Source of the DNA: an uncultured virus (IMG/VR IMGVR_UViG_3300028394_000068)
Taxonomy: Duplodnaviria > Heunggongvirae > Uroviricota > Caudoviricetes
DNA: 64,000 bases
Virus record (IMG/VR): IMGVR_UViG_3300028394_000068
Strand: one strand, 5' to 3'
Both the position numbers and the translations under genes were made by a program. Under the pieces are notes generated by a model. That model had not been told where the DNA came from. It ran no database searches and saw only the letters and a list, made by a program, of their open reading frames with translations. Positions 1-64,000 of this stretch are shown here, in pieces; position 1 is the first letter of the stretch, and every line of letters starts with the position of its first letter.

Positions 1-1056
1 GGTAAAACTAAAGAATTGACAAAATCGGCATTACCGGTTGGAAATCAATATCGTTCATTTTTACAAATATCCAATTTTAAACAAACCAAAACAACAAAAC
101 CAAAAGAAGGATTATCAAGATTGGTTGAAACTGTTATGTCGGTAAAAAAAATGGTTATTTGGGATATAACAAACTTAGAAACTTCCGCAGATTTATTTAC
201 CGGAAGTGTTGGGTTATATAATGTCACTCCATCAGTTAAAACCAATACTTCTAATTTTAAAATAGATAGTATTAAAAACTTATCAATTGGTACCGATTAT
301 ACTGGTCCAATTGAAGAAGTTAAATTTCAAGGATTGCCATTTCAAGAAGTGTTAAATTTGATTAATAAGTTTAACTCAAATGTGTTCACCGGATTTATTG
401 ATATACCTAATTATACCGTTAACTCTCAAGAACACGTTAAACCTCAAGACACATTTCCATATATTGTAACACCATCAAAATTAACATATAATACAGGAAA
501 TACGTTTAAATTTAGTGCTCAGATATCCAATGATATTAATAACAAATTAAATTTTAAAAAGATATCTAACGGAATAAAACTAAATGATGCAATGAAAGAT
601 AGTGGTTGGTTTTTGGTTTGGCAGAACAAAAGCGGATTACCGTTAATTGGTCCTCAAGGTACATTTAAAACAACCGCCGTTACTCCAATTGAATACTCAA
701 ACCAAGATATCTCGTATGGTGTATTAGGTGCACAAAGAGTTTATTTATTGTCTCAAGATTCTGAAGGACCTTTAGGTAGAATAAATCTAAACAACACTCT
801 TTACGGTATTCCCCAAGATAAATTCATTGGTCCGGGTAAAACAATTTCAACACAAACTTACCCAATGGTTAGAGGTGATGAGATGATAAAACTGATAAGA
901 AAAATATTTTCTTATGTTACGGGTCACGTTCATCCAATTGCAACTATGGCTCCGGTTCCGGTCGCCTCAGGTAACGGTCAAACCACTCAAGAAATCAATT
1001 CTATACTAGCGGAAGCAGAAAATACCATATTAAATCAAAACATTCGTATAAACTAA
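1..1056 (+). CDS. Baseplate hub/spike-like protein, C-terminal part (5'-truncated by window edge)
   Basis: Frame is open from base 1. C-terminal HVHP (HxH) motif resembles the metal-binding apex of gp5/gpV-type spikes; structural gene context. Confidence 0.45.
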   Translation, partial: GKTKELTKSALPVGNQYRSFLQISNFKQTKTTKPKEGLSRLVETVMSVKKMVIWDITNLETSADLFTGSVGLYNVTPSVKTNTSNFKIDSIKNLSIGTDYTGPIEEVKFQGLPFQEVLNLINKFNSNVFTGFIDIPNYTVNSQEHVKPQDTFPYIVTPSKLTYNTGNTFKFSAQISNDINNKLNFKKISNGIKLNDAMKDSGWFLVWQNKSGLPLIGPQGTFKTTAVTPIEYSNQDISYGVLGAQRVYLLSQDSEGPLGRINLNNTLYGIPQDKFIGPGKTISTQTYPMVRGDEMIKLIRKIFSYVTGHVHPIATMAPVPVASGNGQTTQEINSILAEAENTILNQNIRIN

Positions 1057-1078
1057 ATATTTATTGTTAAAAGATTTT

Positions 1079-2551
1079 ATGTCAATTAACAATTCTTATT
1101 TCAGCAAGAACAACACAATCATATCAAATAGTTACACTAACACGGGTAGAAACCCTGTTACTGAGATATTTTATGGTTCAACAATCTCTTTGGATTATCC
1201 AAGTGGTTACAGTAGATTCATATTTAATATTGATTTTACATTATTAAATGAAAAAATTGTTGACGGTACCATCGCGTTTGATTCAACCTGTTCATCCGTC
1301 AAACATACTTTAAGAATGACCAACACGTCTACTTTTGATAAAGAGTTGTTAAATACAACCACATCACAAGGTAGAATGAGAGCAACATCATTTGATTTAA
1401 TATTATTTAGAATCCCAAACTTACCAATTGAACCTGATACCCAACAATTATGGGATGAAGGTGTTGGTTATGATTTTGCGGATTTAATTTATGATTATAG
1501 TAACTTTGATAAAAACTTCTCATTAAGACCATCCAATTGGTTCCAAACAACAACAATAGATACTTGGACTCAACCGGGAATCTATGATAATCAAAACAAT
1601 GGAGTATTTAATTACAATGATTTAATAATTGTTGATACACAACATTTTGAATTTGGTGATGAGAACGTTAGTTTTGATATGACCAATGAAATTAATTACA
1701 TCTTAAATGGTAGTACACCGGTTCATTCAGGTTGGGGAATTGCTTATAAACCTCAAATTGAAAATCTAACAGGGTTGACTAGTAACTATGAAGTTCAATT
1801 CTTTACTAGACACACTCAAACTTTCTATGAACCATATTTGGAAACAACATATGACGATTTAATTGAAGATGACAGAAACTCATTTACTCAAGGTAAAGTT
1901 AACAAACTATACCTATACCTATATAATGATGGAATTCCGTTTAATTTAGATAGTAACCCAATTGTGGATATCATTGATAATAATGGAACAACATTATTCA
2001 CCGGTCTTACTAGTTGTCGTAAAACAAAAGGTGTTTATGAAGTTAGAGTTCCGGCAATCATAGGATATAATACTTTATGTTCATTTACCGATAATTGGTA
2101 TCAATTAACATCAAATGGATTTACCATTCCTCAAATTGAAAATCAGTTCAATGTTTATCCGTTAAGTCACTCATTACAAATAGGTACAACATCTATTGAC
2201 CCAAAATTATACGGGTTTGATTTTTATGGTATTAAACAAGATGAAAAAGTTTATAATACCGATATTAGAAAAGTTGGTGTAATAATAAAACAAGCATTCT
2301 CAACCAATAAATTATTGAGACCCGTAAGTTCATATTATAGAGTTTATGTTAGAGAAGGACAAACAGAAGTTCAAGTTCAAGATTGGACAAAAATAAACCG
2401 AACCCCAAATGAATACTATTTTATGTTTGATACTAGAGATAAAATTCCAAACGAATACTTTATAGATATTAAAGTTGAGAGTAGTGGGGAAGTTAATACA
2501 TACAAAAGACAAATCAAATTTCAGATTGTTAATGTGAAGTATTCAGAATAA
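1079..2551 (+). CDS. Virion structural protein (baseplate/tail-associated, putative)
   Basis: ~490-aa ORF. ATG at 1079 preferred over TTG 1064; follows a TATTTAT motif; no catalytic motif recognised. Confidence 0.45.
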   Translation: MSINNSYFSKNNTIISNSYTNTGRNPVTEIFYGSTISLDYPSGYSRFIFNIDFTLLNEKIVDGTIAFDSTCSSVKHTLRMTNTSTFDKELLNTTTSQGRMRATSFDLILFRIPNLPIEPDTQQLWDEGVGYDFADLIYDYSNFDKNFSLRPSNWFQTTTIDTWTQPGIYDNQNNGVFNYNDLIIVDTQHFEFGDENVSFDMTNEINYILNGSTPVHSGWGIAYKPQIENLTGLTSNYEVQFFTRHTQTFYEPYLETTYDDLIEDDRNSFTQGKVNKLYLYLYNDGIPFNLDSNPIVDIIDNNGTTLFTGLTSCRKTKGVYEVRVPAIIGYNTLCSFTDNWYQLTSNGFTIPQIENQFNVYPLSHSLQIGTTSIDPKLYGFDFYGIKQDEKVYNTDIRKVGVIIKQAFSTNKLLRPVSSYYRVYVREGQTEVQVQDWTKINRTPNEYYFMFDTRDKIPNEYFIDIKVESSGEVNTYKRQIKFQIVNVKYSE

Positions 2552-2582
2552 ATAGATATTTATAAATAAAAAAAAATCGACA

Positions 2583-4355
2583 ATGGCAAACAAACTAAAT
2601 TTTACCGGATGGAGTGGTAAAACCGACTTTTTAAGTGGTAGTACTATTAACTTCACAACATTAAATAATAACAATTCACAAAGAAGTGTTTCAAGTAATA
2701 ACACAAATAATGCACCACAACTATATAGTTTAAATTTAAACTATGATTACACTTATTTAATTCAAGCTTGTGCTCAACCTTTAGAGGGTGAGACAATAAC
2801 ATATATTGTTGGTTCTGATACTGAATTAAATGTAACAGGTACGTCTGTTTATAGTTTTCAAAGCATAATAAATCCTTCCATAACTGTTTGTGGTTTTATA
2901 TTAGATGAACCATTTTCAGGTGACCCTGAATATGTTCTAGTAAACACTTACACGGATTGTGTGGCGGCTTACACTTCAAATTATAAATTAGCTGTTGTGG
3001 TTGATTGTTTAACTAATGAACCTCAAGATTTTTTTACTAATTATATACCTGTCGATAACAAATACGAAATTGGTGACATACTATACGTTGATTTTTTGGC
3101 CACTACTATGGGGACAGCTTTTGTTAAATTTGCGGGAACAATTGTTGACATAGTTGATTGGAGTCAAACTGACGGCCCATATTGGGATACTATACCTGCG
3201 GTAAATTATGTGACATATTCATCTTGTGATGAAGCAATTGAAGCAAATGGTCTTATTTACGTCGCGATTAATTGTATAACTGAAGAGGCGTCGTTTCCTT
3301 TAATACATAAAAATTATTTTCAAAACACTTCATTATTAATACCAACAACTGGTAATCCTGTTAATGTTTTGGTAGATTATTTACCATACGGCCCTTACGG
3401 AGAAGCAATATCAGGTGGTAGTGAAATTTATAGTACGGTAGAATTTACAGGTTCAGAAAACTATAATTCATTATGTGAAGAAGGTTTATCTAAAATATCA
3501 CCTGAAGGTGTGTTAAACCCATTCTTTCAAAATACAGGGTTTACCGGTTCTTTTGTTTATACAACCGTAGAACAACCTGATGGTAAATTACTTGTAGGAG
3601 GTCAGTTTGACATATATGATAATAATATAGTTAATAACTTTATGAGATTAGATTCAAACGGTAATGTTGATGAAACATTTAATAATAATGATAAATTGTT
3701 ATTAAATAATCCTGACGCACCTGTGTCCATAATCAAACAACAAGGTTATATATTTACTCTTGACCACTCATCAAATGTAATAAATGTATCTAAGATTGTT
3801 AATAATAAGATGGTATCGGTTATTTCAAATTATGATACGACATCTTTTGTTCCAGGTGGATTCCCTTGGCAAATTTATGGTGACGGTACAAACTTATATG
3901 TTGTATTTGATAACGCGGGTATTGGTGTGTGGAGATTTAATACAGGTTTTGAAACATTAGAATTTATAACAAAAACCGAAGGACACTTTTGTGAACAATA
4001 TTCACAAATATGGGGTGATGGTGATTACATTTACGCATCTACAGCATCTAGTGATGGTGGTAATCAAACTTTGAAAGCGTTTCAATTAATGGGAACCTCT
4101 ATAAATGTTGTTGGTGAGTGGGAAGAGATTTATTCATATAACTCCGTGTATTGTCAAGATGGTTATATTTTTGTAGGTGTTCCATTTAGTGGACTTTATG
4201 TTATCACATTTAATGGAACAACTTTTACAGAGATTATATCTACACCAAATACCGGAGATATTGTTGCGGTTAATGGTGACACACAAGGACTAATTTATGT
4301 GTTAGATGGTTCAGGTACCCTAAAACAATATCAATTAAATGTACCACAATATTAA
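2583..4355 (+). CDS. Tail fibre/adhesin-like protein with Cys-rich modules, one delta-60 repeat and beta-propeller blades
   Basis: QPDGKLLVGGQF...RLDSNGNVDETF delta-60 repeat; GDGxYIY blade repeats. Confidence 0.6.
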   Translation: MANKLNFTGWSGKTDFLSGSTINFTTLNNNNSQRSVSSNNTNNAPQLYSLNLNYDYTYLIQACAQPLEGETITYIVGSDTELNVTGTSVYSFQSIINPSITVCGFILDEPFSGDPEYVLVNTYTDCVAAYTSNYKLAVVVDCLTNEPQDFFTNYIPVDNKYEIGDILYVDFLATTMGTAFVKFAGTIVDIVDWSQTDGPYWDTIPAVNYVTYSSCDEAIEANGLIYVAINCITEEASFPLIHKNYFQNTSLLIPTTGNPVNVLVDYLPYGPYGEAISGGSEIYSTVEFTGSENYNSLCEEGLSKISPEGVLNPFFQNTGFTGSFVYTTVEQPDGKLLVGGQFDIYDNNIVNNFMRLDSNGNVDETFNNNDKLLLNNPDAPVSIIKQQGYIFTLDHSSNVINVSKIVNNKMVSVISNYDTTSFVPGGFPWQIYGDGTNLYVVFDNAGIGVWRFNTGFETLEFITKTEGHFCEQYSQIWGDGDYIYASTASSDGGNQTLKAFQLMGTSINVVGEWEEIYSYNSVYCQDGYIFVGVPFSGLYVITFNGTTFTEIISTPNTGDIVAVNGDTQGLIYVLDGSGTLKQYQLNVPQY

Positions 4356-4397
4356 AATTAATAAAAATAAAAAAGATATTTATAAAAAAACAAAATA

Positions 4398-7300
4398 ATG
4401 GCATTAGTAACATATTTAATAGCACCTTGTGCTGGGGGAACAGCAATTCAAGTCGACTTTAGTGGGACATCATTACCCGTAGTTGGCGGAAATTATTATT
4501 TAACATTTACAGGACTCACAACAATTGGGTGTTATGAAGTTGTTGATACCGCTGAAGTAGGTGTTGGTGATGATGTGGTTAGTACTATGTCATCAGATTA
4601 TGGTGATTGTTTAACTTGTTTATCGGTGAATCCAACTCCGACACCAACTCCAACTAAAACTCCAACACAAACACCAACACAAACACCAACACAAACACCA
4701 ACTAGTACTGTAACTCCAACAGTTACACCAACTAGTACTGTAACTCCAACAGTTACACCAACTACTACTGTAACCCCAACAATAACTTTAACCCCAACAA
4801 AAACAACTACACCAACACCTTCAATAACTCGTACTGTTACGCCAACAGTTACTCCAACAAAAACAACAACACCAACAGTTACTCCAACAAAAACAACAAC
4901 TCCGACACCAACAATAACTAAAACTGTAACTCCAACGCCTTCACGAGCACCAATAACTTTAACAGAGGTTGGTAGTGCGTCCTTATCCGGTGAAGTTACA
5001 AATGCAACAACTATGTATATAGATGAAAATAACATTATTTGGATAACATCCGGTATTGAAGAATCATCGTACAAATTAATTGGTGGTTATATTGATAGTG
5101 GATGGGTACAAGAATATGAAATAGATTTTTCTGAAAATAGTAATGGACCGGTTTATCCTATTAGCATAACAAGTGATGAAGATAATTATTATATCTTAAC
5201 AGATAGTGATGTGAGATTTTATTCAAAAAATCTTGGTATTAATCTTACAAAAGGATTTAATGGTATTGTTAGAGCAATCACATTACAAGAAGATGGTAAA
5301 ATATTAGTGGGTGGTGAATTTACTGAATATAACGGTGAATACGCGGGAAGAATTATTAGATTAAACTCTGATGGTACAATTGACCAAGATTTTACATTTA
5401 ATTCAGAATTTAATGGTACCGTTAATACTATCGCACTTCAAAGAGATGGTAAAATATTAGTAGGTGGGCAATTTAGTCACTACTATGATTTTTATTGTAA
5501 TCAAATTGTTAGATTAAACTCTGATGGTTCTCCTGACTTTACATTTGATATGGGTGATGGTTTTGATGGTGATAGAGTATATATAATAACAACCGAAATA
5601 ATTAGAGATAATCCATTCTATAATACTAATGGTCCTATAACTTACACAGAAAACATTATTGTTGGTGGTCAATTTACTTACTATAAAGGAACAAATAATT
5701 TAGGAGGTATTGTTAAATTATCTCCAACAGGTGATGTATTACCGGATTTTGGTAATGGATTTAATGTAGATAATGGTAGTCAACCAAGAGTTAATAATAT
5801 TGTTAAACAACCTGACGGTAAGTTAATTGTTGTTGGTGGTGGTTATGGTCACGATATTCTTGATTATAACCTAACATTAATCCCTAAAAATATTGTTAGA
5901 TTAGTTAAAGATGATGAAGGAATTTATCAAATTGACCAAACCTTTACAACTCACGATTGGGATGGAAATAATTATTCCGGTGGTTTTGGTGGTGCAGCAT
6001 TTGCTTTAACATTATTACCAAATGGTAAAATTATGGTTGGTGGATACTTTAGTTATTACGGTGATAATAATAGTGCTCATAATGACATATCACATTTAGT
6101 AAGATTAAATTCTGATGGTACTTTAGATACGACATTTACTTTTGAGTTATCAGCAATTGTTTACACATCAGAATTATTATCTTCAGGAGCATTATTAGCG
6201 GGTGGAAGATTTCAATCACCTACTGACCGTTTAGTAGAATTATTTATTGGTGAAGATTATGAATTACGTACATTCACAACTTGTGATGGTGTAACTTCAA
6301 ACATCTTCTTACCAACAGATTATCAAACAGAATATGTCGGTGGAGGATTAATGATTGCAACTGAATTACCTTACTCACCTATTTCAACGGTTGGGTTAGA
6401 TGTAGTTTTTGAAGATGGTGGTGGTGATGATGATGATGATTTCCTTATAGAATTACCGTTTGATTTTGATGTGAATTTCTTAGGTGTAAACTATACTTCA
6501 GTATGGGTTGGTACTAACTCATATTTAACATTTGGTGATGGTTCTACAAATTATGATATTGACCCATTACCGGGAGATATCCCTAATGAGACAGGTTTAC
6601 CGGGTGTATACATATCAACAAGAGAAGATGATGGTACTTGTTTAGATTCATCATTAGTTACTTTATATACGGGTACTACTGATGGTGGTAACACAACAAT
6701 AATTAGATTTGAGGGAAATACTAACAACTCAACTGACTTTCCTTTTGAAGTTAATTTAATTTATAACTTTAAGTTCTATAAAGACCAATCAAATTATTTT
6801 GATTTAATTATAGAACAAAATAATCTTTTCTGTAATGATGACCCTACAGGTGGTATAAGTAATGGTGTTGACACAACTTGGGTAACGTCATTTGATAGTT
6901 CATCAGAAAAGGCGTATAGATTAAGTGGTAGTTCTGTTAAATCAATCAAAGCAAACGTAAATGAAAGAGTTGCCGTATGTGGTACAGTTGGTTCAGTTAT
7001 TACTACACCAAACTTAAATCAAGGTGCCGATATTAATGGTAGTATGTACTTTGATGGTACAACTAGTTTAGTTACAATTGCAAATAATATCCAAATGGAC
7101 TTAAATTTTGGTCCTTGGACTGTAGAGTGGTTCCAAAAATATACTTCAACAGATACTTGTTGTAGAAGAGTTTTTGACATTGGTCAATTTGCGGGTGAAG
7201 AATTTGGTGTATCCATAGAAAATGGTAACACCCTATTATTATGGATGGCGAGTGGGAGTACATCAATTAACTTAAACACACCTGTTTATAACGTTTGGTC

Positions 7301-7937
7301 GTATTTTTCAATTAGTTCTGAAAATATTGGTGGAAATAATCAATCAATTAGAGTATACCAAGATGGTGTTCTAATATATAGTGGTTCAACAGTTGTGGAT
7401 ATAAATAACTTCCAAGGAGACCCTGCGGTTGATTTACCGTTAGTTATTGGTGGTGGTATTGGTGGTCAAGATACATTATTTGAAGGTTACATTACAAACT
7501 TTAGATGGACAAAAGGGACAAATTATTATACCGGACCAACAATAACGGTTCCAACAAGTCCGTTAGACTCTAGTGATTCACAATTATTATTCTTAACAAT
7601 TGATGAAACGGAATTATTAACAAATTCTTCAGATGCTGTAGGATTCATACCATCAGGAGATATATCACAAACAGGTGTAACTTGGTCAACCGAAACACCA
7701 TTTTTTAATTTATTAGACTTCACATTATTCACAGCAACAGATACAACATCTTATAATAGTTGTGATGATTGTGGTCAAATGTTTAAAACAATTTTATATG
7801 TTAGAGATGGAGTAAACACTGATAAAGTAGAGACATATCAAATGACATTAAACTCAATAAACAACGTATTAACAAATGGGCCAATTTTTACAACAAGAGG
7901 ACCTGAGTGTTACGAAATATTAAAATACACTTACTAA
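4398..7937 (+). CDS. Large fibre/adhesin: Cys-rich N-term, Thr-Pro repeat stalk, delta-60 beta-propeller, C-terminal LamG/ConA-like domain
   Basis: (TPT)n tract at ~aa 78-185; several DGKILVGG...RLNSDG repeats; GSMYFDG...WTVEWF...FEGYITNFRWTKG LamG signature. Confidence 0.7.
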   Translation: MALVTYLIAPCAGGTAIQVDFSGTSLPVVGGNYYLTFTGLTTIGCYEVVDTAEVGVGDDVVSTMSSDYGDCLTCLSVNPTPTPTPTKTPTQTPTQTPTQTPTSTVTPTVTPTSTVTPTVTPTTTVTPTITLTPTKTTTPTPSITRTVTPTVTPTKTTTPTVTPTKTTTPTPTITKTVTPTPSRAPITLTEVGSASLSGEVTNATTMYIDENNIIWITSGIEESSYKLIGGYIDSGWVQEYEIDFSENSNGPVYPISITSDEDNYYILTDSDVRFYSKNLGINLTKGFNGIVRAITLQEDGKILVGGEFTEYNGEYAGRIIRLNSDGTIDQDFTFNSEFNGTVNTIALQRDGKILVGGQFSHYYDFYCNQIVRLNSDGSPDFTFDMGDGFDGDRVYIITTEIIRDNPFYNTNGPITYTENIIVGGQFTYYKGTNNLGGIVKLSPTGDVLPDFGNGFNVDNGSQPRVNNIVKQPDGKLIVVGGGYGHDILDYNLTLIPKNIVRLVKDDEGIYQIDQTFTTHDWDGNNYSGGFGGAAFALTLLPNGKIMVGGYFSYYGDNNSAHNDISHLVRLNSDGTLDTTFTFELSAIVYTSELLSSGALLAGGRFQSPTDRLVELFIGEDYELRTFTTCDGVTSNIFLPTDYQTEYVGGGLMIATELPYSPISTVGLDVVFEDGGGDDDDDFLIELPFDFDVNFLGVNYTSVWVGTNSYLTFGDGSTNYDIDPLPGDIPNETGLPGVYISTREDDGTCLDSSLVTLYTGTTDGGNTTIIRFEGNTNNSTDFPFEVNLIYNFKFYKDQSNYFDLIIEQNNLFCNDDPTGGISNGVDTTWVTSFDSSSEKAYRLSGSSVKSIKANVNERVAVCGTVGSVITTPNLNQGADINGSMYFDGTTSLVTIANNIQMDLNFGPWTVEWFQKYTSTDTCCRRVFDIGQFAGEEFGVSIENGNTLLLWMASGSTSINLNTPVYNVWSYFSISSENIGGNNQSIRVYQDGVLIYSGSTVVDINNFQGDPAVDLPLVIGGGIGGQDTLFEGYITNFRWTKGTNYYTGPTITVPTSPLDSSDSQLLFLTIDETELLTNSSDAVGFIPSGDISQTGVTWSTETPFFNLLDFTLFTATDTTSYNSCDDCGQMFKTILYVRDGVNTDKVETYQMTLNSINNVLTNGPIFTTRGPECYEILKYTY

Positions 7938-7949
7938 AAAAAATATATT

Positions 7950-8180
7950 ATGTCAACAGAACCATTTATTAATCCGGAATTATTATTTAACGATGTCCCT
8001 GAGGCATTAGCACCATTAGAAGTTGGTAGAGCATACACAACTTGTAGAGATTGTATCGCAGTTGGTGGTGATGTAACAACAATACCCCAACCTCACGCAA
8101 TCTATCTTAATGAGTATGGTAAAGCAATTATGTTATTAGATACCGTCGTTCTCGGTGGTGTTAACGGAGTGAATAACTAA
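7950..8180 (+). CDS. Small hypothetical (likely virion) protein
   Basis: 76-aa ORF in series with fibre genes, followed by a terminator. Confidence 0.55.
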   Translation: MSTEPFINPELLFNDVPEALAPLEVGRAYTTCRDCIAVGGDVTTIPQPHAIYLNEYGKAIMLLDTVVLGGVNGVNN

Positions 8181-8185
8181 AATTT

Positions 8186-8218
8186 AAAAAGAGAAATTAA
8201 TTTTTCTCTTTTTTTTTG
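8186..8218 (+). terminator. Intrinsic terminator
   Basis: AAAAAGAGAAA-loop-TTTCTCTTTTTTTT. Confidence 0.6.
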
Positions 8219-8283
8219 TCTTTTAATTTTTTATTCACAAAAATATCCTTACATTTGTACTCTAATAATAAATCAAGTGTAAA

Positions 8284-8724
8284 ATGAGAAAAATATTTAA
8301 ATTTTTTAAAAGATTGGCAGTAAGACGTATTGCAAAAGCAAGAAACCAATTTGATTACCAAGACCCGGGACTATTAGGGGACGTACATATCTGTAAAGCA
8401 ATATGTCGTAAACTTATAACAAGTGAAGGTTCAAAATTTTTAATTGCCCCTCTTTCATCTCAGAGATATATTAAACACTCCGAATTAGGAATCTTTATTA
8501 TCCTTGATGATAAAAAAATTAGCGTAATCAATCACGAATACTACTATAGTAATATCTTATTATCTAATAGAGATTGGGATAAATTAACTAAAATGTACGA
8601 TACAAAAGTAGAACGTATCAGACAAGAACTAAAAAATGAAATGAAGTCTCAAATCAAATATTCTTTAAAAGGCATTTTAGATAGAGTGGACAACTCTAAA
8701 AAACTAAAAACCCCTACTGAGTAG
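8284..8724 (+). CDS. Hypothetical protein
   Basis: 146-aa ORF downstream of a TACATTTG (-7) box at 8250-8257. Confidence 0.6.
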   Translation: MRKIFKFFKRLAVRRIAKARNQFDYQDPGLLGDVHICKAICRKLITSEGSKFLIAPLSSQRYIKHSELGIFIILDDKKISVINHEYYYSNILLSNRDWDKLTKMYDTKVERIRQELKNEMKSQIKYSLKGILDRVDNSKKLKTPTE

Positions 8725-8730
8725 GGGGTT
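8707..8730. terminator. Bidirectional terminator hairpin between convergent genes
   Basis: AAAACCCCTAC-TGA-GTAGGGGGTT. Confidence 0.55.
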
Positions 8731-9136
8731 ATTTTAGACGTTTTAAGAGGATATCTTCTAAAATGGTATCTTGTGTTATCTCAATCCATTCTGTTACAAT
8801 GGGGACTATCTTATTCTTTCCACCGGGGGTTTGATTGATATTGTTTCCGTCCTCATCACTATTTGTTGAATTTGGATGTTTGGTTATGTAATTTGTAACC
8901 TTTTTCGCCTTACCCTCAATCTTCTTAATCTGTTTTTTTGTTTCATCCATTGAACCATCATAACTATCAAATTCTAATTCAGGACTATCATATTTTGATA
9001 CAGGTTCTGTAAACGGACCCATTTGTGATTTCTTAAATTTTCTAATACCAAGTTGCATTGGCATAATATAACTACCCCTACTTCCGGTACTATCACCCGT
9101 AGCCTCTTTAATCTGTATTTTTTTATTTTCCTTCAT
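8729..9136 (-). CDS. Hypothetical protein (probable head-internal protein, IKE/VTE motifs)
   Basis: Start moved to MKENKK, just downstream of a TATTTATA motif at 9142-9149. Confidence 0.55.
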   Translation of the reverse strand: MKENKKIQIKEATGDSTGSRGSYIMPMQLGIRKFKKSQMGPFTEPVSKYDSPELEFDSYDGSMDETKKQIKKIEGKAKKVTNYITKHPNSTNSDEDGNNINQTPGGKNKIVPIVTEWIEITQDTILEDILLKRLK

Positions 9137-9165
9137 ATCATTATAAATATCAAACAAAATCAATT

Positions 9166-9402
9166 ATGGAAGAACAACAAGAACTATTTGGAAAACTTTT
9201 TAACTCAATCCCATTATACACAGAAGACCACTTAAGTGTTATCTTAGATACGATGGATAAAGAACAAGCGTCTTATCTTTTAATCCAAGCCGTCTCTCAC
9301 GCATATCATTCAGGGGTATATACAATTGGTGAATCCGAAGTAATCTCCAAAGCAATTAGAATAATTTCAAAAAAAGAAGAAGATAAAGTTGTAGAAGAAT
9401 AA
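9166..9402 (+). CDS. Hypothetical protein
   Basis: 78-aa ORF with clean start and stop. Confidence 0.55.
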   Translation: MEEQQELFGKLFNSIPLYTEDHLSVILDTMDKEQASYLLIQAVSHAYHSGVYTIGESEVISKAIRIISKKEEDKVVEE

Positions 9403-9438
9403 TTTTTTTGTATCTTTGTACCCTAACATTTAAATGGT

Positions 9439-10116
9439 ATGAAAATGAAAACAATTATCGGAACAATTTTGGTATTATTAATGGTGATGGTTTATAATCT
9501 AATTGATTTAACACCGTCATCAAAATCTGATTTTGAAATATGTGGTATTGACATATCTCACCACAATAAAGTATATAATTGGAATCAAGTAAAAAACCAC
9601 GCAAAATTTTGTATGATAAAATCTACTGAAGGTAAATCATATAATGACCCAATGTTTAAATCCAATTGGAAACACTGTAAAAAAAATAATATCATTCGTG
9701 GTGCTTACCATTTTTTCACACCCGGAATATCAGCAAACAAACAATTTGAAAACTTTAAAAATAGTGTTAAATTAACCACAAATGACTTACCCCCAATATT
9801 AGACGTTGAATTAAAAGAATGCGATATTGATGAGGTTAATAAATGGTTGAAATTGGCGGAAAATCACTACGGAGTTAAACCGATTGTGTACACCGATTAT
9901 TTTTTCTTTAAAATTTTTATGGAAGGTAAATTAAATGATTACCCTCTATGGTTACACATTAATAAAAAATATAAAGTTAAACCATCCTTTAATAATTTTA
10001 ACTGTGTTTTTTGGCAATATAATCAAAAAGGAAAAATAAAAGGTATTAAAGGAGATGTTGACTTAGATACCTTCTTAGGTGATTCTGAAAGTTTTAACAA
10101 TCTTTTAATAAAATAA
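9439..10116 (+). CDS. GH25 lysozyme (muramidase) with N-terminal hydrophobic signal/anchor
   Basis: GIDISHHN, KSTEG, RGAYHFF, PPILDVE, WQY...GDVDLD motifs. Confidence 0.9.
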   Translation: MKMKTIIGTILVLLMVMVYNLIDLTPSSKSDFEICGIDISHHNKVYNWNQVKNHAKFCMIKSTEGKSYNDPMFKSNWKHCKKNNIIRGAYHFFTPGISANKQFENFKNSVKLTTNDLPPILDVELKECDIDEVNKWLKLAENHYGVKPIVYTDYFFFKIFMEGKLNDYPLWLHINKKYKVKPSFNNFNCVFWQYNQKGKIKGIKGDVDLDTFLGDSESFNNLLIK

Positions 10117-11082
10117 TTAATTAACCATCGCATTGGTTGCGTCAGCCGAAAATGTTGTTCTATCTTTTGGTTTAACTTTGGATGCCGGGGCCAATGATTG
10201 AGGAATTAGTGCCGGTAACGGAGCCAAAACATTATAACATTTTATGAATTGAGGCATATAATTATGTACACCACCAATATTTGGAAAATAATTAGGGATT
10301 TTTTTATTAGTATTTGTTACCGCAATATAATTTGGTTTATCAGTGTAGGGTTGTCTTTGTTTTATTGAACAAAGATTCGCAAGACCCGGAATATTTGTTT
10401 CACACCATTGATTTATAATACCTGAACCCGCATTATGAGCAGCAACCGCCAAATGAAGAGCAGCGTCTCCACCAATCGCCGGAACTTGTTTTAAAACTTT
10501 ATTCTCATAAACACTAACGGTTGCACCATTATAGTATTTTTTCGCCTTTTCATAATTAGATGATAAAATTTTATAAACAGCGTCTAATGAACCTTCAAAA
10601 CTATAAAGTGACTTCATATCAATTCCATAACTTCTAGCTGTATCCGGTTGAATTTGAGCGTATCCTTGAGAGTGATTACCACCAAAAAGATTTAATGTTG
10701 CCCCTAAAATTTCTTTAGGTGAAATAAATGATGCCATAGTACCTTTACTTTCTCTAAAAATAAAACATATTGCACCATTTAATAGTCTTCCATCATAACC
10801 TGGATTCTTTGCGCCCCAATTGACTATAGCGGCACCAAAATGATTTATTTCACCTTGATTATTAAATAATGTTTTTGCAACACCTGCCGCCCAAGAAACA
10901 TCTCTTGCCTTAAATAATAATGAACACAATTGTGCGAATTTATCATTTTTTGCGGTACTCACAGGACGATTAGGTTTAGAAATAACCCCATTATTTGGTG
11001 CACCAACAACCGATTGTTCATTTATCACTCGTTTAACAATTTTAATTAAATCTGATTCCGTTAATTTAATTACTTTTTTCAT
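10117..11082 (-). CDS. Virion-associated lytic transglycosylase (SLT-like)
   Basis: FRESKG, GYAQIQPDTA, AAHNAG motifs; N-terminal KLTESDL...INEQ leader. Confidence 0.7.
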   Translation of the reverse strand: MKKVIKLTESDLIKIVKRVINEQSVVGAPNNGVISKPNRPVSTAKNDKFAQLCSLLFKARDVSWAAGVAKTLFNNQGEINHFGAAIVNWGAKNPGYDGRLLNGAICFIFRESKGTMASFISPKEILGATLNLFGGNHSQGYAQIQPDTARSYGIDMKSLYSFEGSLDAVYKILSSNYEKAKKYYNGATVSVYENKVLKQVPAIGGDAALHLAVAAHNAGSGIINQWCETNIPGLANLCSIKQRQPYTDKPNYIAVTNTNKKIPNYFPNIGGVHNYMPQFIKCYNVLAPLPALIPQSLAPASKVKPKDRTTFSADATNAMVN

Positions 11083-11083
11083 A

Positions 11084-12253
11084 TTACGCTCTTTTTACCC
11101 AAGCAACTTTACTACCGCCTTTTATATTAGTATATGGGTCAGCATAAACCTGACCTCCAATATTATGGAATATAATTGGAACCCCATTATCAATTGCCCC
11201 AACAACACCCAAGTGAGTATTCATACCCCAACCTGTACCACCTTTAATTGTGTTACCGGCAATAGGGTTACCGTTAGCGTCTTTTTTGAAAAATATTTTA
11301 CCACCTTGGTAAAACGCCTCTTCGTGATGTTTTGACCCCGGATAATATAATCCAATAATATCGTTTAACTGTAGATTAACTCCTGAAGAATTAGGTACTA
11401 AATTACTAACAATTGAGTTAACTTGAGTCATATATGGACCACGTTCAGTACCTCCACCTTTTTTATCAATTTTCTTCCACAGATTAATAATATTATTACG
11501 AGTATCAATAGGCAATTTAGTAAATGCTGACCAAACTGTCGTTCCAAGACTACTATTATCGTGTGCAATCCAAGCATCACCCGGCTTTGGTAAACCATTA
11601 ATAAATTCTTTAACAAATTGAGCACAATTATCTTGACCCGCTTTAAAAATTTTAACAGAGTTCGTAGTACTTAATTTTGTTGTATCAAGAGATGATTTAA
11701 ATTTTGGACTAATCTTACTAGTCACCACAACCTTATTATTAGTTTTATTAACTTTATTTTTATCCGCAATTTTTAATCTATCAATATCAGTTCTTTTAAC
11801 TCTGGTATTATCAATAACCGTTTTATTTGTTTCTTTATCAACAAATTTTTTGTTAGAATCTTTATTTATCTTTGGTTTTTGTACCTTAGTCTTACCTTTC
11901 TCAGGAGCCTTAACCGTTTTTACAGGTGGAAGTTTTTCATTATAAATTTTAGACTTAATAGACCTAATCGCCTTATCTGTTGTTGCTAAAACCCAATTAG
12001 GGTAATCACCATCAGACGCTTTAGCAAAATAGTAATCATTACCTAATTTCCCATAAACGTAGGGGTCACTACCAATACCTTGTTTAACTATTGCTCCAGC
12101 ATCCACTAAAGTAGGTACTGTTACCTCAGGTTGAGATGGTTGTCCAAAATCTAATGTTGGTTGTTCAGACAAATATTGTCGTTTAGTTGCGTTTTCGTGA
12201 AGATTTAGAATTCTATCTTTCTCTTCTTCGTTAATTAAGAATAAATTTTTCAT
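11084..12253 (-). CDS. Virion-associated CHAP/NlpC-P60-like cysteine amidase/peptidase
   Basis: NCAQFV...THLGVV Cys-His pair; INEEEK.RIL.LH leader. Confidence 0.6.
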   Translation of the reverse strand: MKNLFLINEEEKDRILNLHENATKRQYLSEQPTLDFGQPSQPEVTVPTLVDAGAIVKQGIGSDPYVYGKLGNDYYFAKASDGDYPNWVLATTDKAIRSIKSKIYNEKLPPVKTVKAPEKGKTKVQKPKINKDSNKKFVDKETNKTVIDNTRVKRTDIDRLKIADKNKVNKTNNKVVVTSKISPKFKSSLDTTKLSTTNSVKIFKAGQDNCAQFVKEFINGLPKPGDAWIAHDNSSLGTTVWSAFTKLPIDTRNNIINLWKKIDKKGGGTERGPYMTQVNSIVSNLVPNSSGVNLQLNDIIGLYYPGSKHHEEAFYQGGKIFFKKDANGNPIAGNTIKGGTGWGMNTHLGVVGAIDNGVPIIFHNIGGQVYADPYTNIKGGSKVAWVKRA

Positions 12254-12254
12254 A

Positions 12255-12761
12255 TTATTGTTGTGGTATTGTTGCGTTTGCTGTTATTTGTTGAGCCGGT
12301 TGTTGAATAACTTCAGGGGTTTTATTTATCGGTTCAACCGGTTTAAGTTGAGTTTGATTTATTGCCTCAATATTTTTAAGAATCGCCGCAGCTGTTTTTG
12401 GACCGTATAAACCATCAGGAACTAACCCCGATTGGAATTTATAATTTAATAATTCTTGTAAGTATTTAACCCTTGGATTTTTAACTCCCATTTTAATTGT
12501 TGTTGCAGGTGTTTCAGAACCTGTTGTCGGTGCTGCTGTTGTAGTATCAGTTACCGGAGCCGCAGTTGTAGTATCAGTTACCGGAGCCGCAGTTGTAGTA
12601 TCAGTTACCGGTGCCGCAGCTACCGGTGGTGTTGCTGCCGCAGTTTCCGAAGGTAAATTATCCAATTCTTTATCTGTAATTTGTTCAGAAATTACAACAC
12701 CCCTTTTATACCCCAAAAGGTATTTCATATTTTCTATTTCTTCTAATATAACTTTTTTCAT
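12255..12761 (-). CDS. Peptidoglycan-binding domain protein with Thr/Ala repeat linker
   Basis: VKYLQELLN...PDGLYGPKT (PG_binding_1-like); AAPVTDTTT x3. Confidence 0.7.
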   Translation of the reverse strand: MKKVILEEIENMKYLLGYKRGVVISEQITDKELDNLPSETAAATPPVAAAPVTDTTTAAPVTDTTTAAPVTDTTTAAPTTGSETPATTIKMGVKNPRVKYLQELLNYKFQSGLVPDGLYGPKTAAAILKNIEAINQTQLKPVEPINKTPEVIQQPAQQITANATIPQQ

Positions 12762-12768
12762 CTCTATC

Positions 12769-13656
12769 TTATTGTTTTAATAAATCAATTACTTTCTCAA
12801 CATACGTAGCGTCAAGATTACCCGTTTGTTGTTGACCCAATAATTTTTGAATCTCTTTTGTTGTATTTGTAGTTTGTTGATTTACTTGCTTAGCTCGTTC
12901 TTTATACGCCGCTTTAGGGTCAACAACGGTCGCTTTATTGGGGTCAATCCATTTACCATTCCAAGTCCATTTATCATCTAACTTAATAGTTAACTTACCA
13001 CCGTTACAAGCCCAAGTACCATTAATATCGTTAGCTCCTCCACCGGGACGATACATTGCGTTATAATTATTCTTAAACCATATACTGTTACCTACTTTAC
13101 CATTATTAAGTGGGATTAAAACCCAAGTAGGGTCAGTATGAGCTTCCATAGTACCACCAAATTGTTTAACACAAGTTGCCCAATTTGGTATTACAGTATT
13201 TGTTGTTGAGGTACCACCAATTTTGAATGAGTTTTGTCTAAAATCATTAATATTGTCTTTTGTATAACTTGCGTTGATACCAATCGTTTTTAATTGATTA
13301 GTTATATTTACAACATCATCCATATTACCTTTCCCCATCTCACCATTTATGATTTCTTGAAATGATGAATAATCAAAAGGGTCGGAACTATTTTTATGTA
13401 ATAACAAATATTGATTATATAATTTATAATCATTCGCTGTAAATGTTTTCAATACCTTTAACATATCACCTTCTCTAGTTCCTACACCTTGCCAAGTATT
13501 ATTCATCGCAGTAAATTTCTTTGATGTCTCATCAGGTAATTTATCGTTAAAATCCGTCAAAGGAGTTTCCATTAAATATTGTCTCTTCGTAGCACTCTCG
13601 TGGATATTTAAGATTCTATTTTTCTCCTCTTCATCTAAGAAATATAATTTTTTCAT
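12769..13656 (-). CDS. Putative head-internal protein with annexin-like repeat
   Basis: AM..WQGVGTREGDMLKVL...SFQEIINGEMG; LDEEEKNRILNIHES leader. Confidence 0.5.
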   Translation of the reverse strand: MKKLYFLDEEEKNRILNIHESATKRQYLMETPLTDFNDKLPDETSKKFTAMNNTWQGVGTREGDMLKVLKTFTANDYKLYNQYLLLHKNSSDPFDYSSFQEIINGEMGKGNMDDVVNITNQLKTIGINASYTKDNINDFRQNSFKIGGTSTTNTVIPNWATCVKQFGGTMEAHTDPTWVLIPLNNGKVGNSIWFKNNYNAMYRPGGGANDINGTWACNGGKLTIKLDDKWTWNGKWIDPNKATVVDPKAAYKERAKQVNQQTTNTTKEIQKLLGQQQTGNLDATYVEKVIDLLKQ

Positions 13657-13686
13657 AAAATATTTTATTTATAAATATCTTATAAT

Positions 13687-14373
13687 TTAGAATAATTTGT
13701 TTGATTTACGAATATTCTCCTCACCCCACATAGGTTGAAGGTTATCTAAACACCAACATTTCATAAATTCCTCATCTCCCATCTCCTGAATATCAAATGA
13801 TGTAATTGGTAACTTATGGTCAACGTGCCAAATACCATAGTTATCCCACGTCATTTCATCCTTAAATTGTTTCTCTAAATGAAGAATCAATTCCTCCGGG
13901 GTATATTGTAGAACATCAAAGTAATGTCCGTACTTATCTACGTTACTCTCCTTTAATACTGTGTATATTGCTGTTCTGAAATTGGAAATTAGTTTATAGA
14001 GGGGGTCTCTCGCTTTGCGATTTCTTTCGTAATCACGTTTAATTTGACGAATTTTATCCGCATTATTCTCTCGGTATTTTTTAATGTATTCACTTAAATG
14101 TTCTTTATTTTCTTCCGCCCATTTTTTGTGATTTTTCTTTAGACGTTCTTTAGTCTCAGGTTTTGAGAAATATTTTTTCATAGCGACTTCTCTACCACCT
14201 AAGAATTTTCTACCACTACCTTTAATAACCACACCATTTTCTTTTAATATTCTACTTATGGTAAATGTTGACCACCCAAAATTATTTGATATTTCACGTA
14301 AACCTTTTAATTCATTAACAAACATTTTTTTTATTTCAATAATTTGTTCTTCAGTTGGTATAATCTTTTTCAT
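13687..14373 (-). CDS. HNH homing-endonuclease-like protein with N-terminal HTH
   Basis: WHVDHKLP...NLQPMWGEENIRK; directly downstream of the MCP gene. Confidence 0.75.
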   Translation of the reverse strand: MKKIIPTEEQIIEIKKMFVNELKGLREISNNFGWSTFTISRILKENGVVIKGSGRKFLGGREVAMKKYFSKPETKERLKKNHKKWAEENKEHLSEYIKKYRENNADKIRQIKRDYERNRKARDPLYKLISNFRTAIYTVLKESNVDKYGHYFDVLQYTPEELILHLEKQFKDEMTWDNYGIWHVDHKLPITSFDIQEMGDEEFMKCWCLDNLQPMWGEENIRKSNKLF

Positions 14374-14427
14374 ATATTATAAATATACATAATTCTCACA
14401 AAAAATCAAGTATTAATTTATATGTAT

Positions 14428-14455
14428 AAAAAAAAGGGACATATAGTCCCTTTTT
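14428..14455 (-). terminator. Intrinsic terminator after MCP
   Basis: A8-GGGAC-ATATA-GTCCC-T5 on +. Confidence 0.7.
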
Positions 14456-14477
14456 GTTAAATATTTTAAGATTTTGA

Positions 14478-16352
14478 TTATCTCAATTCTCTTAAATCGA
14501 ATGTTCTAACACCATCAACAGTAATTCGTGCGTAGAAACGGTTGTTGACCATTTTTTTCGCGTATCTCGTCATTATACCTTTAATCGGTGTAAAGTTGAA
14601 TGGGTTGTACATTGTTGGAGTTAATTGTAATGGTACATACGGAGCGTAGATGTATCCTGTGTCAAGTAACGATGTTCCTTTGTGTCCTAGTAACACTTGG
14701 TTAGCTGGGAAGTAAGGGTCACGGTATACTTGGTAACGTCCTGCTAATGTTCCAACTCTTTCAATACCCATATTATATTGGTCTTGTTCAGGAGAAGCAT
14801 TAGATACGTGGAAGTACTCTAAGTCATCAAAGATAGCTGAAACTTCAGAAGAAACAACAATCCAGTTAGCACCACCTCTTAATGTAGATTTGTGGATTTG
14901 AGCAGACAATTGGTTAATTGCTGTAATCAACGTTTGGTTCCAATCTTTTTGAGTGTAAGAAGTTGTTAAACCGTTTACTCTTCTCCAACCATTGTAATCC
15001 CAACGTAAGTTCCACGCTGCACCTTTACGTAAATCTCTTAAGATTTCACGGTCAATTTCAGCCGCAACTTGTTCAGATAATAAAGCTGTTAATTCAGCTT
15101 CAGCATCGATGTTGTGGAAAGCTGCAACGTCTTGAGCTAACTCAGGAGACCATTGTGCTCTTAATTTTCTTTCAGTTACAGAAACTGTTACAGATTGTAA
15201 GTCGAAAGAAACCTCACCGATTTTATCTTCAAATTCCATTTCTTTATATCTTCTGTAAACAGTAGTAAATGTTCCGTTAGTTATTGTTCCGATAGTAGAA
15301 CCTGTGTAACCATCTAAAGTATCACCACCACAAGTAGCACATACTGGACAAGATAAGTCAAGTTCTAAGTAGATAACACCTTCAGCGTCACAAACGTCGT
15401 AGAATGAACCACCATTACCTGCTGGATTACTACCACTAGCAAGTGGGAAGTTAGTTTGTGTTGTTGAACCGTATTGAACGATACCTTTACCATATTGTTG
15501 AGTAACAACTCTGAACAATAATGAGTTTGGTACTCCCGCTGCATTGTGAGTTACACCTGAACAAGAAGTATTTCCTGTAAAAGGACTTGTAATGTTAGCG
15601 TAAACTCTTAAATCAGATAAGAAAGTTTCAGTATCCATTTCGTTACCATCAGGTCCGATTAATTTTCCTGCTCCTGAAGCAGTAAATCCTGAAACACCGA
15701 TAAGTACTTTTCTGATTACTTTATTACTGTAAGCTGCAACAGCACCTGTTGGTGTTAAACCACCATCTTGCCAAATAACAATTTGAGTGTTAGCAGTAAC
15801 TGAAGAGAATTGACCTTTTGAATAATCAAATAAACCAGCTGGGTCTAAACCTGCTTCTGTTCCTTCATAGAATAAATCGTAAAGATTTTTCTTGTAAGCT
15901 TGTGCACCTGTGTATCCAGCATTTTGGTCTGTTGGTCCACCCGGAGCCCCTAGTGGTGCTTGGTGAGTACCACCTGCTTGGTTATCAATCATATTTTGAG
16001 ATGCTCCATCTTGATACCCTTGAATTTTAGGGATGAAGAAGAATAATTTACCGATTGGTAAGTTCATCGCTTGTACAGATACGATTTCGTTAGCTAATAA
16101 TTTTGAGAATACTCTTCTTACGATAGGGAAAACAACAGTTTCAAATGAACCTGAAGACCCGTCAGAAGTAGCTTCGTTTATTAAGAAAGACGCTTGGTTC
16201 TCATATAATTGAGCTACGTTTTCTCTTAAGTGACCTTTAAGGCCTTCTAGGAATCCTAATTTATCCCATTTGTTGATTGTGTCTTCTTTAATAACTTTCA
16301 AGTGTTTTAACCCGATGTTACCAACTAGACCTGATTCTAATAATGCTCCCAT
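14478..16352 (-). CDS. Major capsid protein (T4 gp23-like)
   Basis: VSVQAMNLPIGKLFF, RKLRAQWSPELAQD, AEIDREI, YAPYVPL...MTRYA gp23 signatures. Confidence 0.95.
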   Translation of the reverse strand: MGALLESGLVGNIGLKHLKVIKEDTINKWDKLGFLEGLKGHLRENVAQLYENQASFLINEATSDGSSGSFETVVFPIVRRVFSKLLANEIVSVQAMNLPIGKLFFFIPKIQGYQDGASQNMIDNQAGGTHQAPLGAPGGPTDQNAGYTGAQAYKKNLYDLFYEGTEAGLDPAGLFDYSKGQFSSVTANTQIVIWQDGGLTPTGAVAAYSNKVIRKVLIGVSGFTASGAGKLIGPDGNEMDTETFLSDLRVYANITSPFTGNTSCSGVTHNAAGVPNSLLFRVVTQQYGKGIVQYGSTTQTNFPLASGSNPAGNGGSFYDVCDAEGVIYLELDLSCPVCATCGGDTLDGYTGSTIGTITNGTFTTVYRRYKEMEFEDKIGEVSFDLQSVTVSVTERKLRAQWSPELAQDVAAFHNIDAEAELTALLSEQVAAEIDREILRDLRKGAAWNLRWDYNGWRRVNGLTTSYTQKDWNQTLITAINQLSAQIHKSTLRGGANWIVVSSEVSAIFDDLEYFHVSNASPEQDQYNMGIERVGTLAGRYQVYRDPYFPANQVLLGHKGTSLLDTGYIYAPYVPLQLTPTMYNPFNFTPIKGIMTRYAKKMVNNRFYARITVDGVRTFDLRELR

Positions 16353-16385
16353 TTTTTTTGGTTTTTATTAATTTTTATTTATTTT

Positions 16386-17888
16386 TTATTTTAATTTTGC
16401 CATTAAATCTTTCATTCTTAAGAACTGTGGATTCTCATATGTTTTAGATTCAATTAAGTTAACCGCTCCTGTAGAAGGTGATTTTGCGATTGTTCTTTCA
16501 ATTGACTCATTCATAGATTGAGATTTTGAGTTCCCGGATAATTCAGATTTAACTACTTGATATAAATTTTTAGATTCTTTAATAGTTTCAACACCATCAA
16601 ATCTTCTTAAAATGTTAATTTTTTCTTGTTTTGATGTTGAGTGTTCAGTGAACAAACGTGTAGCGTAAGCCAAGTTTGAATTGAATACCGCAACTTCATT
16701 TAATTTATTACGGAAAATGTTTAAAGCTTTTCTGTACTCTTCGTTTTTCTCTCTAAGGATTTGTACTTCTTTATTAGTAGTACTTTCTTTGATAGCTGTA
16801 TTTGCCGATGAGTGTGCTCTTGATTTTGGTAAACCACCTTTTCTAAAATTAGACCCGTTACCTAAAGTACGTGACGCCTCTTTTGTTTCAACTTTTTTAA
16901 CTACAGGTTTTTTAGCTGATGATTCTTTTGTTTCAGTTTTTTTAACTGCTTTAAATTCACCATCTAAATTTTCTCCTTCTTTGTAATCAAATTTTGCTTT
17001 ACCTGTACCAACAGATTTAGGACCTTCTTTCATTTTTGTTTTGAATCCTGTTCCTTGGTTAGGTTTTGCATCGTATTTAAATTTTGGAGTTCCCATACCA
17101 ACACCTTTTGGTTTAACAGACATTTTTTTAGATTCAGAAATTGGGTCTTCAGATTGTTCGTTTTCTTCTTCTTCTTCTTCGTCCATTACGATTTCGTAAA
17201 CAATTTCTTCGTCTTCGTCTTCGTCCTCATATTCGTTTCCAAAATCTTCTTCTTCGTCGTCAAATGAAAATTCTTCATCTTCATCTTCGTTGTCTCCGAA
17301 CATTCTACCTACGATATCTTCAATAGATTCATTGTCGTCATCGGATTCATCCATTTCTGACCAAGATTCATCCATTTCTTCCTCGCTTTCACCAACAATC
17401 ATATATTCTTTTCCTGTTTCTTCATCTTTAAGGTGAGTGTTTCCTTTGTCGTCTTTTGTTACAACAATATTATCATCCGGTCCCATCAATTGAAAAACTC
17501 TTAGAATTTCTTCATCATCGTCAACGTCAGTAAGGTCAATGGTGTCTTCGTCGTCTTCGTCCTCGTCTTCAACGTCTTCTAAGTCGTCTTCGTCATCGTC
17601 TCCAATACCTAAGTCAATGTTATCAATATCTGTTTCATCACCTTCTTCGTCAGATTCGTCATCACCCATTGTAATATCGGCGATATCATCTGAACCTTCC
17701 GGTTCTTCAACATCAATGTCAGTTTCAATCTCATCATCATCTTGTTCAGTTAGAGATTCTTTTACTAGTTCTTTGATTTCTTGCGACATAGTCGAAGCAA
17801 GTATTCCTTTTGCATTTTCAGCCACCGCTTCTTCCAAATTTTTCATTTGGATGATAGCCTCTTCAACTAAAGATTTTTCTTTTGCCAT
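16386..17888 (-). CDS. Prohead core/scaffold protein (gp22-like), highly acidic
   Basis: Immediately upstream of MCP; long D/E tract; coiled-coil C-terminus. Confidence 0.7.
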   Translation of the reverse strand: MAKEKSLVEEAIIQMKNLEEAVAENAKGILASTMSQEIKELVKESLTEQDDDEIETDIDVEEPEGSDDIADITMGDDESDEEGDETDIDNIDLGIGDDDEDDLEDVEDEDEDDEDTIDLTDVDDDEEILRVFQLMGPDDNIVVTKDDKGNTHLKDEETGKEYMIVGESEEEMDESWSEMDESDDDNESIEDIVGRMFGDNEDEDEEFSFDDEEEDFGNEYEDEDEDEEIVYEIVMDEEEEEENEQSEDPISESKKMSVKPKGVGMGTPKFKYDAKPNQGTGFKTKMKEGPKSVGTGKAKFDYKEGENLDGEFKAVKKTETKESSAKKPVVKKVETKEASRTLGNGSNFRKGGLPKSRAHSSANTAIKESTTNKEVQILREKNEEYRKALNIFRNKLNEVAVFNSNLAYATRLFTEHSTSKQEKINILRRFDGVETIKESKNLYQVVKSELSGNSKSQSMNESIERTIAKSPSTGAVNLIESKTYENPQFLRMKDLMAKLK

Positions 17889-18006
17889 TTGTGTTTAAGT
17901 TATTTTAATATATAAATATCGCCCATTATGAAAAAAGTTTAAATAATTCTTAATTCATAACAGGTTTTTTATACATTGATAAATATCACCAAAAAATAAA
18001 AAGCAT

Positions 18007-18034
18007 AAAAAAAGAGGACATATTGTCCTCTTTT
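18007..18034 (-). terminator. Intrinsic terminator
   Basis: A7-GAGGACA-TAT-TGTCCTC-TTTT on +. Confidence 0.65.
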
Positions 18035-18055
18035 GGTTAATAGATGTGTTTTTGA

Positions 18056-18265
18056 TTACTCAATGACCTCGTCAATTTTACTTTCAACAATCGCGGTAAT
18101 TCTCCACTCCATTGTGTAATGTTCAAAAACTTTAGTAACTTTCGCCTCAACGTCAGTAGGGTTGTAACCGCTAACTAATTTTTCTTCTCTTAATTTTTTA
18201 ATCTTTCCTGATGCCTCATCAACTGAGTCTAAGGTAATTTTTGCAATAAAATACTTTTCTTCCAT
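18056..18265 (-). CDS. DUF4494-like small protein
   Basis: YFIAKI...GKIKKLREEKLV.GYNPTDVEAKV...ITAIVESKI.EV resembles the Bacteroidota DUF4494 family. Confidence 0.55.
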   Translation of the reverse strand: MEEKYFIAKITLDSVDEASGKIKKLREEKLVSGYNPTDVEAKVTKVFEHYTMEWRITAIVESKIDEVIE

Positions 18266-18280
18266 TTTGTTTTTTTTTAA

Positions 18281-19006
18281 TTAGTGTCCTAAATAATCGT
18301 TTAATTTTTTCATTAAGTCAAGCGATTTATTTCCGGAATCCCCAACGTGTCTTTCAACGCTCATTTTTTTCTCTTCTTCTAAGTTTTCGTCGTATAGATT
18401 TTTATCTTCTTTATTTAAGAATAAGTACGCTCCCGGAGTGGATGGTGATGATACTAAGTCAAAACAGATTAATTCAAAATCGTCTTGTACTTCATTTTGT
18501 TCACCAATCTTTTTAAGGGAACCAACACCTCTTGAGGATATACCTAATGTAACTCCTTGTCTAAGGTAGTTTGCTGCTAAGTCACCTTTGGTTGATACAA
18601 TACCTCTTTCGTGATATCCCGGTGATGTAAGAAGTTTTATCTTACCCATTAGGACATTACCTTCCCACCATACTTCTGTGATAGCGTGAGATACTCTATC
18701 TAAATCAATTAAAGATGATTCCGGGTGATTTAACTCGGATAGGGCAGTACCTTTTTTAATCATTTTTTTATAGTTCTCAGCTTCTCTTTTTAATATACGT
18801 TCAGGGTATAATCTACCATTTCTATTTGGGGTATTATATTTTTGTAATACAGCATAGAATTCAAATGGTTTAGAGTGGTCTAACATTCCGTTAGATTCTC
18901 TTATAATATCTACATTACGTGTTTCCGTTGGGTTAATATAACCTGCGTCGTATTCAACTAATATACCTTTTCCTGATTCGCTTGGTTGTAATATTCTTAA
19001 ATTCAT
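18281..19006 (-). CDS. Prohead protease (T4 gp21-like)
   Basis: NRNGRLY, ELNHP, GISSRGVGS, FDLVSSPSTPGA. Confidence 0.93.
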   Translation of the reverse strand: MNLRILQPSESGKGILVEYDAGYINPTETRNVDIIRESNGMLDHSKPFEFYAVLQKYNTPNRNGRLYPERILKREAENYKKMIKKGTALSELNHPESSLIDLDRVSHAITEVWWEGNVLMGKIKLLTSPGYHERGIVSTKGDLAANYLRQGVTLGISSRGVGSLKKIGEQNEVQDDFELICFDLVSSPSTPGAYLFLNKEDKNLYDENLEEEKKMSVERHVGDSGNKSLDLMKKLNDYLGH

Positions 19007-19029
19007 TTTGAATGTTTTATTTATAAATA

Positions 19030-19500
19030 TTAAACATTCTCGGTTTGTAACAAATCTTCTTCTATTTTACTCTTTTTGGTTAAATAAAAATTAAAATATT
19101 CGTTACCTTTGAAGTTTTCTATAAAAATGTTAGATGTGATATTGGTTAACGAGTCTTTGATATCTTTGTCTTTAAAATCTAAATCGGGTTGAATGATATA
19201 AAAATTAATCTCCAAATTCATAAATGATTTTTTTTGATATTTTAACCCGCTTGACCTTAAGTCTAAATCAACGATAAACTTTGTGTCAAAAATTTTATTA
19301 TCTAACGATTGATATATGGTGTGTTTTATGGCTCTGCTCAGATTGAGAACTGTCCGGGTCCAATTGTCAGAATCAACAATAGGTTCTACCCAAGTTTGGA
19401 TGTTTAAGTAGAGTGATTTTAGTTCAACGGAATCAACTGTTCCGTAAACAACTTTAGCGGTTTTAAATCCGTTAATGTGAGAGGTTTTCCCCTTTTTCAT
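19030..19500 (-). CDS. Hypothetical protein (head module)
   Basis: 156-aa ORF. Confidence 0.6.
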   Translation of the reverse strand: MKKGKTSHINGFKTAKVVYGTVDSVELKSLYLNIQTWVEPIVDSDNWTRTVLNLSRAIKHTIYQSLDNKIFDTKFIVDLDLRSSGLKYQKKSFMNLEINFYIIQPDLDFKDKDIKDSLTNITSNIFIENFKGNEYFNFYLTKKSKIEEDLLQTENV

Positions 19501-19595
19501 TAAATTTCATAATTTTCCTGTTTATTTTCTAAAAAAGTAAGTGTTTTTACCTTGATAGTCAAAACTTTTTTGTAGTTGCGGAATATATGTATTAT

Positions 19596-19790
19596 ATGAT
19601 AATAGTAAAATTAGACAAAAACATTTCTATTGAGAAGGCATTGAAGCTTTACAAAAGTAAAGTTATCAAGACTAGACAAAGTTCTGAGCTTGTAAAAAGA
19701 AAAGAATTTAAAAAGAAATCTGTCGTTAAACGTGCTGAAATTTCTAAGGCAAAATATGTCCAAAAGAAATTTAAGTCAAATGATGATTAA
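19596..19790 (+). CDS. rpsU: Phage-encoded 30S ribosomal protein bS21
   Basis: IEKALKLYKSK...RKEFKKKSVVKRAEISKAKYVQ matches the Flavobacterial bS21 pattern; antisense within the head operon. Confidence 0.88.
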   Translation: MIIVKLDKNISIEKALKLYKSKVIKTRQSSELVKRKEFKKKSVVKRAEISKAKYVQKKFKSNDD

Positions 19791-20503
19791 AGATTTTCGT
19801 TTAAACTTTTAAGTTTAAAATAAGTTAGTTTGTCGTACTTCTCCGCTAATACCTTAGATAAGGTCTCATCAATTCTGCTCTTAACTGAGTTATCGTCTGA
19901 TGAGTCTTTCATATTTGTTAATTTCTCAACAACGGTCTCTTTAATGGTATTATATTTTTCGGTTAATGTATTATCATCTTCCGACAATAAAGACATTAAT
20001 TCTTTTTTATCAGATTCGTTTAACCCGTCAATATAATTTTTAATAGTTTTGTTTGCCACACTAACCATAGTGGCTAGTGGTAGATTAATACCTTCAGTTG
20101 TTACCACCGGTAATTTTCTAAGAGTTTCTGAAATAAGTTTTTTACTTTTAATTCTTGATTCAATTGTAAGAACATCAGTTGAGAATAAATTATCAATTGT
20201 CTCGTAAGAATTTTCTACGTTTGAGTTTTTCACCCACTCGTTTAATTTATTAAAATCAGACTTGGTAATTTTAGATAATGATTTTTCATATAACTTAACG
20301 GACTCATTGATGAATTCATTGATATATGTTTCATTTAATGCTTTTGGTGAATTTAGTTCATCGTATAGGTAAAACACTTTCGCAACGTTTTTATTCTCTA
20401 AAACAAGGGTTTTAAAGTTTTTAAGTTCTGTTTTAAATGTATTGTTTGTATATGATTCCAACAACACATTTTCTATTTTTGATTTTAATATACCGAATTT
20501 CAT
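19787..20503 (-). CDS. Hypothetical head-assembly protein
   Basis: 238 aa, between portal and protease; several L/IxE motifs. Confidence 0.6.
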   Translation of the reverse strand: MKFGILKSKIENVLLESYTNNTFKTELKNFKTLVLENKNVAKVFYLYDELNSPKALNETYINEFINESVKLYEKSLSKITKSDFNKLNEWVKNSNVENSYETIDNLFSTDVLTIESRIKSKKLISETLRKLPVVTTEGINLPLATMVSVANKTIKNYIDGLNESDKKELMSLLSEDDNTLTEKYNTIKETVVEKLTNMKDSSDDNSVKSRIDETLSKVLAEKYDKLTYFKLKSLNENL

Positions 20504-20525
20504 AATTTCTTTTTTAATATAAATA

Positions 20526-22436
20526 TCAATCTTTTAGAAGTTTTCCTAGTTGAACCTCAATTTCTCCTAAAGAATTTTTCCCTTTAGATAAATCAATGTA
20601 CGAATCCTCTTCGGTCATTGTTCCTCTTTCCACTAAAATTTTAAGATTATCTCTTTGAACTGATTCAGGAACTACCTCTTCTTCAGGTGCTGGTGCTCCC
20701 GGTGCCGGTGCTCCTTCAGGTTCCGCTCCAGGTTCTGCCCCAAGGTCACCACCCGGTTCAGGTGCTCCACCCGGTTCAGACCCGCCTCCGAAGTCTCCTC
20801 CACCACCTAAGCTAGAGAAACTTCCTCCACCACCACTGTCAGGTGGTGCCGGTGCTCCCGCTCCTGCGGTTGTTCCTGACGCAGGGTTTCCGTATAACTT
20901 ATCAATGTTATCAAAGATACCTGTGTGAGTGATAATTGTTGCGGTATTAGTTAATTCAGCACCAACGGCTTTTTCAATACGTTGTTGTTGTAAATCTAAT
21001 TTAATTTCTTCATCAGAAAATCCTAATACGTGTTTCTTAGCCCACGATACAGATACAGGGGCAATACCCTCGATTGCTGTAACCGCGTCTTTGTATAATA
21101 ATATTTTTTCTTTCCAAAGGTCAACTTTTAATAAATCTGCTTGAGACGATGGATTTGTAAGTCCTAATGTAAAGTTTGATAATTCATCTTCAAATCCTAA
21201 TAAGAATAAATGTATTATCGCAACTTTATTTAATTCGGCAATCATACATTTCTGTATTCTGTTGATTGTTCTTGCAAAACGAATATCCATTAAAGATAAA
21301 TTTTTACCATCACCCGTTGTTTCCTCAAAACCTAAGAAGGCTTTAGGGACACGAAGAGCGGTTAATAATTTCTTTTGGATATATTCTATATCGGCAATCT
21401 CAGCTAAGTTCTGAGCTCCCGGTAATGTCTCTATTGGAGATGCTGCCGCAGGGTCACGAACAGGAATAAAATAATCTTGGTCAACCGCCATTTGGTTGAA
21501 TCTCATATCTACGTTTCCTGTTTTCCCATCAACAACTTGGTCTCTTTTGAATTTGTTTGCAACACGTTGTACATATGGTTCAACATCTTTGTCATCCATA
21601 TTACCAACGAACACTTTAAATACACGTCTTTCAGGTGCTCTTGATGTTCTATAGATTAACATCGCATCTTCAGATAACAATAATTGTTTCCAAATACGTC
21701 TTGCTTTTTCTAACATTGAAGTTCCGTAAGGAAGTTTTCTATCATCACCCAATAAACGGAAATGAGCTACCTCCCAAGAGTTGAACTCCATATCTTTAGC
21801 TTTCCATTTAAATCTTAAACCTTTGTTTTCAATAGGTTCTTCAATGTTTGCAGATTTTGCGGCCATACCTCTTTCCAAACGTTCTATTTCAATGTTTGGT
21901 AATTGCATACAACCCACAATACCTTTTTCAGCATCTAATTTTAAGTAAACAAAGTTATCACCATACTTACAAGTGTTTCTTGTCCACATTGGTAAGTTAG
22001 TGTTAACGTCTAAAACATTATTAAATAAATCGGCTAAAATTCCTTTCACCCTTTTTGATTCAGAATAAATCTGTAACATAAAACCATTTTGGTCAACTGT
22101 TGTAGATTCTTCACCGTATATGTCTAATGCCGCTGAGATTTCAGGAGTATACTCCATAGACTCGTAATCGTAAAACGATGCTAGTCTTGTTGGTTCATAA
22201 TAAACGGCTTGAGTATATAAATTACTTTCAATTTTAGTCCATTGATTGGCTAAGTAATAAGTTTGTTGTGCTTGTAATTTTTCTCTTTCGTATTCTGCTT
22301 GGGAAGTTGTTTTTAATAACTCCTTCTTATCTAATTTATAGACAGGGTAATCTTGGTTTAACTGAGCGTTAGGACCAAAGGCACTGGATAACCGTTGCCA
22401 TACCGTCATATTATTATTATTTTGATTATTTTCCAT
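20526..22436 (-). CDS. Portal protein (T4 gp20-like)
   Basis: EDAMLIYRTSRAPERRVF, DYFIPVR, IETLPGAQNL, ALRVPKAFL. Confidence 0.95.
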   Translation of the reverse strand: MENNQNNNNMTVWQRLSSAFGPNAQLNQDYPVYKLDKKELLKTTSQAEYEREKLQAQQTYYLANQWTKIESNLYTQAVYYEPTRLASFYDYESMEYTPEISAALDIYGEESTTVDQNGFMLQIYSESKRVKGILADLFNNVLDVNTNLPMWTRNTCKYGDNFVYLKLDAEKGIVGCMQLPNIEIERLERGMAAKSANIEEPIENKGLRFKWKAKDMEFNSWEVAHFRLLGDDRKLPYGTSMLEKARRIWKQLLLSEDAMLIYRTSRAPERRVFKVFVGNMDDKDVEPYVQRVANKFKRDQVVDGKTGNVDMRFNQMAVDQDYFIPVRDPAAASPIETLPGAQNLAEIADIEYIQKKLLTALRVPKAFLGFEETTGDGKNLSLMDIRFARTINRIQKCMIAELNKVAIIHLFLLGFEDELSNFTLGLTNPSSQADLLKVDLWKEKILLYKDAVTAIEGIAPVSVSWAKKHVLGFSDEEIKLDLQQQRIEKAVGAELTNTATIITHTGIFDNIDKLYGNPASGTTAGAGAPAPPDSGGGGSFSSLGGGGDFGGGSEPGGAPEPGGDLGAEPGAEPEGAPAPGAPAPEEEVVPESVQRDNLKILVERGTMTEEDSYIDLSKGKNSLGEIEVQLGKLLKD

Positions 22437-22482
22437 ATTAAAAATCTAAATCTTATTATCCTTTAATAAATACTTTGTATTA

Positions 22483-24600
22483 CTATATTTGTGCTCCCGA
22501 GTATATTGTCCAATTATTTGTTAAATTTGTTAATACTCCTCTACCTGTAACACCTGCTGACGTATAATTAATTGTTCCAAAATTAAATACTACGTTTGGT
22601 TGTAAATATGTTAACGTTGACCAAGTATTGAAAATATCATCTAATTGAGATGCCGGATAATTAGCCGTTGATTTATTTAACATAAAATTAGAACCGTTAG
22701 TAACATTTTTAACATCCCAATTTTTTATTGGTTGTTGAAAAGCCAAAGCTCTTCTAAACATACCTGCCGCGTCTTGTAAAGAACTTACGTTCCAATTGTT
22801 GATACCCGGATTACCACCATTATTAAATGAGGTTGCTTGGTAAAACATATTTGACGCACTATAGACACTACTCATATTCCAACTACTAATATTATCATTA
22901 AAATTTGTTGTATTGTAAAATGTTCTGTCAGTAGTGTCTATTGTTGATGTATTCCAACTATTAATATTGTTAATAGTCGTTAATGATATACAACTACTAA
23001 ACATATTTGTCAATGTTGCGACATTATTTAAATTTATTGTGTCTGAAACACTAGATAAATCTAAATTTATACATCCAAAAAATGCACCACCTTCATTTCC
23101 AATATCTAATACACCCCATCTTGTAACACTAATAAATTTTGGACGTGAGGTTATACTATTGTTAAGAGTACTAACAAATGACCACCCACTTATTACACCA
23201 CTAATTGTTACGGTGTAATCACCAGGGTCATCGTAGGTATGTGTTGTTTGAAATTGTGCCCAATATGTTATAGTATTTGTGAAACCATCACCCCAATCAA
23301 CAAAAAACGCATAGTTTCCACTTGGTACTAATGGTAGTGTAATTGATTCATCATATTCAGTTGTTCTCCAAACACTAATAAATGAACCCGGTGTTGTTGG
23401 TGTAACAGTTGGGGTTGGTGTGTTTGTTGGGGTTGATGTTGGTGTTGGACAAATTTTGTTTGCCGAAGTACAAGTAGTACAATCTGAATAATACATTGAG
23501 AAAGTTAAAGTCCCGGGACATCTACCACTAGGTTTTAGTAATTGGTAACAATATCCATTTGTTGCTAAAACAACATCTAAAAATCCATATATTGATGGCA
23601 CACTCATAATTTCTTGTGGTAAACCTAAACAACAAGGTCCAACATCCCAACATTCATAATTGGTTGTTGAGGTTGGTGTTACTGTCATTGTTGGTGTAGG
23701 TGTTGGAGTTACATTAGTCCCACAATCTGAATCAACACTACATCCTATTGTACTAACAGTTATTGTACTATTAATTGATGGGGAGTAATAAGGAGTATCT
23801 TCAAAGAAATAATATAAACTTAATGTTTGTACCATATTACTTTTAACACAGAAATGGTATGTTCCTGGTGAAGTAAAACTATAACCGATTTCACCTCCAT
23901 CACATTTACTTTGTTTTTCTGATGATTGAAAAATTATCGTATTATCCGGAAAAAGAACATTTTTAACCGCATTATCAATATCGGTTTGGCTAATGACAAC
24001 TTCCACACATAAACACGATGGGTTAGTTGAACTCGGAGTTACCGTATGTGTTGGAGTAACTGTTGGAGTTAATGTAACTGTTGCCGTCGGAGTTTTAGTT
24101 ATTGTTGGTGTTGGTGTAGGTGTTGTTGTTCTAGTAGGGATTGGTGTTCTAGTTGTTGTAACCGTCGGTGTTGGTGTCTGAGTTGGGGTTCTTGTTGGTA
24201 TTGGTGTTCTTGTAATACTTGGAGTTGGTGTTTGAGTTTTTGTTGGTGTTGCGGTATGTGTTGCCGTAATACTCGGAGTTACAGTCGGTGTCGTTGTTGA
24301 CGTTGATGTAATACTTGGAGTTACGGTTGGTGTTGTTGTTACTGTTGGGGTATTTGTAGGTGTAAGACTTGGTGTTTGGGTTGGGGTTTTTGTTGGAGTT
24401 GGGGTAATAAATCTTAATTCACAAGTCGCGTCTTTACTTGGTATGTAAATACTATATGTCCCATAAAAATCGTCGGTATAATATTCGTAAGGTAACAAAA
24501 CTAATCCCAAAAAGATACTCCCACCCGTTGTTGGGTAGAAAGTAATTTCAGCCATTTGACCGTCGTAGTTTTCAGTTGTTATTAAAATATATGTTGACAT
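22483..24600 (-). CDS. Virion surface protein: N-terminal module, Thr-Pro repeats, Cys-rich modules, PKD-like domain and BspA/DUF285 repeats
   Basis: VDWGDG...HTY (PKD); WNTS/WNMSSV/WNVSS/WDVKNV repeats. Confidence 0.7.
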
Positions 24601-24639
24601 ATGTAATTTAATTTAGTTCAATCTTTAATAATATAAAGG

Positions 24640-27600
24640 TTATTTGTTATGAGTTAATACATTATTCGCAAAATATAAGTTACTATTACTGACATCAATA
24701 TCGTAAACTGTTGTTGGTTCTGTAATTGTAACTAATAATGTAATTTCAAATTCGGTGTTATCCATATCTAATAATACATCACCAACGTTTAATTCAGATG
24801 TTGTTCTAATATACCACACACCATTTTGTTTAACAACGTGGTTATGTGAATCAGTCGCAATTAATCTACCATTATTAATGTCTATGACAGAATTAACAAT
24901 ATATCTATTAAAGTTAATAACTGTTGATGTTGAATCAACATAATTCAATGTATCACTACTCCAAGAGTACCATTCGTCCGATGGTAAAGGCATTCCTGAA
25001 ACATCAAGAGATTTAAGTACATCCTCAACTTGAATGTCTTGTATTAATTTAGTTGACCCATCTGATAATGTTATTATTGTATCGGCAACAAGACAACTAC
25101 CACAACTTACACAAGCTCCAACCCAACTAGTACCATTCCATTGTCTTTTATTTGGGGGGGAAGTAGTGTTAAAATCTGCGTACCATCCAGAGGCCATTGA
25201 ACCACCTAAACAACCTGTACCATCTGAACTATAAATTACTGTTGACAAACATATATCAGCATTGTCAGTACACACGTTTGTGAATGCACCTAATATACAA
25301 CCCACCGTGAAAGTTGTTTTATAACTCCACCCAACAATAGAACCTAAACAACAATTGTACGCAGAGACATCAATAGTTCCCGGGTCACCAGAAGTTCTTG
25401 TAACCGTGTTTTCTCGTGCACAAACATCTTGTGGGGTTCCTCCCTCAACAAATACTGTCTGAGTACCACCTGTACAATTAGTGTATTGGAAAGTAGTTCC
25501 ACCTATAGATGGGTCCGGTGGTGGTGGTGTATCACTAGTTAATGTATAACATACACAAACTACTGCGGGTGTTGTTGGTGTTACTGTAGGAGTATTACTC
25601 GGTGTGTTAGTTAATGTTATTGTCGGTGTAACAGTTTTTGTTGGTGTGTTACTTGGCGTGTTAGTTAATGTTATAGTAGGTGTTGCAGTTTTTGTTGGTG
25701 TTATTGTTGGAGTATTACTCGGTGTATTAGTTAATGTTATAGTAGGCGTAACAGTTGGTGTTGCCGTTTTTGTAGGAGTATTACTTGGAGAATTAGTTAA
25801 TGTTATAGTAGGTGTAACAGTTGGTGTTGCCGTTTTTGTCGGAGTTATTGTTGGAGTTATTGTAGGTGTTATTGTAGGTGTAACAGTTGGAGTCACAGTT
25901 CTTGTTGGTGTAATACTCGGAGTAACACTTGGAGTATTTGTCGGAGTATTACTTGGGGTGTTTGTTAATGTTATGGTAGGTGTAACTGTTGGCGTTATTG
26001 TAGGTGTGACAGTTGGAGTCACAGTTCTTGTTGGTGTAATACTCGGAGTATTACTTGGTGTATTTGTTGGCGTAGTAGTTAACGTTATTGTAGGCGTAAT
26101 CGTTGGGGTTGGAGTTATAGTTGGTGTAACCGTACTTGTTGGTGTTTGTGAAAGTAATGGTGGTGGACAAGGGTCTTCAAATGTACATTCAGCACAACTA
26201 ATAGATGTTCCAAAACTTATTATATTATATTGACTGGTAAATGATGAACCACTTACAGCGGTCACACAACCACTGAATCCATCTGTTGTGATATAATATG
26301 ATTGACCTATAGTAATTGTAGTCACAAAACCACCAACTTTATAAATATTAAGTGAATTACAACAATCTTGGAAATAATTGATATCCGGCGGTAATGATGA
26401 CGGTGTATTTGTTGGTGTGTTACTTGGCGTATTTGTTGGAGTAGTGGTTAATGTAATAGTCGGTGTAATAGTTGGTGTTGGAGTTAAAGTTGATGTCGCT
26501 GTTATACTAGGTGTAACTGTTGGGGTATTTGTTGGTGTGGGGGTTGGACCAGCAATTTCTGTTACACAAACATTATCAATATAGATTGTGTTAATAATCC
26601 CCGGACAACCATCTACCGCCCCAAATCCAAAAAATGTACCTGTTCCACAAACAAGATTAATATCGTGATATGTTACTCCGGTATCACTAATTGGTGAAGA
26701 AATAGTGTTACCTGCACTAACTTGGACATATCCGTATTCAGTGCAAGAAGAGTTGTTATATAGTTTAAATTTAATATTATAAGTGGCCCCTTCAGTTAAT
26801 ATATCTTGATATAAAAAGTTTCCTTCGGATTCTCCAATAAAATTAGCACTACCCCCATAATTAGAACTCCACACCCAATTAGACCCAAAAAGTTGTGACC
26901 ATCCATTAAGATTATTATTAAAATCACCGTTGATTACTAAATTACCATCACAAGTTATTGGTGTTACGGTAGGAGTTATTGTTGGTGTTACTGTTGTGGT
27001 TGGTGTAGGTGTAGGTGTTGGACAAATTCCTAATGTTGATGAAATTATTATAAATTGAGGATATGATTCCTCAACCCAAGGGTATGTTACATCACTTAAC
27101 GGATAATTTCCGGGATTACTATTAGAACAAAAGAAATGGTAAACATCGTCACCTAAAATCTCAGTATAGTTCCATTTACTTGATGAAGTATTCCACCAAA
27201 CAAACCCAACAGGTGTTAAACAATCATTTAATAATATTTCATAATAAAATTTACCATTATAAATTCCCGTTTTACCTATAGTACAACTCCATTCAAAACC
27301 TATAGCTTCCGTTATAACCGTAAAACACATTTCACTTGGTAAATTTGTTGGTGTTGGGGTTACGGTTTGTGTAGGAGTATTTGTAGGAGTTACGGTTTGT
27401 GTAGGAGTATTTGTCGGAGTAACTGTTTGGGTCGGAGTAATACTTGGTGTCGGTGTTGGTGTTATAAATAAAATACCATTAAAATCACAGAAAGGAGCCG
27501 GAACAGGACCTTTTATTTCTATAGGTCTAAAGTATTCCAATGGAGATTTTTTTCGTTCAAAACCAGGTTTTATAATTTTTACATTATAAATTCCCTGACC

Positions 27601-27663
27601 ATCAACAACTAGTCTTGACCCAGCAAAAATATTACCCGATTTTTTTCTATCTACAAATCCCAT
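24640..27663 (-). CDS. Virion surface protein with long Thr-Pro repeats, CBM-like module and C-terminal Hint domain
   Basis: NLVINGDFN...GW module; [10 protein letters not shown]...VYDIDV...[11 protein letters not shown] Hint at 24640-25095. Confidence 0.75.
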
Positions 27664-27683
27664 TCAGTTTTATTTTATAAATA

Positions 27684-29456
27684 TTACATACCTCCGAATA
27701 ACCAACCATATTTCATATAATCTTCTCTTGAAACACTTTGTTGGCCCATTTGACTTGGATTTGTACCATAATAATTTGGGATAACCGGATTAAATTCTAA
27801 ATTTCTTGAAACAACGTCATTATTACTAACAGCCCAAGATTCAATCATCGCTTTGGTATGTTCAGTTACTTTTGTCAATTTACTAAACGAAGATTCAGCA
27901 ACATAAGTCGCCATAGCAATTGACATAATTAAATCGTCGTGATGACCTTTTTGGTGGTCAGGTCTACCATTCATATAAATGAATGTATTCATTTCATTAT
28001 ATAAACGAGAACTATATATTCGGAATCCGTGTCTCATAACCTCTTCATACGAAGCTATTATCTGAACCCTTTTATTATTAAAGTTAATTCCCGGAATTTT
28101 TTCTGCTGATTTTGGGTCGTATTTCCATTTGTTTGCCGTATCAACACCATCAACGTATAAATCTTTATAATTCATTTCTTGTAGTTTTCTTGCAGTTGAA
28201 ACACCCATTCCTCCGGTAATATCAATTACAATAAAACAAGAATATATTGTTGCCCATTTATGACATATCTCAGCCATAGTATCGGGTGGTAATTTACCAA
28301 CAAATTCGGCAACTTGTTCCATCGCATCAAAATCAACAATTTGGAATGAACTAAAATCTTCTGAATCCCCACGGGAAACGTCCACACCCATAATGTACTT
28401 ATGACCAACAACAGGTTCTTTCCAAATCCAAAGAGCGTTACCCATTAATTTATTAACAGGTTCAAGAATCATATTTTCTCGGATTTTACTCATCATAAGA
28501 GAATCAAATACGTTATCTCCGGAACCTAAGAAATTACATTCTAACTCCTGAGATACTTTACGTTTATCGTATTTTAATTTCTTAACCATCGCCTCAAACC
28601 AAGAAGAACAAGGTTTGTAACCGGCATCCATTATAATTCTTAACTCTTTGTAGTTTCTATTTGCGTAAGGTATTTTTTCCCAATCAATAAAATCGTCAGG
28701 ATTATAATCTTCCTTATTTAACAAATAATGAATAATGTCTTCAGTTTTAACTAAAAATAAATCTTTGGTGTAACGTGGGTCTCTATACCAAAACATCTCC
28801 GTAATTTTGAAGTCATTCATATTACGTAACGCTTGGTCGTATATTTCGTAGTAAATTTGGTCGTAACCATTGGGTGTTGAAACCACGATTACTTTACCCC
28901 CCGTAGATAGGGATGCCATACAAGCAGACCAGAAATCACTATCGGCTTCAATAAACGCCGCCTCATCAAATACAAGTATCGTAGGTGTAAATCCACGCAA
29001 GGCATCCTTAGATGTTGCAACGGCTTTAACCTCACATCCATTTGTTAACTTATAATGTTTTTGGGAATTTTTTGCTTTATCAAAATCTACACCTGTCCAA
29101 GATGGCCATTGACCAACGAAGGCTTTGATTTTATTTGCCATCTCCAATGATGTATCCAACTTGTTGGCAATAATCAATATTTTTTCGGGAGTTTCTTTTC
29201 TTGCAAATACAAGTTTTCGTGACATCCAAGCCGCGGTAACTGTTGATACCCCGGCCTGTCTGTACTTTAATGCTATATTCTCATTGTAATTTTCGTAATC
29301 CTCTAATAAAGATAATTGGTCCGGAAAAAGTTCCAATGGAACATATTTTTTAACCGTGTTATCATATGTTTCTAAATACGTTTTAAGTGCGTATTCAACA
29401 TCTCTACTACATTTTACGTATTCTATTAATACTTGTTCTCTTGTTAAATTTGACAT
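27684..29456 (-). CDS. Terminase large subunit (T4 gp17-like)
   Basis: KYRQAGVST (Walker A), LVFDEAAF, STPNG, QELEC.FLGS, MGVDVSRG, HDDL. Confidence 0.95.
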   Translation of the reverse strand: MSNLTREQVLIEYVKCSRDVEYALKTYLETYDNTVKKYVPLELFPDQLSLLEDYENYNENIALKYRQAGVSTVTAAWMSRKLVFARKETPEKILIIANKLDTSLEMANKIKAFVGQWPSWTGVDFDKAKNSQKHYKLTNGCEVKAVATSKDALRGFTPTILVFDEAAFIEADSDFWSACMASLSTGGKVIVVSTPNGYDQIYYEIYDQALRNMNDFKITEMFWYRDPRYTKDLFLVKTEDIIHYLLNKEDYNPDDFIDWEKIPYANRNYKELRIIMDAGYKPCSSWFEAMVKKLKYDKRKVSQELECNFLGSGDNVFDSLMMSKIRENMILEPVNKLMGNALWIWKEPVVGHKYIMGVDVSRGDSEDFSSFQIVDFDAMEQVAEFVGKLPPDTMAEICHKWATIYSCFIVIDITGGMGVSTARKLQEMNYKDLYVDGVDTANKWKYDPKSAEKIPGINFNNKRVQIIASYEEVMRHGFRIYSSRLYNEMNTFIYMNGRPDHQKGHHDDLIMSIAMATYVAESSFSKLTKVTEHTKAMIESWAVSNNDVVSRNLEFNPVIPNYYGTNPSQMGQQSVSREDYMKYGWLFGGM

Positions 29457-29477
29457 ACATAATGTTGTCGGTAATTT

Positions 29478-30863
29478 TTAGAATCCTAACGCAGATAAAT
29501 CAATATCATCCAAATCATCTAAGTCATCAAAATCATCATTACCATAATTTCCACCATCACTATCATCATCGTCATCAGACATTTTTGTTTCGTATTCGTG
29601 TTTTTTAAGGATTTCTACAATCTCATTAACCATTCTATCAATCACCTTTTTAGCTTCAGGTTTATCTTCCATAATAGCTTTCGCTAAAGTTATAAAATCT
29701 TTTGCCTCTAATTGAGACAATTTCATAAATAAATATTGTTGAAGGTGTCTTTGGTCTTCTTCATATAATTTGTCAGGCCAAGAGTCTCTAAATTTTTCCC
29801 AAAAAATTGGTCCTAATCTTGAATCCCATATTTCCGCAGGTAATGTATCTTCAGCACCTACAACCATACTTCTTTGAACAGGGTCGTTTGGAAGTCCTTG
29901 GTCACCATATAAAGAATAGATACCTTTAACTATTTCGTGAACTAATAAAGGAAACGTAAACGCTTTCGCTTTAATTGTTGGTGGGTCAGTTTCAGGGTCA
30001 GATTCTGATTGTCCCATTTGACCACCACCACCACCGGCCATTCCTTCCATATCAGGATACAACCAATATAAGTGTTCCATTAATGATTGTGTAACACCGT
30101 ATAAATTTAATAATTCAGGGCTTAATCTGTTTATTTCGTTACTTACCAAAACATACATATGACCCCCTTTAAATGCCGCTCCTTGAACTAATGAATTAAT
30201 CATTCTTCTTTTTGCTTTTTCTAAATTGAATTTTTCCATAGAATCCATAAAGTCTTCTATTTCTTCTTGATGTTCTTCACCTTCTTTAAATGCGTCTTCA
30301 ACTTCTTCTTCATCCGGTTGTTCAGGTTGTGTTTGCATCCCTTCAGCTGCTCCCATCATACCACTAACTAATTCAACATCAAATTGTAATTGACCTTCAG
30401 GAATACCTAATTCTTTTTTAACTAAATTAACAGCTAAGTTCTCAAGATATTCTTTATGTTGAACTTCAACTCTTTTAACTTGTTGTAAACCACCCATAAT
30501 AGAAGTCATTAATCCCTGCATCGGATTATCTCCTTGTATTGGTGTAGTATCACCTAAAAATCTTCTTACTTTCTCTACAGAGTCTTTAAATCGTTGAGAA
30601 GAAATTAATTCAACAAAATCTCTATCACCATCTTGAGGTAACATAGGGTTTTCAGCATATGGTGTTTGTTTTTGATTAATCTGTCTTTCAATTCCCGGTT
30701 CCATTCTTTCAGGTCCTTCATAACTAACAGGTGCCTCGTTTAAACGACGATTAATTTCGTTTAACATAGTTTGTTGGTTATCAGTTAATCCTTCATTAAC
30801 TAATTTTTTATCTAAATCACTTTTGACTTTCAATATCTTCTCCATTTTTAAATTTGCACTCAT
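29478..30863 (-). CDS. Hypothetical virion/prohead protein
   Basis: 461 aa in the head operon; LVNE/LNE motifs. Confidence 0.6.
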   Translation of the reverse strand: MSANLKMEKILKVKSDLDKKLVNEGLTDNQQTMLNEINRRLNEAPVSYEGPERMEPGIERQINQKQTPYAENPMLPQDGDRDFVELISSQRFKDSVEKVRRFLGDTTPIQGDNPMQGLMTSIMGGLQQVKRVEVQHKEYLENLAVNLVKKELGIPEGQLQFDVELVSGMMGAAEGMQTQPEQPDEEEVEDAFKEGEEHQEEIEDFMDSMEKFNLEKAKRRMINSLVQGAAFKGGHMYVLVSNEINRLSPELLNLYGVTQSLMEHLYWLYPDMEGMAGGGGGQMGQSESDPETDPPTIKAKAFTFPLLVHEIVKGIYSLYGDQGLPNDPVQRSMVVGAEDTLPAEIWDSRLGPIFWEKFRDSWPDKLYEEDQRHLQQYLFMKLSQLEAKDFITLAKAIMEDKPEAKKVIDRMVNEIVEILKKHEYETKMSDDDDDSDGGNYGNDDFDDLDDLDDIDLSALGF

Positions 30864-30865
30864 AA

Positions 30866-31900
30866 TTATTTTTTGTTAAATCCTAACGAATTAAATTTTA
30901 AGAAACTTGGTAACGAAGTTTCATCAACTTCTTTTTTCATCGCCTTTGGAGCTCCTTTTTTATCAGGGTCTGGTTGGAACGGGTGTTTTGGTTTAGTACC
31001 GGGACTAACCTTTGGTTTTGCAGGAGCAGTCTTAGTGTCTTCACCAACTTCAGATTTCATTGCTTTCGGAGCTCCTTTTTTATCAGGGTCCGGTTGGAAC
31101 GGATGTTTTGGTTTAGTACCGGGACTAACCTTTGGTTTTGCAGGAGCAGTCTTAGTGTCTCCCTCAATAATACTTAATAGGTCTTTTTTAGACATTCTTG
31201 GTGTAATGTGTTTTTCTACTAATCTCATAATTTGTTTTTCAATTTCACTTTCAGTAAAAATATCAGTGGTTGCTTTACCCATACCTGTTACAACAGGATT
31301 AAGTTTGTTTACATTATCACTATTAAGCTTACTAACAGTACTAACTACTTTTTTACCATAATCTCCAAAGTTAAATTCTTCTTTGGTTTCTTTCTTCTTT
31401 TCAGGAAGTTTGGCAAAGTTAGTCTTTTTTGTAAATTCATCAGCCATTTTACACCATTTTTTTTGTTCTTTTGTTTTTCCGTCACCACATTTAGCGAAGA
31501 AATATTTTTGTTGTTTTTTTGACTCAAATTTTTCGTCAATTTCTTTTTCTTCCATCATACCCATACCATCCTCAGTTGCGTCAGGGTCTTGAACCACCTT
31601 TAATGTATCGTCTTCTTCTACCTCATCTTCAGACATAACTGTCATTTTTTTTGTTGTAGGGTCAATAGTCGACGATATTCCTTTCTTAGTAAGAGCGTCT
31701 TGAGCGGCCTTAGCGTCAGGTGCGGCATTCAAATCGTAAGTTGTTGTTGTCGATGTTTGAGTAACCGCCTCTTTATTTTCTTTTTTAGATTCGGTTAATT
31801 TACCAAATAAGATATTTACTTGACTTTCAGTCAAATTATTTAAGGTTGATGCTTTTAGTCCGTGACCAATAAGTTTCAATTTTTTTTGATTAGTGTTCAT
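30866..31900 (-). CDS. Hypothetical virion protein with duplicated 35-aa Pro/Lys motif
   Basis: Start MNTNQKK; KFESKKQQKYF motif; internal duplication. Confidence 0.6.
   Translation of the reverse strand: MNTNQKKLKLIGHGLKASTLNNLTESQVNILFGKLTESKKENKEAVTQTSTTTTYDLNAAPDAKAAQDALTKKGISSTIDPTTKKMTVMSEDEVEEDDTLKVVQDPDATEDGMGMMEEKEIDEKFESKKQQKYFFAKCGDGKTKEQKKWCKMADEFTKKTNFAKLPEKKKETKEEFNFGDYGKKVVSTVSKLNSDNVNKLNPVVTGMGKATTDIFTESEIEKQIMRLVEKHITPRMSKKDLLSIIEGDTKTAPAKPKVSPGTKPKHPFQPDPDKKGAPKAMKSEVGEDTKTAPAKPKVSPGTKPKHPFQPDPDKKGAPKAMKKEVDETSLPSFLKFNSLGFNKK
30935..31160. repeat. ~106-bp near-perfect direct repeat, period 120 bp
   Basis: 30935-31040 vs 31055-31160; both encode DTKTAPAKPKVSPGTKPKHPFQPDPDKKGAPKAMK. 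Confidence 0.9.
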
Positions 31901-32300
31901 ATACAACTTTTTTTTCAAACTCTAAAACGATATCTCGTTCATATAATTTATCTTTAACAGATTGTTCTGTTTCCCCAAACTTGAAGACTAGTCTCTTTTG
32001 ATGTTCAAAATCAATATCTTCACTTTCATTTTCAAAAGACAATGCGATAATATCGTCCATCGCATCTATCATTGAAAAATAGTCAGAGTTTTGAATTACT
32101 GACAATGTGATTAAGTCATTCTTCAAAACTCCTACTTTTTTAACGTGTTCTAAGTCAGGAGGAAGAGGATAACCGTTAGCCGGTTTTGATTCCCAAGCCT
32201 CACCCCAAATATCTTTTGAACTATCCGAAAATATGAATTCATATATGTTATCTCCTTTATAGTTTGGACCTAATTCATTAACATATATTAAATAACTCAT
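31890..32300 (-). CDS. Hypothetical protein
   Basis: 136-aa ORF in operon. Confidence 0.6.
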   Translation of the reverse strand: MSYLIYVNELGPNYKGDNIYEFIFSDSSKDIWGEAWESKPANGYPLPPDLEHVKKVGVLKNDLITLSVIQNSDYFSMIDAMDDIIALSFENESEDIDFEHQKRLVFKFGETEQSVKDKLYERDIVLEFEKKVVYEH

Positions 32301-33811
32301 AAAATCTCTCCTTTGGTACTTACTCTAATTTGTTTGTTATTCATTTCAAATACTAAATTATGTTTGTTTGTTTTACCAACTAATTTAGCGTTTGGATATT
32401 TTTCCATAACTTTTCTTGAAGCAACTTCTTGAGAAATACTTTCAGAAAGTTGTTTTATTTTAGTTATTTTTTGTGCCTTTTGTTCGTTAATTAATTTAAC
32501 ATCTTTTTTCTTAGATTCAATTAATTTTTTTTCTGACTCATCAACTTTAAAGTATCCTTTTAATATACTATCAACTTTTGATTCAGTAAATAAATTTTCA
32601 ATCATACTTTCAACGTGACCTGCGTGTTCAGGGTCAATACCGTAAGCATTTTTTCTACCTCTGTGTCTTGGGTGAACCGGTTTCATTTCATCTTCAAAAT
32701 CTTCGTTTTCATCAAAAATTTTAGAAACCATATCTTTACCCATTTTTTCACGGTCACCGGTTGTCATATCTTCATCTTCATCTTCAAATCCTTCACCCAT
32801 TTCTAAATCAAACTCATCTTCATCTTCAATATCGTGTTTCGGATGATGTTTACCAAAATGTTTGTGTAAGTCAATTTCATCAAAATCATCATCATCGTAA
32901 TCTGAAAATTTACTTTTTGTATCAAAATCATCAAACCCTTCTCCCATTTCACCTTCAGTACCACCACCGATACCTAATTCTTCATCACTAAATTCTTCAC
33001 CTGAAGGTTCTCCTGTTGGTTCACCACCAAATTCGTCAGTACCCATATCATCACCTTCAAATTTATTTACGATTTCATCTTTATCTTCATCATCTAAATT
33101 TTCTAAATCTAATGCTGATAAAATTGAGTTGATTACGTATTTAGTATCTTTAGATGTCATTTCTTGTTCACCTTCTACTTCAGTATCTTGGAATGTTCTT
33201 AGTTTTTGAGCTAATTTACCTGTAAGTTTTTGAATTGATTTAAGAGTTACCGGTTCATTATCGTCTTGTTCCATATCATCACCTGTTGGTAATTCTGTTT
33301 CATCAGGTAATGGCAATGCCTCATCTTCTGATGGAGCAGGTGCCGGAGCAGGTGCGGGTGCCGGAGCGGGAGCCGGTGCCGGAGCGGGAGCCGCTTGTTC
33401 AGTGGTCTCACCTTTACCCATTTTTAAAATATATTTTTTAGCTTCAGAAGCACTTTCGTAAAATAAATTAATGTTACTTTCGTTACCTTCATTTACGTTT
33501 ACTTCTTTAGCAATTAAGTTAAGTCTTTTTAACGCTTGTGAATATGATGAGTAATATTTTCTATTTTTCATCGGTTCTAAATAATCCAACTCAGTAGATT
33601 CGGTTAATGTTCTTTTAATAACATAACCATTTTTCTCTTTAATGATTTGGTATTTTTTACCATCGGCTAATACTTTATTGTATTCAACAGATTTATCCTC
33701 ATTGATAGGTGTTGGAATGTTTTCTTTATATCTAGCAATTTCCATTATACGGGCGATTTTTTCCATACCCTCTAATTTCTCGCTACCAATCGGTCTTAAA
33801 TTGTTTCCCAT
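32297..33811 (-). CDS. Acidic prohead/internal protein with (AP)n linker
   Basis: 504 aa; many INE/LTE/LSE motifs. Confidence 0.6.
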   Translation of the reverse strand: MGNNLRPIGSEKLEGMEKIARIMEIARYKENIPTPINEDKSVEYNKVLADGKKYQIIKEKNGYVIKRTLTESTELDYLEPMKNRKYYSSYSQALKRLNLIAKEVNVNEGNESNINLFYESASEAKKYILKMGKGETTEQAAPAPAPAPAPAPAPAPAPAPSEDEALPLPDETELPTGDDMEQDDNEPVTLKSIQKLTGKLAQKLRTFQDTEVEGEQEMTSKDTKYVINSILSALDLENLDDEDKDEIVNKFEGDDMGTDEFGGEPTGEPSGEEFSDEELGIGGGTEGEMGEGFDDFDTKSKFSDYDDDDFDEIDLHKHFGKHHPKHDIEDEDEFDLEMGEGFEDEDEDMTTGDREKMGKDMVSKIFDENEDFEDEMKPVHPRHRGRKNAYGIDPEHAGHVESMIENLFTESKVDSILKGYFKVDESEKKLIESKKKDVKLINEQKAQKITKIKQLSESISQEVASRKVMEKYPNAKLVGKTNKHNLVFEMNNKQIRVSTKGEIL

Positions 33812-33874
33812 TTTGATTTTTTTTTGAAAATTATTTTTATATATAAATATACTCAGAATTAAAAATGTTGTGAT

Positions 33875-34612
33875 TTACTTAATAGATTCTTTTATTGAAA
33901 GTGTTTTATCTATAAAGTCATTTTTAAAGTCAAAAAGTTTTTGGATATAACCGTTTCTTCTTAAAACTTTAAACACTAAATTTTCATCTGACATTTCACC
34001 ACCTTTTTCAAGACCGGCAGTTCTATATTTTTTTATTTTGTCTTTATATTTGTCAATCATTTCTACCGCAATATCCAATGGTTCGTCTTTGGCGTTTTCT
34101 AATATATCGTCAATTAGTTTCATCCACTTTTCAGATTTTGATTTAATCAAATCTATATCAACTTCTGTATTGTCTTTTTTAGGTTTAGTTTCCCATTCAT
34201 TGTGTAATACAGAATATTCTCCACTACTAAAATGTGATTCACTCTCGTCTTGTACGTATAGTTCAACATCATACCCAAATATGGTAAGATTATGTTTGTC
34301 GTTAAATAATGTTTTTTTTAAGTTAAAAAGTTCTTCATATAATGGTAATTCTTTTTCGGAGAATTGGTTGAAGTCAGCCATTATATGTAAATCAATATCG
34401 GAATATTGTGACCAATTATAATTTGCCAAAGACCCGGTCATAACAACATCAGATACTACAACATCAACACCTAATGAATTAATAAATTCATAGGCGATGT
34501 TAAGAAGTCGTTCTCTAACCTTAGGATTCATCTTATCTGACGATTCCCAAATCTTAGGATTTAGGTCGTCCCGTAAATGAAAGCTTGATAATATACTTTT
34601 CAGATTGCTCAT
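33875..34612 (-). CDS. Pol-beta-superfamily nucleotidyltransferase
   Basis: TGSLANYNWSQYSDIDLH (GS...DxD) plus third acidic residue in DVELY. Confidence 0.75.
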   Translation of the reverse strand: MSNLKSILSSFHLRDDLNPKIWESSDKMNPKVRERLLNIAYEFINSLGVDVVVSDVVMTGSLANYNWSQYSDIDLHIMADFNQFSEKELPLYEELFNLKKTLFNDKHNLTIFGYDVELYVQDESESHFSSGEYSVLHNEWETKPKKDNTEVDIDLIKSKSEKWMKLIDDILENAKDEPLDIAVEMIDKYKDKIKKYRTAGLEKGGEMSDENLVFKVLRRNGYIQKLFDFKNDFIDKTLSIKESIK

Positions 34613-34642
34613 TAACGATAAATACTTAAAAAAGTATAATTG

Positions 34643-34885
34643 TTAAAGTTTTTTGTGTTTGTATGTTTTAACAATTTTTGATGAAAAGAATTTTCCCTGA
34701 GATTCTGCCATTCTAAATTGAGTGTATACTTGGTGGGGTACATCGTCATATTCATATTTATGACCATTGTTAAACTCAACTAACATTTTTTTAGTCTCAG
34801 TATCGTATTCTGTTTTTTTAACATTTGACGATTTTATCTCATTAATAATTTTCGTCCCGTTGATTGTTTCTTTTAATATTGCCAT
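34643..34885 (-). CDS. KTSC domain protein
   Basis: SSN...YD...LVEFNNG..YEY.DVP...AESQGKFF. Confidence 0.85.
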   Translation of the reverse strand: MAILKETINGTKIINEIKSSNVKKTEYDTETKKMLVEFNNGHKYEYDDVPHQVYTQFRMAESQGKFFSSKIVKTYKHKKL

Positions 34886-35183
34886 TTTCTAAAGGTGTTT
34901 CTAAGTCTATTTGTTTTAACCTATTACTAATATAATCACTAAACTCATTATGGTCAATAATATCAAAGTAAGTTTTTAACTCGGAATATAATTTATCTCT
35001 TAATCCTGAAAATTTTTGAAAATTACTCATAATATCATTTGGATAATACGGTGGTCTTACCAAATCTTTCTCGGTCCAACCTTCCCTTTTAAAGGCGTGA
35101 CGAAGTTTTCTATAAGTGTCCGATAACTCCTTATCGGCATTTAATTTCTCAATATATTTTTGCCAAGCTTTTTTCTCTTCCAT
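34842..35183 (-). CDS. Hypothetical protein
   Basis: Start MEEKK directly after TATTTATA at 35187-35194. Confidence 0.5.
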   Translation of the reverse strand: MEEKKAWQKYIEKLNADKELSDTYRKLRHAFKREGWTEKDLVRPPYYPNDIMSNFQKFSGLRDKLYSELKTYFDIIDHNEFSDYISNRLKQIDLETPLENGNIKRNNQRDENY

Positions 35184-35208
35184 ATTTATAAATATAATTA
35201 AAATTTGT

Positions 35209-35239
35209 TTTGGTAATCTAAAATAAAGTATTACTTTTG
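35209..35239 (+). promoter_or_regulatory. Bacteroidota sigma70-type promoter for clpC
   Basis: TTTG-N19-TACTTTTG. Confidence 0.65.
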
Positions 35240-35294
35240 TCGAACCATTTGAAAAAATGGAATTAACCCTTATACTTAAATAAAACAATTAATT

Positions 35295-37340
35295 ATGATA
35301 GAATCTATGGATGGTGGAAGTAATGGTGGTAATAAAGCAGTTAAGACTGACTCGTCAACTCCCGTATTAGACAATTTTAGTAGAGATTTAATAAAACTTG
35401 CCGAAGAGGGTAAACTTGACCCGGTAATTGGTAGAGAAAGAGAAATCACACGAATCGCCCAAATCCTTTCACGTAGAAAGAAAAATAACCCAATAATCAT
35501 CGGAGAACCTGGTTGTGGTAAAACCGCAATCGTGGAAGGTCTTGCCATTATGATTTATAATGGGGAATGTCCAAGAAACTTAATGGACAAACGTATCGTA
35601 TCCTTAGATATGACATCAATTGTTGCCGGAACCAAATACCGTGGACAATTTGAAGAAAGAATGAAAGTTATTATTGAAGAACTTCAGAACGCACCGAACA
35701 TCATCGTATTCATTGACGAAATCCACACAATCGTTGGAGCAGGAAACTCATCAGGTTCAATGGACGCATCAAACATCTTTAAACCGGCACTTGCCCGTGG
35801 GGAGATTCAATGTGTTGGTGCAACAACATTAGATGAATACCGAAAAAACTTTGAGAAAGACGGAGCATTAGAAAGACGTTTTCAAAAAGTTGTAGTGGAT
35901 GCGGCAACCAAAGCTGAAACCCTAATCATCCTTCAAAATGTCAAAAACAAATATGAGGATTATCATAAGGTAACTTATACGGATGAAGTATTATCAGTAT
36001 GTGTTGATTTAGCTGACCGTTACATCACCGATAGAGAATTTCCGGACAAAGCGTTTGATATTATTGATGAGGTTGGAGCAAGAAGTCAGGTGGATATCAA
36101 AATGCCCGATACAATTGAAAAATTAAAACAACAAGCGTCAGACATCAAACAAGAAAAAGTCAATGTTGTAAAACAACAACGATATGAGGAGGCAGCAAAT
36201 CTCCGTGACAAAGAAAAACGTATCTTAAACAAACTTGAGACTGAAAAGAAAAAGTTTGAAGAAGAACTTCTTACACACAAGAAAGAAATTACACTTGATT
36301 TAGTTTATGAGGTTGTTTCCAATATGACAAAAATCCCGGTAACAAAATTAAATGCCGATGAAACTAAAACTCTATCTGAGATGGAATCAAACCTATCTGA
36401 TAAAGTAATTGGACAAGCGGAAGCAGTTTCAAAGATTGTTAAATCAATCCGTAGAAACAGAATTGGTATCAAAGACCCGAACAAACCAATTGGTTCATTC
36501 ATCTTCCTTGGTTCAACAGGTGTGGGTAAAACATACTTGGCAAAACAATTAGCAAAACAAATGTTTGGTAGTGAAGATAATATGATTCGTGTGGATATGT
36601 CGGAATACCAAGAAAAACACTCCATTTCAAGATTGATTGGAGCACCTCCGGGATACGTTGGATACGATGAAGGTGGTCAATTAACCGAACAAGTGAAAAA
36701 CAAACCTTATTCTGTAATTCTATTTGATGAGATTGAGAAAGCCAATAAAGACATTTTTGGAACTCTACTTCAAGTATTAGACGATGGTCACCTTACCGAT
36801 GGTATGGGGAGAAAGATTAACTTCAAAAATTGTGTTATCATTATGACATCAAACGTGGGGGTTAAAAAGTTACAGGATTTTGGTTCAGGTGTTGGGTTTA
36901 AAACTGGTAATAGTACTTACGCGGAAGAAGAATACAAACGTGAGACTCTTAAAAAAGAACTTAAAAAATTCTTTACACCGGAATTTTTAAACAGAATTGA
37001 TGAGGTAGTAATCTTTAACTCTTTAGTTAAAGAAGACGTTAAAAAAATTGTGACTTTGGAATTGGATAAATTATCCAAAAGATTGGTTGGGTTGAAATAT
37101 AACATCACATTTGATGAGTCTATTTTAGAACTAATCTCTGAAGTTGGGTTTGATGAGACCTACGGGGCTAGACCAATCAAAAGAGCTATCCAAGATAAGA
37201 TTGAGGATTTTGTGTCAGAAGAAATTATCAAAGGAAATATGGTGGAGGGTGTTCCATACACCCTTGTATCCATAGAGAAAGAAGTGATTGTTAAACCGGA
37301 AGTTGTTAAAAAGACAAGAAAGAAAAAAGAGGACCAATAG
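35295..37340 (+). CDS. clpC: ClpC-type AAA+ unfoldase lacking the N-terminal domain
   Basis: GEPGCGKT and GSTGVGKT Walker A motifs; UVR coiled coil ([11 protein letters not shown]); GVGF ClpP-docking loop. Confidence 0.9.
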
Positions 37341-37353
37341 TCCTCTTTTTTTT
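37323..37353 (+). terminator. Intrinsic terminator after clpC
   Basis: GAGGAC-CAATA-GTCCTC followed by a T-tract. Confidence 0.7.
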
Positions 37354-37393
37354 ATTCAATAAAAAAACCCTTCTTTTCAGGAGGGTTTTTAAT

Positions 37394-38215
37394 TTAAAAC
37401 ATTTTGTAATACTTGGATTCAGATTTAAACTGATACTTATTATACCCCAACCCCTCAATCATCTTTTTACCGGTCTCTATTCCACTATAAACATCATCAA
37501 CAACAACATATTCATTTGGTGTGTGATAGTTGTAATAACCTATCGCAAAATTGATACAGGAGAAGTCAAAGTTGTTCTTTAATGCGTAAACATCGGTATA
37601 AGGATGTGATTGGTAATCGTGTCTACCCTGAAAACCCTCGTTTAATGCCACATCACAAATTTTAAAGAACTCACCATCTCTATCAAATAGTTGTGTTCCC
37701 ATACAATATTCGCTAACCATAACATTTCCCGGAGCATCAAACTGAATACCGTACCCAACATTCATAAAGAAATTAACATCCGCTTTCTTGGACCCGTGAC
37801 ATCCGGTTTCTTCAGATACGAAGAACGCCGCTTTCAAATTTGGTAATTCTTTAAGTAATTCCAAACAAGCATAAACACCACATTTATCATCACCACCAAT
37901 TCCAGTTGGATGTCCAAAATGGTTATACGCTTTCAACGATGGTTTGTCTTCTTTTTGTTCATTTGGTAATATTTCCTCACGAATGATTATGTTATCCAAA
38001 GAATGAACCGTATCGGTGTGAGCAATCACGCAAGGAAAGTAATCAACAAACTCATCCGTTTGTTTTATCGCATAAATGTTTTTATGTTCATCCACATTGA
38101 ATGGAATCCCATTTTCTTCTAACCAATTGATTAGAAATTCAACCATAAGGTCTTCTTGATATGTTTTAGTCGGAACCGACAAAACGTCTTTTAATAATTG
38201 ATAATCTCTTTCCAT
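37394..38215 (-). CDS. M20/M28-family metallopeptidase
   Basis: AHTDTV, GGDDKCG, EETG, YHTPNE. Confidence 0.8.
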   Translation of the reverse strand: MERDYQLLKDVLSVPTKTYQEDLMVEFLINWLEENGIPFNVDEHKNIYAIKQTDEFVDYFPCVIAHTDTVHSLDNIIIREEILPNEQKEDKPSLKAYNHFGHPTGIGGDDKCGVYACLELLKELPNLKAAFFVSEETGCHGSKKADVNFFMNVGYGIQFDAPGNVMVSEYCMGTQLFDRDGEFFKICDVALNEGFQGRHDYQSHPYTDVYALKNNFDFSCINFAIGYYNYHTPNEYVVVDDVYSGIETGKKMIEGLGYNKYQFKSESKYYKMF

Positions 38216-38255
38216 ATTGCAAATATAGGAAAAATAATTTGATTATTAACTATTT

Positions 38256-39962
38256 TTAAAATTTTAATTTAACACCACCCTGAATAGTCATCGGGTCAAT
38301 ATTACTTTTAGTTAAGGTAAACCCAATATTTTTTAAGTTAACATCAAATGTACTGATACGTTTTGGTTCATAAGTTTGAATGTTAAATGTGGTAAACTTA
38401 AATGGTGACTCCGGTGTTGATAATTGTTTAACCAAAGTATTCATATCCAAAGTAACTCCCGGGTTTTTTGATTTATATTCACCTAACTTATTTTGAAGAT
38501 ACATCAATGGTTTTTTTGTGTTGAATATTGTTGGGTCAGTCTTTGATATTGTTGAAATAAAATTATTAACTTCATTACCCGTTGTTTGTTCAGAAATAAC
38601 TTTTCTTCTCTTTATATTTTCAAACAATTCAGGTGAAACTAAAAAATTATTAAATTCTTCTTCAGTATAACTTCTTTCTTCCAACCCACCTTCTTTTTTA
38701 TACACCTGAACAATTATTTTGTTTGTTGCTGGGTCAATTTTTCTAATAAAAAATTCTCTATCTGATTTAGTTTTGTATCTATTATTAAATTTAAACTGTT
38801 TAGTTATTTTATCGTATATATTAGAGTATTCATAAACATCAATAAAATCCTCAGAGTCCTCCATTTTTTCTAATATTTTATCCAATTGGTCTTCAACAAC
38901 TCTATTAAATGATTCATCATCAAAATCGGTACATTCAATATCCCATCTATTTTCATCCCAACCTCCAAGATTACTATCTCTATGTCCAATATCTTTAAGA
39001 ACATCCATTAAACCTAATGTTTTATCTTTAACTGTGTTATATAACGATAATAATATACCTACCGTTGTATAATAGTTATGAAAACAATCTTGTCTAACAA
39101 TCCCATATTTATTGAAGTAGTCACAAACATCCCCTTCAACCCATTCTTTAGCACCTTTACTTCTACAGACATTCTGTTCATCAACCCAATCACTAGTTAT
39201 GTAATCAATTTCATTGGAGAACATATCTTCAACTTTTTGACAAGCTTCTTCTTTTTCACTATCCTCTTCTAAATTAGCCGCGGATGGAAGAACAAGTCTA
39301 ATTATTTGTTTAAACTTGATAAGATTTTCATCCGAAAACTGATATATCAAATATCCCTCATTCCATTCATTATATCCGTGGTCATAATCAACAAAGGTAT
39401 AACTATCGTAATAAGAATATAGTGAGTTAGCAAAATCAACATCGTACTCCTCAAGGTCAAATAATTTTAAATAATCCTCCATTTCATCAAAACGAAGTTT
39501 AACCATACTTTTTATTGGATTATTTTCGTTATATCTGAATCCATAAATAAGGTCATCAGCCCTATCTATTTGATTTTTTGTAACTTTTTCACCGTTCTTA
39601 ACCGCTAATAATAATTTATATACATCTGATTGCCCAACAATATTATCAACAACTGATTTAACATCATCCGGTAAATCTGATTCAAACTCAAATCTACTTA
39701 ATCCTCTATGTTTTTGAGCCTCACTACCATAATATTCTATTTTTTTATCTTGTTCTTTATGGATAATTGATGTTTGGATTGGTTCCTTAGTTTTATCTAT
39801 AATAAAATAAGTATCCCCATCTCTAAATTGATTCCAACTACCTTTAAATTTTTCCGGAGCGTAATACACAAAGGCATCATAGTCCAATGGGTCTACAACC
39901 AACCAATCGTCATTGTCTAATAATATGTTTTTCATTCCGTGAAAGCTCTTTGTGCCCGGCAT
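38256..39962 (-). CDS. Hypothetical acidic protein
   Basis: 568-aa ORF; no confident family. Confidence 0.6.
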   Translation of the reverse strand: MPGTKSFHGMKNILLDNDDWLVVDPLDYDAFVYYAPEKFKGSWNQFRDGDTYFIIDKTKEPIQTSIIHKEQDKKIEYYGSEAQKHRGLSRFEFESDLPDDVKSVVDNIVGQSDVYKLLLAVKNGEKVTKNQIDRADDLIYGFRYNENNPIKSMVKLRFDEMEDYLKLFDLEEYDVDFANSLYSYYDSYTFVDYDHGYNEWNEGYLIYQFSDENLIKFKQIIRLVLPSAANLEEDSEKEEACQKVEDMFSNEIDYITSDWVDEQNVCRSKGAKEWVEGDVCDYFNKYGIVRQDCFHNYYTTVGILLSLYNTVKDKTLGLMDVLKDIGHRDSNLGGWDENRWDIECTDFDDESFNRVVEDQLDKILEKMEDSEDFIDVYEYSNIYDKITKQFKFNNRYKTKSDREFFIRKIDPATNKIIVQVYKKEGGLEERSYTEEEFNNFLVSPELFENIKRRKVISEQTTGNEVNNFISTISKTDPTIFNTKKPLMYLQNKLGEYKSKNPGVTLDMNTLVKQLSTPESPFKFTTFNIQTYEPKRISTFDVNLKNIGFTLTKSNIDPMTIQGGVKLKF

Positions 39963-39994
39963 TGATATTTATTTTAATAATAAATATAATTTTA

Positions 39995-40025
39995 TTTGGA
40001 TTTATCCAAAAATGTATTATCTTTG
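39995..40025 (+). promoter_or_regulatory. Bacteroidota sigma70-type promoter for tmRNA
   Basis: TTTG-N19-TATCTTTG. Confidence 0.7.
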
Positions 40026-40039
40026 TGGTATCAAAATAT

Positions 40040-40436
40040 GGGAGTGACACGGAATTGACTATTCGTAATAGTTATTCGGGGCACGTAGTGAGATGTTCTC
40101 TATCACTTAAATCTATGGGTACAACAATTTAGACGGAAACGTTTTAAACAAAATGGCTCTAGTAGGTCTTGTACGTCAAGACGAGCTTGTGAACGTAGCG
40201 TAAGCACACTCACATTGGGGTCGGTGGACATATAACCTAGCAACAGAAGTCCCTACAAAGGTGTGGTACCTATCCGAAAAGGTACAAGTGGAGGATTAGT
40301 TCTCAGTAAACCGAACCACTCTAAAAATAAGGGAATTGTGAAATTTTGGATTGTTAGCTTAAACAATATCCTAAACGTGTAGTCCTTAATAGGTAATACA
40401 AGTAACACCGGAGTTCGAGTCTCCGCACTTCCACCA
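40040..40436 (+). ncRNA. ssrA: tmRNA (one-piece)
   Basis: 5' GGGAGTG pairs with 3' CACTTCC-ACCA with G3:U70; GGAATTGAC D-like loop; CGGAG-TTCGAGT-CTCCG T-arm; tag frame 40135-40203; smpB nearby. Confidence 0.93.
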
Positions 40437-40438
40437 AA

Positions 40439-40469
40439 AGAAAAACCCATCATTACGATGGGTTTTTTT
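40439..40469 (+). terminator. Terminator after tmRNA (bidirectional)
   Basis: AAAAACCCATC-ATTAC-GATGGGTTTTTTT. Confidence 0.75.
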
Positions 40470-40493
40470 GTTATCAGTTCAAATGTTTATTTT

Positions 40494-40853
40494 TTAATCT
40501 TGTAATAAATCCTTTGTTACCGGATTTAATTTAGTTACTAATTTATCTAATCTTGAATCAATAGTTCTATATACGTCATCAAGACGTTTGTGTGTTTCCT
40601 CAACTCTAGAGTTTATATATCTATTACTATCAGTAAATAAATCGTCAGTTCTTCTAATCTCACCATCTATACGACGATGTAGTTCCTCACTTACTCTGTT
40701 TATATCATTATAGATATGTCCTTGTGATTGTTCCATACTGAAACATTTATTTTTTAATCTGTTAATTTGTTTGTACATCATAACCATAACCCCAACTCCC
40801 AGTGCCCCGAGAACCAAAACTATACCCATAATGAACGATGTTAAATCTACCAT
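40494..40853 (-). CDS. Membrane-anchored coiled-coil hypothetical protein
   Basis: N-terminal TM helix then heptad-like repeats. Confidence 0.6.
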   Translation of the reverse strand: MVDLTSFIMGIVLVLGALGVGVMVMMYKQINRLKNKCFSMEQSQGHIYNDINRVSEELHRRIDGEIRRTDDLFTDSNRYINSRVEETHKRLDDVYRTIDSRLDKLVTKLNPVTKDLLQD

Positions 40854-40913
40854 AATTTCTTTTTTTTATTTGTTTATTATTGAACTGATAATTAAATATA
40901 ATAAAAAAAGAGA

Positions 40914-41351
40914 CTATTTCAAGTCTCTTTTCATATCTCTTTCAATATCCCGAGATTTAATACTATCTCGTTTATCGTGGAGTTTTTTCCCTTTGGCAAG
41001 AGCAATCTCCATTTTAATCAATCCGGTATCGTTTATGAAGACACGATAAGGAATAATGGTTGTCCCGTTGATTAACTCACGTTCCAACTTATTAAGTTCT
41101 TTTTTCTTGGCTAATAGTTTTCTATCCTTAACGGTCTCGTGGAATGACCCATAACCATAATCAGAGATGTTCATCCCCTTTATAAACAACTCACCTTCGT
41201 TGAAATAACAATACCCTTCAGATATGGAGACCTTTCCCTGACGGATGGACTTCACCTCTGAACCAACTAGTTTGATTCCCACAATTAGGGTTTCTAAAAA
41301 TGAATACTCAAACTTGGCTTTCTTATTGACTATGTTAATTGATTTTTTCAT
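40914..41351 (-). CDS. smpB: SsrA-binding protein SmpB
   Basis: NKKAKFEY, GIKLVGSEVKSIR, RKLL, AKGKKLHDKR. Confidence 0.95.
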   Translation of the reverse strand: MKKSINIVNKKAKFEYSFLETLIVGIKLVGSEVKSIRQGKVSISEGYCYFNEGELFIKGMNISDYGYGSFHETVKDRKLLAKKKELNKLERELINGTTIIPYRVFINDTGLIKMEIALAKGKKLHDKRDSIKSRDIERDMKRDLK

Positions 41352-41355
41352 ACGA

Positions 41356-41386
41356 CAAAGATAATATAAAAATTGGTATAAACAAA
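41356..41386 (-). promoter_or_regulatory. Bacteroidota sigma70-type promoter for smpB
   Basis: TTTG-N19-TATCTTTG on minus strand. Confidence 0.65.
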
Positions 41387-41415
41387 AAACCCACTAAAAA
41401 AGTGGGTTCATAATC

Positions 41416-41634
41416 TTATTTGTTTTTAAATTTTTCTAATAATTGTTGTATAGTTAAAACTCTAGTTGTGTATTTATTGTCTTGTATTCTGCACCAATTT
41501 GCAAATTCCATCTGTTGTTTCTCAAACATTTCTTTAGCATTTTCAAATACTGCTTCATTATACTCAATATCTTCATTTGATATTGGGTTTGGAAGTAGGT
41601 TGTTGTATAACCATTCTACTGCTGATTGTTCCAT
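41416..41634 (-). CDS. Small hypothetical protein (MEQSAVEWL...)
   Basis: Starts at the ATG of one repeat copy, ends at the TAA of the next. Confidence 0.6.
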   Translation of the reverse strand: MEQSAVEWLYNNLLPNPISNEDIEYNEAVFENAKEMFEKQQMEFANWCRIQDNKYTTRVLTIQQLLEKFKNK

Positions 41635-41653
41635 AATCTTATTTTTGTCTATG

Positions 41654-41911
41654 TTATTCATATTTCAAAATATCTACGTAATAATTATTGGAGTTATAAC
41701 CATATTTAATTCTACTTTGTTCCGCATCTTCTTTAGTTTTGAAAGGAGATAAGATTACATTATGTTCTTTACTCCCGTGTGCTGGTGTTTTTTCATACAC
41801 CGCATAAAGTGTTTTTTGTTTATTATCCCCTATTAATCCTATTAAGACACCTTTAGGTATACCCAATTCATCTTTATTAATTGTATTAACTAATTTAGGT
41901 TCTTTTTCCAT
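41654..41911 (-). CDS. Small hypothetical protein
   Basis: Starts at the repeat ATG (MEKEPK). Confidence 0.55.
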   Translation of the reverse strand: MEKEPKLVNTINKDELGIPKGVLIGLIGDNKQKTLYAVYEKTPAHGSKEHNVILSPFKTKEDAEQSRIKYGYNSNNYYVDILKYE

Positions 41912-41915
41912 AATC

Positions 41916-42101
41916 TTATTTGTTAGGTTCTTGTTTAACATCTTCATAATGATTAAATACTTCTGATATTATTCTTTCTTCAATTCCTTCAATTTTTAAC
42001 GCTAACTCAATAGCATTTCTAATTTGATACGCATAATGAAAATCATTTAAGTCAATTGTAACTTTAGGGTGGTTCTCATTTCTTTTTATTACTATTTTCA
42101 T
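41916..42101 (-). CDS. Small hypothetical protein
   Basis: Runs from repeat ATG to repeat TAA. Confidence 0.55.
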   Translation of the reverse strand: MKIVIKRNENHPKVTIDLNDFHYAYQIRNAIELALKIEGIEERIISEVFNHYEDVKQEPNK

Positions 42102-42178
42102 AATCTTATTTGTTTATAAAACAAAGATAAACAAAAAATCCCAATAAATAAACTATTGGGATTAAAAATATTATTATC

Positions 42179-42526
42179 TTAATTTGTATAGTCCCCAACT
42201 ATTTCACTATCATTAAACCCATCTATATCACCGCTATAAATGGTTCTTATTTTTAAGTTGTAACGTTCCTTTAACCATTTCTTTGTTAATTCTTGAATTT
42301 CCGGAGAATCCATACTTAACATATATTTTAAAAATGACGAAATTTCATAATCAATAAAAACATCCTTATCTTTTTTATTATATTCAAGAATCACCTTTTT
42401 ATTTTTTAAGTAATAAATACAACAAGGATATTTTTCCGTTTTAAATGATTTCAAATCACCATAGTTATCGTTCAACCAATTAATGGCAAGTCTCTCTAAT
42501 CTACTTTCTGTTATTATAATTTTCAT
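42179..42526 (-). CDS. Hypothetical protein with MKIIITES leader
   Basis: 115 aa; ITE motif shared with other putative head-internal proteins. Confidence 0.55.
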   Translation of the reverse strand: MKIIITESRLERLAINWLNDNYGDLKSFKTEKYPCCIYYLKNKKVILEYNKKDKDVFIDYEISSFLKYMLSMDSPEIQELTKKWLKERYNLKIRTIYSGDIDGFNDSEIVGDYTN

Positions 42527-42615
42527 ACCAATAAATATATGAAAAAAATAAATAATTTTTTTCTAATAATTATGACTTTTTATACTTTTTGAGATATTTA
42601 TAATAAAGAGATATT

Positions 42616-42768
42616 ATGAACCCAAGAAAAAAAGAAGAAGATAAAAAAGTAAAGTTTGGAATCTGTGTTGACCCGGTTATTTACAAAAAAATGGAAGATG
42701 AGATGATTAACAAATCTCGTCTGATTGAAACACTATTAAAAGAACATTATGGAAAAAAAAGTTTGTAG
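42616..42768 (+). CDS. Small ribbon-helix-helix-like DNA-binding protein (absent from the ORF track)
   Basis: MNPRKKEEDKKVKFGICVDPVIYKKMEDEMINKSRLIETLLKEHYGKKSL; beta-alpha-alpha pattern; overlaps the HNH start. Confidence 0.55.
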   Translation: MNPRKKEEDKKVKFGICVDPVIYKKMEDEMINKSRLIETLLKEHYGKKSL

Positions 42769-43378
42769 TAAATGTAAAGAAGAAAAAGAACTTTGTGAGT
42801 TTCAAAAACGGAAAGATTCTAATGATGGTCTGCGAAGTGAATGTAAAAGTTGTATTAAGTTTTACCACAAAGTTTGGAGAACTCAAAATCCAAATAAATA
42901 TCCTGTTTATAACAAACAATTTAAGATAAATAATCCTGAAATACATAAAACAATAATTAAAAAATATAAAGAAAATAACAAAGAAAAAATTGAAAATAAC
43001 AATCGTAAGTGGAGACAGAACAATAAGGAATATATTAATAATTATATGAAAAATAAACGAAAAAATGATTCACAATATCATTTAATAACACTAGTAAGAT
43101 GTCGTCTGAATGAATTTTTACGAATTAGAAAAATAACCAAAAGAAATAACACTATAAATATTGTGGGTTGTTCACCGGAATTTCTTAAGATTCACATTGA
43201 GAATCAATTTACTGAAGGTATGTCTTGGGAATTATTAGGTCAACATATTCATATTGACCATAAAATTCCTTTATCTTCGGCAAAAACTGATGAAGAAATT
43301 TATCAGTTATGTCATTACACAAATTTACAACCACTATGGGCATTTGATAATTTAAGTAAAGGTGATAAAATATTATAA
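42749..43378 (+). CDS. HNH endonuclease-like protein with N-terminal Zn finger
   Basis: CSKC...CKSC; HIDHKIP...CHYTNLQPLWAFDNLSKG. Confidence 0.8.
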   Translation: MEKKVCSKCKEEKELCEFQKRKDSNDGLRSECKSCIKFYHKVWRTQNPNKYPVYNKQFKINNPEIHKTIIKKYKENNKEKIENNNRKWRQNNKEYINNYMKNKRKNDSQYHLITLVRCRLNEFLRIRKITKRNNTINIVGCSPEFLKIHIENQFTEGMSWELLGQHIHIDHKIPLSSAKTDEEIYQLCHYTNLQPLWAFDNLSKGDKIL

Positions 43379-43380
43379 AC

Positions 43381-43414
43381 AAAAAAAGGTGTCACATTAC
43401 TGTAACACCTTTTT
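43381..43414 (-). terminator. Intrinsic terminator of the large ncRNA (also usable by the HNH gene)
   Basis: Minus strand GGTGTTACA-GTAA-TGTGACACC-T7. Confidence 0.8.
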
Positions 43415-44221
43415 GGCTTAATACGATGAGAATACTCGTCTTATTGAGAATCTTTAGAAGTTTTATTGTTTGACTTCTTTTCCACACCCTTTTGGGATGT
43501 AATCCTCATTGCCGATTAGTTAGACTAATCACTCCTTACGATATCATTTACTCTCTCATTATTCAACTCTCTTCAAGCTTGCGACCTGACTCCGGATTCG
43601 ACTCCGTAGAGGTTTTTGGTAAGAATACACATTAACTTGCGGTCTTTGTGTGCTATGGACATCCCATAACTAAGTAGGCAACTTGTCAATGACATCGGGT
43701 AGACATTTTTGCTATGTTTCTTTTAGTTTTTCACCATATTGAAAATAGTAATTGTGTTGTGGATGTGTTCAAGAAGTAGTCTACCATAAGCTTCGTCTCC
43801 TTTTGAGAGACAAAATACTAAACTTCTCGATGAGATATCCCTATCTCCACTTTTCAAGACATCTTCATACCATCACCTTGGTGGGTGATTGATAAGGATG
43901 ATGACAGCACCACCTGTTACTCATCTTACCTTTCGATTTTAAGATACCTATTAAGTTGGAACCCGCAATTATAAAGTCGGATAACTTTACTTCTCACATA
44001 ATCCCTATGGGTTATTTTTTTTGGTGTTCCCACCTCAAACAGACAATCCACATTGCCCATTCAGTTTTCCATTTCCCTACGAAGTTATCCTCGGTACTAC
44101 AGGCTCACTGATATCCCACTTGTGTACTCGAGCTCCCTTTCAGAAGCCGCAGAACCAATAACACTGATGGTTCCACTTTAATCCTCATTTCTGAGTTTAT
44201 TTGATGACTATACACAGCCAA
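43413..44221 (-). ncRNA. Large structured ncRNA (~810 nt), GOLLD-like
   Basis: No ORF of 60 aa or more; visibly GC-richer than flanks; termini pair (TTGGCT/AGCCAA); many GNRA hairpins; own promoter and terminator; size and tRNA-adjacent phage context fit GOLLD. Family identity not confirmed. Confidence 0.7.
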
Positions 44222-44304
44222 TTATCGTTTTTTACTCCACCGAAGTGGGTAAAGGATAATCTAAAATTTCTAAGAACGTCTTGAGGTTTTCCTCATTTGT
44301 TTTA

Positions 44305-44335
44305 CAAAGGTAAGTGATTTTTTTCTAAAGTCAAA
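44305..44335 (-). promoter_or_regulatory. Bacteroidota sigma70-type promoter for the large ncRNA
   Basis: TTTG-N19-TACCTTTG on minus strand. Confidence 0.7.
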
Positions 44336-44357
44336 CACTTTTGTAATTTTTTTTTAA

Positions 44358-44475
44358 TCTGTGATAAGACCTTAAGATTTACTCATTCGTAGGTCACCCA
44401 TTCTATTCTACCTAAAACTCGCACTCCCGTCGGGATAGTCTGCTGTAATAGGGCTATCTGCTATCTTATCACAGA
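44358..44475 (-). ncRNA. Unknown 118-nt structured RNA
   Basis: Perfect 12-bp terminal helix TCTGTGATAAGA/TCTTATCACAGA; internal helices; lies between tRNA-like genes and the large RNA. Confidence 0.5.
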
Positions 44476-44486
44476 ATAAACTATTG

Positions 44487-44576
44487 TGGTATCAGATGGG
44501 TTCGAACCACCGGCACAGAGTCTTTCGTTACTCCTGCTCTACCAAAGGAGATAAATCTCCACTGAGCTATAATACC
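44487..44576 (-). tRNA. Atypical tRNA-like RNA (hairpin inserted in D-loop, 8-nt anticodon loop)
   Basis: GGTATTA/TGATACC acceptor, GCTC/GAGC D-stem, GGTGG-TTCGAAC-CCATC T-arm; loop AACGAAAG. Confidence 0.75.
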
Positions 44577-44585
44577 ATATAAGTT

Positions 44586-44660
44586 AGTGGACGTATGCTC
44601 TACCATCTGAGCTACGGAGTTAAGACCGGAGGGATTTGAATCCTCGACACAACGTCCACC
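44586..44660 (-). ncRNA. Circularly permuted tRNA-like RNA
   Basis: Order is anticodon-stem 3' strand, variable loop, T-arm, looped acceptor stub, D-arm, anticodon-stem 5' strand. Confidence 0.7.
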
Positions 44661-44697
44661 TATATTTTCAATAATTTTAAGAACTTTATTTCTTCTA

Positions 44698-44729
44698 CAA
44701 AGATAATACTTTTATTTTAATCTGTCAAA
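44698..44729 (-). promoter_or_regulatory. Bacteroidota sigma70-type promoter for the tRNA-like cluster
   Basis: TTTG-N20-TATCTTTG on minus strand. Confidence 0.65.
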
Positions 44730-44888
44730 TTATTTTAAAAATAATTCTATTAATTTTATTAAACCAAAACTAAAACACATTCCGGATACAAAATAACTGA
44801 ATGCAGGATTTTTACCATTTTCTTTTTGTGTTTTTGCGGAGAATAGGTTTAATCCCATCAATCCAAATTGTACTAATACTATTGTCAT
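44730..44888 (-). CDS. Small two-TM membrane protein (52 aa, absent from the ORF track)
   Basis: MTIVLVQFGLMGLNLF...FSYFVSGMCFSFGLIKLIELFLK; ATGA-coupled to the upstream ORF. Confidence 0.5.
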   Translation of the reverse strand: MTIVLVQFGLMGLNLFSAKTQKENGKNPAFSYFVSGMCFSFGLIKLIELFLK

Positions 44889-45028
44889 AATTTTTTTTGT
44901 TTTTCTTGTAATTCAGTTAATGCCTCTTTAAGTTCTTTACCCCACGCTTCTTTCCATTGTTCAAAAGTAAATTTTGATTCCGGATGAATCTTCATATAAT
45001 TCTTGTATTGTGTTTCTAATGTTGCCAT
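44885..45028 (-). CDS. Small hypothetical protein (47 aa, absent from the ORF track)
   Basis: MATLETQYKNYMKIHPESKFTFEQWKEAWGKELKEALTELQEKQKKL. Confidence 0.5.
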   Translation of the reverse strand: MATLETQYKNYMKIHPESKFTFEQWKEAWGKELKEALTELQEKQKKL

Positions 45029-45042
45029 ATAATTTAATTTAG

Positions 45043-45144
45043 TAGTCAGGACAGGATTCGAACCTGTTCCGTCTTTGCCATAAAGAGTCGGCCTTACCGT
45101 TACTCAACCTTGGGGAGGTGATACCAACCAATGGTCTCCTGACT
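45043..45144 (-). tRNA. Atypical tRNA-like RNA with expanded multi-hairpin middle
   Basis: AGTCAGG/CCTGACT acceptor; ACAGG-TTCGAAT-CCTGT T-arm; non-canonical anticodon/variable region. Confidence 0.65.
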
Positions 45145-45299
45145 ATGTTTCGCTAATGTTAAAAACTGACTCAATCTTCCTAAAAAACACTAACTTCCTT
45201 CTTACTCTATTATAGGCTCGGCCGTCCTGTTTTAAATATAGTTTTACCTGAAACTTCGGCCGGCTGTTGATTGACCACTCCCACCTACTCAAGTAGTTT

Positions 45300-45554
45300 T
45301 TACATACTCATCATCCAACCCATTCGGTTCTGTGCTTGATACTCAGTATAAGTACATTTTCTCATTGTCTTATAATCCGGTCTCAACTTAACGTGTGTTG
45401 GATATTTCTTCTCGTGCTCTTTGTGTTCTCTCACCACCTTAGCGTAAGCCTCTCTTTTACTTGGAGCCCACACGTCGTTAAATCCACCACCAATCCAATT
45501 AAACAAATAAAGGTATTCACCGTTAACACTTCTATACAATTTTTCTTTAGCCAT
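45300..45554 (-). CDS. Hypothetical protein
   Basis: 84 aa; promoter TTTG-N19-TATCTTTG at 45576-45606. Confidence 0.6.
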   Translation of the reverse strand: MAKEKLYRSVNGEYLYLFNWIGGGFNDVWAPSKREAYAKVVREHKEHEKKYPTHVKLRPDYKTMRKCTYTEYQAQNRMGWMMSM

Positions 45555-45661
45555 AGTTCATCCGTTTTGTGAGTACAAAGATAAGCCTTAAATTCAAACT
45601 GCCAAACTTTTTTTAAAAATTTTTTTATTTTTTTTTATTACTGAAGTGAAGTAAAACAAAT

Positions 45662-45684
45662 AACCCCTCTTCGGAGGGGTTTTG
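45662..45684. terminator. Terminator-like hairpin
   Basis: AACCCCTC-TTCG-GAGGGGTT. Confidence 0.55.
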
Positions 45685-46263
45685 TTATTTTAATAATTTT
45701 TTAATCCTATTTAATTCTTCTTGTAAAACTTTATTTTCCATAACCGGTTTCCCAAGTACCTTATCGACTGCGGTGAATGGGAATAACATAGTTTTTAAAA
45801 ATGTGTCGTGAAATGAACCATCTGTAGGTAACCCTATTTGAGAAGTATCTAAAGAATCTTTTTTCTTTTCTTTTTGTTTCTTTTCTTTTGGTTTTTCAAT
45901 ATTTGAAGTTCCACTATCAATACCTTCAAAAAACGGTTTTAGTCTAACTTTTTGATTACGGTTATCTAAAATTGAATATCTTAAATCTTTATCACCGGCA
46001 ATACCCAAACTACTCCCTTTTCTTAAATTATCACCCCTGTTAACAGTTATTCTATTAACTTCACATATATTAGAGTGGTATACATCGTTTCCAACAATAT
46101 GTTTAATTTTTACATTACCTCCACAATCATTTACATCCACACTTTGTACAACACCATCATATGGTGAACGTACTAAATTACCTTGATGGGTATTTATACT
46201 AATTTCTTTGGATGATAAATCAGATGGTCTACCACCTGAAACTGGTAATTCAAACTTATCCAT
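45685..46263 (-). CDS. M23-peptidase-like protein (metal ligands degenerate)
   Basis: VRSPYDGVV...GGNVKIKH...VNRGDNLRKG..LG fold signature; HxxxD and HxH absent. Confidence 0.6.
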   Translation of the reverse strand: MDKFELPVSGGRPSDLSSKEISINTHQGNLVRSPYDGVVQSVDVNDCGGNVKIKHIVGNDVYHSNICEVNRITVNRGDNLRKGSSLGIAGDKDLRYSILDNRNQKVRLKPFFEGIDSGTSNIEKPKEKKQKEKKKDSLDTSQIGLPTDGSFHDTFLKTMLFPFTAVDKVLGKPVMENKVLQEELNRIKKLLK

Positions 46264-46940
46264 TATAATAATTTTTTTATTTTTTCAATATTTTTAATTA
46301 ATCTTTGCTCTTTAAGTGAAACACTTTCTTTCATACCGGAAGCATTAGTTAAAGAACCTAAAACACCATTTTGAATGTTTTGAGCGATAGTGTCAAATTC
46401 ACCTGGTGTTGCGTTTGTTTGTGGTGTTGTTGTATCTGTTGATGTAGATTGGTCACCTAATGTAGATTGGTCACCTAATGTTGATGGTGCTCCGGTTGTG
46501 TTAGATACGTGAACGTGGTCATAATGGTCCGCCACTTGCCATAACACAGCCTTTGGGTGTCCTGATTCGGCCCCACTAGAGTCAAACCCCATACTTTTTA
46601 ATTGGGCAACTAAATCGTTACCTAATTGAGTAAATTTGGTTGGGTCGCTTTTATATGAAACACCGTTAATTATTGCAATATCTACACCTGTTCCGTTCGT
46701 ATGTCTACTTGTATTACCCGATTTTGTCGTTTCTTTATGACCTGAAACTGCGGTTGTAATACTAGATTTAGTTAATCCCGCCGCCTTTGTTGCATCATTA
46801 ATATCACTTAATAAAATATCATTTATTTTATCTGATGCCGGTGTTGATGACCCAACAGCTCGTGCCGGAAAATCAACATAAGGGTATAAACTAGGTGTTA
46901 CACTTGTTACCGCCTCTAATAAACTAACTAACTTTTTCAT
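46263..46940 (-). CDS. M15-like (Hedgehog/DD-peptidase fold) zinc peptidase
   Basis: SRHTNGTGVDIA...HYDHVHV. Confidence 0.7.
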   Translation of the reverse strand: MKKLVSLLEAVTSVTPSLYPYVDFPARAVGSSTPASDKINDILLSDINDATKAAGLTKSSITTAVSGHKETTKSGNTSRHTNGTGVDIAIINGVSYKSDPTKFTQLGNDLVAQLKSMGFDSSGAESGHPKAVLWQVADHYDHVHVSNTTGAPSTLGDQSTLGDQSTSTDTTTPQTNATPGEFDTIAQNIQNGVLGSLTNASGMKESVSLKEQRLIKNIEKIKKLL

Positions 46941-46941
46941 A

Positions 46942-47547
46942 TTATTGTTCTAAGTGATTCATTAAAACACCACCAACAGATGTTGATTGTACTAATAAAC
47001 TAGTTATTGACTCATCATTTAGTTTTGTTTTTTTCTTGGTATAATCAATACCTAACATACCAATGAATCTACCTTCAATACATTTTATTGCAAAAAGATA
47101 ACCTGATTTACACCCTGTATCTTCCGCAATGTATTTTAAACCATAAGTCGCAACGGTTTCATCTTTAAAATCTGAAATTTCAATCCTATCGTGTTCTAAT
47201 AATTGATTAATTGAACGGCTAAATAAATTAACGGGTATATTGTGAAAATTACTCTGTATTGAGGATACTGATGGAGCTACGGATTCATATATAATACTGA
47301 ATTTGGCCATTGATTTTCCGGTTGGATAAAAATTACCCCCATTATGGAATTGTGCCACCCAAACTCTATCTGCCTTGAATTCGTCTTTAATATGGTCCAA
47401 TTTGGTCATTACAAGTTCACTGACTTTTAACGTTTCCAATACCATATCCGGTTTTTCTTGTTTTTTTTCTAACTTATTCTTAATGAATAATAATAGAATA
47501 GGGCCTAAAACCCCCGTGATAAACGCTACTATTATAGATACACTCAT
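46942..47547 (-). CDS. Single-TM GAF-domain protein, T4 holin T-like architecture
   Basis: N-terminal TM; ADRVWVAQFHNGG...FIGMLGIDY GAF-like pattern; next to peptidases. Confidence 0.55.
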   Translation of the reverse strand: MSVSIIVAFITGVLGPILLLFIKNKLEKKQEKPDMVLETLKVSELVMTKLDHIKDEFKADRVWVAQFHNGGNFYPTGKSMAKFSIIYESVAPSVSSIQSNFHNIPVNLFSRSINQLLEHDRIEISDFKDETVATYGLKYIAEDTGCKSGYLFAIKCIEGRFIGMLGIDYTKKKTKLNDESITSLLVQSTSVGGVLMNHLEQ

Positions 47548-47621
47548 AATTTTAACTTAATGTTTTATATAACTTATAAATAGTAAATAAATAAAAAAAG
47601 TGAGGTGTTACCCCCACTTTA

Positions 47622-48647
47622 TTACAATTTTTTAAATTCCGGTCTGATTAGGTTCCATATGATTTCAGAGTAATCTTTTTTATCCCACATAGCAAACATC
47701 ACAGGATGTAATACTTTTTGTTGTTTTAAGACAAACTCAGCAAATTCTTTTTTTGTTGGTTCAGGGTCAACGTCACCATATTTTCCATAACGGAACCCAT
47801 CGTGAAGTTTTCCAGCTCTTTCAGATATTTGAAAATAACCATATCTTAAATCTCGGACATAGTTTTGAATTTTTTTATAAAATTCATCCGGAACATCTTT
47901 TAATAATTCCAACACATCTTCACCATTTTTCAAATACTCCCAAACTCCGGTTGTAGTGACGTTAGTCATTATTTTATGAAGACGAAGATACTCAACACCT
48001 TTAACTTTGACTCTATCCCCATTGGAGAACTTTACCACGAACCCCTCTTGGTCGTTTTTAACCATTTCTTTCAGTTGTTTGTAGTCATTGATACCATCGT
48101 ATTTTTTAACCACATCAAACCCCCATTGTGACCATATTTCAGAATCCATTTCTTTTCCATTCTTATCAAAAGTTCCCAATAAGACTAGTTTTTCATCATT
48201 ACCATAATCCAAAACAATTCTGTTTTCTGGATAGATGATTTCAAAACAGAAAGTCAGATGTCTGAACATTATATCGGTGTTGTATTTCTGTAAGAGTTCT
48301 CTCGCTTTGATTGCTTGGTCAGAGGTGAATGAACCACGAGTGGCAACCACCCATTGACCTTGATACCAAAATACAATACCCAATGAACCATCCATTTTTT
48401 CATAAACCTCAAAGTTTTCAGTTGGCGTAAATTTTCCTTCTTCTATGTTGAAGAACTTTTGAAATGGTGTTGCAACTATGTCTCCGGTGTTGTCGGTAAC
48501 TAAACCTCTACACATAAGAGTCACCTCATCCCACAGGTTCTCGTACTGAACTTTCTCAGTATAATTCCATATGGTTAATGGAAGTGATGGATGTACTTGT
48601 TTATAAAGTAATCCGTCTTCGTAATATTTGTTTAGTTTTTCTAACAT
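47622..48647 (-). CDS. RNA ligase (T4 Rnl1-like)
   Basis: EKMDGSLG (motif I), FEII, EGFVV, RVKVK. Confidence 0.88.
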   Translation of the reverse strand: MLEKLNKYYEDGLLYKQVHPSLPLTIWNYTEKVQYENLWDEVTLMCRGLVTDNTGDIVATPFQKFFNIEEGKFTPTENFEVYEKMDGSLGIVFWYQGQWVVATRGSFTSDQAIKARELLQKYNTDIMFRHLTFCFEIIYPENRIVLDYGNDEKLVLLGTFDKNGKEMDSEIWSQWGFDVVKKYDGINDYKQLKEMVKNDQEGFVVKFSNGDRVKVKGVEYLRLHKIMTNVTTTGVWEYLKNGEDVLELLKDVPDEFYKKIQNYVRDLRYGYFQISERAGKLHDGFRYGKYGDVDPEPTKKEFAEFVLKQQKVLHPVMFAMWDKKDYSEIIWNLIRPEFKKL

Positions 48648-48648
48648 C

Positions 48649-48978
48649 TTATTCTATTTTTTTCAAATTTTCTTCTAATCTACTTAAGAATGATTCCTCA
48701 CCATCATCACCTGATAATAACCAATCCACTCGTTGAGCGTATTCTTGAGCGATATGAAGAGCTTTAACCGCCTCTTTCATCTTCTCAATAACCTCATCCG
48801 GATATTTATAATGGAATAAATCCTCAGGGTATTTTTTATACCATTCAGGGTCTCTCCAACCTTCTTCCTTTAAATCTTCAGGCGTTTTTTCAACACCATT
48901 CTTCACAATAACCTCTTCTATTTGGTCTGCGATGTAACCAATCTTATATTGGTTGTAATCAAATGCTCCTCCACTCAT
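48649..48978 (-). CDS. Hypothetical protein
   Basis: MSGGAFDY...VDWLLSGDDGEESF. Confidence 0.6.
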   Translation of the reverse strand: MSGGAFDYNQYKIGYIADQIEEVIVKNGVEKTPEDLKEEGWRDPEWYKKYPEDLFHYKYPDEVIEKMKEAVKALHIAQEYAQRVDWLLSGDDGEESFLSRLEENLKKIE

Positions 48979-48980
48979 AA

Positions 48981-49376
48981 TTAAAGTTTTACCTCAAAAC
49001 GATTTTTCATTAATTTTAATTTATCTTCCGGAACCCCGTGTTCATTAATACCATCGTGTCTATTCTCTACAATAAGTGAGTGAACTCTATATCCGTGTTT
49101 TTCAGCTAATTCAAAATAAGGTGTCATTTCCCACTCTTGGGTGAATGTATTTGATACCACAACTTTATGTTCGTATTTCATAAGGAACTCAACCTCTTCT
49201 TGACACCAAGCGTGAGCATCTCTCAATGATGTAACATCAAACTTATAGTTACCATCCCCATCGACAAAATACATATCCGCCTCTTTGTGACAATAATCTT
49301 TATCACCAACTAACATTTTTGCCAATGTTGATTTACCACTTCCTGGTAATCCTCTTAATAAAAATAACTCTTTCAT
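48981..49376 (-). CDS. P-loop kinase (AAA_33, polynucleotide-kinase-like)
   Basis: RGLPGSGKST, EADMYF, VVSNTF, HGVP. Confidence 0.85.
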   Translation of the reverse strand: MKELFLLRGLPGSGKSTLAKMLVGDKDYCHKEADMYFVDGDGNYKFDVTSLRDAHAWCQEEVEFLMKYEHKVVVSNTFTQEWEMTPYFELAEKHGYRVHSLIVENRHDGINEHGVPEDKLKLMKNRFEVKL

Positions 49377-49663
49377 AATTCACATTCTTTTAAATATTTA
49401 ACAATTTTTTCAATACCTTCAACGTCATCAGGATTAATGATGAACTCATCAAACGCTCCGTATCTTGATTGATGTCCAAAAATATATTTCAAACCATAAC
49501 CAACTCTTTGCCAAAATGGTCGTTTAACCAAATGAGTATGGACATAAACCATCGGAAATCTTACACCATCAATATCGTCCTCATCATATAGGACAACCAT
49601 TTGATGTTCCGTGTTATGACAGGAACACACAAATAAATCTTTTTTTGTTTGTTTAATTCTCAT
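49373..49663 (-). CDS. Hypothetical protein
   Basis: CSC...H motif; 96 aa. Confidence 0.55.
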   Translation of the reverse strand: MRIKQTKKDLFVCSCHNTEHQMVVLYDEDDIDGVRFPMVYVHTHLVKRPFWQRVGYGLKYIFGHQSRYGAFDEFIINPDDVEGIEKIVKYLKECEL

Positions 49664-49664
49664 A

Positions 49665-50327
49665 TTACTTTCTTTTTTTACCGTCTTCAGTTATTACCTC
49701 ATCTGTGTGGTGGTCACCATCCATATTTGAACGGATTTCTCTCATCTTCACAATCTTAATCACATTATCCAATTCGTATGGCATAAAAAACATATTACCA
49801 TCAATTCCAACATCCATTCTTCTTCCTTTACCAAATACTTTTTGTTGAGGTAAATGACAGTGTCCGTGTAAGTGAATGTGTCCTTTGTTTAACCCATCCC
49901 AAGAATCTATTGGATAGTGCATTAAAACCAAAGTTTCAAATTTATACATCAATTTTGTGTAGTGATTAACACTTGCAAACAATTCCTGACAATCCTCTCG
50001 GTTGTTTTCAATGTGGTGGTCGTGATTACCTAATATAAGGTGTATCTCTTTACACACAATTCTATCTCTGAAAATTTTTATATTTTCAAATCCACCAAAA
50101 CTCCAATCACCCAAGTGAATCAAAACATCGTCTTGTCCTACAACACTGTTAATGTTATTCACAATCATTTCATTCATCTCACTAATTGAATCAAAATCTC
50201 TGGTTTGTGCGATTGGAATACTCCCATCAGGTAATCTCCACGCGGTCACACCACGACATATATTCTTATGCCCAAAGTGGGTGTCGGAGATTATCCATAC
50301 CTTTCTATCTTTATCTATCTTAATCAT
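49665..50327 (-). CDS. Calcineurin-like metallophosphoesterase
   Basis: SDTHFGH, HLGD, GNHD, HGHCH. Confidence 0.9.
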   Translation of the reverse strand: MIKIDKDRKVWIISDTHFGHKNICRGVTAWRLPDGSIPIAQTRDFDSISEMNEMIVNNINSVVGQDDVLIHLGDWSFGGFENIKIFRDRIVCKEIHLILGNHDHHIENNREDCQELFASVNHYTKLMYKFETLVLMHYPIDSWDGLNKGHIHLHGHCHLPQQKVFGKGRRMDVGIDGNMFFMPYELDNVIKIVKMREIRSNMDGDHHTDEVITEDGKKRK

Positions 50328-50817
50328 ATTGCAAATCTAATTCTTTTTTTCCAAACCAAAAAGGTTTTTCTCTGTTTTTCCAAGATGCCAAACTAATTTT
50401 AGCACCCATATAATAATTTCTGTAAGATTCCACAACAGAATCTACCTTAAACTCATCCGGCATTGCCATCGCCGGAGTAGTAAAACCAATATCCGGAATG
50501 TTTGGTTTATTTATAATACACCAATTAATCACATCAATTGATTTATGTCTTTTACCATACCTGTGGGTATATTCTTTACCCAACTCCAACCCCAACTCAC
50601 ACAAGTACAAATAATTTGATAAACTCTGACGAGCCCACACCGCACAAGGATGATTCTTATGTGACAACTTGTAGGGTACTTGGGGGGTAACTTGGGGGGT
50701 TGTGTGATGAACCGAACATAATAACTGAGCCGTTTCCAAAATCATTTTTACTACGTGTTTATCTACGTGGTATTGAGCCGATAATGTAGGATTCTCATCC
50801 AAGAAAAATATATTCAT
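50320..50817 (-). CDS. Pyrimidine-dimer DNA glycosylase (DenV)-superfamily protein
   Basis: MNIF.LD...DKHVVKMILETAQLL...HKNHPCAVW. Confidence 0.75.
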   Translation of the reverse strand: MNIFFLDENPTLSAQYHVDKHVVKMILETAQLLCSVHHTTPQVTPQVPYKLSHKNHPCAVWARQSLSNYLYLCELGLELGKEYTHRYGKRHKSIDVINWCIINKPNIPDIGFTTPAMAMPDEFKVDSVVESYRNYYMGAKISLASWKNREKPFWFGKKELDLQYD

Positions 50818-51266
50818 TATACGTGTGGTATTTGGACTCTCACACAAGTTTGTGCTTGACCCTCGTTCATATAAAAATTGTTCAAGTATCCCATAATGTT
50901 TGCACTACCAATTGGATTAGCAGAATGAACATATACAATTGGAAATACAAATTTGTCTGCCTTTCTCTCACTTCTACTCATATTGAATCTACCTTCATTT
51001 GTATTGTGAAATAATGCAACCAAAAATTTAGCGGCATCATATCCGGTTTTTTCCTCAATATTATTGTAATCCAAAGTATAATTTGGGGAAACATTGTCAA
51101 AATATTCTTTCATAGCTGTATCGCCCAAATCGTGGTCTAATGATATAATATCAATTTTACCCAACCCAACTTCATTAACTTTACTAACGAATTCATCGTA
51201 ATTTCTCACAACAATCCAATTATCTCCGGTTGGGGTTCTTACGTCATCTAAATAAATTCTACACAT
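50817..51266 (-). CDS. Cyclic-phosphate-processing receiver-domain protein
   Basis: IYLDDVR.P, ISLDHDLG, TGYD, VHSANPIG. Confidence 0.75.
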   Translation of the reverse strand: MCRIYLDDVRTPTGDNWIVVRNYDEFVSKVNEVGLGKIDIISLDHDLGDTAMKEYFDNVSPNYTLDYNNIEEKTGYDAAKFLVALFHNTNEGRFNMSRSERKADKFVFPIVYVHSANPIGSANIMGYLNNFYMNEGQAQTCVRVQIPHV

Positions 51267-51359
51267 AATTTCTATTTTTTTTACAAAGATAATCAAATTT
51301 TTGAAATAAAAAAATGTTTAATTATAAAAAGTAAATATTTATAGTATAAAAACACTTAA

Positions 51360-52325
51360 ATGGCAACACAAAAGTTACTAATTAGAAACGTAAGTCTCTA
51401 TACAGTACTATTTAACTACCAAAATTCAACAGATAGAATGTGGTATTATCAAGTAGTAATATTACCGGGTCAAGAAAAAACTATTTGGTGTATAGAAAAT
51501 ACTTTATCTTATTCAGGACCAAATAATGGTTTATTTATAACAAATAAGACTACAACTGTTTGTGGTATAACACCAACACCAACACCAAGTATAACACCAA
51601 CACAAACACCAACCCCAAGTATAACACCAACATTAACACCAACACCAACATTAGGTATATGTGGTAATGAAGATAGTTTAGTTGACCCAATTATCACAGA
51701 AAATGATGAATATATTATTGTTGGTGATTGTGAATATTTAATGTTTGTTGACCCGATTCCTTCTTCTACACCTACACCTACACCGACAAATACAGTTACT
51801 CCAACACAGACACCAACTAATACCGTTACACCAACTCCAACACCAACTGAGACAGAAATAATACCGGAAACACCAACGCCTACACCAACCGTAACTCCGA
51901 CTGAGACAGAAATAATACCTGAAACTCCAACTCCTACACCAACCGTAACTCCGACTGAGACAGAAATAATACCTGAAACTCCAACACCTACTCCAACAGA
52001 GACTGTAACACCTACACCAACTCCAACACCTACTCCAACAGAGACTGTAACACCTACACCAACTCCAACACCAACAACACCATATTTTACATATAGTTTC
52101 ACGTTATGTTGTACAGTTGTCCCAATAACATTATATTCTCAATCATCTACGATTATTGTTGGGTCTTACCTATATAGTGACACATCTTTATTAACACCAT
52201 ATTACGACGTATCACTTAATTTAATACCGGGTGCGGTATCGTGTGATGACCCATTTAGTAATGGAATACTTACGGATGTAACAGGTTTAGTTACGAGTAT
52301 AACGGATGGAGGTAGTTGTAATTAA
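51360..52325 (+). CDS. Thr-Pro repeat virion surface protein
   Basis: [18 protein letters not shown] tandem units; Cys pairs. Confidence 0.65.
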   Translation: MATQKLLIRNVSLYTVLFNYQNSTDRMWYYQVVILPGQEKTIWCIENTLSYSGPNNGLFITNKTTTVCGITPTPTPSITPTQTPTPSITPTLTPTPTLGICGNEDSLVDPIITENDEYIIVGDCEYLMFVDPIPSSTPTPTPTNTVTPTQTPTNTVTPTPTPTETEIIPETPTPTPTVTPTETEIIPETPTPTPTVTPTETEIIPETPTPTPTETVTPTPTPTPTPTETVTPTPTPTPTTPYFTYSFTLCCTVVPITLYSQSSTIIVGSYLYSDTSLLTPYYDVSLNLIPGAVSCDDPFSNGILTDVTGLVTSITDGGSCN

Positions 52326-52373
52326 TAATAATAAAAGAAAAATAAAAACTATTTATAAAATAAAAAACAAATT

Positions 52374-55082
52374 ATGGCATTAACAGGTAAAACAATTGGT
52401 GAATTAACATATTTACAGTTCCCAACAAACGAAACTTTACTCCCTGTAGAATTAAGTGGGGATACTTATCATATCGCATTTTCGTCGATTACATACAACG
52501 AAGGAACATATACACAATTTGTTGCCGAAGCCAACAATGGTGTACTAACGCCAGGTAGATTTTATTTAATGACTGACTACCAAGCGTGTTATGACCAACC
52601 AAACTACAATAATATCAAAAACCCTATTACTACAGGTAATTATAAAACAGGGTCAACAGAACCTATATTATTGTTAGCAATATCAACAACAGGATTCTCT
52701 CCTACGGTATATTCAACATTACACCCACAAGATAAAATATCTTATGATATAACTTGGAATATAACAGAAGTAACAGGTGGACCGGCTAAAGGTAGAATCA
52801 CTGAAAGAATTGATAACTTTAACAATAGAACTGATTATGATAATAGAAGTATTTTATTCAAAAGATATAACGGATATTCATATAATGAAAATAACCCATT
52901 AAGTGGTCTTGTTGGGATAAGTGGTTTAACAGGGACAACTGCCGTGTTATATGGTAACACGGGTACAACATTTACCTCAAATTTCTCAACAGGAGACATT
53001 GTTTCAGTACAAAATTTAAATCCTTCATTTTTTGAAGTTTTATCTGTTGTAAGCAATTCTTTAGCAATTATATCAGGTGTAACAATAAGTGTAACCACTG
53101 ACTCAATTTATTATTATGGAAATGATGATGGTATAATGAGTTATTACCAACCCAATGTAAGACAAGACCAAGTTTACGAATACACAACATTTGGTGGTGT
53201 TAATTTAGATGGTGGTGCGGTTAATAACTATATTGGTAACTACTCAAATTTATATGATTGGGATGGGAATCCGTTTATTTTAGCTAACAATGTTTTTATT
53301 TCAGGAGAGTATTTTAATAATACCATTGGTAACGATTCATATAATAATACATTTAATGATGATTGCGATAATAATCAAATAGGTGATAGTTTTTATAACA
53401 ACTCAACGAATGACGACTTTGATGGGAATATAATTGGAGAAGGGTTTAATAACAATTACATCACCTCAAATTTTAATAACAATAGAATTGGTAGTGATTT
53501 TTATAGTAACACTTTACTAGGTGGGTCTTTTTATAGAAACAATATTGGAAATGGTTTTAATAATAATGTTTGGACTGACTATGATTTTCAAAATAATGAA
53601 ATAGGAAATCAGTTTAATAATAATAAAATTTATAATGACTTCTATAATAATGATATTGGTAATGGGTATAATGGTAATCAAAGTTATTCACAATTTTATC
53701 GTAATTTAATTGATAATGGATATAATGGTAATACGTTATATTCAGAGTTCTACGAAAATAATATTGGATTCAATTTTTATAATAATACTATTGGAAACAA
53801 TTTAAATATTGGGGGTACTGATTTTAGGGGTAATAACATTGGGTCCTATTTTGAAAGTAATACAATTAAATTTAATTTTTTAAGTAACAATATTTTAAAC
53901 GATTTTTACAATAATGACATATATTGTGCTTTTATAAAAAATTCAATATTAAATGGTTTTAACACAAACACAATTGGTGGAGTTGACAATTTAGGTCTTA
54001 CTTTTGAGAACAACCAAATTATGAATAATTTTAAGGGTAATGACATTCAAGGTAATTTTTGGAGTAACCAACTTAAAACAGATTTTAAAGCTAATGAGAT
54101 ATTAGGTGAGTTTGGATATAATAATATAGGATTTGGGTGTTCACCTAATATTTTTAGTGGTATCACAATACATAACAATATTGGTGATAATTTTTCATTT
54201 AATATTTGTTATGGTTCATTTTCGTACAACACAATAGGGACTTATTTCAATTCTAATGAGGTACAAGATGGATTTGGTTTTGGGGGATCAAACGCTCAAG
54301 GAAATAGAATTGGAAATAATTTTATAGATAATACCATCGGTGAATATTTCTACAATAATACTATTTCCGATAACTTTTACAGTAACACAATTGGTGATTC
54401 ATTCCAATGGAATATTGTTAATACTGAAGTTAATAATGTTTGTTTAAGTACAGGAATGTTATATGATATCACAACAGTTAATGTATTCAAAAATAAAAAT
54501 GGAGATGATAGATTATCATATTATGATGAAGTGGATGTTCTAACAATAGAAACATTAACTGAAGCTCCTTGTTTAGGTGGGTTAAACGCATTAGACATAC
54601 CAGAAAATGATTTGAATTATGGATTGGTGATTGGCCCTTCATTTACTATAACATCTTCTGATTTCACATTTGGTAATAACATAGATACCGATACCACACC
54701 ATTAGGTGTTGACGGTACTAGTGGTTTTACTAATACCGCACCTCAAGACTCCCTATACGATGGTTATTATGGACAAGGTTTAAGCGGTACTTCATTATCA
54801 GGATTAACTAACGCTTATAATAATTTAGGATTAAGTTTAAATGATAGCACTGGTCGACTTTGGTATGTAACTTGGGGACCTGGAAGTTCAATACCTTCAG
54901 GAATTGTAAAATTTGGAAGTAATGTTAATGGGGTGTCTTTTGACATTCAAACAATTGATACTTCTGATACTAATTATTTAACACCAAATACTGGTGATGG
55001 AACAAGTTTGGTTGGGACATTTTTATTCCCAGCAACATTTACAATTTATTATCCAATAACAGATAAAAACGGATGGTGTTAA
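52374..55082 (+). CDS. Tail fibre/spike with Asn-rich parallel beta-helix
   Basis: FxNNxIG repeats over ~400 aa. Confidence 0.7.
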   Translation: MALTGKTIGELTYLQFPTNETLLPVELSGDTYHIAFSSITYNEGTYTQFVAEANNGVLTPGRFYLMTDYQACYDQPNYNNIKNPITTGNYKTGSTEPILLLAISTTGFSPTVYSTLHPQDKISYDITWNITEVTGGPAKGRITERIDNFNNRTDYDNRSILFKRYNGYSYNENNPLSGLVGISGLTGTTAVLYGNTGTTFTSNFSTGDIVSVQNLNPSFFEVLSVVSNSLAIISGVTISVTTDSIYYYGNDDGIMSYYQPNVRQDQVYEYTTFGGVNLDGGAVNNYIGNYSNLYDWDGNPFILANNVFISGEYFNNTIGNDSYNNTFNDDCDNNQIGDSFYNNSTNDDFDGNIIGEGFNNNYITSNFNNNRIGSDFYSNTLLGGSFYRNNIGNGFNNNVWTDYDFQNNEIGNQFNNNKIYNDFYNNDIGNGYNGNQSYSQFYRNLIDNGYNGNTLYSEFYENNIGFNFYNNTIGNNLNIGGTDFRGNNIGSYFESNTIKFNFLSNNILNDFYNNDIYCAFIKNSILNGFNTNTIGGVDNLGLTFENNQIMNNFKGNDIQGNFWSNQLKTDFKANEILGEFGYNNIGFGCSPNIFSGITIHNNIGDNFSFNICYGSFSYNTIGTYFNSNEVQDGFGFGGSNAQGNRIGNNFIDNTIGEYFYNNTISDNFYSNTIGDSFQWNIVNTEVNNVCLSTGMLYDITTVNVFKNKNGDDRLSYYDEVDVLTIETLTEAPCLGGLNALDIPENDLNYGLVIGPSFTITSSDFTFGNNIDTDTTPLGVDGTSGFTNTAPQDSLYDGYYGQGLSGTSLSGLTNAYNNLGLSLNDSTGRLWYVTWGPGSSIPSGIVKFGSNVNGVSFDIQTIDTSDTNYLTPNTGDGTSLVGTFLFPATFTIYYPITDKNGWC

Positions 55083-55083
55083 T

Positions 55084-55755
55084 ATGATAACAAAAAGACC
55101 ATATAATACTAGAGGTAACCCTAAAACTGATTGGATTAATTCATACAGGACATTTAGTTTTCCTGGATATTTTGACCCTAAATATAGAAATTTTGGTGAC
55201 CTACAAACAATTAATGACGATAGAGTCCAACCAAATGGTCACGTACCAATACACGAACATAAGAATATGGAAATATTTGGTTATGTGGTAGAAGGTATTT
55301 GTAGGCACACTGATAGTCATGGAAAGGTATTAGATATACCAGCAGGTGCAGTACAAAGAATGAGTACAGGACGAGGAATAAAACACACAGAAGGTAATTC
55401 TTCGGATACACCAAATCGTTATTTACAACTATGGATTAAACCAAACGTGTTTGATACCGAACCAATACACGAATGGCATCAATTTACAAGAGAAAATAAA
55501 TTAAATAAATTTTGTGATATAACTGAAAAATTACCAATTAAACAAGACGCTAAATTATTATCAGGAATATTTACTGAAGATTTTGATTTTGAATTAAAAA
55601 CTAATCGTAAATACTATTTATATGTTGTTTCAGGTGATGCAAATATAAATAATCATTCATTAATTGAGGGAGATGGTTTAAGTTTTATAGATGAAAATAA
55701 AATTGAGATAACAACAAAAAAAGAATCTGAAATAATACTATTTGATTTACAATAA
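55084..55755 (+). CDS. Pirin-family protein (YhhW-like)
   Basis: HEHKNMEI, HTDS.G, VQRMSTGRGIKHTE, LQLWI. Confidence 0.9.
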   Translation: MITKRPYNTRGNPKTDWINSYRTFSFPGYFDPKYRNFGDLQTINDDRVQPNGHVPIHEHKNMEIFGYVVEGICRHTDSHGKVLDIPAGAVQRMSTGRGIKHTEGNSSDTPNRYLQLWIKPNVFDTEPIHEWHQFTRENKLNKFCDITEKLPIKQDAKLLSGIFTEDFDFELKTNRKYYLYVVSGDANINNHSLIEGDGLSFIDENKIEITTKKESEIILFDLQ

Positions 55756-55778
55756 ATAAAAATAAAAAAACAAAAAAA

Positions 55779-56855
55779 ATGATACAAGGAATTAGAATAA
55801 CAAGTACAAATTTATCAGGACTAACGGCAAACGTTACTTTTTATCCCACAACTGGTGGGTCAGAAAATTTAGGATCTGAAGTAATACCATTTAATAATAT
55901 TTCGGTTTATCCTTACGGAACATACGAATTAGACGTTCCATTATATGATAGAATATATGAAATAATTGTACCAGCACCATTAACAGGTCAGAGTGCATAT
56001 ACTCAAACAGTAAGATCGGTTACCGTTGACGGAGGATACCAACCATTCTCAGGAGCGGTATTATCTGAAGTGTGGGGAACATATACAACAGAGTATGTCA
56101 CAAATGAAGGAATACCATCAACTGATATTGTTTTAGCTGAAGGTATTTGTTCTGATGATGTGGATGCGGCATATTTACCTGGAAATATCGGTGGATGGCC
56201 AACTAGCATTAACTCATTTTTAGGACCATTTCAATCAGGTGGATTGGCGGGTTATCCGTTTGTTGGTAGTGTTGGATTTGGAGCATTTGCAAGTCACGTG
56301 GCAACAACTCTTGGTGGAACCTTGTTTGTAACGAGTATGCCACACATTGGTGTTACTGAAGATGGTCGTTCAGGTAGAATGCTGAGAAGGGGTAAAGCAG
56401 ATAGTATAACAGATAATACCTGTGGTGCGGTTGCGGGAGCAATTGACCAAGTTGTTAATCAACTAAGTTCGGCTCCAGATCAAAATAACGCACCTTTTAA
56501 TAATGAAAATTATTCTTTTTGGAAATTGACTGATATTTTATGGCCGTATAAAAATGTATTATCAGGGTTTACAGGTACTTCTGAAGAGATTTATAATAAA
56601 CAAATGATATTTGCTACAGAAACAATTAGGGATTCTGCTTATGATTATATTATTGCAAATTTACCTGCAGCAACAAGTGCTCAAACCACAAATGATGTAT
56701 ATTTTTTAAGTGGTATTTTTATTAATAGTGATGTTAGTTCCGGTACAACACAATTTGAATCATATGTTGTTGTTGATAAAGTTATGAAATATGTGTTTGA
56801 TGACCAGTGGTATGATATAACGGTTGATTATATGGCTGGATTACCTATTGACTAA
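55779..56855 (+). CDS. LCIB-family (beta-type) carbonic anhydrase domain fused to a virion-type N-terminal module
   Basis: ICSDD, GGLAGYPFVGSVGFGAFASH, PHIGV..DG..G...RRG, TCGA. Confidence 0.75.
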   Translation: MIQGIRITSTNLSGLTANVTFYPTTGGSENLGSEVIPFNNISVYPYGTYELDVPLYDRIYEIIVPAPLTGQSAYTQTVRSVTVDGGYQPFSGAVLSEVWGTYTTEYVTNEGIPSTDIVLAEGICSDDVDAAYLPGNIGGWPTSINSFLGPFQSGGLAGYPFVGSVGFGAFASHVATTLGGTLFVTSMPHIGVTEDGRSGRMLRRGKADSITDNTCGAVAGAIDQVVNQLSSAPDQNNAPFNNENYSFWKLTDILWPYKNVLSGFTGTSEEIYNKQMIFATETIRDSAYDYIIANLPAATSAQTTNDVYFLSGIFINSDVSSGTTQFESYVVVDKVMKYVFDDQWYDITVDYMAGLPID

Positions 56856-56875
56856 ATAAATTAAAAAATAAAAAA

Positions 56876-58237
56876 ATGGCAACAAAATACATAGTAGATA
56901 ACTTATCGGGACAAACCATAAATGGTGATTTAACAATCAACGGAAATTTAAGTGTTACAGGGACATCAAATAATAGTGGAACATATAGAGCATTATTAAC
57001 TCAAACAGGTTCTCTTAACGGAGATAGTATTTATTTTAATAATAGGTTAATAATTGGAGAAACATACGAAATTACAGATTATCAAGATTACGATGATTTT
57101 AGTAATGTTGCGGATGTCCAAAGTGGAGCAGGAACTCTTTTAGATTTTGATTATGTTTGGACCTCATCAGCGGTACCTTATTCGTATTTTAATAATCTTA
57201 CAGGAACAACAAGTGGTTCGGGTAGTGGAGCCTCTTTTTATGCTTATTGGTGTGGAGCAACAAATAATCACGTTTATATTGTAACTAGTGGAGATGGTTA
57301 CGCAGTAGGTGACACAATAACAATATTAGGAACTGAACTTAGTGGTAGTACTCCCGCAAATGATATGATAATTACAGTTACTGAAGTTAATCCTAACGTA
57401 ACAGGTTGTGTCTTCATTGCAACAGGAGACACTCCAATAGTTTGGGGTAACTCTATATTAACATCTGTTGGTGATTTAGTTGTTGATGTTTTAGAAAATA
57501 CTCTTGGTGATGAGTTAGTATGGCTTTATGACCCATTATTTCAAGAAGGTTTGTATCTAGTATCTTTTAGTGAGTATATTAACAACAATAATGTATGTTA
57601 TATTTTTCCAAGAAATAAAACTCAAATAACTACCCCAACATTTATCGCTCCTTTTAATTATGATTTTTTTTCCCCACCACAATTTAACTTAATTGTATCA
57701 TCACAGATTGGTTCCTTTTTGGGGGCAATAGAGGATAACATATTTTTATCCGTATATGATTTTGGAATTTCCAGTTTTACGGGTAATTCCTTATACTATA
57801 CACCTATTGAAATTAAACTTAATTCTATTATTACACAGGAAGATACACCATTAACTTCAATTAATTGGTCAACGTATAGTGGAGATTCCGATTTTGACAC
57901 TTACGATATTGTATTCCCACCAATTCTAAATGTGAGTAGACTTACAACAAGTGACTGTGGTTTTGCAACCGCACACGTTCACTATGATTACGAATATTCT
58001 GACCTCTCAATAGATTTATATGACGACTCAATTGATAATTGGGTTACAGTTTGGTCATATACATTAAATAATCCAAATTATGATGGTGATGATAGTCCCG
58101 ACTTGTACTTCCCAGGTAATATTGATGTGACATTTGCAAACATTACATCAGTAAGTGGTATTAGAATGTATTCAGACCCTGGACAAGGCCAAACCTATCA
58201 CGACTTTGATGGGTTAACATTCAATTTTTTTAATTGA
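56876..58237 (+). CDS. Tail fibre-like protein
   Basis: INGDLTINGNLSVTG, YRALLTQTG, GDGYAVGDTITI.G motifs. Confidence 0.55.
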   Translation: MATKYIVDNLSGQTINGDLTINGNLSVTGTSNNSGTYRALLTQTGSLNGDSIYFNNRLIIGETYEITDYQDYDDFSNVADVQSGAGTLLDFDYVWTSSAVPYSYFNNLTGTTSGSGSGASFYAYWCGATNNHVYIVTSGDGYAVGDTITILGTELSGSTPANDMIITVTEVNPNVTGCVFIATGDTPIVWGNSILTSVGDLVVDVLENTLGDELVWLYDPLFQEGLYLVSFSEYINNNNVCYIFPRNKTQITTPTFIAPFNYDFFSPPQFNLIVSSQIGSFLGAIEDNIFLSVYDFGISSFTGNSLYYTPIEIKLNSIITQEDTPLTSINWSTYSGDSDFDTYDIVFPPILNVSRLTTSDCGFATAHVHYDYEYSDLSIDLYDDSIDNWVTVWSYTLNNPNYDGDDSPDLYFPGNIDVTFANITSVSGIRMYSDPGQGQTYHDFDGLTFNFFN

Positions 58238-58269
58238 TTAAATATAATATTATATAAAAAAATAACAAT

Positions 58270-58509
58270 ATGATAAAGTTAATACAAAGAACAACAGATA
58301 ACAAATACCTTAAATCGGTTGAAACTGAAACTTGGGTTGATAACGTTAAAGAAGCATTTGAAATGACTCATAGAGAATGTGAGGCAGCTAAAACCGCATT
58401 AGATGGTGTTTTTCTTCCTGAACAATTAAAAGTAATTGTTGATATGAGAAAATATAAACCAATTACTAAAGAAGAAAGAGAAGAGTTAATAACTTTATTA
58501 AAAAAATAA
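58270..58509 (+). CDS. Hypothetical protein
   Basis: 79-aa ORF. Confidence 0.55.
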   Translation: MIKLIQRTTDNKYLKSVETETWVDNVKEAFEMTHRECEAAKTALDGVFLPEQLKVIVDMRKYKPITKEEREELITLLKK

Positions 58510-58514
58510 ATAAT

Positions 58515-58763
58515 ATGAGAATAAATATTTTAACAGAAAACGATAAGGTAGAACAAGTTAGAGAAGCTTGGGTAAATAAAAATGTTATGAAAATACCTTG
58601 TTCATCAACAGGAGAAGAACCTGCAACTCATTGGTTTTGCACAATGGCGGGATCTGAGGAAAAAATGAATTCTATTTACGCTAAGAAAAACTTATCTATT
58701 ATGGAATTAGAAATTGGCCCAAAAGAATTTCTTAATAAATGGAATCTGAAAATCATAAAATAA
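58515..58763 (+). CDS. Hypothetical protein
   Basis: 82-aa ORF. Confidence 0.55.
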   Translation: MRINILTENDKVEQVREAWVNKNVMKIPCSSTGEEPATHWFCTMAGSEEKMNSIYAKKNLSIMELEIGPKEFLNKWNLKIIK

Positions 58764-59371
58764 TAAAAAATTTCATCAGTGATGATGAGGTCAAACTAAT
58801 TGTTGATTGGGTTGATTCGTTAAATCCTGAAGATGGAGATCCAAATTACCACTTAAGTGAAATCTCAAAAACACTGAAGGGAAAATCTTGTATTATAGAC
58901 ATCTCAAATACCGAACTTACAAACTACATTACAAATTTTCAATCAGTTTCTAAAGTTTTACAACAAGAAGTTCCCCAAATTATCAAAACTATTTTTAAAA
59001 GGATATCTGAAAAGAACAACCTACCCCTTGATAACATCTTTATCCAAGCGGTTGATATGAAAAAAGGTGGTAGAGTACAACCCCACTATGACGCATCAAT
59101 TAATGGTTACATAAACTATAAGTGTAACATAAGTGTGTTATCTGAAGATTACAAAATTTTTATAGGTGATTCTTCACCTGTAATAGAACAAAAAGACCTA
59201 TACTGTTTTGAGGCTTCTCTATATAAACATTGGACAGAAGAATTTAACTCAAGAAGGGTGTTTTTAAGTTTTGGTTTTATAGTTCCATATAGTGTGGTTG
59301 GAAGAACGGAAAGTGATCCAAGAGTTAGATTAAGTCAACGAATATCAAAATATTTTCAAAAACTTAGTTGA
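58739..59371 (+). CDS. 2OG-Fe(II) oxygenase-like protein
   Basis: PHYD...KHW...RRVFLSFG (HxD...H...R). Confidence 0.75.
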   Translation: MESENHKIIKNFISDDEVKLIVDWVDSLNPEDGDPNYHLSEISKTLKGKSCIIDISNTELTNYITNFQSVSKVLQQEVPQIIKTIFKRISEKNNLPLDNIFIQAVDMKKGGRVQPHYDASINGYINYKCNISVLSEDYKIFIGDSSPVIEQKDLYCFEASLYKHWTEEFNSRRVFLSFGFIVPYSVVGRTESDPRVRLSQRISKYFQKLS

Positions 59372-59456
59372 TATAAAACAAAACAAAAACTATATTTATT
59401 TACGAAGGTAAATGCCGACCTTATTCGGCAGCTAATACACCAAAAGTAAAAAATAT

Positions 59457-62240
59457 ATGATATCACAAGAAGAAATTAAAAGTTTCCTTGAGGGCAACGA
59501 CCCTGAGGAACATATCGTAGCAATAGAATACGACTACCAATCAGACCACATTTTTAAAATAAAAGAAGTTCCCGGTAAAGGAAAATCAATTAACAGAGAC
59601 ACATTTATTGCCTTTGCTTGGGTTGGAGACCTACATGGACTTAATTTTTATTCTGGATCTAAAGAACAACAGAAAGAAGCAATGACCAAATATGGTATTA
59701 TAATTGATAAATTAAGGACCGACGGTAATGAAAGATTAGAGAATGGTTTAACATTTCTTGTTAAATCTCTAAAGGGATACAGAACCCTTATTCAGTTCTT
59801 CCGTGATGGAGGAATTGATCCATGGGGTGAAAACGCAAAAGATAGAATAATGTTATTGTCACCTGTAGAACAATACTTGGTTTCAAAGGAAAAACGATTA
59901 TTTAAAGGATTTGACGAATATAACGACATTACTAGACTTGTATTTGACCTTGAAACGACCTCACTTGAACCAAAGGACGGTCGTATCTTTATGATTGGGA
60001 TCAAAACAAACAAGGGGTTTATGAAAGTAATTGAATGTAAAGACTCTGATGAAGAGAGAAGAGGTCTTGTTGAGTTTTTTAGAACCATAGATGAGATTAA
60101 ACCGTCAATTATTTCTGGATACAACTCAGCAAACTTTGACTGGTTTTGGATATTTGAGAGATGTAAGGCCCTTAATTTGGACATTAAAAAGATTGCAACA
60201 CCAATGATTTCAAATAAAACAATCTCACAAAGGGAATCTATGTTAAAGTTAGCAAACGAAGTTGAGATGTTTAACCAAGTTAAAATGTGGGGTTACAACG
60301 TAATTGATATAATTCACTCCGTTCGCAGAGCTCAGGCAATTAACTCAAACATTAAAGAGGCAGGTCTAAAGTATATTACAAAATTTATTGAAGCCGAATC
60401 TGCCGATCGTATATATATTGACCACACTAAAATTGGATCAATGTATGCAGAAAAAGAGGATTATTGGTTAAATACCCAAAATGGTAATTATAAGAAAGTT
60501 GGGTCAGACCAAAAAATTGATGAGATATGTGTAAGACGAGGAGACATTTACATTAAAACAACTGGTGATAATATCGTTGAGCAATATCTTGAGGATGACC
60601 TTGACGAAACTCTATTGGTGGATGATGAATTCAATCAAGCAACATTTCTATTGGCATCATTAGTTCCAACAACATATGAAAGAGCATCAACAATGGGGAC
60701 AGCAACTCTTTGGAAAATGGTAATGTTGGCTTGGTCATATAAACATGGATTGGCAATACCACAGAAAAAAGAAAAAAGAAACTTTGTTGGTGGATTATCT
60801 AGATTATTAAAAGTAGGGTATTCTAAGAACGTATTAAAGCTCGATTACTCCTCACTATACCCATCCATTCAGTTAGTTCACGACGTGTTCCCTGAGTGTG
60901 ATATAACGGGGTCAATGAAGGGGTTTTTAACTTACTTCCGGAATTCTCGTATTATGTATAAGAATTTATCTGCAGAATATAAGACAATTGATAAGAAGAA
61001 ATCGACCTCATATGATCGTAAACAATTGCCAATTAAGATTTTTATTAACGCATTCTTCGGATCATTATCGGCACCACATGTATTTCCGTGGGGTGACATT
61101 GACATGGGTGAACAAATAACATGCACGGGTAGACAATACTTAAGACAAATGTTAAAGTTCTTTAGTAAAAAGGGGTATAGTCCTTTGGTATGTGATACAG
61201 ATGGTATGAACTTCTCATTACCTGATGGTGGTGTTGATGATAGAACATATGTTGGAAAAGGAAAAAATTGGTTAGTTAAAGAAGGTAAAGAATATAACGG
61301 GTATGATGCTGATGTTGCCGAGTTTAATGATTTATTTATGAAAGGTGAGATGGGTCTTGATTGTGACGGAACTTGGGATTCTTGTATTAACTTGGCTCGT
61401 AAGAATTACGCAACAATGGAACACAACGGTAAAGTTAAATTAACGGGTAATAGTATTAAGTCCAAAAAAATGCCAAAATACATTGAGAAGTTTTTGGATA
61501 AGGGAGTTAAACAATTACTTAGAGGTGAGGGAAAAGAATTTATTGATTGGTATTATGAATACATTCAAAAGATATTTGACCTAAGAGTTCCTTTGGCAGA
61601 GATTGCATCAAAAGCAAGAGTTAAAATAAGTGTTGAGGATTACATTAAACGTAGTAAACAAACAACAAAGTCGGGTAGTTTAATGTCAAGACAAGCACAT
61701 ATGGAACTTATTATTAGAGATGGGATACAATCTAATCTTGGTGATGTAATCTTATATGTGAACAATGGAAATAAGGCGTCTCATGGTGATGTCCAAAAAA
61801 TAAATGAAAAAATGCCAAAAAAAGAAATGGATTTATTTTTTGAGATTAATGGTAGTAAACCTATTTTGGGGTCTCACGTCCAATTAAATTGTTATCGTAT
61901 TGAACCATCTGATTTAGAAAATAATCCTGAAATGTTAGGAGAATACAACATTCAACGAGCAATTGCAACATTTAATAAACGAGTAGAACCATTGTTAATA
62001 GTATTTGACGATGAGGTTAGAGATACATTATTGGTTAAAAATCCAGAGGATAGAAGTTTTTATACTTCAGGTCAATGTAAGTTAATTAATGGCAAACCAT
62101 TCAGTCCTGAAGATCAAGATGATGTTTATGAGAACTTAATCAAAATGGAACAAGGTGAAGTTGATTTTTGGGATTCTGTTGGTGTTGATCCTAATTACAT
62201 TTATGAATTAGCTGAGACAGGTTGGGAAGAATTTATTTAA
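59457..62240 (+). CDS. Family B DNA polymerase
   Basis: FDLET and GYNSANFD (exo); LDYSSLYPS, KIFINAFFG, DTDG (pol). Confidence 0.95.
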   Translation: MISQEEIKSFLEGNDPEEHIVAIEYDYQSDHIFKIKEVPGKGKSINRDTFIAFAWVGDLHGLNFYSGSKEQQKEAMTKYGIIIDKLRTDGNERLENGLTFLVKSLKGYRTLIQFFRDGGIDPWGENAKDRIMLLSPVEQYLVSKEKRLFKGFDEYNDITRLVFDLETTSLEPKDGRIFMIGIKTNKGFMKVIECKDSDEERRGLVEFFRTIDEIKPSIISGYNSANFDWFWIFERCKALNLDIKKIATPMISNKTISQRESMLKLANEVEMFNQVKMWGYNVIDIIHSVRRAQAINSNIKEAGLKYITKFIEAESADRIYIDHTKIGSMYAEKEDYWLNTQNGNYKKVGSDQKIDEICVRRGDIYIKTTGDNIVEQYLEDDLDETLLVDDEFNQATFLLASLVPTTYERASTMGTATLWKMVMLAWSYKHGLAIPQKKEKRNFVGGLSRLLKVGYSKNVLKLDYSSLYPSIQLVHDVFPECDITGSMKGFLTYFRNSRIMYKNLSAEYKTIDKKKSTSYDRKQLPIKIFINAFFGSLSAPHVFPWGDIDMGEQITCTGRQYLRQMLKFFSKKGYSPLVCDTDGMNFSLPDGGVDDRTYVGKGKNWLVKEGKEYNGYDADVAEFNDLFMKGEMGLDCDGTWDSCINLARKNYATMEHNGKVKLTGNSIKSKKMPKYIEKFLDKGVKQLLRGEGKEFIDWYYEYIQKIFDLRVPLAEIASKARVKISVEDYIKRSKQTTKSGSLMSRQAHMELIIRDGIQSNLGDVILYVNNGNKASHGDVQKINEKMPKKEMDLFFEINGSKPILGSHVQLNCYRIEPSDLENNPEMLGEYNIQRAIATFNKRVEPLLIVFDDEVRDTLLVKNPEDRSFYTSGQCKLINGKPFSPEDQDDVYENLIKMEQGEVDFWDSVGVDPNYIYELAETGWEEFI

Positions 62241-62246
62241 CAGTTG

Positions 62247-62594
62247 TCAATCCATTTTAACTCCATCAGAGGAAAGCACATACCAAACACCATTGATGTT
62301 TTGTAATTCAACACAAGCACCACGACCAATAGAAATTTCATCCCAATCCTCATCTATTCTACCAATATCTGGTATTATAACACAATTGGTTAATGTTTTA
62401 ATTTTAATTCTTTCTGTGGTTGTTGAGTCTAACTTTATTTTTGATTGTGTTACATCTCTAACAATTATTAGGTCTTCACCAAGTGTAGAATAAAAATCTT
62501 TATTAACGATTAATGTTTTAAAGTCATTTAAATTAACTGTTCTATTTGATTTAAAAACTGTTTTACGAATTGGGGTTTCTCTTATTATTGACAT
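62247..62594 (-). CDS. Hypothetical (virion) protein
   Basis: 115-aa ORF downstream of the neck gene. Confidence 0.55.
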   Translation of the reverse strand: MSIIRETPIRKTVFKSNRTVNLNDFKTLIVNKDFYSTLGEDLIIVRDVTQSKIKLDSTTTERIKIKTLTNCVIIPDIGRIDEDWDEISIGRGACVELQNINGVWYVLSSDGVKMD

Positions 62595-62598
62595 AAAA

Positions 62599-63729
62599 TT
62601 AAATTACATATATTTGACGAGGCATTGCTCTGAACTTAAGTTGTTTGTTAAGGTTTTCAGCAAGTAACGCCTCTCGTTCCATGATTTTTTCAGGACGAAG
62701 TCTTGTTAATCTGCCTTCAGCTCCAATAAGTTCGTCTATTAGTTTTGTTTTTTCATCTTTACCTTCTGTTGCCAATGTTGCATATTCCATAGTTAATTCA
62801 CCGTCAGGGGTTTTTAAACTACCACTAAATTTACCTCTAACTTTTGATAAAGTTTCTTTACAATATGCGGTAAAATATCTTCTAACCCAAACTTGAGCCG
62901 GATTATTTAACTTATACCAACTTAATTTATCAAATGGAACATCAGATGGTAATAATACTATATCAGGATTATCAGTTAAGCATTTGTCCCTATCACCCTG
63001 ATTAGTATCATAATACCAATACCAAACTTGTCCTTTAGATAGACTTGAATTACCAAAATCAAATCTACCTCCTGGCGTATTTAACAGGTGTAACGCTTTT
63101 TTACCACCAGGTAATGCTGTAATATAATAAGTTAAGTCCCCAACAAGCATTCTTCTTTGAATATTAATTTCTTGCATTCTTAATAACATATCAAACGCTG
63201 GAGTTAAAAAATAACCACCCCCCATTGAATTTCCCATTTGAGCAAGACCTCCTCCTCCTCCAAGTCCGGTTCCATCTCCAAAACCCCCAAAACCACCAAC
63301 ACCAAACATCACGCTATTAAGAGTTGCTGGCGTAAACCACAACACTTCATTAATTTCACGACCTGCGGGTATTTCATATATTTGTTGATTAGCAACTAAC
63401 TGAACATAATCTTTTTTAATTTCCCAATCTCCACCGGCTTGTAATCCAACAATTTTAGAATACGCATAAGTGTATCGAGTTTCAAAGTCTAAACTTTTTG
63501 TTACAAAGGCTCTAGATAATGACTGTGTGTCTAAATTTAAATTATAAAGTGATGTCCATTGAGACTCAATTAACCAATCCTGCACATATTGTGAGTAATC
63601 CTCAATTGAAAACTCTAAAAGAGTATCCATCATTTCATCTTCCAGTTCTACGGATCTTAATGGTGCTCCAAGTAAATGTCTTACTTTTTGATAAAACTGA
63701 CTTCTTTCTGGTTCATTAATAATTGACAT
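62599..63729 (-). CDS. Neck/head-completion protein (T4 gp13-like)
   Basis: LGAPLRSVELED, WVRRY..A..KE.L..VRGKFSG pattern. Confidence 0.75.
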   Translation of the reverse strand: MSIINEPERSQFYQKVRHLLGAPLRSVELEDEMMDTLLEFSIEDYSQYVQDWLIESQWTSLYNLNLDTQSLSRAFVTKSLDFETRYTYAYSKIVGLQAGGDWEIKKDYVQLVANQQIYEIPAGREINEVLWFTPATLNSVMFGVGGFGGFGDGTGLGGGGGLAQMGNSMGGGYFLTPAFDMLLRMQEINIQRRMLVGDLTYYITALPGGKKALHLLNTPGGRFDFGNSSLSKGQVWYWYYDTNQGDRDKCLTDNPDIVLLPSDVPFDKLSWYKLNNPAQVWVRRYFTAYCKETLSKVRGKFSGSLKTPDGELTMEYATLATEGKDEKTKLIDELIGAEGRLTRLRPEKIMEREALLAENLNKQLKFRAMPRQIYVI

Positions 63730-63755
63730 AGTTTTTATTTATAAATATCAAAAAA

Positions 63756-64000
63756 TTAAAAAGAAATTTTTATAAGTTCATTTTTATATTGTTCTAATAA
63801 ACCTTCAATATCAACAGATCCTCCAAGTTCTTTTACTTTTTGAGATAACATTTTAATTTTATCTGTCAAATATTTAATTTCTTCTTGGTTGTTTCTTAAA
63901 AGTTTTGGTTTCAATTGTATATTATTTATTTTTTCTTCAGTATCAAATGTTGTATTTGTTTTAATTGGTTCTTCATAATAAAAAATTAGATATTTGGGTA
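63756..64000 (-). CDS. Hypothetical protein, C-terminal part (5'-truncated by window edge)
   Basis: Open frame from window end, ...VDIEGLLEQYKNELIKISF*. Confidence 0.45.
   Translation of the reverse strand, partial: PKYLIFYYEEPIKTNTTFDTEEKINNIQLKPKLLRNNQEEIKYLTDKIKMLSQKVKELGGSVDIEGLLEQYKNELIKISF

Follow-up and report, generated by a model that had tools for sequence, protein, structure and literature searches.

The window, a 64,000-nucleotide stretch of DNA from an uncultured virus (IMG/VR record IMGVR_UViG_3300028394_000068), carries on its minus strand, from position 43383 to 45143, an RNA island in which a transcribed GOLLD RNA is preceded by three tRNA-like RNAs, named here E0, E1 and E2. 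Since compensatory changes have preserved all three in related phages, these elements appear to be selected tRNA mimics and not decayed genes. They are read as non-decoding because the parts that build the L shape of a tRNA are kept and the decoding anticodon arm is lost. The tRNA-type genes found beside GOLLD in this widespread group of lake jumbo phages would be selected mimics unable to decode, and not ordinary tRNAs. The explanation that we favour, and which we hold to have about an even chance of being right, is that the island is made of independent RNA genes under host-type promoters, with E0, E1 and E2 acting as sponges or decoys.

Organisation of the island and the GOLLD RNA

An earlier note on this DNA had described a permuted tRNA-like RNA, a tRNA with a D-loop hairpin, a 118-nt RNA, an RNA of ~810 nt and an odd tRNA upstream. 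All were found, at or a few bases from the positions they had been given, and so were the two host-type promoters and the single terminator. The intrinsic terminator closing the island (43383–43414, minus strand) has a 14-bp stem and a 4-nt loop followed by a T run, and lies 5 bases from the end of a convergent ORF on the plus strand (42749–43378). The promoters are pattern matches of Bacteroidota type (TTTG-N18-20-TAnnTTTG). Nine matches to this motif were observed in the window against 2.74 expected, a number reached by 0 of 100 shuffles, and six of the nine are directly upstream of genes on the correct strand. Promoter 2 (44305–44335, minus strand), which would drive GOLLD, was recovered by a regular-expression search at the corresponding position of 11 of 13 related loci. 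Promoter 1 (44698–44729, minus strand) is conserved in the alignment of the related loci and would drive E1 and E2, and probably E3; no minus-strand terminator was seen between these three elements in the terminator scan.

The picture of a single and almost wholly non-coding operon needs to be amended. GOLLD has its own promoter, which splits the operon, and the RNA elements share the region with two small conserved ORFs located between E0 and promoter 1. The first, orf52 (44730–44888, minus strand), encodes a small hydrophobic protein and its frame is open in five other loci at 47–75% amino-acid identity (tblastn). The second, orf47 (44885–45028, minus strand), is a small protein gene matched in one other locus only (L008, 52% identity, tblastn). 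Neither of them had a match in Pfam.

GOLLD is one of the largest non-coding RNAs of bacteria and phages. Many members of the family are longer than 800 nt, the 3′ domain being conserved and the 5′ domain less so. In the window, GOLLD occupies positions 43423–44245 (minus strand). The 3′ domain (43423–43830) matched Rfam model RF02032 from end to end (1–416 of 416) with 287.9 bits for a cut-off of 150 (E = 3.2e-81), which makes a true GOLLD of the RNA previously called GOLLD-like; the 5′ domain extends up to 44245. The segment from ~44230 to 43420 was conserved over ~810 nt, at 67–89%, in flanked GOLLD loci of other lake phages (BLAST).

RNA contigs from four lake metatranscriptome runs cover only the interval 43425/43435–44245 of the locus, so that GOLLD is present as a discrete RNA, about 811 nt long. 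The 830-nt contig X15 spans 43435–44245, X16 spans 43504–44245 and X18 starts at 43425. None of the listed contigs extends past 44245, and adapter-like letters immediately follow this position in X15 and X17. The RNA depth was 0 to 1 in every bin flanking GOLLD, which was abundant in the RNA libraries relative to the neighbouring mRNAs. Whether the locus yields transcripts at all, a point on which the earlier note had made its proposal depend, is thus settled for GOLLD. E0 to E3 and the flanking protein genes had no contig cover, save for a depth of 1.0 in one bin of one run; lake RNA libraries are not expected to recover small structured RNAs, and this absence is uninformative on the expression of E0 to E3. 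The GOLLD 5′ end is ~50 nt downstream of the start site inferred from the −7 box of promoter 2. The leader in between (44246–44298, minus strand) contains a small hairpin that covaries between loci, with the variants TGAGG/CCTCA, TTAGG/CCTAA and TAAGG/CCTTA, read by eye and uncounted.

In the parts of the cage report and of the review that were covered (PMC12286853, PMC12990946), GOLLD is described as building RNA-only cages, its function being left unresolved. The RNA of the window agrees with this family in its full-model match, its size and its location in a phage beside tRNA-type genes, which are here directly upstream, and is in itself ordinary. The difference is in its company, with non-decoding mimics upstream and a promoter and a terminator of its own. 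GOLLD env-38 was described with a Met-tRNA and others with ordinary tRNAs, whereas the window's clade has mimics instead.

T4-like phage markers (Gp23, Gp20, TerL and PolB) are present in the window, as is bS21, and the source is a bS21-encoding, T4-like jumbo phage, probably with a Bacteroidota host. A tmRNA, SmpB, an Rnl1-like RNA ligase, a kinase, a phosphatase and a cREC_REC protein are encoded within 7 kb of the RNA island, in line with the flanking tmRNA/SmpB and RNA-repair genes noticed before. The nearest related record, a 16.6-kb fragment (G001), had no match to the island, and a search for related loci through the M23-peptidase neighbour found no relative. In a blastn comparison with named phage records, only two unannotated huge-phage records were returned, at 37–41% query cover and 67–70% identity.

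The tRNA-like RNAs upstream of GOLLD

E2 (44486–44576, minus strand) is a look-alike of tRNA-Phe, called a tRNA by ARAGORN as well as by Rfam (RF00005, 38 bits for a cut-off of 29). It shares with canonical tRNA-Phe(GAA) the 7-bp acceptor stem, A73, the 4-bp D stem, G18-G19, the TTCGA T loop, the 5-nt variable loop and a GAA in the anticodon-like loop. It differs first by a 5-bp hairpin inserted in the D-loop, where it has 19 positions for 2 in the Rfam consensus. The insert is a hairpin of 5–7 bp in all 34 distinct sequences of the family, and as we read them the stems fall into about a dozen different sequences. The second difference is in the anticodon-like arm, whose length ranges between 15 and 18 nt among the members of the family. 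A usual arm has a 5-bp stem, a 7-nt loop and U33; in the window copy, an 8-nt loop, AACGAAAG, on a 5-bp stem replaces the anticodon loop, and position 33 is a C, as it is in 17 of the 22 window-clade rows by our reading. In all 21 sequences of the GGTATT type, the loop can be read as 8 nt, or as 6 nt with a stem longer by one pair. This sixth pair is unpaired in 14 of the 22 window-clade sequences, and the arm is therefore one of 5 bp with an 8-nt loop. Seven of the 34 sequences, all outside the GGTATT type, have a 7-nt loop.

The GAA (from the alignment), together with GGTA, GAGC and the 3′ ACCAC that includes A73 (from the list of invariant columns), is invariant in the 34 distinct sequences. 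GAA and A73 are identity elements for PheRS. The conservation of the GAA could reflect a residual role in decoding or charging instead of an action as decoy.

In the MAFFT alignment, two E2 clades were misaligned in the acceptor stem and D-loop hairpin, and RNAalifold recovered from it the D, anticodon and T stems only. The 34 sequences were therefore parsed singly, and pairs were counted on the 22 sequences of the window's clade alone. In this set 95.6% of the cells pair, and 10 of the 28 pairs have changed on both sides. The pair count was equalled by 0 of 500 shuffles, and slid controls paired at only 43–54%. E2-type tRNAs are known from dozens of uncultured phages. In bacterial and archaeal genomes, the E2 D-arm pattern gave at least 120 matches; among those listed, a T loop came next in 14, all of them incomplete repeats or joins containing N next to ordinary tRNAs, and none of E2 type.

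It is possible to see in E2 a working, if unusual, tRNA-Phe, either a decoder tolerating the hairpin, a frameshifter with an 8-nt loop, or a donor of Phe outside the ribosome. The unvarying GAA and A73 and the agreement of Rfam and ARAGORN on a tRNA would fit such a molecule, as would the seven 7-nt loops and the D-loop, which by our own reading returns to a normal length when exactly the hairpin is removed, whereas the 8-nt loop imposed by the unpaired sixth pair, the C at position 33 and the changing length of the arm would not. In addition, ARAGORN named the E2 homologues inconsistently (Thr, Pro or undetermined), and a tRNA-Phe(GAA) whose anticodon loop has the normal 7 nt is already encoded by the relatives. 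For these reasons we find a working tRNA-Phe improbable. That ordinary tRNA-Phe(GAA), missed by ARAGORN because of an odd T loop, is present in both complete relatives within an array of 20 or more tRNAs, 11–17 kb away. The supply of a missing tRNA-Phe was also considered as a role for E2, and was rejected on account of this gene.

E1 (44586–44660, minus strand) is a circularly permuted tRNA-like RNA with the topology of YrlA. The T arm comes first, followed by a capped acceptor hairpin and the D arm, within a 9-bp closing stem, as if a tRNA had been opened at its anticodon stem and its acceptor end capped by a loop. The same four-way junction was found in all 13 distinct E1 homologues, and in the outer stem four of the nine pairs have changed on both sides with none broken. 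The gene of a YrlA RNA is typically found on the strand of a Ro60/TROVE gene and no more than about 4 kb from it. E1 has the part order and the 5′/3′ closing stem of YrlA as described in the part of Chen et al. (2014, PMC4201824) that was covered, where a GNCGAAN0-1G motif near the 5′ end is given as the likely Ro60 contact. The Rfam model (RF02553) was aligned from end to end (1–114), with a score of 34.7 bits where the cut-off is 69 (E = 3.6e-5 for the 2.9 kb searched), and the acceptor-like stem of E1 is only 3–5 bp. The Ro60-binding motif was seen neither in the window copy nor in its leader, and was lacking in 10 of the 13 homologues; in two of the three that have it, it overlaps the promoter. 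No TROVE/Ro60 match was found with Pfam among the 70 distinct ORFs of the window, or in any of five relatives' records, two of them 100% complete, in a search for which the control matched two reference genomes.

E0 (45045–45143, minus strand), a tRNA-like RNA of 99 nt, combines a 7-bp acceptor stem, a short D arm and a canonical T arm (TTCGAAT) with additional hairpins where the anticodon and variable arms would be. It scored only 17.4 bits with the Rfam tRNA model (RF00005, cut-off 29, E = 4.2) and was not called by ARAGORN. Its family comprises 14 distinct paralogues or orthologues of 70–142 nt that have the acceptor/T-arm frame in common and highly variable cores. An inner stem reads CGGT/GCCG in the window and CGAT/GTCG in locus L137; the core showed little or no informative covariation. 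The folds of E0, E1 and E2 agree with the previous observation that the tRNA-like RNAs of the region keep a T loop and a D arm and have no canonical anticodon arm.

E3 (44358–44475, minus strand) is a 118-nt RNA closed by a 13-bp stem, with a predicted fold of −33.5 kcal/mol (z = −2.3; 3 of 200 shuffles fold as well). It was present in 6 of 13 loci, two of which carry an insert of about 150 nt, and had no Rfam match at E ≤ 10. Covariation was uninformative on E3 because the six copies are too alike.

The highly variable E0 cores, and the cassette between E2 and promoter 2, which differs from one related locus to another, are features that decaying tRNA pseudogenes or recombination debris in a tRNA region could leave. 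The covariation counts contradict this origin, with 10 compensated pairs in E2, four in E1 and none broken there, and so do the D-loop inserts, still hairpins in 34 of 34 sequences in spite of their differing sequences. The decay of the tRNA-like elements without compensatory changes, which the earlier note had named as the outcome to look for, was not seen in the homologues, and we regard pseudogenes or debris as scarcely tenable.

No description of mimics of the E1 or E2 type was found in the openly accessible main texts searched. A 2020 review of non-canonical tRNAs does not contain the word 'phage' and, in the passages covered, describes no D-loop hairpin insert. Apart from GOLLD, the island would add two kinds of phage tRNA mimic that we could not find in this literature, one Y-RNA-like without Ro60 and the other Phe-type with a maintained D-loop hairpin.

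Relation of the mimics to GOLLD

In the window's clade, E2 precedes GOLLD by 135–644 nt in each of the 12 deduplicated loci, and is near GOLLD in 17 of the 18 non-deduplicated E2 loci with enough flank. Such spacing would be compatible with a joint function too. The sister clade has its E2-type genes about 55–70 kb from GOLLD: none of 24 E2 loci has GOLLD within 1.5 kb, and Rfam found none in the 12 tested. The sister-clade records with E2 nevertheless also carry one GOLLD (four of five records, three of three complete ones). In one further locus, L103, a protein gene comes after E1 and E2, and GOLLD is absent from the 1.5 kb around them. Among 57 GOLLD loci, E2 or a tRNA(CAT) adjoins GOLLD in 32, and in 11 a tRNA(CAT) starts 7–16 nt past the estimated GOLLD 3′ end; no tRNA was detected by ARAGORN in 21. 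Pairing of the E2 loop with the GOLLD of its own locus was calculated for 12 loci and gave −3.9 to −8.3 kcal/mol at differing sites, with shuffled loops as good in a proportion of 0.07–0.95. As these duplexes were no better than those of shuffled loops, there is no support for a kissing contact between the E2 loop and GOLLD.

These observations bear on the possibility that the tRNA mimics are clients of GOLLD, as cargo of the cage or as partners in its assembly or targeting, the locus being one RNA-only machine. The encapsulation of phage tRNAs by GOLLD has been raised as a hypothesis in the covered parts of two publications (PMC12286853, PMC12990946), and the close association in the window's clade, the 32 loci in which E2 or tRNA(CAT) is beside GOLLD and the single GOLLD of the sister-clade E2 genomes would be consistent with it. 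The remote E2 genes of the sister clade, the protein gene that takes the place of GOLLD in L103, the 21 GOLLD loci devoid of an ARAGORN tRNA and the ordinary pairing of the E2 loop argue against it, and we consider it rather unlikely. The mimics read as neighbours of GOLLD and not as obligate parts of it. The strict version put forward in the earlier note, a single RNA-only system, is not borne out by the distant E2 genes, by L103 or by the E2 loop, and the role suggested there, as decoys or as cargo countering tRNA-targeting defences, stays a hypothesis.

A further reading treats the tRNA-like elements as punctuation only, that is, RNase P/Z cutting signals that free the neighbouring RNAs and have no function of their own. 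The tRNA(CAT) that follows GOLLD so closely in 11 of the 57 loci could set its 3′ end, and the location of E1, E2 and E3 behind one promoter, with no terminator between them, would suit such signals. Cutting requires the acceptor/T-arm helix only, and yet compensatory change also maintains the outer stem of E1 and, in E2, the D-loop hairpin, the GAA loop and the anticodon-like stem; moreover, GOLLD has here its own promoter and terminator. Punctuation alone thus appears very doubtful.

Proposed function of the mimics

We propose that the RNA genes of the island work independently, with the mimics as sponges or decoys. In this proposal, promoter 2 would give rise to GOLLD, the cage-forming RNA, and promoter 1 to a precursor carrying E1 and E2, E0 being further upstream, beyond the small conserved protein gene. 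All three mimics retain a T loop, a D-loop with G18-G19 and the acceptor/T-arm helix, and would in this way present the L shape and the parts that tRNA-handling enzymes read. RNase P and RNase Z would excise the mimics, and the freed molecules would bind tRNA-binding proteins of the host or of the phage. E2 would display the phenylalanine marks GAA and A73, and E1 would correspond to the design of a Ro60-binding Y RNA without the Ro60 handle. The mimics would then have a part in a struggle over translation and RNA damage in which the tmRNA/SmpB and RNA-repair genes nearby may be engaged too.

A bolder and unlikely proposal is that GOLLD and the mimics form one RNA-only device for counter-defence or translation control, in which the cage would display or store look-alikes that capture tRNA-binding factors. 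The look-alikes would be the Phe-type mimic with its elbow hairpin, the orphan Y-RNA-like mimic and the frames of E0 type, and the captured factors could be, for example, anticodon nucleases, tRNA-sensing immune proteins, Ro60 or PheRS. Were this true, the clients of GOLLD could be read from the genes next to it, and its function would become directly testable.

The mimics are also concrete candidate partners for probing the function of GOLLD. Should they titrate tRNA-targeting defences, a new principle of RNA-based counter-defence would be at hand; should they be merely stable by-products, the result would still be a useful annotation of a known RNA family.

Two known systems can be compared with the mimics. 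Phage tRNAs acting in cases of the PARIS type are reportedly working tRNAs that replace the cleaved host tRNAs. The part covered of one report describes a phage tRNA that counters the tRNA-cleaving defence PARIS (PMC11455837). The RNAs of the island resemble it as phage-encoded RNAs of tRNA type, with altered anticodon arms, in a genome with tRNA-repair enzymes; they differ in that they cannot decode by the usual rules and would act by binding, not by substitution. The tRNA cluster of phage T4 contains the stable non-tRNA species 1 and 2 RNAs, of unknown function. The likeness to these, drawn by description only, is that of small RNAs which share transcripts with tRNA-type genes and would be freed by the enzymes that process tRNAs.

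The GOLLD RNA and its transcripts

At the gathering threshold, the Rfam scan of the whole window gave three matches, to GOLLD, tmRNA and tRNA. A giant GOLLD-like RNA had been reported in the earlier note, and the GOLLD match at 43423–43830 indeed scored 287.9 bits (cut-off 150), spanning positions 1–416 of 416 in a model that describes the conserved 3′ domain only. On these sequence grounds the large RNA (44245–43423, minus strand) is identified as GOLLD, an RNA that is already known. A motif search of IMG/VR for a word typical of GOLLD retrieved 102 stretches, 80 of them carrying 2.5-kb flanks. BLAST against these flanked loci aligned the entire segment from approximately 44230 to 43420 at 67–89% identity, indicating that the 5′ domain is common to this group of lake phages.

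Between 35 and 45% of the sampled words of the region were present in six lake metatranscriptome runs, and contigs from four of these, each of a separate study, were mapped onto 42600–45800. One run (X15) yielded an 830-nt contig at 43435–44245 with one mismatch and another (X16) a 742-nt contig at 43504–44245. Shorter contigs tiled the same span in the other two (X17 and X18), down to 43425. The depth on the flanks (42707–43348 and 44312–45800) was 0 to 1 in all bins, which rules out DNA carry-over as the source of the signal. GOLLD is expressed as a discrete RNA: end mapping in metatranscriptomes, suggested in the earlier note, found it transcribed, with contigs covering 43425/43435–44245 in four runs.

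The letters just past 44245 in X15 and X17 are presumably Illumina adapter, indicating that the RNA fragments stop there. Contigs, as opposed to reads, thus hint at a GOLLD 5′ end at 44245. The −7 box of promoter 2 (44335–44305, minus strand) ends at 44305, which would place transcription initiation at about 44298; the difference of some 50 nt reflects either a leader that is cut away or reverse transcription halting at 44245. Within GOLLD, a 34-nt piece at 44005–44038 showed an RNA-contig depth of up to 777 in contigs whose sequence differs on both sides of it, and is probably a segment common to other GOLLD variants of the same lakes.

The motif TTTG-N18-20-TAnnTTTG, which we take to be the Bacteroidota promoter consensus, occurred 9 times in the window for 2.74 expected, a number reached by none of 100 shuffles. 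Six of the nine matches lay just 5′ of correctly oriented genes, namely promoters 1 (44729–44698, minus strand) and 2, tmRNA, SmpB, a ClpB-like gene and orf84. Promoter 2 was present in 11 of 13 related loci (regex) and promoter 1 was kept in their alignment. The two host-type promoters initially proposed are thus conserved, and the single terminator (43414–43383, minus strand) is formed by a stem of 14 bp and the T run behind it.

The tRNA-like RNAs upstream of GOLLD

Four small RNA genes precede GOLLD on the minus strand, with element coordinates and sizes that agreed within a few bases with those first read from the sequence. E0, E1 and E2 are selected, structured tRNA derivatives without a decoding arm, beside the expressed GOLLD gene.

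E2 (44576–44486), a tRNA with an additional hairpin in the D-loop, corresponds to the Rfam tRNA match at 44487–44576. ARAGORN labelled it tRNA-Thr(GGT) in the window and Pro, Thr or undetermined in homologues, and these labels were rejected as artefacts of the D-loop insert. A pattern scan of IMG/VR for two D-arm words 12–22 bases apart detected at least 112 loci. Filtering left 34 distinct sequences among the matches listed: 21 of the window type (GGTATT...), 11 of a second type (GGTTG...) and 2 others, by our count. Because the filter asked for GGT close to the 5′ end, it lost the L132 type, which was added afterwards. All 34 of these listed sequences carried a hairpin of 4–7 bp in the D-loop, with about a dozen distinct stems by our own count.

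Covariation was counted over cloverleaf and hairpin in 22 window-type sequences. Pairing was found in 95.6% of 611 cells against 90.4% in shuffles (none of 500 reached the observed value), and both partners had changed in 10 of 28 pairs, the shuffles giving 4.6, a comparison in which related sequences may exceed shuffles even without structure. When partners were slid by 1–3 columns, just 43–54% of cells paired; the hairpin helix itself was 99.2% paired. The E2 structure is considered real because the slid controls pair little and the hairpin stems of the second clade are unrelated in sequence. The earlier note had envisaged random decay in homologues, and the tRNA-like folds of both E1 and E2 turned out to be kept through compensatory changes; that the mimics are pseudogenes is barely credible.

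In the anticodon-like arm of the window E2, a stem of 5 bp carries a loop of 8 nt, AACGAAAG, where C stands in place of U33, and a possible sixth stem pair is unpaired in 14 of the 22 sequences. Across the family the arm measures 15–18 nt, with loops of 6–8 nt among the matches listed, so that the absence of a canonical anticodon arm holds for E2. GAA (from the alignment) and A73, within an invariant ACCAC end, occurred in 34 of 34 sequences among the matches listed. GAA and A73 are the chief marks recognised by PheRS. Their constancy despite the non-canonical arm indicates that E2, as judged from its alignment, is a tRNA-Phe derivative maintained for a purpose other than ordinary decoding. 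A working or charged Phe-tRNA variant, which would agree with these marks, seems distinctly unlikely given that arm. In each complete relative, at least 20 tRNAs form an array 11–17 kb from the GOLLD locus. One tRNA of each array has a GAA loop of the normal 7 nt and was missed by ARAGORN owing to an unusual T loop; the idea of E2 as a needed Phe supplier was thereby rejected. This tRNA-Phe(GAA), with the T loop AGCGTAA, lies at G003:87132–87204 and G002:293177–293249 (loci L343 and L352). G002 has two further tRNAs with similarly odd T loops, and all three were missed by ARAGORN while scoring 42–50 bits with Rfam.

E1 (44660–44586) is a permuted tRNA-like RNA. In a permissive Rfam scan the segment 44568–44672 aligned end to end with YrlA, a Y RNA of tRNA-like form, at 34.7 bits for a cut-off of 69 and therefore under the threshold. 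All 13 distinct homologues, folded singly, gave the same four-way junction, in which an outer stem of 9 bp encloses a T arm, a capped hairpin resembling an acceptor and a D arm. Both partners had changed in 4 of the 9 pairs of this outer stem in the consensus fold, and no sequence had a broken pair there; the capped hairpin varied in sequence with pairing kept (CGG/CCG, CGGA/TCCG, CTTG/CAAG). Of the four defining features of YrlA given by Chen et al. 2014 (PMC4201824), E1 failed three. The YrlA motif GNCGAAN0-1G was absent from the window E1 and from 10 of 13 homologues, and no Ro60/TROVE gene accompanies it: Pfam scans of 70 distinct window ORFs gave no match, nor did any of five relatives' records (two complete), the control search being positive in Deinococcus and Bacteroides thetaiotaomicron. 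Tandem tRNAs may imitate YrlA, according to the same article (PMC4201824); this candidate was ruled out for E1, whose module is closed by a covarying stem. E1 would be a tRNA mimic of YrlA type, not to be classed in the YrlA family. In the literature searched, with subscription-only papers and supplements outside its scope, we found a description of neither the orphan YrlA-like mimic nor the Phe-type mimic with the D-loop hairpin.

E0 (45143–45045), a 99-nt tRNA-like RNA, reached only 17.4 bits with the Rfam tRNA model; its acceptor stem is 7 bp long and its T arm is canonical. Fourteen distinct relatives of 70–142 nt share this frame and a 3′ trailer TAC, and two or three of these genes occur together in several loci. 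The acceptor/T-arm frame is clearly conserved. The cores diverge, two having inserts of about 30 nt within the D-loop, and support for the predicted inner fold is thin (single-sequence z = −1.5; an inner stem CGGT/GCCG becomes CGAT/GTCG in L137). Oversized tRNA-like genes of 94–121 nt were also seen in the ordinary tRNA array of a relative (G003:77144–77237, 77560–77680 and 78920–79026; L345, L349), with two T-arm-like hairpins and, in one, an E0-type acceptor stem.

E3 (44475–44358), a closed RNA of 118 nt, had no Rfam match; in its fold (z = −2.3) the ends are joined by a stem of 13 bp. Six of 13 related loci carry it, two of them with some 150 nt of extra sequence inside, and the copies are too alike to give informative covariation.

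A variable island and its link to GOLLD

The region had been described as almost entirely non-coding. The RNA genes are there, but so are two conserved small ORFs on the minus strand, orf47 (45028–44885), whose frame is kept open in one locus, and orf52 (44888–44730), kept open in five at 47–75% amino-acid identity. Both are real genes. The conserved orf84 (45554–45300) forms the left border of the island; by our reading of the sequences, it was also upstream of the E2-type gene in L115, of the second clade, and in L103.

The interval from E2 to promoter 2 varies in cassette content among related loci. It may hold E3, a second permuted tRNA-like RNA (L001, L048, L061, L070) or other small RNAs with promoters (L033, L064, L067, L074). 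The second permuted RNA comes right after E2, is unrelated in sequence to E1 and has the outer stem GTGTAGTGTA / TACACACAC. With this cassette changing, the proposed operon was abandoned, and the region is a shuffled island. In L103 (approximately 1640–1860, oriented), the ORF that follows E1 and E2 in place of GOLLD resembles by eye a GIY-YIG homing endonuclease, a hint at a route of cassette exchange. In six second-clade loci (L115, L117, L129, L143, L156, L180; approximately 1380–1850, oriented), the mimic sits between two other small RNAs, with a hairpin of about 45 nt that includes GATGAAAGA upstream and a longer RNA starting with GGACAG.GGAAT downstream. Most of these flanking RNAs have their own promoter, and neither had an Rfam match.

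Whether mimics and GOLLD form one system was considered over 57 GOLLD loci (56 and the window), a set freed of duplicates and limited to loci having at least 1.5 kb upstream. E2 lay 135–644 nt upstream of GOLLD in 12 of the 57, and a tRNA(CAT) either began 7–16 nt past the estimated GOLLD 3′ end (11 loci) or lay 214–529 nt upstream (9 loci). GOLLD was downstream in 17 of 18 window-type E2 loci with enough flank, not deduplicated, among the matches listed. On the other side, 21 of the 57 loci had no ARAGORN tRNA, and in L103 a protein gene follows E1 and E2. For the second and other E2 types among the matches listed, BLAST placed GOLLD within 1.5 kb in 0 of 24 loci; Rfam found it in none of 12 such loci tested, nor in L103 and L110, both positive controls being found. 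Their genomes hold one GOLLD each but approximately 55–70 kb off (4 of 5 records, 3 of 3 complete). E2 and GOLLD co-occur in the same genomes and adjoin in one clade; their mutual dependence is only a candidate.

Two articles report GOLLD near tRNA islands, tRNAs within its linker and a Met-tRNA next to env-38, and raise tRNA encapsulation by GOLLD as a hypothesis (PMC12286853, PMC12990946). The complementarity of the E2 loop to its own GOLLD was no better than that of shuffled loops, and we regard the mimics as rather unlikely GOLLD cargo. Where a tRNA(CAT) follows directly (L006, L007, L009, L018, L019, L034, L036, L038, L039, L052, L075), RNase P cleavage could form the GOLLD 3′ end. That the mimics themselves are pure processing signals is very unlikely. 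Judged by eye, the upstream tRNA(CAT) of L003 carries two marks of an initiator: C1 and A72 are mismatched, and the anticodon stem reads GGG/CCC.

Genomic setting and possible role

The window encodes a T4-type major capsid, portal, terminase and family-B polymerase. The gene for ribosomal protein bS21 (19587–19790, plus strand; Pfam 29.3 bits for a cut-off of 27) lies within the T4-like structural block on the opposite strand, the arrangement described for bS21 phages of Bacteroidetes. The phage fits that group, given as 293–331 kb (PMC9723584), and relatives of the locus are on IMG/VR records of 317–322 kb rated 100% complete. A term search of the main text of that article returned no GOLLD, tmRNA or "noncoding".

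The same genome stretch as the mimics contains tmRNA, SmpB, an Rnl1-type ligase, a kinase, a phosphatase and a cyclic-phosphate-processing receiver protein. The tmRNA (Rfam match 40040–40436, plus strand; 68 bits, cut-off 47) is preceded at 15 nt by a promoter of Bacteroidota type (39995–40436 in all). A separate promoter match belongs to the divergent SmpB gene (40914–41386, minus strand; Pfam E = 5e-47). The RNA-repair set (47622–51296, minus strand) comprises the Rnl1-type RNA ligase, a P-loop kinase (AAA_33), a metallophosphatase, a pyrimidine-dimer-glycosylase-like protein and the cREC_REC (cyclic-phosphate processing receiver) protein.

We propose that tRNA-processing enzymes would release the mimics, which may then bind proteins recognising tRNA shape or Phe identity and act as sponges or decoys in a conflict over host translation and tRNA cleavage. 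To this joint reading we give about an even chance. Elsewhere in the window, the stretches 35295–37340 and 55084–56855 (both plus strand) encode a ClpB-like double AAA+ protein, a pirin and an LCIB-type beta-carbonic-anhydrase-like protein.

Follow-up and report, generated by a model that had tools for sequence, protein, structure and literature searches.

A gene-free stretch on the minus strand of a 64,000-nt DNA from an uncultured virus (IMG/VR record IMGVR_UViG_3300028394_000068; the whole stretch is called the window below) is, with high confidence, the GOLLD gene of a freshwater phage that is T4-like and probably infects a member of Bacteroidota. The encoded RNA is a new, ordinary member of the already known GOLLD family. 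The locus thus adds a well-delimited, expressed copy of GOLLD from a T4-like phage with a probable Bacteroidota host. Its main parts are as follows.

43423–44245, minus: GOLLD RNA gene (Rfam match and end of the RNA-library contigs)
43831–44245, minus: GOLLD 5′ domain, 415 nt (full-length homology, covarying stems, and RNA contig ends)
43423–43830, minus: GOLLD 3′ domain, to which Rfam model RF02032 corresponds
43705–43778, minus: A-rich variable linker between the domains, 74 nt (length and sequence vary across 43 homologues)

Identity of the RNA

The GOLLD model RF02032 matched positions 43830–43423 of the minus strand with 287.9 bits (Rfam cmsearch, E 3.2e-81) over its full length (model positions 1–416 of 416), nearly twice the gathering score of 150 bits. 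RF02032 models only the conserved 3′ half of GOLLD, and the 5′ half has no Rfam model. The whole RNA is 823 nt long (44245–43423); its 5′ domain is separate and less conserved, and its linker is variable, as is typical of GOLLD. The setting is also that of GOLLD: the window carries T4-like genes, a tRNA-like gene lies 265 nt upstream, and the sequence occurs in lake sequencing runs. The T4-like genes encode a Gp23 capsid protein, a Gp20-type portal, a prohead protease, and a T4-type terminase; the capsid protein has 40–44% identity with its counterparts in Flavobacterium phages (40%), a Microcystis phage, and an uncultured 484-kb phage. The initial annotation had seen here an ornate RNA, either GOLLD or a new relative of it. 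The model match, size, lake origin, phage location, and tRNA neighborhood agree in favor of GOLLD, and the alternative of a new relative finds no support, since many other GOLLD loci can be aligned with the RNA in both halves.

The cmsearch suggested in that annotation, with models of GOLLD, ROOL, OLE, RNase P, and group I/II introns, returned GOLLD alone: none of the other models reached its gathering score in the whole 64 kb, and none gave a match at E ≤ 1 within 39500–46000. Besides GOLLD, the families at gathering score in the 64 kb were just tmRNA (40040–40436, plus strand) and one tRNA (44576–44487, minus strand). The GOLLD stretch contains no ORF of 60 or more amino acids; its sole ORF is 51 amino acids long and lies on the plus strand. 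The minimum free energy (MFE) of the 809-nt stretch was −218.4 kcal/mol (z = −4.13), and none of 20 shuffled sequences folded equally well.

Could the RNA belong to a new ornate class that resembles GOLLD only in size and context? The 5′ half, which has no match in the Rfam catalogue, leaves some room for this reading. Against it, the 3′ half covers the complete GOLLD model with a score close to double the cut-off, in all 12 relatives scanned the 5′ half directly adjoins an RF02032 match, and a variable 5′ region of GOLLD is already described in the available part of PMC12286853. A new class is therefore extremely improbable. A self-splicing intron, an RNase P RNA, another catalytic RNA, or a degraded protein gene is equally improbable, since the large size, the structure, and the adjoining tRNA genes, which would suit a catalytic RNA, are set against the missing model matches given above, the lack of any ORF longer than 51 amino acids, stem substitutions that are compensatory and not codon-like, and the two contig joints found in the RNA runs, neither of which spans the element and both of which come from contigs of 90–95% identity.

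The 5′ domain and its relatives

In a blastn search of phage records, two huge uncultured phages, LR756502 (642 kb) and LR745206 (635 kb), aligned with both halves of the RNA at 67–70% identity. RF02032 scored 275–287 bits in these two phages and 277–325 bits in all 10 further relatives scanned. The two huge phages and more than 100 IMG/VR contigs show full-length homology in both domains and share the same stems. A word scan found the invariant 17-mer GAGCTCGAGTANNCAAG of the 5′ half on at least 120 IMG/VR contigs. With a full-length profile built from three sequences, nhmmer gave 122 matches over the 122 loci gathered; among the matches listed, 71 spanned the whole profile, and dropping near-duplicates (>60% shared 12-mers) reduced these to 43. 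Alignment A2 consists of the window and 42 homologues (43 sequences, ~830 nt), with L027, cut at a contig end, left out. A related record of 16.6 kb (G001) was found to be without GOLLD. The following features of the 5′ domain are referred to below.

44220–44205, minus: P1 hairpin (covariation)
44135–44119, minus: invariant 17-mer GAGCTCGAGTACACAAG (homologue comparison)
44051–44046, minus: hairpin loop GTGGAT (fold of homologues)

RNAalifold predicted 188 pairs on A2, and 150 of them showed a compensatory double change in at least one sequence. Given this covariation and the RF02032 matches in all 12 relatives scanned, the 5′ half is not a novelty; judged from the alignments, the GOLLDs of a large lake-phage clade have this 5′ domain in common. 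In these phages, the 5′ half, unmodeled in Rfam, amounts to a separate family, large and with strong covariation.

Hairpins, linker, and long-range pairings

The local hairpins read from the letters in the initial annotation (counted as seven, six of them with coordinates) are all present in the minus-strand sequence, and all lie in covarying stems.

44195–44184, minus: hairpin CTCA-GAAA-TGAG
44147–44132, minus: hairpin GCTTCT-GAAA-GGGAGC
43937–43928, minus: hairpin ATC-GAAA-GGT
43847–43832, minus: hairpin GAGAT-N6-ATCTC
43811–43795, minus: hairpin GTCTCTC-AAAA-GGAGAC
43589–43573, minus: hairpin TCAGGT-CGCAA-GCTTGA

A closing helix between 5′ TTGGCT and 3′ AGCCAA had been proposed along with them. 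The two hexamers are complementary in the window, but the pairing is not conserved among homologues. Shuffles of the 41-nt tail give a 6/6 match by chance in 17% of cases, and even with G–U allowed a 6/6 match was found in only 6 of 43 homologues. Three homologues (L025, L046, and L020) keep the 3′ tail and terminator of the window, yet their 5′ hexamer is the non-complementary TGGGTG. Moreover, TTGGCT is used in the local P1 hairpin, in which TGGC (44220–44217) pairs with GTCA (44208–44205), and the outer pair of this hairpin covaries (GC 19, CG 12, UG 6, and UA 5). On these observations, the closing helix was rejected as a conserved feature.

The linker is closed by a helix of GGTAGAC (43785–43779) with GTCTACC (43704–43698). 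Six of its seven pairs vary in a compensatory manner (e.g. UA 19/CG 18 and GC 19/AU 19), and the seventh is CG in all 43 sequences and never varies. A long-range pairing is predicted between the 5′-domain loop GTGGAT (44051–44046) and ATCCAC at the start of the linker (43764–43759), where 96.1% of the positions are paired across the alignment, against 33–45% in slid controls. Two of its pairs are changed on both sides (12 cells), a level that none of 500 shuffles reached. As a partner of the same ATCCAC, GTGGAA in the 3′ domain was considered and rejected: it is 88% paired, shows no two-sided change, and does no better than shuffles. The 5′-domain loop is hence the preferred partner on covariation grounds. 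Neither this loop-to-linker pairing nor the conserved leader described below was traced in the GOLLD descriptions contained in the available parts of PMC12286853 and PMC12990946, and the two provide added constraints on the GOLLD fold. Two adjacent 3′-domain loops contain self-complementary dinucleotides, CG (UCGA, 43601–43598) and GC (CGCA, 43583–43580). They would suit the symmetric kissing loops of which PMC12286853, in its available part, speaks, with the mapping being an estimate.

Promoter-like site, leader, and terminator

The control elements around the gene are listed here.

44305–44335, minus: Bacteroidetes-type promoter-like site from a pattern scan, TTTG (44335–44332), a 19-nt spacer, and TACCTTTG (44312–44305)
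44246–44300, minus: leader, missing from the RNA contigs (homologue comparison and folds)
44295–44282, minus: leader hairpin TGAGG-AAAA-CCTCA (fold of the window leader)
44277–44268, minus: conserved leader box GTTCTTAGAA (homologue comparison)
43376–43414, minus: intrinsic terminator from a scan, a 14-bp stem (43414–43383) followed by a T run

The promoter-like site follows TTTG–N19–TACCTTTG, which we take to be the Bacteroidetes promoter consensus, and presumably functions as such. The window contains 11 matches to this pattern where 4.8 are expected, a number reached by 2 of 100 shuffles. Of these matches, six are located just upstream of correctly oriented genes, namely those of a ClpB-like ORF, tmRNA, SmpB, GOLLD, a YrlA-like RNA, and ORF 45554. 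In 32 of 43 homologues, TAnnTTTG is present at most 210 nt upstream of GOLLD. The terminator is identical after GOLLD in L025, L046, and L020.

Sequence conservation of the leader extends upstream to 44277. All 43 sequences have the box GTTCTT(T/A)GAA, at a distance of 18–209 nt upstream of the GGC start. Long leaders have the order of box, 7–8 nt, AWTATCC, at least one variable hairpin (often with a UUCG loop), and GATAWT directly before GGC. In the window, ATTATC (44260–44255) is able to pair with GATAAT (44226–44221). RNAalifold on leader alignment A3 found only P1 because the leader inserts do not align, and single-sequence folds were used in its place. Twenty-one of the 43 leaders were folded (the window and 20 of 29 long-leader homologues); 13 short-leader homologues and nine with unusually long or divergent long leaders were left out. 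WTATC pairs with GATAW beside P1 in the MFE structure of 20 of these 21 leaders, and the pairing occurs in the compensatory forms ATTATC/GATAAT, AATATC/GATATT, and GATATC/GATATT. The GATAWT before GGC was also considered as a −10 box and rejected, since a start 6–7 nt downstream would cut the covarying P1 and since GATAW pairs with WTATC.

RNA libraries and the 5′ end

Twenty public runs contained the stretch or part of it, 14 from freshwater or lake DNA and six lake metatranscriptomes. The DNA runs held 72–98% of the sampled words, and the metatranscriptomes held 44–56% of the words of a 1501-nt stretch, 55% of which is GOLLD. Four RNA runs (X15–X18) were mapped onto 43300–44800. A contig of 830 nt in X15 aligned over 811 nt (record positions 2–812) with 43435–44245 with one mismatch, and a 742-nt contig in X16 aligned with 43504–44245 with no mismatch. 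Pieces in X17 reached 44245, and the cover in X18 began at 43425, so that the contigs of the four runs together cover 43425–44245. GOLLD is thus expressed as RNA, as seen in library contigs of 742–830 nt with 99–100% identity, which carry no information on strand or abundance. Over 43300–43401 and 44269–44800, the four runs gave only a trace of cover (in X17), which counts neither for absence nor for a 3′ end.

The contigs of X15, X16, and X17 stop exactly at 44245. In X15 and X17, the letters that follow are AGATCGGAAGAGC..., which we take to be the Illumina adapter. Because the adapter comes directly after 44245, many cDNA inserts ended at this position, which points to a defined 5′ end of the RNA at 44245. 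The boundaries given in the initial annotation (43413..44221) need slight correction: the Rfam match ends at 43423, and the RNA contigs place the 5′ end 24 nt further upstream. The promoter-like site, the terminator, and the defined 5′ end are useful construct limits for structural and functional work.

We favor processing as the origin of the end at 44245, the precursor being a transcript from the host-type promoter upstream. The position is inside a predicted leader hairpin with a covarying stem, on the 5′ side of the UUCG loop, a location that sits uneasily with either a simple start site or a leader stem in the mature RNA. A primary start at 44245 from a phage-specific promoter, with GTTCTTWGAA at −32 to −23 and ATTATCC at −15 to −9, is a less probable explanation that nevertheless deserves consideration. 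Both boxes are conserved with 7–8-nt spacing in the long-leader homologues, and in the window they are at promoter-like distances from 44245. This arrangement is not kept elsewhere, however, as other homologues have a 20–60-nt hairpin inserted between ATTATCC and the GGC start, and in short-leader homologues GTTCTTTGAA is only 18–22 nt from GGC, which would place a fixed-distance start inside P1. The covariation of WTATC and GATAW as an RNA stem and the host-type promoter 60 nt upstream also argue against a primary start and leave processing as the favored origin of the 5′ end.

Short RNA contigs in X15–X18 with 90–95% identity were also found on 43963–44064 of the window, with a word depth of up to 777 on 44005–44038. 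These contigs run on beyond 44005–44038 into unlike sequence. They probably derive from GOLLD RNAs of other phages of the same lakes that share a conserved segment of the 5′ domain.

tRNA-like RNAs upstream of GOLLD

On the same strand, a YrlA-like RNA, an odd tRNA of 91 nt, and a structured element of 127 nt are found upstream of GOLLD.

44568–44672, minus: YrlA-like permuted tRNA mimic (RF02553, 34.7 bits, E 8e-5, below the gathering score of 69)
44486–44576, minus: odd tRNA, 91 nt (Rfam, 38 bits; tRNA-Thr GGT according to ARAGORN)
44352–44478, minus: structured element, 127 nt, with a 13-bp closing stem CUGUGAUAAGAU.../...GUCUUAUCACAG

The YrlA-like RNA has the order of T-arm, closed acceptor-like hairpin, and D-arm within a 9-bp stem (GGUGGACGU/ACGUCCACU), and a promoter pattern precedes it (44729–44698). 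Its score is below the gathering threshold of RF02553, and the stem that would bind Ro60 reads GGACGUUG instead of GNCGAA. RNA 44672–44568 is predicted to work like a tRNA mimic, with membership in YrlA below threshold. In L025 and L020, too, a YrlA-like match precedes GOLLD (40.4 and 30.1 bits, respectively). None of the window ORFs scanned has a TROVE domain; TROVE (Ro60/Rsr) ORFs of 488 amino acids were found in two of four related phage records, LR745206 and a 483-kb IMG/VR contig.

In the odd tRNA, a 14-nt hairpin (GGAGAUUUAUCUCC) is inserted in the D-loop, and the anticodon loop in the Rfam alignment has 8 nt and lacks U33. This tRNA may be non-decoding. L020 and L046 each have a similar tRNA of 90–91 nt close to GOLLD, both scoring 39 bits. 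The 127-nt element, located between the odd tRNA and the GOLLD promoter, has an MFE of −33.6 kcal/mol (z = −3.3), and none of 200 shuffles folded equally well; it gave no Rfam match at E ≤ 1. An RNA of ~100 nt further away (45043–45146, minus strand) has a tRNA-like acceptor stem GUCAGGA/UCCUGAC, a T-arm ACAGG-UUCGAAU-CCUGU, and a long, irregular interior; it was missed by ARAGORN and the Rfam tRNA model.

Comparison with known large RNAs

According to the available part of the cryo-EM study of env-38 GOLLD (Kretsch et al. 2025, PMC12286853), this RNA forms a closed, protein-free 14-mer cage with D7 symmetry, in which the 5′ domains make up the caps, the 3′ domains the rings, and a disordered linker is located inside. 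Compared by size and layout with what that part gives, env-38 and the RNA of the window belong to the same Rfam family, with total lengths of 833 and 823 nt and 5′ domains of 420 and 415 nt, respectively. They have in common a 3′ domain of ~410 nt, a variable linker, neighboring tRNA genes, and an aquatic, phage-associated origin. As described there, env-38 is marine and located downstream of a Met-tRNA, whereas the window belongs to a freshwater T4-like phage and its GOLLD comes after tRNA-like, not canonical tRNA, genes. Unlike env-38 as presented in the same part, the GOLLD of the window has a promoter-like site and a terminator of its own. Among the closer relatives, LR756502 and LR745206 have a tRNA gene directly after GOLLD, where the window has the terminator, and the leader length differs between the window and related loci.

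Morgado et al. in 2020 and Weinberg et al. in 2009 reportedly found GOLLD in Mycobacterium tRNA arrays and in Lactobacillales prophages. As far as the available accounts go, these RNAs share with that of the window the conserved 3′ domain, the tRNA-array context, and carriage by a mobile element or phage. They differ in their 5′ domains, and some have a tRNA in the linker, whereas the 74-nt linker of the window has none. ROOL, as covered in the available part of PMC12286853, is likewise a large ornate RNA of phages and prophages that is encoded near tRNA genes and forms an RNA-only cage. It is unrelated to GOLLD in sequence and fold and assembles into an 8-mer, and the window has no Rfam match to ROOL.

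Genomic neighborhood

The tmRNA and SmpB genes lie 2–3 kb to one side of GOLLD, and RNA-repair genes lie 3–7 kb to the other side.

40040–40436, plus: tmRNA (Rfam, 68 bits, with poor alignment in the middle); a promoter pattern lies 15 nt before it (39995–40025)
40914–41351, minus: SmpB gene (Pfam, E 5e-47), with its own promoter pattern (41386–41356)
47622–48647, minus: T4 Rnl1-type RNA ligase (domain match)
48981–49376, minus: AAA_33 kinase (domain match)
49665–50327, minus: calcineurin-like phosphoesterase (domain match)
50817–51296, minus: cyclic-phosphate-processing receiver domain (domain match)

The run of RNA-repair genes (47622–51296, minus strand) resembles a split Pnkp/Rnl tRNA-repair set. 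A partial tmRNA also adjoins GOLLD in L034. A tRNA accompanies GOLLD in 41 of 52 non-redundant loci and is at most 300 nt away in 20. Linkage to protein genes was counted in 27 non-redundant loci of at least 15 kb each: within 10 kb of GOLLD, SmpB homologues occurred in five, a ClpB-like ORF in seven, and Rnl1 in two. A general linkage of GOLLD to SmpB, Rnl1, the kinase, the phosphatase, the cyclic-phosphate-processing receiver (cREC), and ClpB was rejected, with only 2–7 of the 27 loci having them.

Proposed mechanism and function

Here, we propose a mechanism for the RNA of the window. The minus strand would be transcribed from the Bacteroidetes-type promoter at 44335–44305 or, alternatively, as a longer transcript from 44729 that includes the tRNA-like RNAs upstream. 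A stable RNA of ~820 nt would result, with its 5′ end at or near 44245 and its 3′ end at ~43423 or at the terminator (43414–43376). It would fold into two domains, a 5′ domain (44245–43831) and the universally conserved 3′ domain (43830–43423), with the A-rich linker looped out by the covarying helix. By homology to env-38, such molecules would self-assemble without protein into a closed 14-mer cage with caps from the 5′ domains, rings from the 3′ domains, and linkers pointing inward. Because the RNA shares the two-domain layout and the size of env-38 and matches the full model, cage formation by analogy appears probable.

The function of GOLLD is not known according to the available part of PMC12286853, in which phage tRNAs and ribosomes are among the suggested cargoes. 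The position of GOLLD among tRNA and tRNA-like genes leads us to propose, tentatively, that the cage may act on the translation or tRNA system during lytic growth, a role read from the neighborhood alone. The cage could enclose or protect RNAs of tRNA size, or it could capture host factors that attack such RNAs. This role is only a possibility, since GOLLD generally adjoins tRNA but has no general linkage to the repair and rescue genes; for what GOLLD cages do, the neighborhood serves as a clue and not as a test.

Somewhat less probable still is a true GOLLD that works with protein partners, for example by binding ribosomes or scaffolding proteins, and not as a tRNA-related cage, the neighboring tRNAs merely sharing promoters or processing. 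Ribosome binding by GOLLD in pull-downs, cited in the available part of PMC12286853, would fit such a role, as would the varied neighbors among GOLLD loci and the 11 of 52 non-redundant loci that have no tRNA in the DNA examined. The frequent tRNA adjacency (41 of 52), by contrast, speaks for the tRNA-related role, as do the tRNAs that some GOLLDs contain in their linker, as described in the available parts of PMC12286853 and PMC12990946, and the former also describes a cage that forms without protein in vitro.

A more elaborate version of the tRNA-related role is speculative and improbable. GOLLD would close a phage "RNA operon" in the order of promoter 44729, YrlA-like mimic, 91-nt tRNA-like RNA, 127-nt RNA, and GOLLD, and its cage would store or shield these tRNA look-alikes, which do not decode, or trap host defense enzymes that cut tRNA and are lured by them, as part of a counter-defense island. 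If this were true, the operon, tmRNA/SmpB, and the Rnl1, kinase, and phosphatase genes would form one counter-defense island for the translation apparatus.

Other ORFs of the window

Two ORFs of auxiliary type, one LCIB/C-type β-carbonic-anhydrase-like (E 4e-29) and one pirin/quercetinase-like (E 3e-23), are located at 55779–56855 and 55084–55755 on the plus strand. By the terminase gene, an ORF of 1007 amino acids (24640–27663, minus strand) has at its end a weak match to an intein-splicing domain (E 3e-4, below the cut-off).

Follow-up and report, generated by a model that had tools for sequence, protein, structure and literature searches.

In a 64,000-nucleotide stretch of DNA from an uncultured phage (IMG/VR record IMGVR_UViG_3300028394_000068; hereafter the window), we characterized a small RNA module encoded on the minus strand that is very probably a tRNA mimic of the YrlA type operating without Ro60. 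The module has a defined and conserved fold, its own promoter motif of host type and a fixed place in an array, in which it is followed by an anticodon-less tRNA-like RNA and a GOLLD RNA. The best overall explanation, which we adopt with moderate confidence, is that this small non-coding RNA of YrlA design represents a free-standing mimic of the tRNA body that would function in tRNA damage and repair, a role that we infer from its structure and its genetic surroundings. The design itself has already been published for YrlA. What is new is the setting, namely a Ro60-less module with a minimal stub, flanked by GOLLD and by a second tRNA mimic that is likewise disarmed, with an Rnl1 repair set nearby, and our literature search found no paper describing this module/GOLLD/Rnl1 arrangement.

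Read 5' to 3' on the minus strand, positions 44660 to 44586 consist of one strand of a closing helix, a T arm, a closed stub, a D arm and the partner strand of the helix (Table 1). The T arm precedes the D arm, the acceptor end is sealed, and the termini lie at the position of the anticodon stem. A single unpaired U followed by a 5-nt variable region (GUGUC) connects the first helix strand to the T arm, and U8 and A9 link the stub to the D arm. An earlier note on this DNA, made from the sequence alone, had proposed the same segmentation and arm order, and direct reading and the minimum free energy (MFE) structure calculated by RNAfold bear them out exactly; the helix between the ends, which it had estimated at 8-9 bp, has 9. 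The MFE structure is the segmented fold both for the module alone (-24.9 kcal/mol) and within a 213-nt context. The z-score of the folding energy is -2.04, with 8 of 200 shuffled sequences equally stable, and thermodynamics by itself thus provides weak support for the fold.

All nucleotides of the tRNA core and elbow are present in the module, i.e., U8-A14, A9, G15-C48, G18 G19, G46, U54 U55 C56 and A58, and the elbow and core contacts represented include those of G18G19 with U55C56 and of U54 with A58. These nucleotides are invariant across the 11 distinct module sequences that we collected, among them the elements that the earlier note had listed as retained (U8-A14, G15-C48, the GG of the D loop and the UUCA of the T loop). 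Position 53 is A or U in all copies of the module, and the normally universal 53:61 pair is therefore mismatched, which could weaken the T loop; the four ordinary tRNAs matched by the same search pattern have G at this position. In terms of the tRNA cloverleaf, the module has neither an anticodon loop nor a 7-bp open acceptor stem, as had been noticed from the sequence. The accompanying prediction that standard tRNA finders would miss it also held, as both ARAGORN and the Rfam tRNA model (RF00005) left 44586-44660 uncalled, even at E ≤ 10; an acceptor of 3 bp would be rejected by ARAGORN whatever the arm order.

Table 1. Coordinates of the RNA module, the surrounding RNA genes and the protein genes discussed in the text.
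Feature	Positions	Strand	Evidence or details
tRNA-mimic module	44586..44660	minus	sequence reading, Rfam YrlA match, RNAfold, conservation across homologues
Closing helix, 9 bp	44660-44652 with 44594-44586	minus	outermost pair is G.U
T arm GAGGA/UUCAAAU/CCCUC	44645-44629	minus	
3-bp stub CGG/CCG	44628-44615	minus	closed by 8-nt loop
D arm GCUC/AGAUGGUA/GAGC	44612-44597	minus	two linker nucleotides, then the 9-nt partner strand 44594-44586
Module promoter: TTTG, 20 nt, TATCTTTG (type TTTG-N17-21-TAnnTTTG)	44698..44729	minus	motif search
Leader, ~30 nt, predicted 5' end	44661..44692	minus	alignment
9-nt spacer	44577..44585	minus	between module and tRNA-like RNA
Anticodon-less tRNA-like RNA, 91 nt	44486..44576	minus	Rfam tRNA 38 bits
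Variable cassette slot, 118-nt structure with 13-bp closing helix	44358..44475	minus	z = -2.52, 2/200 shuffles as stable
Second promoter, same type, upstream of GOLLD	44305..44335	minus	motif search and alignment
GOLLD RNA, ~820 nt	43423..44245	minus	Rfam RF02032, 287.9 bits; 3' domain 43830-43423
Intrinsic-terminator-like site	43383..43414	minus	the only one on this strand from the module promoter to the end of GOLLD
Rnl1-type RNA ligase	47622..48647	minus	Pfam RNA_lig_T4_1, 1.2e-19; PHROG 562, 8.8e-67
P-loop polynucleotide-kinase-like protein	48981..49376	minus	Pfam AAA_33; PHROG 2071 and 505
Calcineurin-like phosphoesterase, candidate end-healing enzyme	49665..50327	minus	Pfam Metallophos; PHROG 547
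cREC_REC 'cyclic-phosphate processing receiver' domain protein	50817..51296	minus	Pfam PF20274, 9.7e-19
tmRNA	40040-40436	plus	Rfam 68 bits; missed by ARAGORN; behind promoter motif
SmpB	40914-41351	minus	behind promoter motif
ClpB-like AAA+ protein	35295-37340		

The earlier note had read the module as a pure elbow mimic; it is not an unrecognised kind of RNA, as its layout is that of YrlA. The YrlA model RF02553, which is in effect a model of a circularly permuted tRNA and took the place of the re-permutation and covariance-model check suggested in the earlier note, matches positions 44672-44568 (34.7 bits; E = 2e-5 over a searched length of 1.7 kb) and aligns the T arm, the stub and the D arm of the module with posterior probabilities near the maximum. 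This score is lower than the Rfam gathering threshold of 69 bits for RF02553. We scored 19 Ro60-linked modules, 16 viral and 3 from Bacteroidota, with the same model; all of them gave between 32.3 and 49.4 bits and none reached 69 bits, indicating that the threshold is non-discriminating outside of the seed group and that the sub-threshold score of the phage module is no objection to its assignment. Weak matches to RF02553 (E ≤ 1) were also obtained in 13 of 14 control genomes, and the score alone is therefore not specific. The weak matches in controls likely stem from tandem tRNAs, which are described as false positives of YrlA searches by Chen et al. 2014 (PMC4201824).

Three features of YrlA are set out in the same paper (PMC4201824): a domain composed of a T arm, an acceptor-like stem-loop and a D arm; a GNCGAAN0-1G motif close to the 5' terminus, put forward as a contact site of Ro60; and a Ro60 gene located at most 4 kb away on the same strand. 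The crystal structure of the tRNA-like domain has been reported by Wang et al. 2018 (10.1101/312249). The phage module has the whole domain, with its T arm, closed acceptor-like stem-loop, D arm and tRNA tertiary nucleotides. By direct reading, the GNCGAA motif is absent from the leader of the module and from those of its aligned relatives. No Ro60/TROVE protein is encoded by the ORFs of at least 90 residues in the window, and TROVE was found in none of 10 related phage records, including the three complete ones. As a positive control, we searched 30 other phage records that carry sealed modules and detected TROVE in 16 of them (8 of the 12 complete ones), usually 1-3 kb from the module. Criteria for YrlA and other bacterial Y RNAs include the binding of Ro60 and modification by TruB and DusA. 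We have filed the phage module as an RNA predicted to work like YrlA's tRNA-like domain, and not as a Y RNA proper, which would be bound by Ro60. Head-to-tail chains of sealed modules (T arm, stub and D arm, repeated) were observed at three loci (L060:1501-1608 on the plus strand, L061 and L221), and four YrlA-like matches are found beside a tmRNA in L061.

The search for homologues and covariation suggested in the earlier note yielded 28 viral and 40 metagenome loci and revealed compensatory changes. A T-arm pattern search of viral contigs gave 32 matches, corresponding to 28 modules and 4 ordinary tRNAs, and with a looser pattern (free T stem, stub and closing helix) 40 of 40 metagenome loci proved to be the module; the two sets overlap, some loci being the same contigs present in both collections. 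Over the 11 distinct sequences, standard pairs occupy 98.3% of 231 pair cells, and the paired fraction falls to 33-60% in slid registers of the alignment. Changes on both sides affect three of the nine closing-helix pairs and one stub pair. Between the two sub-lineages, the closing-helix differences are G.U to U-A, A-U to G-C and C-G to U-A; the fourth stub pair is A-U, U-A or U.G, and one stub pair is G-C or G.U. The T and D stems show no variation among homologues, and the variable parts are the stub loop (4-10 nt), the stub length (3-4 bp) and the flanks. The covariation is modest, as it reflects, in essence, a single split into two sub-lineages and hence few events, and the looser metagenome search described above retrieved only the same two sub-lineages and did not raise the covariation power. 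Direct reading and conservation establish the module as real and as more than a chance fold, with few evolutionary events behind it.

A second type of sealed permuted tRNA-like module, unrelated in sequence to the first and of the same design, is present in relatives of the phage (L006:1293-1387 and L081:1291-1385, both on the minus strand, and also L154, L156, L164 and others). Positions 53 and 61 form the normal G-C pair, the stub of 4 bp carries a 17-nt loop, an A is bulged out of the closing helix, and the score with the Rfam YrlA model is 25.3 bits. In some relatives it is placed after the tRNA-like RNA, in the cassette slot. In four loci (L141, L144, L163 and L153), an insert of ~150 nt lies between the module and the tRNA-like RNA, and the module is unchanged.

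The module belongs to an island of minus-strand RNA genes at 43380-44730, which is devoid of credible ORFs and in which promoter, leader, module, spacer, tRNA-like RNA, cassette, promoter, GOLLD and a terminator-like site follow each other. The promoter motif has 11 matches in the window, compared with 4.79 +/- 2.34 in shuffled sequences (2 of 100 shuffles reach 11), and it is found just upstream of tmRNA, SmpB, the ClpB-like gene, GOLLD and ORF 45554. We take this motif to resemble the -33/-7 consensus of Bacteroidota. In the alignment, the copy upstream of the module is kept in most relatives. The leader reads ...AUUGAAAAUAUAG, and UUGAAR is conserved ~10 nt before the closing helix, except in L153, from which it is missing.

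The RNA immediately downstream of the spacer has a 7-bp acceptor stem and a normal T arm but departs from a tRNA in two places: its D loop accommodates an extra hairpin, and where the anticodon loop is expected there is a stem with a C-GAAA-G tetraloop at its tip. The Rfam tRNA match renders these departures as 19 nt inserted in the D loop and a 'loop' of 8 nt. Covariation among 21 distinct homologues extends to the acceptor stem, to the hairpin in the D loop and to the base pair that closes the GAAA loop (C-G, U.G or U-A). ARAGORN called a Thr-GGT tRNA at 44486-44576, which we rejected as an artefact. Judging from its sequence, the neighbour is a non-decoding tRNA-like RNA. The 118-nt structure that follows it has no match in Rfam, and in relatives the same slot harbours a different structure, the second sealed module or nothing.

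GOLLD is present as RNA in lake metatranscriptomes. In 4 of 4 runs from four studies, contigs cover it from 43425, 43435, 43482 or 43504 up to 44245, from which we took its 5' limit; in run X18, the cover extends up to 44183, not 44245. Adapter letters directly follow position 44245 in two metatranscriptome runs, a weak hint that the 5' end is located there, and the ~50 nt that separate this position from the upstream, promoter-predicted start hint at 5' processing of GOLLD. The protein genes flanking GOLLD have almost no contig cover in the RNA runs. Cover of 44260-44811 is limited to traces in one run (depth 0.08-0.51); because small structured RNAs are lost from contigs of this type of library, missing cover is uninformative regarding expression of the module, and the lack of any junction of a circular form among the contigs is just as uninformative. 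GOLLD lies downstream of the module on the same strand in all 20 clade loci examined, of 28. A search of phage GenBank records with 43300-45000 returned two huge-phage records matching over GOLLD only, whose GOLLD loci are flanked by ordinary tRNAs and show no YrlA-like match (E ≤ 0.1, within 3 kb).

The window is part of a giant freshwater phage, T4-like and with genes for gp23, gp20 and a T4-type terminase, the complete relatives of which are 308-322 kb long. A set of putative RNA-repair genes (ligase, kinase-like and phosphoesterase; Table 1) is encoded on the strand of the module, and Rnl1 is found 3-7.5 kb upstream of the module on that strand in 6 of 6 genomes, at 3 kb in the window and at 3.4-7.5 kb in five of five related records. 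The module and Rnl1 do not form one operon, as four small ORFs, three unannotated proteins and a promoter (45576-45606) lie between them; the intervening ORFs received no function from PHROGs or Pfam. Conservation of gene order over 3-7.5 kb may reflect simple descent, as the clade is narrow and made up of two sub-lineages. RtcB was found in none of the five clade records. Band-7 was considered as a partner and rejected: it is present in two of the five records, both times far from the module (>100 kb away in G037 and G038), and absent from G002. Elsewhere in the window, a 1007-aa ORF (24640-27663, minus strand) has a weak C-terminal match to an intein-splicing domain (E = 3e-4), below the Pfam cut-off.

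An RNA ligase is a recurrent companion of Ro60-less modules. By scanning one genome per species, we identified eight Clostridia/Lachnospiraceae genomes with short-stub modules like that of the phage, and none of the eight encodes TROVE. The gene order RtcB, short-stub module, Band-7/SPFH is found in 6 of 6 Clostridia/Lachnospiraceae loci (L207, L219, L227, L229, L237 and L240), and Rfam detects these modules at 30-39 bits in five of the seven loci scanned. Of the 14 phage records that have sealed modules and no TROVE, seven encode an Rnl2-type ligase, two RtcB and none Rnl1; in three of them (G015, G021 and G024), the Rnl2-type ligase is encoded within 2.5 kb of the module on the same strand. 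RtcB, Rnl1 and Rnl2-type ligases are all absent from seven of the 14 records, two of which are complete. Wang et al. 2018 (10.1101/312249) describe YrlA beside Band-7 and other RNA-ligase families, credit the RtcB/module/Band-7 arrangement to Burroughs & Aravind 2016 ('b7a-tRNA'), and suggest a contribution of tRNA-like RNAs to RNA ligation. Unlike RNAs of the RtcB/Band-7 type, the phage module has neither RtcB nor a Band-7 gene immediately beside it.

A possible course of events can be outlined as follows. Transcription would start at ~44691, and RNase P, cutting where the downstream tRNA-like RNA begins, would release the 3' end, giving an RNA of ~115 nt. This RNA would adopt the L shape of tRNA and present the elbow together with the invariant D and T stems, and it would lack both an anticodon loop that could be cut or decoded and a 3' end that could be charged. 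Independently of Ro60, it could then serve as a mimic of the tRNA body in a conflict over tRNA breakage and repair, by docking a protein that recognises this body. The bound partners may be the healing-and-sealing enzymes of the phage (kinase, phosphoesterase and Rnl1), in which case the module would be a cofactor or a scaffold, or the partner may be a host tRNA-directed factor, in which case the module would be a decoy. We put forward such an action without Ro60, as cofactor or decoy, as a tentative proposal.

An alternative is that the phage encodes a Y RNA that hijacks the Ro60 (Rsr) of its host, probably a member of the Bacteroidota. The promoter type suggests such a host, and TROVE adjoins sealed modules in Pontibacter, in a Prevotellaceae MAG and in a Bacteroidota MAG. 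Y RNAs are also carried by mycobacteriophages (PMC4201824). However, the module has neither the GNCGAAN0-1G motif nor the '(U)UACUUC' stretch that we read 5' of the T arm in Ro60-linked modules (an unpublished motif), and the known YrlA-carrying phages reported in that paper (22 phages, PMC4201824) also carry Ro60. We regard the use of a host Ro60 as rather unlikely. Less likely still is a module without any role in trans, either what remains of two tandem tRNA genes in decay or a structured 5' leader serving only to have the RNA downstream processed or stabilised. Wang et al. 2018 (10.1101/312249) discuss a dimeric pre-tRNA as the origin of YrlA, the module directly adjoins the 5' side of the tRNA-like RNA, and its z-score is modest (see above), yet the two-sided changes of three closing-helix pairs, the invariance of the tertiary-contact nucleotides next to a stub loop, stub length and flanks that vary, the unchanged module in the loci with the ~150-nt insert, and the sequence-divergent second module of the same design in relatives all argue against a relic or a mere leader. 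As for a permuted gene whose transcript matures into a functional tRNA, like those of red algae and of some archaea, only the arm order speaks for it; there is no anticodon loop, the stub is 3-4 bp long compared with 7 bp for an acceptor stem, and there is no discriminator or CCA. The ends of the helix are also those of the RNA, and the sequence excludes a functional permuted tRNA gene, to which we assign a negligible probability.

GOLLD offers another possible context, in which the GOLLD nanocage would have the module and its tRNA-like neighbour as clients, as cargo or as adaptors for docking, with all of these RNAs made on the same read-through transcript. GNRA tetraloops are typical RNA-RNA docking elements, and one of them replaces the anticodon in the neighbour. 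The constant presence of GOLLD downstream on the same strand and the absence of any terminator-like site between the module and GOLLD are consistent with this reading. In addition, a cryo-EM preprint speculates that the cages may hold linked phage tRNAs (10.1101/2024.12.08.627333). On the other hand, GOLLD has its own promoter, the RNA-run contigs stop at 44245, well short of the module, the two distant huge-phage GOLLD loci have no YrlA-like match within the limits given above, and adjacency within one narrow clade can be due to descent. An accessory role to GOLLD seems unlikely, and its fuller version, with two 'disarmed' tRNA bodies as natural clients or adaptors of the nanocage on one transcript with GOLLD, appears improbable. 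If true, the latter would tie GOLLD to tRNA handling, protection or repair during infection. Irrespective of this, the GOLLD RNA, which is abundant in lake metatranscriptomes, has two non-decoding tRNA mimics directly upstream of it.

The preferred reading, a Ro60-independent mimic of the tRNA body, bears on a prediction by Wang et al. 2018 (10.1101/312249), who postulate an elbow-binding protein specific for the D and T stems. In this phage clade, the tRNA-like domain is stripped of both the Ro60 handle and Ro60 itself, so that its binder would have to be the missing effector, and the module could serve as a clean bait for it. Rnl1 with a kinase and a phosphoesterase would also add a third RNA-ligase context to the link between tRNA-shaped RNAs and RNA repair.

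Compared with YrlA (RF02553; PMC4201824; 10.1101/312249), the phage module has the same arm order, the same pairing of the ends at the position of the anticodon stem and the same tRNA tertiary nucleotides, tandem modules are possible in both, and its D arm is nearly identical to the consensus of the YrlA model (GUAGCUCA...GGUAGAGC). Unlike YrlA, it has no Ro60 gene (none in the three complete genomes) and no GNCGAAN0-1G handle, its stub is 3-4 bp long compared with 6 bp in Salmonella YrlA, it has the 53:61 mismatch and a continuous 9-bp closing helix, and it adjoins GOLLD and an anticodon-less tRNA-like RNA. The b7a-tRNA RNAs of RtcB/Band-7 loci, as presented in 10.1101/312249, are likewise Ro60-less, tRNA-shaped and encoded near an RNA ligase, and the Clostridia modules of such loci share with the phage module a 3-bp stub and a plain closing helix. 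The phage, however, has the ATP-dependent ligase Rnl1, accompanied by a kinase and a phosphoesterase, in place of RtcB, Band-7 is absent or distant in its clade, and the ligase gene is 3-7.5 kb away, whereas it is immediately adjacent in b7a-tRNA loci. Permuted tRNA genes, such as those of Cyanidioschyzon merolae and others cited in 10.1101/312249, also have the 3' half first and a closed acceptor end in the precursor, but they give rise to complete decoding tRNAs, whereas the phage module has no anticodon loop or full acceptor stem. Finally, tRNA genes adjacent to or embedded in GOLLD have been described (10.1101/2024.12.08.627333), and in the phage tRNA-shaped RNAs are similarly placed directly upstream of GOLLD; unlike those GOLLD-linked tRNAs, both are predicted to be non-decoding, and one of them has a sealed acceptor end.
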